Under the pieces are notes generated by a model that ran no database searches, was not told where the DNA came from, and saw only the letters and a program-made list of their open reading frames with translations. From contig NC_016803.1 in the NCBI RefSeq assembly GCF_000189295.2, positions 1,920,001 through 1,952,000 of the forward strand: a DNA stretch of 32,000 nucleotides, read 5' to 3'. Below are positions 1-32,000 of this stretch, piece by piece (positions within the stretch are counted from its first letter, which is position 1; each line of letters starts with the position of its first letter). The position numbers and the translations under genes are program-made. This DNA is from Pseudodesulfovibrio mercurii (GTDB lineage Bacteria > Desulfobacterota > Desulfovibrionia > Desulfovibrionales > Desulfovibrionaceae).

Positions 1-1
1 G

Positions 2-190
2 TCCTCGGACGAGGAGTACGACCAGTACGACCTCAACGAGGACGGCGTGGTCACCCTGGACGAGTTGATGCAGGCCCTGAACCAGGGCGACACCAGCGTG
101 CAGGCCCTGTTCCAGAACATGGACGGCGGGTCCTCGGCCCTGATCCAGCGGCTGGCCAGCGAGGCCTACCAGGCCCAGATGGAGGCCTAG
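2..190 (+). CDS. 3' end of a gene for an EF-hand calcium-binding domain protein (5' truncated by the window edge)
   Basis: Frame 2 is open from the window edge to TAG at 188-190. The translation ...SSDEEYDQYDLNEDGVVTLDELMQALNQGD...EAYQAQMEA contains a canonical EF-hand loop D-x-N-x-D-G-x-V-x-x-x-E (DLNEDGVVTLDE). Codon usage is GC3-rich like the neighbours. It is absent from the ORF track because it is open at the edge. Confidence 0.6.
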   Translation, partial: SSDEEYDQYDLNEDGVVTLDELMQALNQGDTSVQALFQNMDGGSSALIQRLASEAYQAQMEA

Positions 191-335
191 CAAACGGCTA
201 CGGACCGCCTGCACGGCCCGCCCGACACCATCTCCCTCAGGGAGGAGAGAGATGCGTGCCGGGGCCGATCTCTCCTTGGCAAGAATCCCCCTCCCCGATA
301 GGATGCCATCGTAAACTGACATCCCGGAGGATTCC

Positions 336-1343
336 ATGCCGACCCGCCTTTCGTCCCCGACCACCCGACGCTTGCCCCTGGCCGCCCTGTTCCTGGCCCT
401 GCTCCTCGTGCTGCCCGGCTGCGCGCCCAAGATCAAGATATTCGCCTCCCAGGCCACCGAGCCCCTCAAGGAATACGTGGTGGACGGCGAGGGACCGGGC
501 AAGATCGCCCTCATTCACCTGCGCGGCTTCCTGTCCACCGAGCCCGCCCAGGGCATGCTCCGCTCCCAGCCCAGCGCGGTCCAGGAGCTGGTCAACAACC
601 TCAAGCTGGCCGAGGCGGACGACCAGGTCGGGGCCGTGGTCGTGGCCATCGACTCGCCCGGCGGGACCACCACCGCCTCGGACGTGCTCTACCACGAGCT
701 GACCGCCTTCAAGCAGCGCACCGGCAAGCCCGTGGTCGCGGCCATGTTCGACGTGGCCGCCTCGGGCGGATACTACGCGGCCCTGCCCGCCGACTGGATC
801 GTGGCCCACCCCACGACCATCACCGGGTCCGTGGGCGTGGTCTTCATGCGGCCCAAGCTGAACGGGCTCATGGACAAGGTCGGCGTGGACGTGGAGGTCT
901 CCAAGTCCGGCCGCGACAAGGACATGGGCTCGCCCTTCCGGCCCACCACCCCCGAGGAGGAGGCCCTGTTCCAGGGCATCATCGACGACATGGCCGCCCG
1001 GTTCTACGCCCTGGTCCAGGAGCACCGCCACCTGACCCCGGCGCACCTCGAAACGGTCAAGACCGCCCGCGTGTTCACCGCGAGCCAGGCCCTTTCCATC
1101 GGGCTCATCGACCAGATCGGCTACGTCCAGGACGCGTTCGCCAAGGCGCGCGACCTGGCCGGGCTCGACCCGGAGTGCAAGGTAGTCACCTATCGGCGGG
1201 ACATGTATCCCGACGACAACCCTTACAACACCTTGGACTCGGCGGAGCCGTACAAGCCGAGTCTGCTGGGGGTGGATGCGGGGTTTGTGCTGCCGCCCAG
1301 GGCGGGGTTCTGCTACGTCTGGGAGGGCGGGGTTACGAGGTAG
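336..1343 (+). CDS. sppA: Signal peptide peptidase SppA, 36K type (S49 peptidase), lipoprotein-like N-terminus
   Basis: 335-aa ORF with SD GGAGGA 5-6 nt upstream of the ATG. Signal/lipobox-like LLLVLPGC. S49 family signatures are present: IDSPGGT, the VAASGGYY nucleophile region and TGSVGV. Confidence 0.9.
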   Translation: MPTRLSSPTTRRLPLAALFLALLLVLPGCAPKIKIFASQATEPLKEYVVDGEGPGKIALIHLRGFLSTEPAQGMLRSQPSAVQELVNNLKLAEADDQVGAVVVAIDSPGGTTTASDVLYHELTAFKQRTGKPVVAAMFDVAASGGYYAALPADWIVAHPTTITGSVGVVFMRPKLNGLMDKVGVDVEVSKSGRDKDMGSPFRPTTPEEEALFQGIIDDMAARFYALVQEHRHLTPAHLETVKTARVFTASQALSIGLIDQIGYVQDAFAKARDLAGLDPECKVVTYRRDMYPDDNPYNTLDSAEPYKPSLLGVDAGFVLPPRAGFCYVWEGGVTR

Positions 1344-1373
1344 GCGATTCGGCCTCGCCGCGACCTGATGAGT

Positions 1374-1433
1374 GCGCCTGCGGCGCTGCCAGAGAGCGCG
1401 CCTGCGGCACTGCTTGAAGAGCGCGCCTGCGGC
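1374..1433. repeat. Three tandem copies of a roughly 24-25 bp unit sharing the core GCGCCTGCGGC
   Basis: The identical 11-mer GCGCCTGCGGC occurs at 1374, 1398 and 1423 with similar flanks (AG[T/C]GCGCCTGCGGC[G/A]CTGC). It is followed by a GC hairpin (about 1443-1467) and an A/T-only palindrome TTTTTTTG-CTGGCC-CAAAAAAA at 1525-1546. Confidence 0.6.
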
Positions 1434-1985
1434 GCGAGAGCCGGGAGGGAGCTGCGCTCCTCCCTCCGAGAGCCAGTGAGGCGGTTGCACCGCCACAGCT
1501 TCCATGCCCTCCCGGCGGGGTCCATTTTTTTGCTGGCCCAAAAAAATAGACGAAAAAAAGGGCCTTGCGGGGGGAGCGGCCGCCCGGGGAGGGGTCGCAA
1601 GAATCCGATCCGCTCGGGGCGGCTCCATCTGATCAAAAGTATAGAGCGTCTCCCGGAGCGGGATGGCCCCTTTTGGGTGAGACCGAACTTCGGTGGGACA
1701 AGAGCCGCCACCCCTTCGCGGTCGGCTTCTACGCGCCCCCTCCAGGGCTGGTTGGGAGATTGAGGTGCGGTGGGACGCGGGAGGGCGTGCGTTTTGGCGG
1801 GGCCGAGAGCCGCTGTCGAGTGCCGGGGGCACCCGAATCGCTCCAGTGGGCGCGAGTTGGGGGAGTGTGGGGTCGGAGATGCGGGCCGAGGGCGGAAGTT
1901 TGCGTTGGAAGAGCCCTGAAAGGGGGATGGGATGCGGTGAGCTTTCCTACTTCTCCCGCGACGCGCTTCATCTGAGTCTCAGTGT

Positions 1986-3160
1986 GCTGCCGCCAAGGCG
2001 CTCCGCCACACCCCTGTCGCTAGCGCGGCCCAATTTTTCTCACCCCGCCTCTTCGTACCCGGCCATCCGTACCGGCCCACTCCTTCCAGCCGAAGACCGG
2101 TAATCGACGGCGGACCCTAGAGCCCGTGTCCGGCGGCGAAAGCGCGGGTTTGAGCGCGTCTGCGCGGCAGACATTCGCTCACAACCAGCGAAAGCCGCCT
2201 ACGGGCTCTTGGGTTCGTCGACGCGCGGCAGCACCGCAGCGCAATTTTTGCTTCCTTTTTTCTGCGCCAGCAAAAAAGGAAGTCGCCGTAAAGGCGAAAT
2301 ACGATGTAACGAAAACAACCCAAAGCCCCGACGCGGATGCGCGGACAAATCCAAGGAGTTTCTCCCTCCCAGGCCCGCTGCAAGGCGAGCTACAACAACC
2401 CCGCCGCGCCAGCGCGGACAACTTTTCGACCTCAGACCTCTTCGTACCCGGCCATCCGCCCCGGCCCACTCCCCACACCCGAAGAGCGGTAGTCGGCGGC
2501 GGACCCTAGAGCCCGTGTCCGGCGGCGAAAGCGCAGGTTTGAGCGCGTCTGCGCAGCAGACATTCGCTCACAACCAGCGAAAGCCGCTTACGGGCTCTTG
2601 GGTCCGTCGGCGGGCGGCAGCACCGCAGCGCAGTTTTTGCTTCCTTTTTTCTGCGCCGGCAAAAAAGGAAGTCGCCGTAAAGGCGAAACACGATGTAACG
2701 AAAACAACCCAAAGCCCCGACGCGGATGCGCGGACAAATCCAAGGAGTCTCTCCCTCCCAAGCCTGCCGCAGGCGATCCGCCACAACCCCGCTCGCGCCA
2801 GCGCGGACAACTTCTCGACCTCAGACCTCTTCGTAACCGGCCATCCCCCCCGGCCCACTCCTCGCACCCGAAGAGCGGTAATCGGCGGCGGACCCTAGAG
2901 CCCGTGTTCGGCGGCGAAAGCGCGGGTTTGAGCGCGTCTGCGCGGCAGGCATTCGCTCCCAACCAGCGAAAGCCGCCTACGGGCTCTTGGGTCCGTCGGC
3001 GCGCGGCAGCACCGCAGCGCAGTTTTTGCTTCCTTTTTTCTGCGCCAGCAAAAAAGGAAGTCGCCGTAAAGGCGAAATACAATGTAGGGATGACAACCCA
3101 AAGCCCGGTCGCGAACGCGCGGCCATTCTCCCGCCCCCCCCCAGGCCCGCCGCCAAGCGA
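1986..3160. repeat. Tandem macro-repeat with a 389-bp unit, about 3 copies: partial 1986-2116, full 2117-2505, full 2506-2894, partial 2895-about 3160
   Basis: CTAGAGCCCGTGTCCGGCGGCGAAAGCG recurs at 2117, 2506 and 2895 (exact 389-bp spacing), and the units align by eye with only scattered substitutions. The ORF track shows the same peptides repeated on both strands. Each unit carries the hairpin CTTCCTTTTTT-N10-AAAAAAGGAAG (2251-2282, 2640-2671, 3029-3060) followed by TCGCC-GTAAA-GGCGA. Confidence 0.9.
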
Positions 3161-3239
3161 TTCCCCCTCCATCTCGTGTTGCAAGTGGCGGGACGTTGTC
3201 GTAGGGTCATGGCTTCACCCGAATTCCAAGGAGTTTCCC

Positions 3240-4430
3240 ATGCAAGTCATTTCCAGCCAGATAGCGGGGTACATGGAGCGGTCCTCCTGGATCCGCAAGA
3301 TGTTCGAAGAGGGCATCGCCCTGAAGAAAAAGTACGGCGAGGACGCGGTCTGCGACTTCAGCCTCGGCAACCCGGACCTGCCGCCGCCGCCCGCCATCAA
3401 GGCCGGACTCCTGGAGCTTGCCGAGGAGGCGGACAAGCCGTTCTTCATGGGCTACATGCCCAACTTCGGCTACCCCGACGTGCGCGCCAAACTGGCCGAC
3501 GCGGTCTCCAGGGAACAGGGCGTGGACGTGCCGCCCGAGGCCCTGGTCATCACCTGCGGCGCGGCCGGGGCGCTCAACTCGTTCTTCCGGGCCGTGCTCG
3601 AACCCGGCGACGAGGTCATGACCCCGGCCCCGTTCTTCGTGGAGTACGCCTTCTACTGCGAGAACCACGGCGCGAAACTCACCCCGGTCCCGGCCAAGCC
3701 CCTGACCTTCCAGCTCGACCTGGAGGCCATGGACAAGGCCATCACCGACAAGACCCGCGTGGTCATGCTCAACTCGCCCAACAACCCGTCGGGCGCGGTC
3801 TACGACAAACCCTCCCTGGAGGCGCTGGCCGCCATCCTGGAGAAACACAACGCCAAACGGGAGCGGCCCATCTACATCCTGGCCGACGAACCCTACCGGT
3901 TCCTGGCCTTTGACGGCGCGGTCGTGCCGAGCCTGCTGCCCATCTACAAGTACACCGTGGTCTGCTCGTCCTTCTCCAAGAACCTGTCCATGGCCGGTGA
4001 GCGCATCGGCTATGCCCTGGTCAACCCGGCCATGGAGGACATGGCCACCGTGGTCGGCGGCGTGACCCTGGCCAACCGCATCCTCGGCTTCGTCAACGCC
4101 CCGGCCCTGGCCCAGAAGCTCATGGCCAAGGCGCTCGGCTCCGGCGTGGACATCTCCATCTACGACCGCCGCCGCAAGGCCATGGCCCAGGTCCTGGACA
4201 ACGCGGGCTACGAATACACCATGCCCAAAGGCGCGTTCTACTTCTTCCCCAAGGCGCCCGGCGGCGACGACATCAAGTTCTGCGCCGCGCTCACGGAGGA
4301 AAAGGTCCTGGCCGTGCCCGGTTCCGGCTTCGGCTACCCCGGCTTCTTCCGCCTGTCCTTCTCCGTGGAGGACAAGATCATCCCCCGCTCCCAGCCCGGC
4401 TTCACCGCCGCCATGGCCAAATTCAAATAG
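3240..4430 (+). CDS. Pyridoxal-phosphate-dependent aminotransferase, class I/II (aspartate/alanine aminotransferase-like)
   Basis: The ATG at 3240 is preceded by AAGGAG (3228-3233). The 396-aa product carries class I aminotransferase features: LGNPDLPPP, NSPNNPSG and the PLP-lysine motif SSFSKNLSMAGERIGY. The track ORF (2598..4430) runs upstream only because the repeat region lacks a stop in that frame. Confidence 0.9.
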   Translation: MQVISSQIAGYMERSSWIRKMFEEGIALKKKYGEDAVCDFSLGNPDLPPPPAIKAGLLELAEEADKPFFMGYMPNFGYPDVRAKLADAVSREQGVDVPPEALVITCGAAGALNSFFRAVLEPGDEVMTPAPFFVEYAFYCENHGAKLTPVPAKPLTFQLDLEAMDKAITDKTRVVMLNSPNNPSGAVYDKPSLEALAAILEKHNAKRERPIYILADEPYRFLAFDGAVVPSLLPIYKYTVVCSSFSKNLSMAGERIGYALVNPAMEDMATVVGGVTLANRILGFVNAPALAQKLMAKALGSGVDISIYDRRRKAMAQVLDNAGYEYTMPKGAFYFFPKAPGGDDIKFCAALTEEKVLAVPGSGFGYPGFFRLSFSVEDKIIPRSQPGFTAAMAKFK

Positions 4431-4445
4431 CAGCCGTTCGACAAT

Positions 4446-4487
4446 AAAAAGGCGTGGACGCGTGTTGCGCGTCCACGCCTTTTTTTT
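4446..4487 (+). terminator. Rho-independent terminator after the aminotransferase gene (A-tract/T-tract flanked, potentially bidirectional)
   Basis: GGCGTGGACGCG-TGTT-GCGCGTCCACGCC forms a 12-13 bp GC stem, followed by T8 (4480-4487) and preceded by A5. Confidence 0.85.
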
Positions 4488-4502
4488 CGCCTCCGACGGC
4501 CG

Positions 4503-4555
4503 GGGGAAGGGGGAAAGGAAACCCTTTGCAAAGGGCTTTCCTTTCCCCCTTCCCC
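4503..4555. repeat. 53-nt near-perfect palindrome (REP-like hairpin or cruciform element)
   Basis: In GGGGAAGGGGGAAAGGAAACCCTTTG|CAAAGGGcTTTCCTTTCCCCCTTCCCC, the arms 4503-4528 and 4529-4555 pair over 26 bp with a single bulged C (4536). Confidence 0.85.
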
Positions 4556-4780
4556 TGAACCCCCATCCCCCATTCCTTCCTAAACTTTTTGTCGCCGCTA
4601 CGCGGGGTCATAGCGCGCAAGAGCACCCTCTTCCACCCACCGTTCCAACACGTCGCCGTGACAAATTCCTTGTCCCCCGTCCCTCCCGGCGGCGTGGGCA
4701 ATCGTTACGAAGGGTTCACGCCGGGCGGCCCCCCGCCGATTCCTCCGCGCAACACCTCCCCCCTCTCCCGCTTTCCACAC

Positions 4781-4812
4781 GAAAAAGGCGCGTCCCGTTG
4801 CCGGGGCGCGCC
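4781..4812 (-). terminator. Rho-independent terminator of the chemoreceptor gene
   Basis: The minus strand reads GGCGCGCCCCGGCAACGGGACGCGCC followed by TTTTTC. It lies about 25 nt downstream of the MCP stop (4839). Confidence 0.7.
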
Positions 4813-4838
4813 TGGTTTTCCCGAGGGGGAGGCTGGGG

Positions 4839-6728
4839 TTAGAAGTGTTCGAAGTCGTCCTGGTCGGACCCGCCGGAAGAGGCGGTCAGGGCCGGGGCGG
4901 GGGTACGGGTGGCCACGGTGCGCTTGGCGGACCGGGCGTAATTGGCGTCCCGGCGCAGCTGGAAGTAGGCCACGGTCTGCTGGAGCTGAATGGCCTGTCC
5001 GGAGAGTTCCTCGGAGGTGGAGGAGGTCTCTTCGGACGCGGCGGCATTCTGCTGGATGACGCGGTCCAGTTCGGTGGTGGCGGTATTGATGTCCCGGGCC
5101 CCGGAATTCTGTTCCTGGGTGGAGGCGGTGATTTCCTGGATGAGGTCCGAGGTCTTCTTGATGTCCGGGACGAGCCGTTCGAGCATCTTTCCGGCGCGGT
5201 TGGCCACGGTCATGCTGGAGGCGGACAGCTCGCTGATTTCGGCGGCGGCGATGCCGGACCGTTCGGCGAGCTTGCGCACTTCGGCGGCGACCACGGCGAA
5301 GCCCTTGCCGTGTTCACCGGCGCGGGCGGCCTCGATGGCGGCGTTGAGGGCCAGGAGGTTGGTCTGGCGGGCGATCTCCTCGATAATGGAGATCTTTTCG
5401 GCGATGTCGCTCATGGCGTTGACGGCCTCGGCCACGGCCTCGCCGCCCTCCTGGGCGTCCTTGGCGGCCTGTGCGGCCAGAGCCTCGGTCTCCTTGGCGT
5501 TGGCTGCGGTGGCGTTGATGCTGGAGCTCATCTGTTCGATGGCGCTGGACAGCCGTTCCACGCCTCCGGCCTGGGCGGTGGCGCCCTGGGCCAGGGCCTC
5601 GGCGGTGGCGGACAGTTCCTCGGCCCCGGAGGCCACGTTCTCGCTGCCGGACTGGATGTCTTCGACGACCTTGCCGATGCTGTCCACCATGGCCTCGAAC
5701 GAATCGCGCAGCCGGGCCAGTTCGCCGCTGAAGCGGCCGGTGAAGTCCACGGACAGGTCGCCGTGGCTGACCAGCTCCGACTTCTCGACGATGATGCCGA
5801 GCGGCTTGGACACGAGCCTGCGGATGATCACGAAGACCAGGGCGAGGATGACGATCAGGGCCACGCCGCCCGCCAGGATCAGGCGGTATTGGAGCTGTTC
5901 GGCCTCATGGAGGAAGTCGGACCGCTCGGCGGACAGGGCCACGATCCAGCCGGTGCGCTTGACCTGGCCGAAGGCCATGTACTTGACCGCGCCCTGCCAT
6001 TCGTACTGGATGAAGCCGTTCTTCTGGCGCAGCCCTTCCTGGATGAAGCTCTTGTCGGAGAGGTCCTTGAAGATGAGCGAGGCGTCCGGGTGGGCCAGGA
6101 TCTTGCCGGTGGAGTCATACATGTAGCAATAGCCGTTGTCGCCGACCTTGATGGGCGCGAGGTAGTCGGAGAAGGCCTCGCCCAGGACGGACATGCCCAC
6201 GTAGCCGACGGTCCGGCCGTCGCGCTTGACCGCGCGGACAAAGGCGACGCGCGGCTTGTTGGTGGCCGGGGACAGGCTCACTTCGGAGATGAACTCGTCC
6301 TGGCCGTCGGTCATGATCGCCTTGTAATAGGGCCGGGAGCTGTAGTCCTGACCCCGGCCGTCCTTGTTGGTGGTGACCACGCTGATGCCCTTGGCGTCGT
6401 GCACGAACAGGGATTCGAGCATGGGGTCCTGGGCCTTGGCCCTCTGGAGCCAGGCCTCGGCCTGTTGCCAGTCGCCGTCCGCGGCGGCCTCGATGACCTC
6501 GGCCGAGGTGGCGGCCAGGCCGAGGAAGCGCATGCGGTCCTCGATCCAGCCGTCCAGGGTGGCGGTGACGCTGCGCGTGTTCTGGCTGAGGGTCTTGTCC
6601 ACGATGGACAGGGTCAGGTCCTTGGTGCCGATGGATACGGAAATCAGGAAAAAGACGACCAGGGCCAGCATGAACAGGGCCAGCATGGCCACCAGCCGCT
6701 GTCCGATCCCGACATTGGAAAACTTCAT
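4839..6728 (-). CDS. Methyl-accepting chemotaxis protein with a periplasmic double-Cache-like sensor, HAMP and MCP signalling domain
   Basis: 629 aa. There are two TM segments ([20 protein letters not shown] and [23 protein letters not shown]) flanking a roughly 250-aa sensor region. The highly conserved MCP hairpin is present ([41 protein letters not shown]). SD GGGGGA lies upstream of the ATG at 6728. Confidence 0.92.
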
Positions 6729-7036
6729 GATATCCCCCTTGGTTTATAGTCCGTATCAATCATATATGCATATTTGTCACGCCTGCGCCATTATTCCTTA
6801 AGGAACCCATCAAATTTATAAAGATCACGCCGACGCGTTATAGAGGGCATGAACCGGCCCACGAGGAGGCGCGCCCGCGGGTTGAAAAATTTGGCCCTGC
6901 GCCCCCCTTCCCTGGAAAAAGTTTAAATTCTTGTACCGATGTCCGTCCCAACGACCGGGTTCTGTGGCTGGCAACTGTGCGTGCAACATACTTGAATAAT
7001 ATGACAAAAAAATTTTATTACTTTCCTTTCGAGATT

Positions 7037-7052
7037 TGGCACGGCCAGTGCA
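7037..7052 (+). promoter_or_regulatory. Candidate sigma-54 (-24/-12) promoter
   Basis: TGGCAC-GGCCA-GTGCA has exact GG-N10-GC spacing and one mismatch to TGGCAC-N5-TTGCW. An A/T-rich tract (7005-7025) immediately upstream could act as a bend or IHF-type region. Confidence 0.55.
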
Positions 7053-7062
7053 ATAAGATAGG

Positions 7063-7123
7063 CATCTTCCTTCTTTTGCACCGAGAAAGTCACAGGCCTC
7101 CGCAAGGAGGCCTTTCTCGTTTT
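7063..7123 (+). ncRNA. Candidate sigma-54-dependent small RNA (about 60 nt)
   Basis: The predicted TSS is about 12 nt after the -12 GC. The transcript would read ...CAUCUUCCUUCUUUUGCACC followed by a terminator hairpin and U-tract. No start codon with an SD occurs in the interval. The pyrimidine stretch CUUCCUUCU (7066-7074) is complementary to AGGAAG/GGAGG-type SD sequences. Confidence 0.4.
7083..7123 (+). terminator. Rho-independent terminator (caps the candidate sRNA)
   Basis: GAGAAAG-tcac-AGGCCTCC-GCAA-GGAGGCCT-TTCTC forms an extended stem followed by GTTTT. It has plus-strand polarity, and no plus-strand CDS lies upstream. Confidence 0.65.
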
Positions 7124-7170
7124 GGGGGACGGGAAGGTTTCGAAAAAGGCGCGGGGCGTTTTTCGGGCGC

Positions 7171-7202
7171 AAAAAAGCCGGTCCGGGCAACCCCGAACCG
7201 GC
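7171..7202 (-). terminator. Rho-independent terminator of ilvD
   Basis: The minus strand reads GCCGGTTCGGGGTTGCCCGGACCGGC followed by TTTTTT, about 25 nt after the ilvD stop. Confidence 0.7.
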
Positions 7203-7227
7203 TCTGTCGCGGGCCTGGCGGGCCCGG

Positions 7228-8889
7228 TTATTTCTCGTAGACCGCGCCGCGCGAGGCCGAGGTGACCAGCTTGGCGTAGCGCCGCAGGAACGGCGACTTG
7301 ATCTCCTTGACCACGGGCTTGTGGGTCTTGCGGCGTTCGGCCAGTTCGGCCTCATCCACCAGCAGGGTGATCTTGCGGGCCGGGATGTCGATCTCGATGC
7401 GGTCGCCCTCGCGGATCAGTCCCACCGGGCCGCCCGCAGCGGCTTCGGGCGAGACGTGGCCGATGGCCGCGCCGCGCGTGCCGCCGGAGAACCGGCCGTC
7501 GGTGATCAGCGCCACGGAGCCGCCGAGCCCCATGCCGGAGATGGCCGAGGTGGGGGTGAGCATCTCGCGCATGCCGGGGCCGCCCTTGGGGCCTTCGTAG
7601 AGGATGACGACCACGTCGCCGGGCTTGATCTCGTTGCCCAGGATGGCAGCCACGCCCTCCTCCTCGCTGTTGAAGACCCTGGCCGTGCCGGTGTTGTGCA
7701 TCATCTCCGGGGCCACGGCGGACTGCTTCACGCAGCATCCCTCGGGGGCGATGTTGCCGTACAGGATGGCGATGCCGCCCTCCTCGGAGTAGGGGTTGTC
7801 GATGGGCCGGACGATCTCGTGGTTGGAGACGTGCGCATTGAGGTCCTTCAGGTTCTCGCCCAGCGTCTTGCCGGTGACGGTCATGACGTCCAGGTTGAGC
7901 AGGTCGCGCTTGGCCAGCTCGGACATGACGCCGGGGATGCCGCCCGCCTCTTCCAGCTCCTCCATATAGTGGGGACCGGCCGGGGCCAGCTTGCACAGGT
8001 TCGGCGTTTTCATACTGATTTCATTGAACATCTGTAGTGAAAGATCAAGTCCGGCCTCGGCGAACAGGGCGGGCAGGTGCAGGGTGGTGTTGGTGGAGCA
8101 GCCCAGCGCCATGTCCATGGTCACGGCGTTGTGCACGGACTTTTCGGTAACGATGTCGCGCGGACGGATGTTCCGTTCGAGCATCTCCATGACCTGCATG
8201 CCCGCCTTCTTGGCCAGCCGGATGCGGGCGGACATGACCGCCGGGATGGTCCCGTTGCCGGGCAGGGCCAGGCCGATGGACTCGGACAGGCAGTTCATGG
8301 AGTTGGCCGTGAACATGCCCGAGCAGGAGCCGCAGGTGGGGCAGGCCCCGGCGGTGTACGCCTCCAGTTCCTCCTCGGTCATCTGGCCCGCGCGGACCTT
8401 GCCCACGCCCTCGAACACGGTGATCAGGTCCGAGGTGCGCTTGTGTCCGGCCAGCATGGGGCCGCCGGAGACGATCACGGCCGGGATGTTCAGGCGGAGC
8501 ATGGCCATGAGCATGCCGGGCACGATCTTGTCGCAGTTGGGAATGCAGACCAGGGCGTCGAAGGGATGCGCCGTGGCCATGATCTCCACGGAGTCGGCGA
8601 TGATCTCGCGGCTGGGCAGGGACATCTTCATGCCCTCGTGGTTCATGGCCAGGCCGTCGCATACGCCGATGGCAGGAAATTCCATGGGGGTGCCGCCCGC
8701 CATGCGGATGCCCGCCTTGACGGCTGCGGCGATGGTGTCCAGATGAATGTGCCCGGGAATGATCTCGTTCTGGGCGTTGCATACGCCGATGAGCGGCCTG
8801 TCCATTTCTTCCCTGGTCAGCCCGTCCGCATACAGCAGCGAACGGTGCGGGGCCTTCTCCAATCCACCAGTCATCTTCTTGCTACGCAT
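7228..8889 (-). CDS. ilvD: Dihydroxy-acid dehydratase
   Basis: 553 aa. The N-terminus is ...[39 protein letters not shown]. It carries the Fe-S ligand region [11 protein letters not shown] and the C-terminal [20 protein letters not shown], all typical of IlvD. SD GAGAGG is present. Confidence 0.97.
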
Positions 8890-9051
8890 CGAAATACCTC
8901 TCGGGTTACGGAAATTCGGGCAGTCAGTTCACTACCGATCAGGGCGGCCTGTCAACTTTTTTCATTTTTCTGAATTTTTTTGCGCTCATTTCGGCGCTCC
9001 CAGACGTCTATATAAGGAAGGACCGTGACATCTTCCCAAGGAGCACACCAC

Positions 9052-9723
9052 ATGAACCGGATTTTCAAGCCCACCCACTCCCCAGAAGACTGGCGCGAAT
9101 TTCTCGCAGCCCCTGAAAAACATTGGAAAAACGGCCACTCGGCCAAGGAACTGGCCTATGCCTGGGAGCGGGCCGAGGGGTGGCCCCCGGAGATCGCGGA
9201 CCTGTTCGCCGGCCACCCGGAGTTCGCGGACCTGGAGATGGCCCTGGCCATCCCCGAGTACACGGTGGACCTGCCGGGCGGCGGCAGGCCGACGCAGAAC
9301 GACCTCTTCGTCCTGGCGCACGGCCGGGCCGGGCTGGTCGTCATCATGGTCGAGGGCAAGACGGCCGAGACCTTCGGCCAGCCCCTGGGCCGCTGGCGGC
9401 AGGACGCCTCGCCGGGCCGCAAGCGGCGGCTGGCCTACCTGCAATCCGTCCTGGCCCTGCCGGGCAGGCTGCCGGACACGGTGCGCTACCAGCTCCTGCA
9501 CCGCACGGGCTCGGCCCTCATGGAGGCCGCGCGCTACCACGCCCGGGCCGCCATCCTGCTGGTCCACTCCTTCAGCCCCACCCATCAGTGGTTCAACGAC
9601 TACGCGTCCTTCCTGGACCTCTACGACGTCAACGCCAAGCTCGGCCAGCTCCAGCCCGTGACCACCTTTACCCACGTCCCGTTGTATGCGGGCTGGGTCA
9701 CGGGCAGAGGAGTGGCGGGCTGA
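9052..9723 (+). CDS. Hypothetical protein with a PD-(D/E)xK-like (restriction-endonuclease fold) motif; possibly a DUF6946-type family
   Basis: The ATG at 9052 lies 7 nt after AAGGAG (9039-9044); the track start at 9025 is a GTG without an SD. GC3-rich native codon usage. The motif is ...QNDLFVLAHGRAGLVVIMVEGK..., i.e. D-x16-E-x-K on predicted consecutive beta strands. The family name is from memory only. Confidence 0.7.
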   Translation: MNRIFKPTHSPEDWREFLAAPEKHWKNGHSAKELAYAWERAEGWPPEIADLFAGHPEFADLEMALAIPEYTVDLPGGGRPTQNDLFVLAHGRAGLVVIMVEGKTAETFGQPLGRWRQDASPGRKRRLAYLQSVLALPGRLPDTVRYQLLHRTGSALMEAARYHARAAILLVHSFSPTHQWFNDYASFLDLYDVNAKLGQLQPVTTFTHVPLYAGWVTGRGVAG

Positions 9724-9882
9724 CGGGTGAGGCTTCGACCTTATTACCTCTGGAAAAGAAAATCAGGTTTTGGAGGCCGCTTCGCGGCGATTATCGGGTG
9801 ATTTCGCCTCCGGCGGGCAAGGGCTCGTACCCTTGCATCCCATATATGCGCCTTCGGCGCGACTTTTCCCGCTCCGCAAACG

Positions 9883-9925
9883 AAAAAAGCCCCGGCAGGC
9901 GAAAACTGCCGGGGCCTCGTTTTTT
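9883..9925. terminator. Bidirectional rho-independent terminator shared by the convergent 9052-9723 gene and ribB
   Basis: A6-GCCCCGGCAG-gcgaaaa-CTGCCGGGGC-ctcg-T6. The stem is a perfect 10 bp with A/T tracts on both sides. Confidence 0.8.
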
Positions 9926-9968
9926 CTCTTAGGAGGAGAAGGTTGAGGGTGTCGGTCTGCGATCTATT

Positions 9969-10706
9969 CTAGCGGCTCGAGGAGAAGGTGCCGCTGGGGA
10001 ACATGCGCGTGGGCTTGGTTACGGCCGAAGTGTTCTCGGGCACGACCATCTCGGCGTCGATGTCGCCGATGTGCTCGCGGTAGGCGATGATGTCCTGGAC
10101 CGTGCACATGGCCATCTGGTGCTTGATGGCGAAGGCCACGATCTCGTGCAGCTTGGCCATGGTCCCGTCCGGGTTGGTCAGCTCGCAGAGCACGCCGCAG
10201 GGCGCAAGCCCGGCCAACCGCGTCAGGTCCACCGTGGCTTCGGTGTGGCCGCCGCGCTCCAGCACGCCGCGCGGCCTGGCCGCCAGCGGGAACACGTGGC
10301 CCGGGCTGTTCAGGCTCGCCGGGGTGGCGTCGGGCGCGATGGCCGCCTTGATCGTGGTCAGACGGTCGGCCGCCGACACGCCCGTTGTCACGCCCTCGGC
10401 CGCCTCGATGGAGATGGTGAAGGCCGTGTTGTAGGCGCTGGTGTTGTTTTCGACCATCATGGGCAGGCCGAGGGACTTGATCTTCGCCTCGGTCAGGCAG
10501 AGGCAGACGATGCCGCTGCACTCGCGGATGAGCATGGCCATCTGGGGCACGGTCAGGGTCTCGGCGGCGAAGATGAGGTCGCCTTCGTTCTCCCGGTCGG
10601 CATTGTCCGTGACCAGCACGCCCTGCCCCTTGCGCAGGGCCTTGAGCGCTTTTTCGACCCGCGAAATCGGGCCACCGAACTGTTTGAGGATTGGCTGATC
10701 CATCAT
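9969..10706 (-). CDS. ribB: 3,4-dihydroxy-2-butanone-4-phosphate synthase
   Basis: RibB signatures are present: [19 protein letters not shown] and [11 protein letters not shown]. It is stand-alone, with no GTP cyclohydrolase II domain, and has a roughly 30-aa non-conserved C-terminal tail. The start may be the second ATG (10703), which has better SD spacing. Confidence 0.93.
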
Positions 10707-10829
10707 GAATCTCCTTACAGGATTATGAATGAATCAGGGCGCTTGGACAGGCGGACGGACGCAAGCGCGCCCGTCGTGACGCCGTCTCGCTCGCGCGGTC
10801 GCGCTGGCAAGGGGACGCCGGACTGCCTC

Positions 10830-10969
10830 ATTCTCTTCACTCCGGACTGTTACCGTCGGCCCCGGATTCGCACCGGGTCTGCTGGACCCCCTCCACCCGG
10901 AGGGGCGCTCGCGGGCTCACCGGCAAAGCCGGATCACCGCCGGTGGGGACTTCCACCCCGCCCTGAGAA
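10830..10969 (-). promoter_or_regulatory. FMN riboswitch (RFN element) in the ribB leader
   Basis: The minus strand reads TTCTCAGGGCGGGGTGGAAGTCCCCACCGGCGGT...GAGCCCGCGAGCGCC...GGTCCAGCAGACCCGGTGCGAATCCGGGGCCGACGGTAACAGTCCGGAGTGAAGAGAA. This matches the conserved RFN core blocks, and P1 closes as TTCTC/GAGAA. Confidence 0.93.
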
Positions 10970-11186
10970 CAAGTTGCCCTAGGCATAAGACCGAACTGAC
11001 CGGGAAGTCAACCAATACCGGCACATTTCATAGGGGTTTTCCGGGACCGGCCGGGGGACGGGGCGCAACCGGCCGAAGACATGGACGTTTCCAGGAACGG
11101 GAAAAGCGTCGAGGGCGGGGCGACGGCTCAAAAAGACGGCCCGGCCGCCTTGCTCCCCCGCGCTTTTCCGTGTAGTGCTCACAGCC

Positions 11187-11543
11187 ATGCATGAAATGTC
11201 GATTGTCGAATCCATCCTCGGCATCCTGCGCGAAGAGATGGTCAAATACGACGGCCAGAAGCTCAAGAAGGTGACCCTCAAGAACGGCCAGCTGGCCGGG
11301 GTGGTCACGGAGTCCCTGCAATTCGCCTGGGAGGCGCTCATTCCCGGCGGCGAATTCGACGGGGCCGAACTCGAAATCATCGAGGTGCCGGTCAAGGTGG
11401 CCTGCGGCGAATGCGGCGAGGTGTTTCGCCCGGACCACACCCGGTGCATGCCCTGCCCCAAGTGCGAAGCCCTGCTGGGCCACACGGTGCTGGAAGGAAA
11501 GGAACTGCTCATCGACTCCATCGAAGTGGACGACCAGCAATAA
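11187..11543 (+). CDS. hypA: Hydrogenase nickel insertion protein HypA
   Basis: It starts MHEMSIVESIL, the canonical HypA N-terminal metal-binding MHE motif. Zinc-site CxxC pairs are present (CGECG ... CPKC). The track start at 11175 is an upstream GTG. Confidence 0.9.
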   Translation: MHEMSIVESILGILREEMVKYDGQKLKKVTLKNGQLAGVVTESLQFAWEALIPGGEFDGAELEIIEVPVKVACGECGEVFRPDHTRCMPCPKCEALLGHTVLEGKELLIDSIEVDDQQ

Positions 11544-11558
11544 CGACAAGGAGTGACC

Positions 11559-12218
11559 ATGTCCAAGGAAGTGACCATAGTCCGCAACGTCCTCGAGGCC
11601 AACGACCGTCTGGCCGAAGAGCTCCAGAACAAATTTCGGGTCAAGAAGATCCTCTGCCTGAACCTGATGAGTTCGCCGGGCGCGGGCAAGACCACCCTGC
11701 TCGAACGGACCCTGACCGACCTCAAGGATGAATTCAAGATGGCCGTCATCGAGGGCGACCTGCAGACCGACAACGATGCCCAGCGCGTGGCCGCCACCGG
11801 GGCCCAGGCCGTGCAGATCAACACCGAGGGCGGCTGCCACCTGGATTCCGGCATGGTCATGGACGCCCTCAAGGCCATCGACACCGACGGCCTGGACATC
11901 CTGTTCGTGGAGAACGTGGGCAACCTGGTCTGCCCGGCCGAGTTCAACGTGGGCGAGGACTACAAGGTCACCCTGCTGTCCGTGACCGAGGGCGACGACA
12001 AGCCCGAGAAGTACCCGTTCATGTTCCACATCTCCGCGGTCATGCTCCTGAACAAGGTGGACCTGCTGCCCTACGTGGATTTCGACCTGAAAAAGGCCGA
12101 GGCCCACGCCAGGAAGCTGAACAAGGACATCCAGGTCATGCCCATCTCCGCCCGCACCGGCGAGAACATGGACCAGTGGTACGCCTGGCTGCGCGAGAAG
12201 CGCGCCGAGAAACTGTAA
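11559..12218 (+). CDS. hypB: Hydrogenase nickel incorporation GTPase HypB
   Basis: The ATG at 11559 lies 5 nt after AAGGAG (11548-11553). P-loop SSPGAGKTTLLE, the CH motif region EGGCHLD, ENVGNLVCPA and the NKVDL G4 motif are present. There is no N-terminal His-rich stretch. Confidence 0.93.
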   Translation: MSKEVTIVRNVLEANDRLAEELQNKFRVKKILCLNLMSSPGAGKTTLLERTLTDLKDEFKMAVIEGDLQTDNDAQRVAATGAQAVQINTEGGCHLDSGMVMDALKAIDTDGLDILFVENVGNLVCPAEFNVGEDYKVTLLSVTEGDDKPEKYPFMFHISAVMLLNKVDLLPYVDFDLKKAEAHARKLNKDIQVMPISARTGENMDQWYAWLREKRAEKL

Positions 12219-12333
12219 GCAGAGAAAATTTTCCGTCGCAATTCAATCCGTCCATAGTGACACTAACTCTATGGTCGACTGATAGTCGAGAAAACATACA
12301 ATTGCGCCATGTTGAAATGGCTAAAAGTCAATA

Positions 12334-12368
12334 ACAGAAAGCCGTCTTTGACGGTTTTCTGTTGTTTT
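12334..12368. terminator. Rho-independent terminator in the hypB / HEPN-gene convergent spacer
   Basis: ACAGAAAGCCGTC-TTT-GACGGTTTTCTGT forms a 13-bp stem with one G-U pair, followed by TGTTTT on the plus strand. The minus strand has a weaker T-rich tail. Confidence 0.65.
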
Positions 12369-12430
12369 GCATTAAGCTGTGGAGGCAAGACTCTAACGGA
12401 GGGCTGGTTGCCAGGGTTGACAAAATCAAC

Positions 12431-13105
12431 TTAGGGCCGAATGCCTTTATATTTGTCATACTTTGCCCTCAAATATAACTGCTGGACAGCTGTGTTTTCG
12501 ATATCAGCACCAAAGCGATCTATGGAGGAATAGACAAAATCAACAACTTCGATCGCATACCTTTGGGGTATGTCTATCAGTTCGCCATGAGCGATTGCGC
12601 ACCTATTCATTACGAGTTCATTAATAAAGGGTGCTCGTTGTGACCAATGTTCGGAGTACTCCATTCCAATAATTGAACATATGTTTTCAAAAACGTCGGA
12701 GTTAAGGTTTGATTCTGTATCAATCGCAGGTGCCTCTGAGTATTTTAACCCTTCTAGTACCTCCGATTTATAAAATCGGATCAAATCAAGATGAGGGGCA
12801 ATACGCTTGGTAGCCAAAACAGATGTATTAATTTTATTTTTACAACAAATTGCGTGAAAATTATCGGTCATGTCTGAAACTGCTGGTTTTAAATGTGTGA
12901 GATATGTCAAGTATGACATTGCACTATGTTTAATAAAACCTTCCCAGTGTGCATAGGCGAACACAACAGAAGACCTAAAAAAGAACTGACGAAATCCAAC
13001 CCTTCCATCAGAAATGAGGCTTTTGTGAGTTATTAATTCTTTTTTCCGTTTAGCACTATTTGCTGCTAAACAATTAATTAACTCTTCTAGCGATCTTATT
13101 TTCAT
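12431..13105 (-). CDS. HEPN-domain protein (Rx4H motif), probably the MAE_28990/MAE_18760-like HEPN family; predicted RNase effector
   Basis: 224 aa. NRCAIAHG contains the HEPN catalytic signature R-x4-H in the C-terminal third of a predicted all-helical protein. The start ATG overlaps the upstream gene's TGA (ATGA at 13102-13105). The family name is from memory and is not searchable here. Confidence 0.7.
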   Translation of the reverse strand: MKIRSLEELINCLAANSAKRKKELITHKSLISDGRVGFRQFFFRSSVVFAYAHWEGFIKHSAMSYLTYLTHLKPAVSDMTDNFHAICCKNKINTSVLATKRIAPHLDLIRFYKSEVLEGLKYSEAPAIDTESNLNSDVFENICSIIGMEYSEHWSQRAPFINELVMNRCAIAHGELIDIPQRYAIEVVDFVYSSIDRFGADIENTAVQQLYLRAKYDKYKGIRP

Positions 13106-14220
13106 TGTTGGAAAAGACTTACCCCAAACGCAATTGTCTGAGGTATTCTTGTTGAAGCTCTTACGCCTGATCCCACAGACTTACCAAGTCCTTCTGTTAT
13201 CTTCCCCCAAAGCTCTTTATGCTTTTCCTGGAACTCATCGATATTAGGCTCACTACCTCCACGAAGGATGTGAATCCCTAACCCTATGGCGACAACTTCG
13301 AAAATTGATATTAACGAAGCACCGTAATACACTTTTTTATCTGGATTGTATTTGCGGAATGAATTCTCCCCCAAGGCTGCATCTAAAAATGTAAACACTT
13401 TGGTAAACACATCCAGCACACTATGCAATTGGTTATGATCATTTATGATTTTTAATATTGCAGTTGTTAAATAGTCGCCAAGTTCGCTTATACCTGCTAA
13501 ATCCTCGTAAGATGATAATGCCAAGACAATAAATCGTGTTACCAATTCAAGGTCATATGATTCATTTATCTGTTTTTCCGAGAACAGGAATGAGCCCTTA
13601 AAAGCATCCAAGCTGGCCATGTCTTGCATCCAAGTCAAGGCGTCTTTATTCGTCATCAATATTATGCAATTTCTAACTTCTTGATCGGTTGCGTTTGAGC
13701 CGCCAGTATTCAATCTTTGAAATATTTCGTACTTTGCAATAGCATCACTTGATTTTTTTATTATCGATATATCAATTCTTGATCGTTTGATTTTAATTCT
13801 TGCTGCTTCTGGAAGTTCAATGTTGTCATCATCATTTTCTTCGACACTCCACCTCTTTCCTTCTAAGTCAGGGAGATATCTTGTCTTTACTAAAGTAAGG
13901 GGTGGCTTCTTATTGCCGTTTTCATCCACATACTCGCCCATCACCTCTAGAACAGTTGACAACCTTTGAAGACCATCAATAACCTCCCATTTTGAATCCT
14001 CTTTTTCAGCAACAAAAACGGGTGGTATTGGTATTCCCAAAAGAAATGACTCGATTAGCTTGGACTTTTGCTCCAGCTCCCATCTGAAAAATCTTTGGAA
14101 TTCTGGGTGAATATCTATTTCTTTGTCCTTATACATTGTGACCAATTCATTGATCGACATTGAATAAGAGTCCGCAGAGACTGTTGCGGAATGTTGCTCA
14201 ATTTCATCTATAAGCGGCAT
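13102..14220 (-). CDS. DUF262 (ParB/Srx-like, GmrSD N-terminal type) domain protein lacking a DUF1524/His-Me nuclease domain
   Basis: 372 aa. The three DUF262 hallmark motifs are present: HPEFQRFFRW, VIDGLQRLST (DGQQR box) and FQRLNTGGSNAT. The roughly 170-aa C-terminal region has no recognisable nuclease motif. SD GAGGA lies 7 nt upstream of the ATG at 14220. Confidence 0.88.
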   Translation of the reverse strand: MPLIDEIEQHSATVSADSYSMSINELVTMYKDKEIDIHPEFQRFFRWELEQKSKLIESFLLGIPIPPVFVAEKEDSKWEVIDGLQRLSTVLEVMGEYVDENGNKKPPLTLVKTRYLPDLEGKRWSVEENDDDNIELPEAARIKIKRSRIDISIIKKSSDAIAKYEIFQRLNTGGSNATDQEVRNCIILMTNKDALTWMQDMASLDAFKGSFLFSEKQINESYDLELVTRFIVLALSSYEDLAGISELGDYLTTAILKIINDHNQLHSVLDVFTKVFTFLDAALGENSFRKYNPDKKVYYGASLISIFEVVAIGLGIHILRGGSEPNIDEFQEKHKELWGKITEGLGKSVGSGVRASTRIPQTIAFGVSLFQQ

Positions 14221-14455
14221 TTGGGATTCCTCTGTTTTATTTTTTTGTATTTATTAGCAAATGTTCTCCTCCGTGCCAACTGCTCATTTATCTTATGGGA
14301 GTGTGTACTTCAATTTAATTATAATTTTATCATATTCTCACACAAAATAATAGATATTTTAAAACACTGCATCTTACAATGTTTGATATTTGTCGTGGGC
14401 TAATTTTTCGCCCTTTTTGATTGGCTTCTCGTGGACGGCGGGGTAGGGTGGACCC

Positions 14456-15787
14456 ATGCCGTTTCCCAGAGACCTGCCCCTTGAGGCCGTGTTCGCCTCC
14501 ATCGCCGACGGACTGTTCACCGTGGACGCCGAGTGGAACGTGACCTATTTCAATGAGGCCGCCGAGCGCATCACCGGCATCTCCCAGGCAGACGCCCTGG
14601 GGCGCAAGTGCTGGGACGTGTTCCGCTCGTCCCTGTGCGACGGCCAGTGCGCCGTGAAGTCCTGCATCCGCAAGGGCGGGCGCATCGTCAACAAGTCCAT
14701 CTTCATCGTCCGCTCGGACGGCACGACCCTGCCCATCTCCATCTCGGCCTCGCCCCTCAAGAACAAGGACGGCGTGGTCGTCGGCGGGGTGGAGACCTTC
14801 CGCGACCTGACCGACATCCACGTCTCGCGCCAGCAGGCCAAGGACATCTACCGCTTCGAGAACATCGTGGGCCGCTCCCAGGCCCTGGACAAGATCTTCC
14901 GCATCCTGCCGCAGATCAGCCAGTCCGAGGCCACCACCCTGCTGCTCGGCCAGAGCGGCACGGGCAAGGAGCTCTTCGCCCGGGCCATCCACTCCCTGAG
15001 CGCGCGCAAGGACGGGCCGTTCGTGGCCGTGAACTGCGGTGCCCTGCCCGACACCCTGCTCGAATCCGAGCTGTTCGGGTACAAGGCGGGCGCCTTCACC
15101 GACGCGCGCACGGACAAGCCGGGCCGGTTCGAGCTGGCCGACGGCGGCACGGTCTTCCTGGACGAGATCGGCGACATGCCCCAGAACCTCCAGGTCAAGC
15201 TCCTGCGCTTCCTCCAGGAAAAGACCTTCGAGCCGCTGGGCGGCGTGACCCCGGTCAGGGCCGACGTGCGCGTGGTGGCCGCCACCAACCGCAACCTCGA
15301 GGACGCCGTGGCCGAAGGCAGCTTCCGCCAGGACCTGTTCTACCGCCTCAACGTGGTCACCCTGACCCTGCCGCCCCTGACCGAGCGCCAGGAGGACCTG
15401 CCCCTGCTCATCGACCACTTCCTGGCGGAATTCAATGCCCTGCGCAACAAGGCCATCCTCGGGGTCAGCGAGGACGCCATGCACGTGCTCATGCGCCACG
15501 ACTTCCCCGGCAACGTGCGCGAACTGGAAAACATCCTCGAATACGCCTTCATCCTCTGCCCGGACGGGTTCATCCAGGTGGAGCACCTCCCGGAATACCT
15601 CCTGCCCAAGGCCGGACGCCGCGCCGGGTCCGCCGGACTGTCCGGGACCATGGACGCCATCAAGCGCCGCGCCGCCCGCCAGGCCGTGCGCCGCAACAAC
15701 GGCAGGCGCATGGCCGCCTGCCGCGAACTGGGCATCACCAAGGATACCCTGCGCCGCCTCCTGGCCGAGCCCGGCAAGGGCGAATAA
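14456..15787 (+). CDS. Sigma-54-dependent transcriptional activator (PAS sensor - AAA+ - Fis-type HTH)
   Basis: 443 aa. The N-terminal PAS domain has a 4-Cys cluster. Walker A is GQSGTGKE, the GAFTGA-type loop reads GAFTDA, and Walker B is VFLDEIGDM. ESELFGY and the C-terminal HTH (AACRELGITKDTLRRLL) are present. Confidence 0.93.
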   Translation: MPFPRDLPLEAVFASIADGLFTVDAEWNVTYFNEAAERITGISQADALGRKCWDVFRSSLCDGQCAVKSCIRKGGRIVNKSIFIVRSDGTTLPISISASPLKNKDGVVVGGVETFRDLTDIHVSRQQAKDIYRFENIVGRSQALDKIFRILPQISQSEATTLLLGQSGTGKELFARAIHSLSARKDGPFVAVNCGALPDTLLESELFGYKAGAFTDARTDKPGRFELADGGTVFLDEIGDMPQNLQVKLLRFLQEKTFEPLGGVTPVRADVRVVAATNRNLEDAVAEGSFRQDLFYRLNVVTLTLPPLTERQEDLPLLIDHFLAEFNALRNKAILGVSEDAMHVLMRHDFPGNVRELENILEYAFILCPDGFIQVEHLPEYLLPKAGRRAGSAGLSGTMDAIKRRAARQAVRRNNGRRMAACRELGITKDTLRRLLAEPGKGE

Positions 15788-15809
15788 TTCGCCCCACTTC
15801 GCTCCATTA

Positions 15810-15837
15810 GGGCGGAAAAATCGCCCTTTTGTTTGTT
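15810..15837 (+). terminator. Weak terminator-like hairpin after the activator gene (alternatively a GGGCG-N7-CGCCC protein-binding palindrome)
   Basis: GGGCG-gaaaaat-CGCCC is followed by TTTTGTTTGTT. The stem is only 5 bp. Confidence 0.35.
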
Positions 15838-15878
15838 CCAGCCTCAGCCAACCACCTTATTTAAATTGATATTTTATT

Positions 15879-15894
15879 TGGCACGCTCCATGCT
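15879..15894 (+). promoter_or_regulatory. Sigma-54 (-24/-12) promoter for the NifX-like/Mrp operon
   Basis: TGGCAC-GCTCC-ATGCT has exact GG-N10-GC spacing. It lies 50 nt upstream of the 15945 ATG, is preceded by an A/T-rich tract, and sits directly downstream of a sigma-54 activator gene. Confidence 0.7.
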
Positions 15895-15944
15895 TTAAAA
15901 GAAGCAACCGGTTCGGGTCCTGCCGGACTTTTTGGAGAGCGACG

Positions 15945-16295
15945 ATGAAAACGGATTCCGCCAAGCTGATCTGCCTGGCGTGCTACCAGGACCGACTGGC
16001 CTCCGTGTGCGAGAACGCGGACGGATACAAGCTTTTTGAAATACGCGACGACAAATCTTACCCCGCAGGCCTCCTATCCCTTCCCTCAAAGGACCCTATG
16101 GACAGGACATCCGCCATATTGGCCTGCGGGGTAACCATTTTTCTGTGCGGCGCCATCTGCAACCGCACCCGGCATGCCCTGGAACGGGCCGGGATCACGG
16201 TCATCCCCTGGCTTACCGGCACCGAAGGGCAGGTCCTCGACGGATTCCTGCGCGGCGGCCTGGACGAACTGACCATGCCGGGGGCCTCGGTTTGA
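15945..16295 (+). CDS. NifB/NifX-family (dinitrogenase FeMo-cofactor-binding-like, MTH1175-type) protein
   Basis: 116 aa. The pattern ...AILACGVTIFLCGAICNRTRHALERAGITVIPWLTGTEGQVLDGFLRG matches the characteristic C-terminal half of the NifX/NifB-like domain. SD GGAGAG is present. Confidence 0.75.
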   Translation: MKTDSAKLICLACYQDRLASVCENADGYKLFEIRDDKSYPAGLLSLPSKDPMDRTSAILACGVTIFLCGAICNRTRHALERAGITVIPWLTGTEGQVLDGFLRGGLDELTMPGASV

Positions 16296-16406
16296 CATTT
16301 CCCCGACTATGGTTATTTGTCAGTAACCCGGCCGCGGGCGTTCGCCGGTCGGGTTCCGCATCTACCTCTAGGGCGGCTTCGGGTCGCCATTTTTCAGGAG
16401 AACAGT

Positions 16407-17282
16407 ATGAGTGGTTGTGAAGGATGTGCCTCCGCCTCGCCTGACGGAACCTGTACCAGCAGCACGGGCTGCGACAAGCCCGAAGATCAGAAACTGAAAA
16501 GGACCCTGGGCCGCATCAAACACAAGATCGTGGTCATGTCCGGCAAGGGCGGCGTGGGCAAGTCCACCGTGGCCGCCAACATCGCCGTAGCCCTGTCCCT
16601 GGCCGGCAAGAAGGTCGGCCTGCTCGACGTGGACGTGCACGGCCCGAGCGTGCCCCGCCTGCTCTCCCTCAAGGGCCAGCAGCCCCATATCGGCGACCAG
16701 GTCATGGAACCGGTGCCGTGGAGCAAGAACCTGTCCGTCATGTCGCTCGGCTTCCTGCTTCAGGACGACCGCCAGGCCGTCATCTGGCGCGGCCCGGTTA
16801 AGATGGGCCTGATCAAGCAGTTCGTCGAGGACGTCATGTGGGGCGACCTCGACTTCCTCATCGTGGACTGCCCTCCGGGCACCGGCGACGAGCCCCTGTC
16901 CACCCTGCAGACGCTGGGACCCACGGCCATGGCCGTCATCGTGACCACCCCCCAGGGCGTGGCCGTGGACGACGTGCGCCGGTCCGTGTCCTTCGTGGGC
17001 GAGGTCGGCAACCGCGTGCTCGGCATCGTCGAGAACATGTCCGGTTTCGCCTGCCCCGACTGCGGCAAGGTGCATTACATCTTCAAGACCGGCGGCGGTG
17101 AGGAGCTGGCCAAGGAATCGGGCGTTCAGTTCCTCGGCCGCATCCCCCTGGACCCCGCCGTGGCCGAGTCCGGCGACGAAGGTTTCCCCTTCATGAAGGT
17201 CCACCGCGACACCGCCACCGGCAAGGCCATGGAACAGATCATCGCCCCCATCCTCGCCCTCCCCGACCCGCCCAAGGCGTAG
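16407..17282 (+). CDS. mrp: Mrp/NBP35 (ApbC) family Fe-S cluster carrier ATPase with an N-terminal 4-Cys extension
   Basis: The ATG at 16407 lies 6 nt after CAGGAG. Deviant Walker A is SGKGGVGKST. DCPPGTGDE and the conserved cluster-bridging CPDCG (CxxC) are present. The N-terminus MSGCEGCASASPDGTCTSSTGC gives C-x2-C-x8-C-x5-C. Confidence 0.92.
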   Translation: MSGCEGCASASPDGTCTSSTGCDKPEDQKLKRTLGRIKHKIVVMSGKGGVGKSTVAANIAVALSLAGKKVGLLDVDVHGPSVPRLLSLKGQQPHIGDQVMEPVPWSKNLSVMSLGFLLQDDRQAVIWRGPVKMGLIKQFVEDVMWGDLDFLIVDCPPGTGDEPLSTLQTLGPTAMAVIVTTPQGVAVDDVRRSVSFVGEVGNRVLGIVENMSGFACPDCGKVHYIFKTGGGEELAKESGVQFLGRIPLDPAVAESGDEGFPFMKVHRDTATGKAMEQIIAPILALPDPPKA

Positions 17283-17298
17283 TCGAGAAGTTGAGATG

Positions 17299-17343
17299 AC
17301 AAGGGCCCGAGGCGCACGCGCCTCCGGGCCCTTGTTCTTTTTT
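17299..17343 (+). terminator. Rho-independent terminator after mrp
   Basis: ACAAGGGCCCGAGG-cgcacgcg-CCTCCGGGCCCTTGT is followed by TCTTTTTT. Confidence 0.85.
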
Positions 17344-17553
17344 GCCGTCCCCCCGCCACCGGCCCCTCCTCGCACCCTCCTGGACTGTCCGCCGCCGCTT
17401 CGCGGACGGCGGCCGCGCGACGGCACGGCCGGGACGCGGCTGGCGGTGCCGGGGGAAATTGCGTAGCATGCCGCAAACACGGAGTCGCCGATGCACTGTC
17501 CCTCTTTCGTTCAGGTACGGACCCGCCCGGCACGGTCCCGCCGGACACGGCCC

Positions 17554-17991
17554 ATGGCCCGGCCCCTCGCCCTCATCGGGGCCGTCCTACTGCTGGCCGC
17601 CCTGCTCCCGGCCGCGTGCTCGCCCGCCCGCCGGGCCGCGCCCTCGGCCTCGACCGTGACCCCGCTCACGGACCTGCGTGCCGAGGTCGCCTACGCCGAA
17701 CGCATGCCCCTGCCGCCCGGCTGCACCCTGTTCCTGACCCTGGAGAACATCTCCAGCCTCAACCGCGCGGAGGGCACCGTGGCCACGGCCTTCATCCCGG
17801 TCAAGGCGGCCCCGCCCTTCACGGCCAGGGTCCGTTTCGACCCCAGGCGCATCGACTCGCGGCTGACCTACTCCCTGAACGCGCGCATCGAGCTCAAGGG
17901 CCAGGTCCTGTTCACCGGGGCCGCACGGGTCAACCCCCTGGCCCAGGGGGACGACCCCGTGTCGATCCAGGTCAGGATGGTCCGGCGCTAG
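17554..17991 (+). CDS. YbaY-family lipoprotein
   Basis: The ATG at 17554 gives the signal/lipobox MARPLALIGAVLLLAALLPAAC. The body (EVAYAERMPLPPGCTLFLTLENIS...FDPRRIDSRLTYSLNARIELKGQVLFTG) follows the YbaY pattern (YRERIALPP...L.D.S......D...ID....Y...ARI...G.L.F). Confidence 0.8.
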   Translation: MARPLALIGAVLLLAALLPAACSPARRAAPSASTVTPLTDLRAEVAYAERMPLPPGCTLFLTLENISSLNRAEGTVATAFIPVKAAPPFTARVRFDPRRIDSRLTYSLNARIELKGQVLFTGAARVNPLAQGDDPVSIQVRMVRR

Positions 17992-18007
17992 CGGGCCGCA
18001 AGGCGAA

Positions 18008-18041
18008 AGAAAAGGCCCGGCGCATGGCGTCGGGCCTTTTT
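18008..18041. terminator. Bidirectional terminator between the YbaY gene and the DUF47 gene
   Basis: The sequence is AAAAGGCCCGGCGCATGGCGTCGGGCCTTTTT. The 10-bp stem includes one G-U pair and is flanked by an A-tract and a T-tract. Confidence 0.8.
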
Positions 18042-18079
18042 CGCGGTCGAACGGGACGGGCGCGCGGCCCGCATCCGGA

Positions 18080-18754
18080 CTATCGGGCGATCATGGAGCG
18101 CAGCAGCTCGGCGCAGTTCTCGGTGTTGTGCCCCATGTTGTCGAGGCAGTCCACGAAGTGGATGAGCTGATAGATGTCCTTGAAGTCGATGTCCTTTTCG
18201 AAAATCTTCTTTTCCAGGGCGTTCTTGCGGCGGCGGACCTCGTCGCGCTCCCGGCGGACCTTGCGGTAGCACTCCTTGGTGCCCTCGCGGTCCAGGGACT
18301 CGCCGTTGAGCAGGCCGATGGTGGACTTCAGCGCCGGGCCGAGGAGCACGGTGCACTTGGACACGGAGTCCAGGAGGTAGATCATGTCCTTCTGGATGTC
18401 CTCGGGGATGACCACCGGGCGGATGGCCAGCCAGTGCAGGGCGTCCTGGGCCGCGTCGAGCACGTTGTCCTGGCTCTTGGTGTAGGACAGGAACAGGTGC
18501 TTCTCCACGGCCATGAACAACCCCTTGGGCAGGTGGTTGCGGATGTTCCGCTTGATGGAGTCGGCGTGGTTCTCGATCTCGTCGATGGTCTTGGTCAGTT
18601 CCTTGAACTCGCGGCAGACCCCGCCGGACACATAGCACTCCAGGGACTCGTCGATGGCGGCGATGCACTCCGCGATCTTGTCGTAGTGTTCAACCAGCCC
18701 GTCCATGGGAGAGCGCCCGCCGAGCAGACCGAAGAAGGGGATTCTGAAAAACAT
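18080..18754 (-). CDS. DUF47 / TIGR00153-family (PhoU-like) phosphate-transport-associated protein
   Basis: 224 aa and all-helical. The N-terminus is ...PFFGLLGGRSPMDGLVEHYDKIAECI... and HADSIKRNIRNHL is typical of the Pit-accessory DUF47 family. It lies directly downstream of a PiT gene. Confidence 0.88.
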   Translation of the reverse strand: MFFRIPFFGLLGGRSPMDGLVEHYDKIAECIAAIDESLECYVSGGVCREFKELTKTIDEIENHADSIKRNIRNHLPKGLFMAVEKHLFLSYTKSQDNVLDAAQDALHWLAIRPVVIPEDIQKDMIYLLDSVSKCTVLLGPALKSTIGLLNGESLDREGTKECYRKVRRERDEVRRRKNALEKKIFEKDIDFKDIYQLIHFVDCLDNMGHNTENCAELLRSMIAR

Positions 18755-18796
18755 ATGATAACCTCTACTGAAAAGGGTTGATTCGAGTGTTGTAAC

Positions 18797-20035
18797 CTAG
18801 CTGTAACACAACCATTTGAGCAGCACAAAGAGAACTATGCTGGTCAGGGCCGCGATGGGGACGGTGGCCACCCAGTAGGCGACGATGCGCAGAAGAACCC
18901 GGAAGTCCACGGCCGAGAAGCCGCGCGCCAGGCCCACGCCGACCACGCCGCCCACGGCCGCGTGGGTGGTGGACACCGGCAGGCCGAGATTGGAGGCGAT
19001 CAATACGGTGGAGGCGGCGCCGAAGTCAACGGCGAATCCTCGCGTGTTGGTCAGGGTGGTGATCTTCTCGCCCACCGTGGCCATGACCTTGTGGCCGAGC
19101 ACGGCGATGCCCACGGCGATGCCGAAGCCGCCCAGGACGAGCATGGGCCAGGGCACGTCCGCCTTGGACAGGAGCACGTGTTCCTTGGCGATGAGATAGA
19201 TGGCCGCCACCGGGCCGATGGCGTTGGCCACGTCGTTGGCCCCCTGGGACAGGGCCACGTAGCAGGAGGTGCCGACCTGCATCTTGCGGAAGACCCGCTC
19301 CACGCCCTCGGCGCCCTCCTCTTCGTCCAGGACGATCTTGCCCACGAAGTAGCGGGACACGGCCCAGGCCACCAGGGAGAGCAGCGCGGCGATGCCCAGC
19401 GAGACCAGCCAGTGCAGGTGCAGGGCCTTGCCCGCCGGGGTCTTGTACAGGAAGGACAGGGAGATCATGGACAGGGTCACGGCCACCCATATGGGCGCCC
19501 ACTTCTTGGCCTGATGCACGAAGTGGCGCTGGAACAGGATGTACCGCCGGATGTGGGTGAAGATGAAATAGGCGATGGCCGCGGCGAAGAAGGGCGAGAT
19601 GATCCAGGACAGGACGATGCCGCCCATCTTCAGCCAGTTGACCACGTCCGGGCCTCCCGCCACCAGGCCGAACCCGGTGATGGCCCCGACGATGGAGTGC
19701 GTGGACGAGACCGGCAGCGACGTCAGGGTGGCCACAAGGACCCACAGTCCGGCGGCCAGGAGCGAGGCGAACATGCCGATCATTATCAGTTTCGGGTCCG
19801 AGATGACCTCGGGGTTGATGATCCCCTTGCTGATGGTCGCGGTCACGTGGGACCCGAGGAAGACCGCGCCCACGAAGTTCAGGATGCCCGCGATGAACAC
19901 GGCCTGTTTGACCGTGATGGCCCTGGCCCCCACGGCCGAGGCCATGGAGTTGGCCACATCGTTGGCCCCGAGGTTGAATGCCATGAGGAACCCGGCCCCC
20001 ACGGACATGTATAGGAACAGATCGTAGATATCCAT
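18797..20035 (-). CDS. pit: Inorganic phosphate transporter, PiT family
   Basis: 412 aa and polytopic. The duplicated PiT signature GANDVAN is present (GANDVANSMASAV and GANDVANAIGPVA), as is SSTHSIVGAI. Confidence 0.95.
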   Translation of the reverse strand: MDIYDLFLYMSVGAGFLMAFNLGANDVANSMASAVGARAITVKQAVFIAGILNFVGAVFLGSHVTATISKGIINPEVISDPKLIMIGMFASLLAAGLWVLVATLTSLPVSSTHSIVGAITGFGLVAGGPDVVNWLKMGGIVLSWIISPFFAAAIAYFIFTHIRRYILFQRHFVHQAKKWAPIWVAVTLSMISLSFLYKTPAGKALHLHWLVSLGIAALLSLVAWAVSRYFVGKIVLDEEEGAEGVERVFRKMQVGTSCYVALSQGANDVANAIGPVAAIYLIAKEHVLLSKADVPWPMLVLGGFGIAVGIAVLGHKVMATVGEKITTLTNTRGFAVDFGAASTVLIASNLGLPVSTTHAAVGGVVGVGLARGFSAVDFRVLLRIVAYWVATVPIAALTSIVLFVLLKWLCYS

Positions 20036-20071
20036 CGTATAGACCCTCTTCCGAGGGAATTGGTTAGAAGG

Positions 20072-21865
20072 TTACAAGGCCGAATCCCCCGGCTTGTTCA
20101 GGCGGAAGCAGAAGCGCGCTCCGCGGACGTCCTCGCCGTAGCCGTCGTGCCAGATCTCCCCGCCCAGGTTCTTGACGATGCGGCGGCAGATGGCCAGGCC
20201 CAGCCCGGCGCTGCCCGACCCGTCGATGGTGTTCTCGTCCACCCGGTAGAAGCGTTCGAACACCTTGGTGGAATGTTCACGGGAAATGCCCGGTCCCTGG
20301 TCCTCCACGCAGAAGACGATGGACTCGCCGTCGTCCTCGGCGCTGACCGTGATGACCCCGCCGTCGGGGCTGTACTTGACCGCGTTGTTGAGCAGGTTGT
20401 GGAAGACGTGCAGCAGCCCGTCGGTCTCGCCCATGACGGTCATCTCGTCGTCCGGGGTGCGTGTGCGGAAGGTGATGTCGCGCTCGGCGGCCCACACGGC
20501 CAGGTCGTCGATGGCCCTGGACAGGTGCTCGCGGCCGGACAGGGGCACGAGCTTGACCTGCTTGCCCGCCTGTTCGGACTTGGCCAGGGCCAGCATGCTG
20601 GAGATGACCTTGTCCATGTGATCCGCGTTCTTGAGCACGGTCTCCAGGAACTTGCGCGCGGACGCGGGGTCCTCCGGCGGCATGTCCAGCAGGGTCTCGG
20701 TGTATCCCTTGATGGAGGTCAGCGGGGTGCGCAGCTGGTGGGAGGCGTTGGCCACGAAATCGCGGAGGCTCTTCTCGCTGCGCTTCATCTCGGTGATGTC
20801 GTAGAAGACCAGGATGACCTTGCGCACGCCGTTCTGGTCCAGAAAGCGCTCGGCCGTGACCTCCACGGAGCGCGTGTCCATGATGTCTATCTGGATGGAC
20901 CTGGGCCCGGCCTCGGGTTCGGCGATGACCTGGTCCACCAGGTCCTGGATCTCGAAGCGGCGGATGACCTCGATGGGCGAACGGCCCACGGTGGTGGCGG
21001 GCAGGTTGAACATCTCGTCCAGGGCCTTGTTGAAGGACTCCACCCGACCGTGGGAATCGAGGGTCAACACGCCCTCGCGCATGCCGCCGAACACGGCCTG
21101 GAGCTGGCCCTTCTGGTCCTGGATGAGCTCGATGCTGCGCTCGATGGACTGGGCCATGGCGTTGACCGACTGGGCCAGGGGCTTGAACTCGCCGCCGGGC
21201 AGGACGCGCAGCCGCTTGGCGTAGTCGCCCTCGCCGATGGACCGGGCCAGCTCGGAAAAGGCGCGGATGTCGCGGCTCATGTTGTGGGACATGACCACGC
21301 TCAGGAGCACGGCCAGGGCGAAGGTGCCCAGGAAGAGCCAGACCAGGTTGGTGCGCAGGAGGTCGAGCCGCGCGCTGACGTGGGAAAAGGGCACGGCCAT
21401 GCGCAGGATGCCCCCGGTCACGGCGGGCACGCCCGAAAACTTCCGGGCCACGTAAAGCATGTCCTTGCCCAGGGTATCGGAGTGACGGACGTTGACGCCC
21501 CATTCGCCCTTGAGGGCGGCCAGGACCTCGGGCCGGTGGCTGTGGTCGTCGAGACGGCCCAGGTCGGCGAAGGGGACCTCGGAGTCGGCCACGACCTTGC
21601 CCTCGACGATGTAGGTGATCCGGGAATTGAGCTTGAAGGCGAGGGCGTCGAGCCACCCGGCGAAGTCCTGGGGGGACGTGAACGGCGAGTGGTCCTGGAT
21701 GAGCCATTCGATGGCCTCGATCTGGTGCCGCGTGCGGATCTCCGCCTCGGTGACCAGCTCGTCGCCGACGATGCTCGTGGAGTAGAAGAAGACCACGGCC
21801 ATGGCCATGAGGAGCAGCCCCCAGGTCCACAACAGGATCCGCATCTGAAAAGAGCGCAGTTTCAT
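20072..21865 (-). CDS. PhoR-like sensor histidine kinase (2 TM - HAMP - PAS - HisKA - HATPase_c)
   Basis: 597 aa. The H-box is FVANASHQLRTPLTSIKGYTETL (PhoR-like). N, G1 and G2 boxes are present (NLLNNAVKYSP, DQGPGI, GSGSAGLGLAI). No response-regulator gene is adjacent. Confidence 0.9.
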   Translation of the reverse strand: MKLRSFQMRILLWTWGLLLMAMAVVFFYSTSIVGDELVTEAEIRTRHQIEAIEWLIQDHSPFTSPQDFAGWLDALAFKLNSRITYIVEGKVVADSEVPFADLGRLDDHSHRPEVLAALKGEWGVNVRHSDTLGKDMLYVARKFSGVPAVTGGILRMAVPFSHVSARLDLLRTNLVWLFLGTFALAVLLSVVMSHNMSRDIRAFSELARSIGEGDYAKRLRVLPGGEFKPLAQSVNAMAQSIERSIELIQDQKGQLQAVFGGMREGVLTLDSHGRVESFNKALDEMFNLPATTVGRSPIEVIRRFEIQDLVDQVIAEPEAGPRSIQIDIMDTRSVEVTAERFLDQNGVRKVILVFYDITEMKRSEKSLRDFVANASHQLRTPLTSIKGYTETLLDMPPEDPASARKFLETVLKNADHMDKVISSMLALAKSEQAGKQVKLVPLSGREHLSRAIDDLAVWAAERDITFRTRTPDDEMTVMGETDGLLHVFHNLLNNAVKYSPDGGVITVSAEDDGESIVFCVEDQGPGISREHSTKVFERFYRVDENTIDGSGSAGLGLAICRRIVKNLGGEIWHDGYGEDVRGARFCFRLNKPGDSAL

Positions 21866-21945
21866 TGCCCGTCCTTGATGGCGCGTTCAGCGGTTACATG
21901 TTGATCGACGAGATCAAGTACCTCTTTCGCCGAACGCGTGCGCTG

Positions 21946-21999
21946 TGTAACACAATCGTAACCGAATTGTAATGTTTCGCAGTGTTACAGTTATGTGAC
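21946..21999 (+). promoter_or_regulatory. Array of five TGTAAC-like hexamers phased at 11 bp (candidate OmpR/PhoB-family binding sites)
   Basis: The hexamers are TGTAAC (21946), cGTAAC (21957), TGTAAT (21968), TGTTAC (21983) and TGTGAC (21994). The array lies 80-135 nt upstream of the kinase start codon. The repeats are on the strand opposite to the operon, which is atypical for Pho boxes. Confidence 0.35.
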
Positions 22000-22268
22000 A
22001 AAGGCACCCGGAAAAGGCAAGGAAAAGCGGGGGAAACCGGGCCGCGCGGGGCCCCGACGGGTGCGGAAACGGCGGCTACACTTTTGTGGAATAATTGACT
22101 TTATAGGGAAATGCAAAGAGCCGCGCCGAGTTGTCGGCGGCCGTTGTGGGGGGAGGGGGATGCATACGGCGCGCCGACCGCGCGATCTGCGGACTTGTTG
22201 CGCGGACCGGCAAAATTGTCGGCGGCGATACGAGAGGCCGACAAAATGGTCGTCCCCTTCCGGCCGCG

Positions 22269-22313
22269 AAAAAGGCCCGGTCCGGCACGCGATTGCGCGC
22301 TCGGGACCGGGCC
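22269..22313 (-). terminator. Rho-independent terminator ending the hldD-lptD-mutL-alr-small ORF transcription unit
   Basis: The minus strand reads GGCCCGGTCC-N20-GGACCGGGCC followed by TTTTT, about 20 nt after the stop at 22335. Confidence 0.75.
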
Positions 22314-22334
22314 GGAAAACCCGTTTCGCGCCGC

Positions 22335-22556
22335 CTAGAAGCCGCGCATGCACTCCATGAGGTAGGTGGAGACCTCCACCCGGCAGACGCCGTCCTCGAC
22401 GATGAGGCGGACGTTGTTCTCCGGGATGAGGGCCATGTCCTCGGCCACGTCCAGCCACTTGCCCTCGACCCACTTCGGGGTCACGCCATTGGCCTCCATT
22501 TCCCTGACGGGATAGCTCTCGGCCACGACCCATTCATCGTCTTGTACAGCAGGCAT
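22335..22556 (-). CDS. Small acidic hypothetical protein (73 aa)
   Basis: The ATG at 22556 has GGGGAG 7 nt upstream. Codon usage is GC3-rich, and the ORF lies between alr and a strong terminator. I recognise no family. Confidence 0.5.
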   Translation of the reverse strand: MPAVQDDEWVVAESYPVREMEANGVTPKWVEGKWLDVAEDMALIPENNVRLIVEDGVCRVEVSTYLMECMRGF

Positions 22557-22619
22557 ATCCTTGCTCCCCGGCCCGCCGCGCTCGCGCCCGGCGGCCCCTT
22601 TGTTCGTTGTCGAAAAAAC

Positions 22620-23744
22620 CTACACGTATTCCCGGCGGTTCTGCCCGAGCAGGCAGAAGGCCTCGTAGGTGATGGTGTTGCCCCACTCGGCCAGGTCCTC
22701 GGGGGTGACCGGGTGTTCGCCCGGACCGCCCAGAAGCCAGGCCTCGTCGCCCGGCAGGACCTCTATCCCTTCACCCATAAGTTCGGTCACGTCAACCGCG
22801 GTCATCTGCATGCAGACCCGCCCCCGGATGGGCACGCGCCTGCCGTGCAGGACCATCTCGCCCCGGTTGGACAGGGCGCGGCTGTAGTTGTCGGCGTAGC
22901 CCACGCCGACGATGGCCACCATGGCGTCGCGCTCGGCGGTGAAGGTCCAGCCGTAGCTGATGGACTCGCCCCGCTTCAGGGGGTGGACCTGCATGACCGG
23001 GGCCGTGACCTCCATGGCGGGCAAAAGCTTGCCGGGCAGCCGTTCCTCGCCCGCGCCCTCCAGGGGGTCGCAGCCGTACAAGCCGATGCCCAGCCGCATG
23101 GAATCCATGCGGCAGTTCTCGTGGACCATGCCGCCCGCCGAGTTGGCCAGGTTGGCCTCGACCACGAAGCCCGCCCCGGCCAGGCCGTCCAGGGCGGCCT
23201 GGAAGCGGCGGGCCTGGAGGGCCACATCCTTTTCCCGGCCGGGCTCATCGGCCCGGGCCAGGTGGGAGGTGGCCATGACCGGCGTGACGTTGCCGCCCTT
23301 GAGCAGGGCCGCCACCTCGCCCGCCTCTTCGGGCAGGAAGCCCAGGCGGCGCATGCCGGTGTCGAATTTGAGCCCGATGTCCAGGGGCCCGTTCTGCTCG
23401 GACGCGGCCAGGACGCGCCTGAGCTGGGCCCAGTGGGAGATGGGCGTGAGGATGCGGTCGGTCCACAGGGACTGGATGTCCTCGTCCGAGATGGGCCCGA
23501 GCAGGGCCAGGATGCGCTTGTCGCAGCCGGCCCGGCGCAGCTTGGCCGCCTCGTGGACGAAGCCCACGGCGAAGGTGTCGGCCCCGTCCTTTTCCAGGGC
23601 GGAGGCGACCTCCACCAGGCCGTGGCCGTAGGCGTCGGACTTGATCACCGGGATGACGCGGTCGTGGATCTTCGTGAACAGGCGGTAGTTGTGGCGCAGG
23701 TTGTCCAGGTGGATGCGCACGCGGAGTTTGTTGTAGTCGATCAT
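22620..23744 (-). CDS. alr: Alanine racemase
   Basis: The start is MIDYNKLRVRIHLDNLRHNY at 23744, overlapping the mutL TGA by one nucleotide (TGATG). The PLP-lysine motif is VIKSDAYGHG. The 374-aa length is typical. The track ORF extends upstream without support. Confidence 0.93.
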   Translation of the reverse strand: MIDYNKLRVRIHLDNLRHNYRLFTKIHDRVIPVIKSDAYGHGLVEVASALEKDGADTFAVGFVHEAAKLRRAGCDKRILALLGPISDEDIQSLWTDRILTPISHWAQLRRVLAASEQNGPLDIGLKFDTGMRRLGFLPEEAGEVAALLKGGNVTPVMATSHLARADEPGREKDVALQARRFQAALDGLAGAGFVVEANLANSAGGMVHENCRMDSMRLGIGLYGCDPLEGAGEERLPGKLLPAMEVTAPVMQVHPLKRGESISYGWTFTAERDAMVAIVGVGYADNYSRALSNRGEMVLHGRRVPIRGRVCMQMTAVDVTELMGEGIEVLPGDEAWLLGGPGEHPVTPEDLAEWGNTITYEAFCLLGQNRREYV

Positions 23745-25663
23745 CACTTTCTCTTGAACAGTTTTTCGAGATCCCCCGGCGTCCAGCGCAGGACCACGGG
23801 CCTGCCGTGGGGGCAGAACTCGCGTTCGGGGGTGACAAGCCAGGTTTCCAGCAGGGCAAGGGCCTCGTCCACGGCCAGCGGCTGGCGGGCCTTGATGGCG
23901 GTCTTGCAGGCCATCATGGTCCACAGGTCGTCCAGCCCCCTGGCCTTTTCCGCCAGGGCGTCCTTCAGATACTCCCGTGCCTCGCCGGTTTCAAGGGTCG
24001 GGGGGATGCCCCGGACCAGCGCCTTGGCCGGGCCGTCCAGCTCGATGACGAAGCCCATGGCGCGCAGGTCCTCGCGGAGATCGGCCAGGACCTCGGCCTC
24101 GCTGGGGTGCAGGGGCAGTTCCAGGGCCAGGGCCAGGGGCTGGGAGTCGCCCTTTTTGCGCTGGTCGCGCATGGCCGCCAGCAAGATGCGTTCGTGGGCC
24201 GCGTGCTGGTCCACCAGGAGCATGTCTTCGCCCCGGCGCAGGACCAGGTAGGTGTCCGCGATCTGGCCCAGGTAGGTGTAGCCGCCGCCCGCCAGGGAGG
24301 CGGGGCGCAGGGCGTCGGGCCGCGCGGGTTCGGGCCCGGCCGGTTCGAACCTCGGCCCGTCGGGACCGGCCTCGCGGGCCAGGGTGGGCGCGGGCTCGGC
24401 CGTTCCTGGTCGGCCCGGCGCGGGGAATCCGGACGGGGTCACGGGCAGGTCCAGGGCGCGGGCGCGGTCCTCGCGGAAGGCGCGGTAGGTGGAAAACTTG
24501 GCGTCGGCGAAGGCGGCCGGACGGTGGGTGGACCGGGCCGGTTCCGCGGGGTCGCGGTCCGGCGGGAACGCGGGGCCGGGACCGAAGGCGGACGGGGCCT
24601 GGTCCTGCCGTTCGGGCGAGACGCAGCCGGACGCGATCTCCCCGTCCGGCCCGGACAGGGCCTGGAGCACGCCGGAACGGATGGCCGAGAACACGCGGTG
24701 CTCGTCCAGGAAGCGGACCTCCAGCTTGGCCGGGTGCACGTTGACGTCCACCTGGTCGCGGGGCAGGTCCAGAAAGAGGACGATCTGCGGATATTCCCGG
24801 GACAGGAGCATGCCCTTGTAGGCCTGACGCACGGCCGCGAGCATGCGCTTGTCCTGGACCGGGCGACCGTTGACGTAGAGCAGGATGCGGTCGCCGCGCC
24901 CCTGGGCGGTGTTCGGCGAACCGGCCGCGCCGTGGGCCCGGTAGCCGTCGCGTCCGCAGTCGAAGGGCTTGAGCCCCTGGCACACGGCCGGGGGCCAGAA
25001 GGCGGCCAGCCGGTCGGCCAGGGTCTGGTCCGGGGGCAGACGGAAGAGTTCGCGGCCGCCCACGGTCAGGGAAAAGGCCACGTGCAGGTGGGCCAGGGAC
25101 ACGCGCATGAGCACGTCCTGGCAGCGCCGGTTCTCGGTGGTCTCGGCCTTGAGGAACTTGAGCCGGGCCGGGGTGGCGGCGAACAGGTCGCGGACCTCCA
25201 CGCGGGTGCCCGAGGCCAGCGCCGCCGGGCCGGTGGCGGTCACCTCGCCCGCCCGGACCTCGATGAAGGCGGCCTCGGCCGGACCCTCGTCCGGCCCCTC
25301 CACCCCTCCGGCGCGGGAGGTCATGGTGAAGCGCGAGACCGAGGCGATGGACGGCAGGGCCTCGCCCCGGAAACCGAAGGAGCCGATGTCGGACAGGTCG
25401 TGGAAGTCGCGGATCTTGCTGGTGGCGTGGCGGGTCACGGCTAGGGCCAGCTGGCTGGCCGGGATACCGGACCCGTTGTCCTGGACCACGATGAGGGCGC
25501 GGCCGCCCTGCTCGATGGTCACGTCCACGCGGGTGGCCCCGGCGTCGAGCGCGTTCTCCACCAGTTCCTTGACGACGCTGGCCGGGCGTTCGACCACCTC
25601 GCCCGCGGCGATCTGGTTCTTGAGCCCCGGCGGCAGTACGCGGATTTCAGGCAATGCGGTCAT
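23744..25663 (-). CDS. mutL: DNA mismatch repair endonuclease MutL
   Basis: The N-terminal GHKL ATPase region is LKNQIAAGEVVERPASVVKELVENALDAGAT. A Pro/Ala/Gly-rich linker follows. The C-terminal endonuclease motif DQHAAHERILL (DQHAx2Ex4E) indicates MutH-independent repair. Confidence 0.95.
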   Translation of the reverse strand: MTALPEIRVLPPGLKNQIAAGEVVERPASVVKELVENALDAGATRVDVTIEQGGRALIVVQDNGSGIPASQLALAVTRHATSKIRDFHDLSDIGSFGFRGEALPSIASVSRFTMTSRAGGVEGPDEGPAEAAFIEVRAGEVTATGPAALASGTRVEVRDLFAATPARLKFLKAETTENRRCQDVLMRVSLAHLHVAFSLTVGGRELFRLPPDQTLADRLAAFWPPAVCQGLKPFDCGRDGYRAHGAAGSPNTAQGRGDRILLYVNGRPVQDKRMLAAVRQAYKGMLLSREYPQIVLFLDLPRDQVDVNVHPAKLEVRFLDEHRVFSAIRSGVLQALSGPDGEIASGCVSPERQDQAPSAFGPGPAFPPDRDPAEPARSTHRPAAFADAKFSTYRAFREDRARALDLPVTPSGFPAPGRPGTAEPAPTLAREAGPDGPRFEPAGPEPARPDALRPASLAGGGYTYLGQIADTYLVLRRGEDMLLVDQHAAHERILLAAMRDQRKKGDSQPLALALELPLHPSEAEVLADLREDLRAMGFVIELDGPAKALVRGIPPTLETGEAREYLKDALAEKARGLDDLWTMMACKTAIKARQPLAVDEALALLETWLVTPEREFCPHGRPVVLRWTPGDLEKLFKRK

Positions 25664-25729
25664 ATCCCTTCAGTATAACCATCCGCCCGGGCGGCACAAC
25701 CCCGGCGGCACGGAAAGCGTTGCCGCGGG

Positions 25730-28117
25730 CTAGAAGTTGAGCAGGTCGAAGCCGACCTCGAAGCGGTTGTCGCCGGGCTTCTGGCTGTAGGAGAAATGCA
25801 GGGTGTAGCACTCGGCCGCCCAGTCCATGTACAGGGTCCGCTCCAGGTCCTGCTCGTCCACGAAATCGTGGCGGTAGCGGGCCCCCAGGGTGACGGCGTT
25901 GTTGACCTGCCACTCGCCCCCGATCTTGATGATGGACATGTCGTTGTCGCGGGTGCGCTTGTACTCGTCCAGGCTCTTCAGGAAATCGTAGCCCACGTAG
26001 AACTCGCCCAGTCCGTCCTTGTAGAAGCGCAGGGTGTTCTCGCTCTGGGTCATGTCGCCCATGTAGGGCGAGAACCAGTTGCGGGTCAGGATTTCCATGA
26101 AGTTGGCGGGCTTGATCTTCAGCTCGGCCATGACGTCGGAGAACGGCCTGCGCGCGTAGAGGTCGCGCTCGTCGTTGCGCTGGGCCTCGCGGATGTCGTA
26201 GGACTGCTCCACCCGGAAGAGCAGGAAGTCGAGATAGTCCTTGGCCACCCGGGCCGCGGGCTCGCCGTCCGAGCCCGGCGAGAGCACCACCCGCTCGCGG
26301 CGGCGGTCCAGGACGCTGGTCAGGGAGTAGGTCACCTGGTTCAGCCCCTCCACCCGGTCGTCGGTGTCGAAGTAGGGAAGCTTCTCCTGGCCCGTGAGGT
26401 TGTTCCTGTAGGTGTAGTCCAGCCGGGGCATGATCGAGTTCTTCAGGCTGGTCCAGCGGGAGGTCCCGGCCAGGCCGGGGTCCGCGGCCGGGGCCTCGCC
26501 CAGGGCGAAGGTCCGGGTCATCTCCGAAAAGGCCGTGAACCCGCCGGTCCAGAGGGTCCGGGTCTGGAAGCCGTCCTTGATCTTGGTGGTGTCGATGACC
26601 GAATCCCGGCCGCCCGTGCCGACCACGTCCAGGTCGCCCACGGCCTCGCGGGAGCTCAGGGAATAGGCGGTTTCCTGCATGGAGAGCGAGGGGATGACCG
26701 TCAGGAAGCGGCTCTTCAGGGGGTACTTGAGTTCGGGCGAGAGGATCAGACGGTGGCCGGAATCGCCGTAGTTGCGGTGGAAATAGTCGTACTTGGCGTC
26801 CACGGCCCCCTCGAAGCCCGCTCCCAGGGACTGCTGCCAGGCGTAGGCGTTCAGCTCGGGCAGAATCTGGATGGTCGGGTCCTCGCTGCTCGGGTTGTTG
26901 CCGTTGCGGTAGGCCAGGTTCTCGTCGTACTGGGTCAGGCCGACCACGCCGAAGCGGTCCCAGCTGCGGCTGACGTAGGCCTTGCTCAAGCGGTGCAGGG
27001 AGTCCTTGTTCTCTATGTCGCGGCCGAACACGTCCAGAAATTCCTCGCGGGTCTTCTCGTACCCGTCGGGCCCGTACTGGAAGTCGCGCATGTAGTTCTG
27101 GTCCGAGACCACGTCCAGGTCGAGCTTGATCTTCCACTGGGGGCTGCCAAGCCAGCCGTCGTACTTGCCGCGCACCCACCAGCGGTCCCGGTTGGAGCGG
27201 GTCAGGCCGTCCTCCTGGTAGTCCGCCCACTCGTCCGACTCGCTGGTGGCCCGGACCTTGTCGCTCAGGATGTTCGCCTGCCACATGCCCCTGGACGAGG
27301 CGTCCTCGGTGTGGCGGAACTCGACGCCCTGCATGTAGCCGCGCTTGCTCATGTAGTTCTGGTAGAAGGTGGCGTCCATCTCGTCGTTGATGACCCAGTA
27401 GTACGGCAGATTGACCTGGAGGCCGAGCTTGTCCGAGCTGGACACGTAGGGCATGAGGAAGCCGCTCTGCCGGTCCCCCTTGCCGGGCAGGACCATGTAC
27501 GGCCAGTAGAAGACCGGCACGTCCTTGACCCGGAAGGCCGAGCGGTACAGGTGGATGCGGCCGTCGATGGTCACGTCGCCCTCCTCCGTGGTCACGGACC
27601 AGGCGGGCTTCTCGCCCGAGCAGGAGGTCACCTTGGCGTTCTTGAAGGTGTAGGTGTCGCCCACGGCCTTGCCCACGCGCTCGGCCTCCACGTAGACGTG
27701 GGGCTTGGCCATGAACAGCTTGCCGTTCTTGAGCCAGCCGGTCATGTTGTTGAGGTCGAACTCGCCCTCGTCCGCCTGGAGGAAGTCGCCGCCCCAGTGG
27801 GCCCGGATGTTGCCCTTGAGAAAGACCCAGCCCGTGGCCTGGTAGTAGCGCGCGAAGTCGGCGCGCAGTTGGTCCTCGCCCAGGCTCAGGGAGACGTTGC
27901 CGAAGGCCTCCACGTACTCGCTTGTGTGGTCGCCCACCACCCGGTCGGCCGAAAAGGTCCACTCGTCCTGCGCGGGGGCCTGCACGGGCGCATCCGGCAC
28001 GTACTTCCTGACCTTGTTGCGGTCGGGCGTCTTGCCGATGATGGTCCACGGCAGGCACAGCGACAGGACCAGCAGGGTCCCGGCGGCCAGCGATATGCGC
28101 GAAAGCTTGCGTCTCAA
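25730..28117 (-). CDS. lptD: LPS-assembly outer-membrane protein LptD (OstA family)
   Basis: 795 aa with a signal peptide. An OstA-like N-terminal domain is followed by a large aromatic-rich beta-barrel ending in ...FDLLNF (terminal Phe). The only start after the upstream stop is TTG at 28117, with GAAGGA 7 nt upstream. Confidence 0.88.
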   Translation of the reverse strand: MRRKLSRISLAAGTLLVLSLCLPWTIIGKTPDRNKVRKYVPDAPVQAPAQDEWTFSADRVVGDHTSEYVEAFGNVSLSLGEDQLRADFARYYQATGWVFLKGNIRAHWGGDFLQADEGEFDLNNMTGWLKNGKLFMAKPHVYVEAERVGKAVGDTYTFKNAKVTSCSGEKPAWSVTTEEGDVTIDGRIHLYRSAFRVKDVPVFYWPYMVLPGKGDRQSGFLMPYVSSSDKLGLQVNLPYYWVINDEMDATFYQNYMSKRGYMQGVEFRHTEDASSRGMWQANILSDKVRATSESDEWADYQEDGLTRSNRDRWWVRGKYDGWLGSPQWKIKLDLDVVSDQNYMRDFQYGPDGYEKTREEFLDVFGRDIENKDSLHRLSKAYVSRSWDRFGVVGLTQYDENLAYRNGNNPSSEDPTIQILPELNAYAWQQSLGAGFEGAVDAKYDYFHRNYGDSGHRLILSPELKYPLKSRFLTVIPSLSMQETAYSLSSREAVGDLDVVGTGGRDSVIDTTKIKDGFQTRTLWTGGFTAFSEMTRTFALGEAPAADPGLAGTSRWTSLKNSIMPRLDYTYRNNLTGQEKLPYFDTDDRVEGLNQVTYSLTSVLDRRRERVVLSPGSDGEPAARVAKDYLDFLLFRVEQSYDIREAQRNDERDLYARRPFSDVMAELKIKPANFMEILTRNWFSPYMGDMTQSENTLRFYKDGLGEFYVGYDFLKSLDEYKRTRDNDMSIIKIGGEWQVNNAVTLGARYRHDFVDEQDLERTLYMDWAAECYTLHFSYSQKPGDNRFEVGFDLLNF

Positions 28118-28132
28118 GAAAGCGTCCTTCGG

Positions 28133-29113
28133 CTACCTGGACCGGAGGTACTTGTCATCCTTGTCCAAATAATTCTGGACGTAGTCCTTGGCCCCATCCT
28201 CCAGGCTCGTCATTTTGACGGTGCAGCCAGCCGCCCTGAGCTTGTCCATATTCGCCTGGGTAAAATACTGGTATTTATCACGAATCACCTCAGGCATCGG
28301 GATGTACTCGATCTCCGGCTCGCGGTTCATGGCGGCAAACACCGCGTTCGCCAAATCATTCCAGGTCCTTGCAGTTCCCGTACCGACGTTGAAGATGCCG
28401 CCCTTGTCGCGGTGCTCCAGGAACCAGGCCATGATGTCCACGCAGTCCTTGATGTAGACGAAGTCGCGCTTCTGCCCGCCGTGGGGGTATTCCTCGCGGT
28501 AGGACTTGAAGAGCTTGAGCTTGCCGGTCTCGAGGATCTGGGCGTGGGCCTTGCAGATGACCGACTTCATGTCGTCCTTGTGGTACTCGTTGGGCCCGAA
28601 CACGTTGAAGAACTTGAGGGAGACGATCTGGTCGAGGATGCCCGCGTCCCTGGACCAGAGGTCGAAGAGCTGCTTGGAGTAGCCGTACATGTTCAGGGGG
28701 CGCAGCCGGCCGATCTCGGCCTCGTTGTCGTCGAAGCCGAACTCGCCGTTGCCGTAGGTGGCCGCCGACGAGGCGTTGACGAAGCGCGCGTTGTGACCCA
28801 GGCAGAACCGGCAGACGTATTGTGTATAGCGGTAGTTGTTCTCCATGAGGAAGTCCGCGTCCAGCTCGGTGGTCGAGGAACAGGCCCCCATGTGGACGAC
28901 CGCCTCGGTCTCGAACGGGTCGTCGCCCTCGAGGATGAACTTGAGGAACTGGTCGCGGTGCAGGTAGTCCTGATACTTCAGCCCCACGAGGTTGTTCCAC
29001 TTTTCGCTGGTGGACAGGTTGTCCACCACCAGGATGTCGTCGATGCCCATCGTATTGAGCTTCCAGACCATGGCGCTGCCGATGAATCCCGCGCCGCCGG
29101 TGACAATGTACAT
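28133..29113 (-). CDS. hldD: ADP-L-glycero-D-manno-heptose 6-epimerase
   Basis: The start is MYIVTGGAGFIGS (Rossmann GxxGxxG) at 29113, with AAGGAG upstream. YGYSK is the catalytic Y-x3-K. The roughly 326-aa length is typical of RfaD/HldD. Confidence 0.93.
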   Translation of the reverse strand: MYIVTGGAGFIGSAMVWKLNTMGIDDILVVDNLSTSEKWNNLVGLKYQDYLHRDQFLKFILEGDDPFETEAVVHMGACSSTTELDADFLMENNYRYTQYVCRFCLGHNARFVNASSAATYGNGEFGFDDNEAEIGRLRPLNMYGYSKQLFDLWSRDAGILDQIVSLKFFNVFGPNEYHKDDMKSVICKAHAQILETGKLKLFKSYREEYPHGGQKRDFVYIKDCVDIMAWFLEHRDKGGIFNVGTGTARTWNDLANAVFAAMNREPEIEYIPMPEVIRDKYQYFTQANMDKLRAAGCTVKMTSLEDGAKDYVQNYLDKDDKYLRSR

Positions 29114-29346
29114 GGCTTCTCCTTGCTGCCTGGATGACGCCCGGGGGCGCAAACGCTTCTACATACTGTGTTCAAGGTCGAGACGCAACCGCAAGGAGTT
29201 GCCCCTTTTTCTGGACAGCGTTTCGCATTCTGTTACTATTTGCCCTGTCCGCCCTTGCGGCGGACATACGTTTTGCGTATATGGTAGTTAATGGTCCCCA
29301 TATAAGGAACCCATGCTTTGCCTGAAATCTCTAAAGGAGTGAGATC

Positions 29347-30402
29347 ATGACACAATCTAGAAAACTGCTTTTGTTCATGCTGGCCGCGATGTTGACTTTC
29401 TCCTTCGCGTTCGCCGCCACGGCAAATGCCAAGATGGTCAAGAAAGTCGATAACTTCATCCTCTTCGTTGACCAGTCCGGCTCCATGGCCATGCGCAACG
29501 CCGACGGCATCAAGAAAATCGAAAAGGCCAAGAGCGACATGCTCGCCCTGAACGCCGCTATCCCGGCGCTCGACTACAATTCGGCCGTGGTCCTGTTCGC
29601 CCCCTTCGAAGTCCAGTGCGCGCCCAAGGCGTATTCCGACGCCAACGTGGCCGCCGCGGTCAACGCCATCGACTCCGAGTACCAGATCTTCAACCGCCGC
29701 ACCCCCATGGGCGCCGGTCTTGATGAAATCAACCAGGTGGTCGGCCAGATGTCCGGCAAGACCGCGCTGATCATCTTCACCGACGGCGAGTCCAACTACG
29801 GCACCGACCCGGTGGCCGTGGCCAAGAACCTGTACGCCAAGTACGGCTCCAACCTCTGCGTCCACGTGGTCAGCTACGCCGACACCGCCGAGGGTCAGGC
29901 CGTGGTCGACGGCATCCGCGCCGCCTTCCCGTGCTCCGTGGCCGCCAACGGCGCGACCTTCGCCGACGCCACCGCCCTGAACCAGTACGCCAAGGCCGTC
30001 TTCTATGAGGACGTGGCCGAGCCCGCTCCGGCCCCGGCTCCGGTCGTCGTGGCCCCGGCCCCGGCCAAGGAAGTGGTCACCTTCAACCTGAACTTCGGCT
30101 TCGACAAGTACCAGATCACCGATGAGATGGTCCCCGTGCTGGAACAGGCCAAGATGATCCTCGAGGAAGACACCGCAGCCACCTACGAGATCTCCGGCCA
30201 CACCGACTCCACCGGCACCGAGGCCTACAACCAGGGCCTGTCCGAACGCCGCGCCAACTCCGTCATGAAGTGGCTGACCGACAACGGCGTCAGCGCCGAC
30301 CGCCTGGAAGCCAAGGGCTACGGCGAACTCGCGCCCAAGTATGACAACGCCACCAAGGAAGGCCGCAAGCTGAACCGCAGGGTTGAAATCCAGACCAAGT
30401 AG
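29347..30402 (+). CDS. Secreted vWA (MIDAS) domain - Pro/Ala linker - OmpA-like peptidoglycan-binding domain protein
   Basis: Signal peptide ...FSFAFAATANA. MIDAS motif DQSGSM (DxSxS), with downstream T and D residues (IIFTDGESN). Linker EPAPAPAPVVVAPAPA. The OmpA_C signature is GHTDSTGTEAYNQGLSERRANSV...NRRVEI. SD AAGGAG is present. Confidence 0.88.
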   Translation: MTQSRKLLLFMLAAMLTFSFAFAATANAKMVKKVDNFILFVDQSGSMAMRNADGIKKIEKAKSDMLALNAAIPALDYNSAVVLFAPFEVQCAPKAYSDANVAAAVNAIDSEYQIFNRRTPMGAGLDEINQVVGQMSGKTALIIFTDGESNYGTDPVAVAKNLYAKYGSNLCVHVVSYADTAEGQAVVDGIRAAFPCSVAANGATFADATALNQYAKAVFYEDVAEPAPAPAPVVVAPAPAKEVVTFNLNFGFDKYQITDEMVPVLEQAKMILEEDTAATYEISGHTDSTGTEAYNQGLSERRANSVMKWLTDNGVSADRLEAKGYGELAPKYDNATKEGRKLNRRVEIQTK

Positions 30403-30418
30403 CGCTATAGGAAATCAA

Positions 30419-30448
30419 GGTTGGGCGGTGCCCTGCCGCCGCCCAACC
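30419..30448 (+). other. Perfect 10-bp GC hairpin between the vWA-OmpA gene and the next gene (possible attenuator or mRNA-stabilising element; no U-tract)
   Basis: GGTTGGGCGG-N10-CCGCCCAACC. The downstream sequence is not T-rich, so it is not called a canonical terminator. Confidence 0.4.
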
Positions 30449-30477
30449 TCCTGCTCTGGTTGGAAGGACTCAACGCC

Positions 30478-30981
30478 ATGCACAAATTTACCGTTTATGC
30501 CACGTTGGCCGTGTTTCTGACCGGGGCTTTTTTTGCGGCCTCCGCCCTGCCCTGCCGGGCCCAGGACGTCGCAGCCATCGCGCCGGGTGACGCCACCACC
30601 CACATCAACACCAAGAACATGCCCCTCTACCTCGACGAGGGGCTGGTCGCCAAGAACGCGGACTTCAGCAAGTTCGCCCGGGTCCGGGCCAAGGCCCTGG
30701 ACCGGAACCACCGCCTGGCCCGCTCGCGCATGCAGATCATCAAGCAGGCCGACGGCTCCTTCCTGGCCCGCTACCACGCCATCGACATGGACTCCATCGT
30801 CACCAAGGTCAGCCGCTCCAAGTCCAAGACCATCCCCTTCGTGGGCGTCATGCGCTTCTGCGAGCTGGTCATGGAGGCCACGGGCGAGTCCCCGGCCGCC
30901 TGCCGGGCCGCCGAGTTCACCCCCGTGACCGTCATCCCCAACCGCCAGATATTCAGCTACAAGAAAGGCACCTGGCAGTAG
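30478..30981 (+). CDS. Secreted hypothetical protein (167 aa)
   Basis: The ATG at 30478 follows GGAAGGA. The signal peptide is MHKFTVYATLAVFLTGAFFAASALPCRAQD. Codon usage is GC3-rich. No family recognised. Confidence 0.6.
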   Translation: MHKFTVYATLAVFLTGAFFAASALPCRAQDVAAIAPGDATTHINTKNMPLYLDEGLVAKNADFSKFARVRAKALDRNHRLARSRMQIIKQADGSFLARYHAIDMDSIVTKVSRSKSKTIPFVGVMRFCELVMEATGESPAACRAAEFTPVTVIPNRQIFSYKKGTWQ

Positions 30982-31164
30982 GCCGACCCGCTCCCCGTTC
31001 CCCCGGCGGTCCGCACCGCTCTCGACGCACGTCCATCGTCCGCCCATCGCCCGCCTGGCCTGGGGCCGCGCCGGGTTGCCAGGAGCGCGCCGCCATTCTA
31101 TACAGGGTTTGATCCCCGCCGTCCGGGAACGCCCGGCCGGCCACCTTCCGCCAAGGGGGCGACG

Positions 31165-32000
31165 ATGATCAACTACTGGCCGCTCAAGTACGAAACCCCG
31201 GACATGCGCCGCCGCACCGTGGACGGGCTGCGCTGCCTGCGCAAGCTGATCGGCGAGGCCATGCCCGAGCCCTCCCTGCACGACACCCTGGTGCTCGGCA
31301 CCTGGAACATCCGCAACTTCGACGACAACCGCTTCGGCCACGGCCCGCGCATCAGGGAGGCCATGTACTTCCTGGCCGAGACCATCTCGGCCTTCGACGT
31401 TCTGGCCGTGCAGGAACTCTGCCGCGACCTCGGCCCCCTGCGCCAGCTCATGCGCCTGCTCGGCCCACAGTACGACTACATCGTCACCGACGTGGCCGAA
31501 CAGGACGGCGGCAACCGGGAGCGGCTCGGCTTCATCTACAACCGGGCCAAGGTCCGGTTCAAGGGCGTGGCCGGGGAGATGGTCCTGCCGGTGCGCGACC
31601 TCATCGAACACGGCGACGCACACCTCCAGCCCGCACGCTCGCCCTTCGGCTGCGAGTTCCAGGCGGGCTGGTTCCGCTTCCTGTTCACCACGGTGCACAT
31701 CTATTTCGGCAAGGAGAGCCAGGGGTCCCCGGAATACGCCCGGCGCGTGGCCGAGATCGACGCCGTGGCCGCCAACATCGCGGCCCGCGCCGAAAAGGAG
31801 CCGTGCAGCTACATCCTGGTGGGCGACTTCAACATCGACAAGATGGGCGATCCCTCGGGCAACGCCCTCATCCGCAACGGCTTCCAGGCCGCCCAGAACA
31901 ACGTGGGCTCCAACGCGGACAGGACCAAGTTCTACGACCAGATCTCCTGGCTGCCGCGCAAGGGCACGGTCCGCCAGACCCGCTCGGCCCGCAACCAGGG
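31165..32000 (+). CDS. Endonuclease/exonuclease/phosphatase (EEP) family protein, 3' truncated by the window edge
   Basis: The ATG at 31165 lies 6 nt after AAGGGGG, and the frame is open to the window end. EEP hallmarks are present: LGTWNIRNF (N/E metal site), VLAVQEL, ...LVGDFNI... and YDQISW. There is no signal peptide. It is absent from the track because it has no stop in the window. Confidence 0.8.
   Translation, partial: MINYWPLKYETPDMRRRTVDGLRCLRKLIGEAMPEPSLHDTLVLGTWNIRNFDDNRFGHGPRIREAMYFLAETISAFDVLAVQELCRDLGPLRQLMRLLGPQYDYIVTDVAEQDGGNRERLGFIYNRAKVRFKGVAGEMVLPVRDLIEHGDAHLQPARSPFGCEFQAGWFRFLFTTVHIYFGKESQGSPEYARRVAEIDAVAANIAARAEKEPCSYILVGDFNIDKMGDPSGNALIRNGFQAAQNNVGSNADRTKFYDQISWLPRKGTVRQTRSARNQ

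Follow-up and report, generated by a model that had tools for sequence, protein, structure and literature searches.

Two overlapping genes on the minus strand of the Pseudodesulfovibrio mercurii chromosome, A (positions 13102-14220) and B (12431-13105), encode a DUF262 protein and a HEPN protein. By sequence, the pair is best placed in a divergent and common subfamily of the known PD-T4-2 type of phage defense. We put at roughly 65% the probability that A and B are a horizontally acquired anti-phage module of this type, self-contained in its two genes. The DUF262-HEPN defense architecture was already known from PD-T4-2; what is new here is a divergent subfamily with a type of B protein that is missed by the PD-T4-2_B model. 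All positions are those of the window, the whole stretch of 32,000 nucleotides (nt) that was analyzed.

A low-GC insertion with two overlapping genes

The features of the locus, with the basis of each in parentheses, are:

12219-14410, no strand assigned: low-GC insertion of ∼2.2 kb, with A and B as its sole genes (composition)
12330-12366, no strand assigned: inverted repeat with 17-nt arms, 88% complementary, and a 3-nt loop (repeat search)
12431-13105, minus strand: gene B, 224 aa (open reading frame [ORF])
13102-13105, minus strand: ATGA stop/start overlap of A and B (sequence read)
13102-14220, minus strand: gene A, 372 aa (ORF)
14221-14410, minus strand: AT-rich 5′ leader/promoter region of the operon, which is the upstream edge of the island (sequence and composition)

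The ORF list and the minus-strand read agree with the ORFs, lengths, and ATGA overlap given in a preliminary description of this DNA. In that read, TTCCAACAATGAAAATAAGA, the TGA stop codon of A (13104-13102) overlaps the ATG of B (13105-13103), and through this overlap the two genes are translationally coupled.

The GC content is 0.38 over positions 12500-14500 versus about 0.65 in the flanks. The preliminary description had noted an A/T3-rich codon usage foreign to this genome, and the GC3 values bear this out: they are 0.36 for A and 0.33 for B versus 0.83 to 0.95 for hypA, hypB, ribB, mrp, and the gene for a sigma-54 regulator. On the basis of this foreign composition (GC and GC3), the A-B cassette was horizontally acquired. 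The island is flanked by hypA and hypB on one side and by the sigma-54-type regulator on the other, and A and B are the only long ORFs between hypB and the regulator gene. No integrase, tRNA, or flanking direct repeat was found at the island (the tRNA scan covered the whole window), and the direct-repeat families from the repeat search were short and at chance level. For the P. mercurii genome, the locus is an ordinary small insertion of the defense type.

At the upstream edge, GC measured over 100 nt is 0.25 to 0.41 within 14221-14410 and climbs to 0.59 to 0.69 from 14400. A Shine-Dalgarno sequence, GAGGA, lies at 14228-14232, 7 nt ahead of the ATG of A. The promoter scan of this leader found no promoter-like site on the minus strand, the sole one being on the plus strand at 14351-14380; across the region there were 8 promoter-like sites versus 6.0 expected, which is not above chance. 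At the downstream edge, the inverted repeat sits between the convergent hypB and B genes and has a terminator-like site on the minus strand (12354-12342) within it. Its sequence suggests that it is probably a bidirectional terminator.

The DUF262 protein and its HEPN partner

Pfam assigned residues 25-187 of A to PF03235 (GmrSD_N, DUF262; E = 2e-26, above the curated cutoff), and no other family, DUF1524 included, matched A at E ≤ 1. The three motifs previously reported for A (HPEFQRFFRW, IDGLQRLST, and FQRLNTGGSNAT) are all present in its translation and, like the NRCAIAHG reported for B, fall on invariant alignment columns; in the alignment of the A family, D82, G83, L84, Q85, and R86 are such columns. 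The AlphaFold model of A (pLDDT 90.2) has an all-helical C-terminal half (about residues 190 to 372), a region of the NsnA-C or “ParBDB” type. The best Foldseek matches of the model were BrxU (7p9k; probability 1.0), pNOB8 ParB-N, SspE (6jiv; E = 0.013), and CTP-bound ParBs. A search of A against the sequences of solved structures gave only a marginal match to BrxU (E = 0.29). We conclude that A is a ParB/Srx-fold DUF262 protein with a helical C-terminal domain, and we predict that it is an NTP-binding DNA sensor.

Among the PADLOC models, A matched NsnA of Menshen (NsnABC; Millman 2022; Li et al. 2025, NAR, PMC12065111) at 1.1e-60 (profile positions 41-322 of 385) and PD-T4-2_A at 2.2e-28. 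NsnA was the best PADLOC match, above PD-T4-2_A, for A and for all 32 members of the A family (1e-60 to 6e-63). Because the same order of scores, NsnA above PD-T4-2_A, holds for the E. coli plasmid pair that is nearest to PD-T4-2, the NsnA model is simply the broader of the two. No NCBIfam model matched A or B. Judged by the profile matches and the alignments given below, the homology of A to both PD-T4-2A and Menshen NsnA spans the whole protein.

B passed the curated cutoffs of two HEPN families in Pfam, PF18735 (HEPN_RiboL-PSP; E = 3.9e-25, 89.3 bits) and PF18737 (E = 6e-17, 62.9 bits). Within its NRCAIAHG motif, R168, H173, and G174 are invariant in an alignment of 39 homologues; the other invariant positions are R20, E23, Y51-A52-H53-W54-E55-G56, and N133-L134. 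The Rx4H motif is the RNase hallmark of HEPN proteins (Anantharaman et al. 2013, Biol Direct). The AlphaFold model of B (pLDDT 93.5) consists of nine helices. In the PDB, Foldseek matched this model to no solved structure at a significant level, and a search of PDB sequences with a B profile gave no usable match either; the basis of the HEPN assignment is therefore Pfam and the motif. Relatives of B weakly match the HEPN models of Cas13a and Csx1/Csm6. At E ≤ 0.001, B has homologues in 2,929 cluster representatives, and it matches phrog_22325 (1.7e-37); tblastn of B against the INPHARED phages gave no match. These results identify B, at the level of family and motif, as a HEPN protein of the RiboL-PSP/MAE_28990 families in which Rx4H is invariant, and it is predicted to be an RNase effector. 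Thus, the earlier assignments of DUF262 without DUF1524 to A and of HEPN with Rx4H to B both stand.

The preliminary description had also supposed that the pairing had been noticed in comparative genomics. It had: Anantharaman et al. recorded the RiboL-PSP-HEPN and MAE_28990 families as “in operon with ParB,” in a purely computational study that assigned no phenotype. B is above the cutoffs of the Pfam models for both families, but its subfamily has neither the L-PSP fusion nor a conserved methylase.

Conservation of the pair and its kinship with PD-T4-2

We surveyed 80 loci, one per genome and from many phyla, that were seeded on B alone; junctions and flanking genes were analyzed in 74 related loci. 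A is directly upstream of B on the same strand in 79 of the 80, and the remaining locus is cut by a contig end, so the pairing is far beyond chance. The genes overlap by 4 nt in 33 of the 74 loci and by 1 nt in 10 more. A and B also codiverge (Mantel r = 0.87, P = 0.001). The pair has no conserved third partner: the largest cluster of flanking genes was found in 9 of the 74 loci. Thus, A and B are always adjacent, they coevolve, and they need no conserved third gene. Two candidate variations were rejected. A conserved methylase beside the pair, suggested in 2013 for MAE_28990, is not compatible with that maximum of 9 loci, and the 1.3-kb separation of A and B at one locus (L001) is due to insertion of an IS630-like transposase that truncates A.

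The pair is at least 5 points lower in GC than its flanks in 67 of the 74 loci. One member of the B family is on a 5.7-kb Enterobacter Col plasmid, of which the pair makes up about a third and which also carries RelE/ParE; another, on a Psychrobacter plasmid, adjoins a BsuBI/PstI restriction-modification system. Related DUF262-HEPN pairs from other B subfamilies are on a 3.9-kb E. coli plasmid and in a P2-like phage. The immediate neighbors of the pairs are mostly metabolic or housekeeping genes (here the hyp genes and the regulator). By a rough count, defense components make up ∼10% of the immediate neighbors (mad2, 4; mad3, 2; AriA, 2; and MTase_II, 2; of 88). Of the two properties raised for the neighborhoods by the preliminary description, therefore, conservation of the pair is essentially absolute but enrichment in defense islands is weak.

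The preliminary description knew of no experimentally characterized system with this architecture, but one exists. PD-T4-2 comes from E. coli ECOR65, is listed as “DUF262, HEPN,” and pairs a DUF262 protein with a RiboL-PSP-HEPN protein to defend E. coli against T4 (Vassallo et al. 2022, Nat Microbiol). It was validated both by cloning in a low-copy vector and by deletion from native ECOR65. In the same paper, HHpred assigned PD-T4-2A to PF03235 and PD-T4-2B to PF18735/PF18737, a mutant of the HEPN histidine (PD-T4-2B H127A) was built, and the mutated conserved residues were stated to be essential in the four systems tested. We found no mechanistic study of PD-T4-2 in the literature.

We fetched the authentic PD-T4-2 locus from E. 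coli (L086; A, 6001-7095; B, 7100-7603) for comparison. Both systems consist of two co-oriented, tightly packed genes, DUF262 and then HEPN, and neither has DUF1524 or a third component. A and PD-T4-2A are 28% identical over 235 aa (BLASTP, E = 6e-24) and align over 294 columns with 99.5% probability in hhalign; they have in common the DGLQR variant of the DGQQR motif and a match to phrog_2598. The two B proteins both exceed the PF18735 cutoff of 28.4 bits (89.3 for B and 31.4 for PD-T4-2B) and both have R-x4-H, at R168/H173 here and at R122/H127, which are invariant, in the PD-T4-2B family; the invariant H173 is the equivalent of the mutated H127. The setting is AT rich and mobile in both cases. 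PD-T4-2, however, is in a P4-like satellite at ssrA, whereas the P. mercurii pair is a bare 2.2-kb insertion without mobility genes, and the junction is a 4-nt gap in PD-T4-2 versus a 4-nt overlap here. B is 224 aa long versus 167 aa for PD-T4-2B, and its conserved motifs are YAHWEG and ESNLN versus SKLAL-EL-CGW-E. The phage phenotype is established for PD-T4-2 alone; the P. mercurii pair is known from its sequence.

Direct comparison of B with PD-T4-2B gave E = 4.9 by BLASTP, E = 0.47 for profile against sequence, and E = 0.19 for profile against profile, the last covering only the Rx4H helix. The PADLOC model PD-T4-2_B matched neither B nor any of 39 relatives at E ≤ 1. Two proteins were tried as intermediates. 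The HEPN protein of E. coli pLR-27_3 is weakly matched by PD-T4-2_B (4.4e-4) and aligns to the B-family profile around Rx4H only (E = 0.017, probability 2.7%); the HEPN protein of P2_4B2 is a relative of the MAE_28990 type. Because bridging through these intermediates gave no more, homology of the two B lineages is supported only at the level of the Pfam family, and, since direct similarity was undetectable, transfer of function from PD-T4-2B to B goes through their shared Pfam membership. The preliminary description had named, as grounds for refutation, that the pair might already belong to a named, characterized system, and this is partly so: the pair has the architecture of PD-T4-2, a homologous A, and a B in PF18735, but this B is not recognized by the PADLOC model PD-T4-2_B. 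Because the architecture is the same as that of the validated PD-T4-2, we regard the pair as a divergent member of that type and not as a new kind of system.

The plasmid-borne pairs also bear on another reading, a toxin-antitoxin (TA) or addiction module, in which B would be a HEPN RNase toxin, A would be its protein antitoxin, and the main role would be stabilization of a plasmid or island by postsegregational killing instead of phage sensing. As in a typical type II TA operon, the putative neutralizer comes first and the toxin second, and the genes overlap. The pair accounts for about a third of the small Enterobacter plasmid with its RelE/ParE, and the related pair takes up a similar share of the 3.9-kb E. 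coli plasmid; chromosomal neighbors are mostly nondefense genes; and analogous HEPN dyads (MNT-HEPN and ParA-HEPN) were read as TA systems by Anantharaman et al. We nevertheless consider this role unlikely. At 372 aa, A is large; it has two domains, is strongly conserved, and has NTP-pocket motifs that are invariant, all of which is more in keeping with an enzyme or sensor than with a labile antitoxin. In addition, the homologous PD-T4-2 gives phage defense from a low-copy vector and from its native chromosome. Because one module could serve both in TA and in abortive infection, the TA reading is partly a subcase of the phage defense module that we favor.

Proposed mode of action and its alternatives

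DUF262 is the NTPase/DNA-sensing half of SspE, BrxU, and GmrSD (reviewed in PMC10952713). A also has their N-terminal DUF262 ParB/Srx fold with NTP-pocket motifs, but it is without their C-terminal DUF1524 His-Me DNase, and its partner gene encodes a HEPN protein and not DUF1524. Because the sole catalytic partner is this separate HEPN protein, the substrate is predicted to be RNA, not DNA. The logic suggested in the preliminary description, in which a sensor NTPase would license a HEPN RNase, is a reasonable interpretation of the pair.

In the mechanism that we propose, A would be the sensor, binding nucleic acid and NTP through its DGLQR/FQRxNTGG pocket as does the DUF262 of SspE, BrxU, and GmrSD, and the cue would most likely be invading or modified phage DNA. 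In the resting state, A would keep B inactive in a complex, the stoichiometry of which would be fixed by coupled translation. Sensing would lead to an NTP-driven conformational change in A that releases or activates a B dimer, and the composite Rx4H site of this dimer would then cut host and/or phage RNA (mRNA, tRNA, or rRNA). The cleavage would keep the phage from replicating, probably at the expense of the cell, as in abortive infection. Relative to GmrSD, BrxU, and SspE, an RNase acting in trans would take the place of a DNase in cis; relative to Menshen, the ABC-ATPase transducer would be missing.

The same DUF262 kinship allows a different mechanism, modification-dependent restriction like that of type IV systems. 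A would recognize modified phage DNA (cf. glucosyl-hmC for GmrSD/BrxU and phosphorothioate for SspE), and immunity would be direct, the DNA being damaged or replication blocked, while B would act on nucleic acid at the DNA or would serve only as an accessory. BrxU and SspE are the nearest solved folds to A, DUF262 is the sensing/NTPase half in GmrSD, BrxU, and SspE, and PD-T4-2 was selected on T4, the DNA of which has glucosyl-hmC. But neither DUF1524/His-Me nor any other nuclease domain is found in A, and the neighborhood has no conserved one; as a catalytic effector signature, the module has only the Rx4H of B, an RNase hallmark; and the HEPN histidine was among the residues mutated in PD-T4-2 (H127A), in a study that stated such residues to be essential in the four systems it tested. 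We therefore think this mechanism quite unlikely.

Menshen resembles the pair in two respects. A has the NsnA architecture, a ParB-DUF262 domain plus a C-terminal helical domain of the “ParBDB” type, and the logic proposed for Menshen, in which a DNA-sensing ParB-like protein governs an RNase effector (PMC12065111), is the same as the one proposed here. In contrast, genes for the NsnB ABC-ATPase transducer (AAA_15/DUF3696) and the NsnC inPIN effector are absent from the window and are not conserved with the pair in the 74 loci, and here the sensor is coupled in translation to a stand-alone HEPN effector. That the locus is a degenerate or minimal Menshen, with an NsnA that has lost NsnB and NsnC and lies beside an unrelated HEPN gene, is very improbable: NsnA does outrank PD-T4-2_A as the PADLOC match for the whole A family, but so it does for the E. 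coli plasmid pair nearest PD-T4-2, the HEPN gene coevolves with A and is tied to it in 79 of 80 loci, and the pair has neither an ABC-ATPase gene nor an inPIN gene as a conserved neighbor, nor does the window contain one.

Within the PD-T4-2-type module that we favor, we offer tentatively a more specific proposal, which may well be wrong. The pair would represent a distinct and abundant subtype (B, ∼1,000 to 2,900 protein clusters; at least 593 species-representative genomes) in which no ATPase transducer would intervene and the HEPN RNase would be turned on directly by a DNA sensor that is ParB-like and gated by NTP; that B and PD-T4-2B have no detectable similarity would then be due to the swapping of effectors while the sensor chassis stays conserved, much like the polymorphism of Menshen NsnC. 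If this is true, the subtype would be the simplest available model for the coupling of DNA recognition by ParB/DUF262 to RNA-targeting immunity.

DUF262 sensors recur in GmrSD, BrxU, SspE, Dazbog, Menshen, and PD-T4-2. Because the A-B subfamily is found in many phyla, consists strictly of two genes, and has high-confidence models for both proteins, it is a convenient minimal system for determining how DUF262 sensors signal to an effector that is not a DNase. There is also a probable annotation gap: the PADLOC v2 models would probably leave this common PD-T4-2-like subtype uncalled, and current defense-finding HMMs probably miss it.

Composition of the locus

The genes for the 372-aa DUF262 protein (A) and the 224-aa HEPN protein (B) adjoin on the minus strand. 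Each product matches a protein from the source organism, formerly Desulfovibrio sp. ND132, at 100%; B is DND132_1736.

11553-12218, plus strand: hypB, flanking the island
roughly 12219-14410 (~2.2 kb): low-GC island, from composition, holding A and B
12330-12366: hairpin with 17-nt arms, from a repeat search, between the convergent hypB and B
12431-13105, minus strand: gene B, 224-aa ORF
13102-14220, minus strand: gene A, 372-aa ORF
14456-15787, plus strand: sigma-54-type regulator, the other flank

On the minus strand, read as CAACAATGAAAATAAGA, the A stop codon (TGA) overlaps the B start codon (ATG) as ATGA at 13105-13102, and a Shine-Dalgarno sequence, GAGGA, lies 7 nt ahead of the A start. 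GC content per 100 nt is 0.25 to 0.48 within the island and at least 0.59 beyond it; GC3 is 0.36 for A and 0.33 for B versus 0.83 to 0.95 for hypA, hypB, ribB, mrp, and the sigma-54 regulator. The ORF calls, the sequence, and these values all agree with the frames, overlap, and foreign composition claimed in the preliminary description. A search around the island found no integrase, tRNA, or meaningful flanking repeats. The hairpin could act as a terminator for both convergent transcripts, and the hypB terminator may have been brought in or replaced by the insertion. The hypA-hypB hydrogenase maturation genes (11175-12218, plus strand) end 1 nt ahead of the island.

Domains and conserved residues

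The only Pfam match of A was PF03235 (GmrSD_N/DUF262; E = 2e-26, residues 25 to 187), and the same search gave no DUF1524, as had been supposed from the sequence; the three motifs quoted at that time fall on invariant columns of the family alignment, including F41-Q42-R43 and D82-G83-L84-Q85-R86. In the AlphaFold model (pLDDT 90.2), the N-terminal half is alpha/beta and the C-terminal half is helical; top Foldseek matches of the model were BrxU (probability 1.0), pNOB8 ParB-N, SspE, and CTP-bound ParB proteins. Among PADLOC models, A matched NsnA, the ParB-DUF262 component of the Menshen (NsnABC) defense system (1.1e-60), and PD-T4-2_A, from the E. coli antiphage pair PD-T4-2 (2.2e-28), as did 32 of 32 aligned A relatives.

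B exceeded the cutoffs of PF18735 (HEPN_RiboL-PSP, 89.3 bits) and PF18737 (HEPN_MAE_28990, 62.9 bits). R168 and H173 of its NRCAIAHG motif were invariant across 39 homologues, as were R20, E23, Y51-A52-H53-W54-E55-G56, and N133-L134. The structure model is all-helical (pLDDT 93.5). Because Foldseek gave no significant match among PDB structures and the B profile matched no PDB sequence, it is the Pfam profiles, together with the catalytic motif, that support the predicted HEPN identity; the family assignment that had been anticipated was borne out, and a fold match was not obtained. PADLOC and NCBIfam models did not match B.

Conservation and carriage of the pair

A genome survey seeded with the B alignment only, with one genome per GTDB species, gave at least 593 confirmed among at least 600 matched stretches, from which 80 loci were retained. 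In 79 of these an A homologue lay directly upstream of B on the same strand; in the remaining locus, B was ~400 nt from a contig end. Hosts included Cyanobacteria, Dehalococcoidia, Bacteroidota, Acidobacteriota, Planctomycetota, Alpha-, Beta-, and Deltaproteobacteria, Bacillota, Actinomycetota, and Deinococcales. Of 74 loci, 33 have a 4-nt overlap between the genes and another 10 a 1-nt overlap; the sole separation among the 80, a 1.3-kb gap in L001, was due to an IS630-like transposase (4706-5905 of that locus; two ORFs, 146 and 216 aa) inside the 3' end of A. Across 70 pairs, pairwise identity in A tracked that in B (r = 0.87, Mantel P = 0.001), and therefore the two evolve as one unit. The co-conservation that the preliminary description proposed to survey was found. 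There was no conserved third gene; the largest cluster of flanking genes occurred in 9 of 74 loci, nearly all from Microcoleus-type cyanobacteria. An exhaustive profile search placed 2,929 cluster representatives in the B family at E ≤ 0.001, 984 of them at E ≤ 1e-30; among the 150 matches listed, nearly all were single-domain proteins of ~210 to 230 aa.

In 67 of 74 genomes, and whatever the host phylum, the pair was markedly AT-richer than the flanking sequence (by at least 5 points of GC; mean, 0.41 versus 0.53), and in none of the 74 was it GC-richer. This points either to transfer that is frequent and recent or to an AT bias inherent in the module. Immediate neighbors were varied, mainly metabolic or housekeeping genes. 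Because only ~10% of neighbors matched defense models by a rough count (mad2, 4; mad3, 2; AriA, 2; MTase_II, 2; of 88), the defense-island enrichment that had been looked for is weak at best.

Some members of the B family are also plasmid-borne. A mobilizable Col plasmid of Enterobacter cloacae (CP056768.1, 5724 bp; L081/L083) carries a full pair across the record origin; its A gene has no PLSDB gene-table entry, and the plasmid also has a RelE/ParE toxin-antitoxin pair. On a Psychrobacter cryohalolentis plasmid (NZ_CP022042.2, L082), the pair has repM on one side and, on the other, a BsuBI/PstI-type restriction enzyme with an Eco57I-type methylase; clear defense-cluster contexts such as this were few.

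Relation to PD-T4-2 and probable function

The preliminary description knew of no characterized system with this architecture; PD-T4-2, a validated DUF262 + HEPN system, contradicts this (PMC9519451). Vassallo et al. (2022, PMC9519451) recovered it from E. coli ECOR65 in a functional selection; in their Table S1 it appears as "DUF262, HEPN", and HHpred assigned PD-T4-2A to PF03235 and PD-T4-2B to PF18735 (97.8%) and PF18737 (96.9%), the families of window A and B. [quoted passage not shown] Reviews place PD-T4-2 under both DUF262 and PF18735 HEPN (PMC10952713) and count it, alongside Dazbog and Menshen, among the DUF262 systems that have no DUF1524 (PMC10952713, PMC12065111). Earlier comparative genomics by Anantharaman et al. 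(2013) had already recorded the RiboL-PSP and MAE_28990 HEPN families in operons with ParB. We found no mechanistic study of PD-T4-2 in the literature.

A search with the lambda-red deletion primer that Vassallo et al. published located PD-T4-2 in 17 complete E. coli genomes. We fetched the copy in strain 2009C-3133 (L086, NZ_CP013025.1, 3547901-3559950), where a P4-like satellite next to ssrA, with psu, ogr/delta, primase, and integrase, carries it as cargo between psu and the integrase.

6001-7095 of L086: PD-T4-2A
7100-7603 of L086: PD-T4-2B, 167 aa, annotated "HEPN domain-containing protein"

The RefSeq A gene there is 33 nt longer than the start implied by Vassallo's primer. Window A is, by sequence comparison, homologous to PD-T4-2A (28% identity over 235 residues, E = 6e-24; hhalign probability 99.5% over 294 columns, C-terminal domain included); both have DGLQR for the canonical DGQQR, and phrog_2598 takes in both. 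Window B had no direct similarity to PD-T4-2B by BLASTP (E = 4.9) or by profile against sequence (E = 0.47); against a profile of 30 PD-T4-2B members, in which R122 and H127 are invariant, the Rx4H helix alone aligned (E = 0.19). Like window B, PD-T4-2B exceeds the PF18735 cutoff (31.4 versus 28.4 bits). The B protein of another pair, on E. coli plasmid pLR-27_3, scores 66 bits on PF18735 and matches PD-T4-2_B weakly (4.4e-4). The P2-like phage Peduovirus P2_4B2 (L084, LR595873.1, 28520-32118) encodes DUF262 and MAE_28990-type HEPN proteins (381 and 239 aa), the latter representing a third sub-lineage of HEPN partner for this sensor chassis; a DNA-cytosine methyltransferase gene is nearby. The picture is of a radiation in which a conserved NsnA-like DUF262 sensor is paired with diverged RiboL-PSP/MAE_28990 HEPN partners, and PD-T4-2 is its one validated member. 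By architecture and Pfam content, the window pair is of a named, experimentally validated kind; judged by its sequence, it is a divergent, abundant subfamily whose putative effector current PADLOC models miss.

We put the probability that the pair is a PD-T4-2-type defense module with an RNase effector at about 65%. The data establish the identities of the domains, conservation of catalytic and NTP-pocket residues, obligate coupling, co-evolution, two-gene self-sufficiency, foreign composition, mobile carriage, and homology of A to a validated defense component. In SspE, BrxU, and GmrSD, DUF262 couples NTP binding and hydrolysis to DNA recognition and effector activation (PMC10952713); this and the NsnA sensor model of Menshen (PMC12065111) guide the role proposed for A, and HEPN RNases work as dimers with composite Rx4H sites (Anantharaman et al.). 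A would sense an infection-specific nucleic-acid cue, with NTP binding or hydrolysis as the switch; the overlapping stop and start would yield B stoichiometrically with A, and B would be held inactive until A changed state; activated B would then cleave RNA and abort infection. In this scheme a predicted RNase in trans takes the place of the cis DNase of GmrSD-type enzymes, and the ATPase transducer of Menshen is absent. Our confidence in these particular steps is considerably lower than in the module class.

A toxin-antitoxin or addiction role, which is compatible with a defense module, seems unlikely as the explanation. Slightly less probable still is a type IV-like, modification-dependent mechanism directed at DNA. 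A degenerate Menshen is rejected, since A stands beside B in 79 of 80 loci and no third gene is conserved among 74. The DUF262-HEPN pairing itself would not surprise a specialist; what interest remains lies in how PD-T4-2-type systems work, for which this subfamily offers a clean, minimal example.

Elsewhere in the window, a full-length FMN riboswitch (RF00050, 10826-10974, minus strand, 101.7 bits) precedes a ribB-like gene for 3,4-dihydroxy-2-butanone-4-phosphate synthase (9969-10706, minus strand), and two milder GC dips (0.57 to 0.60 versus a background of ~0.65) occur at 6001-7500 and 28001-30000.
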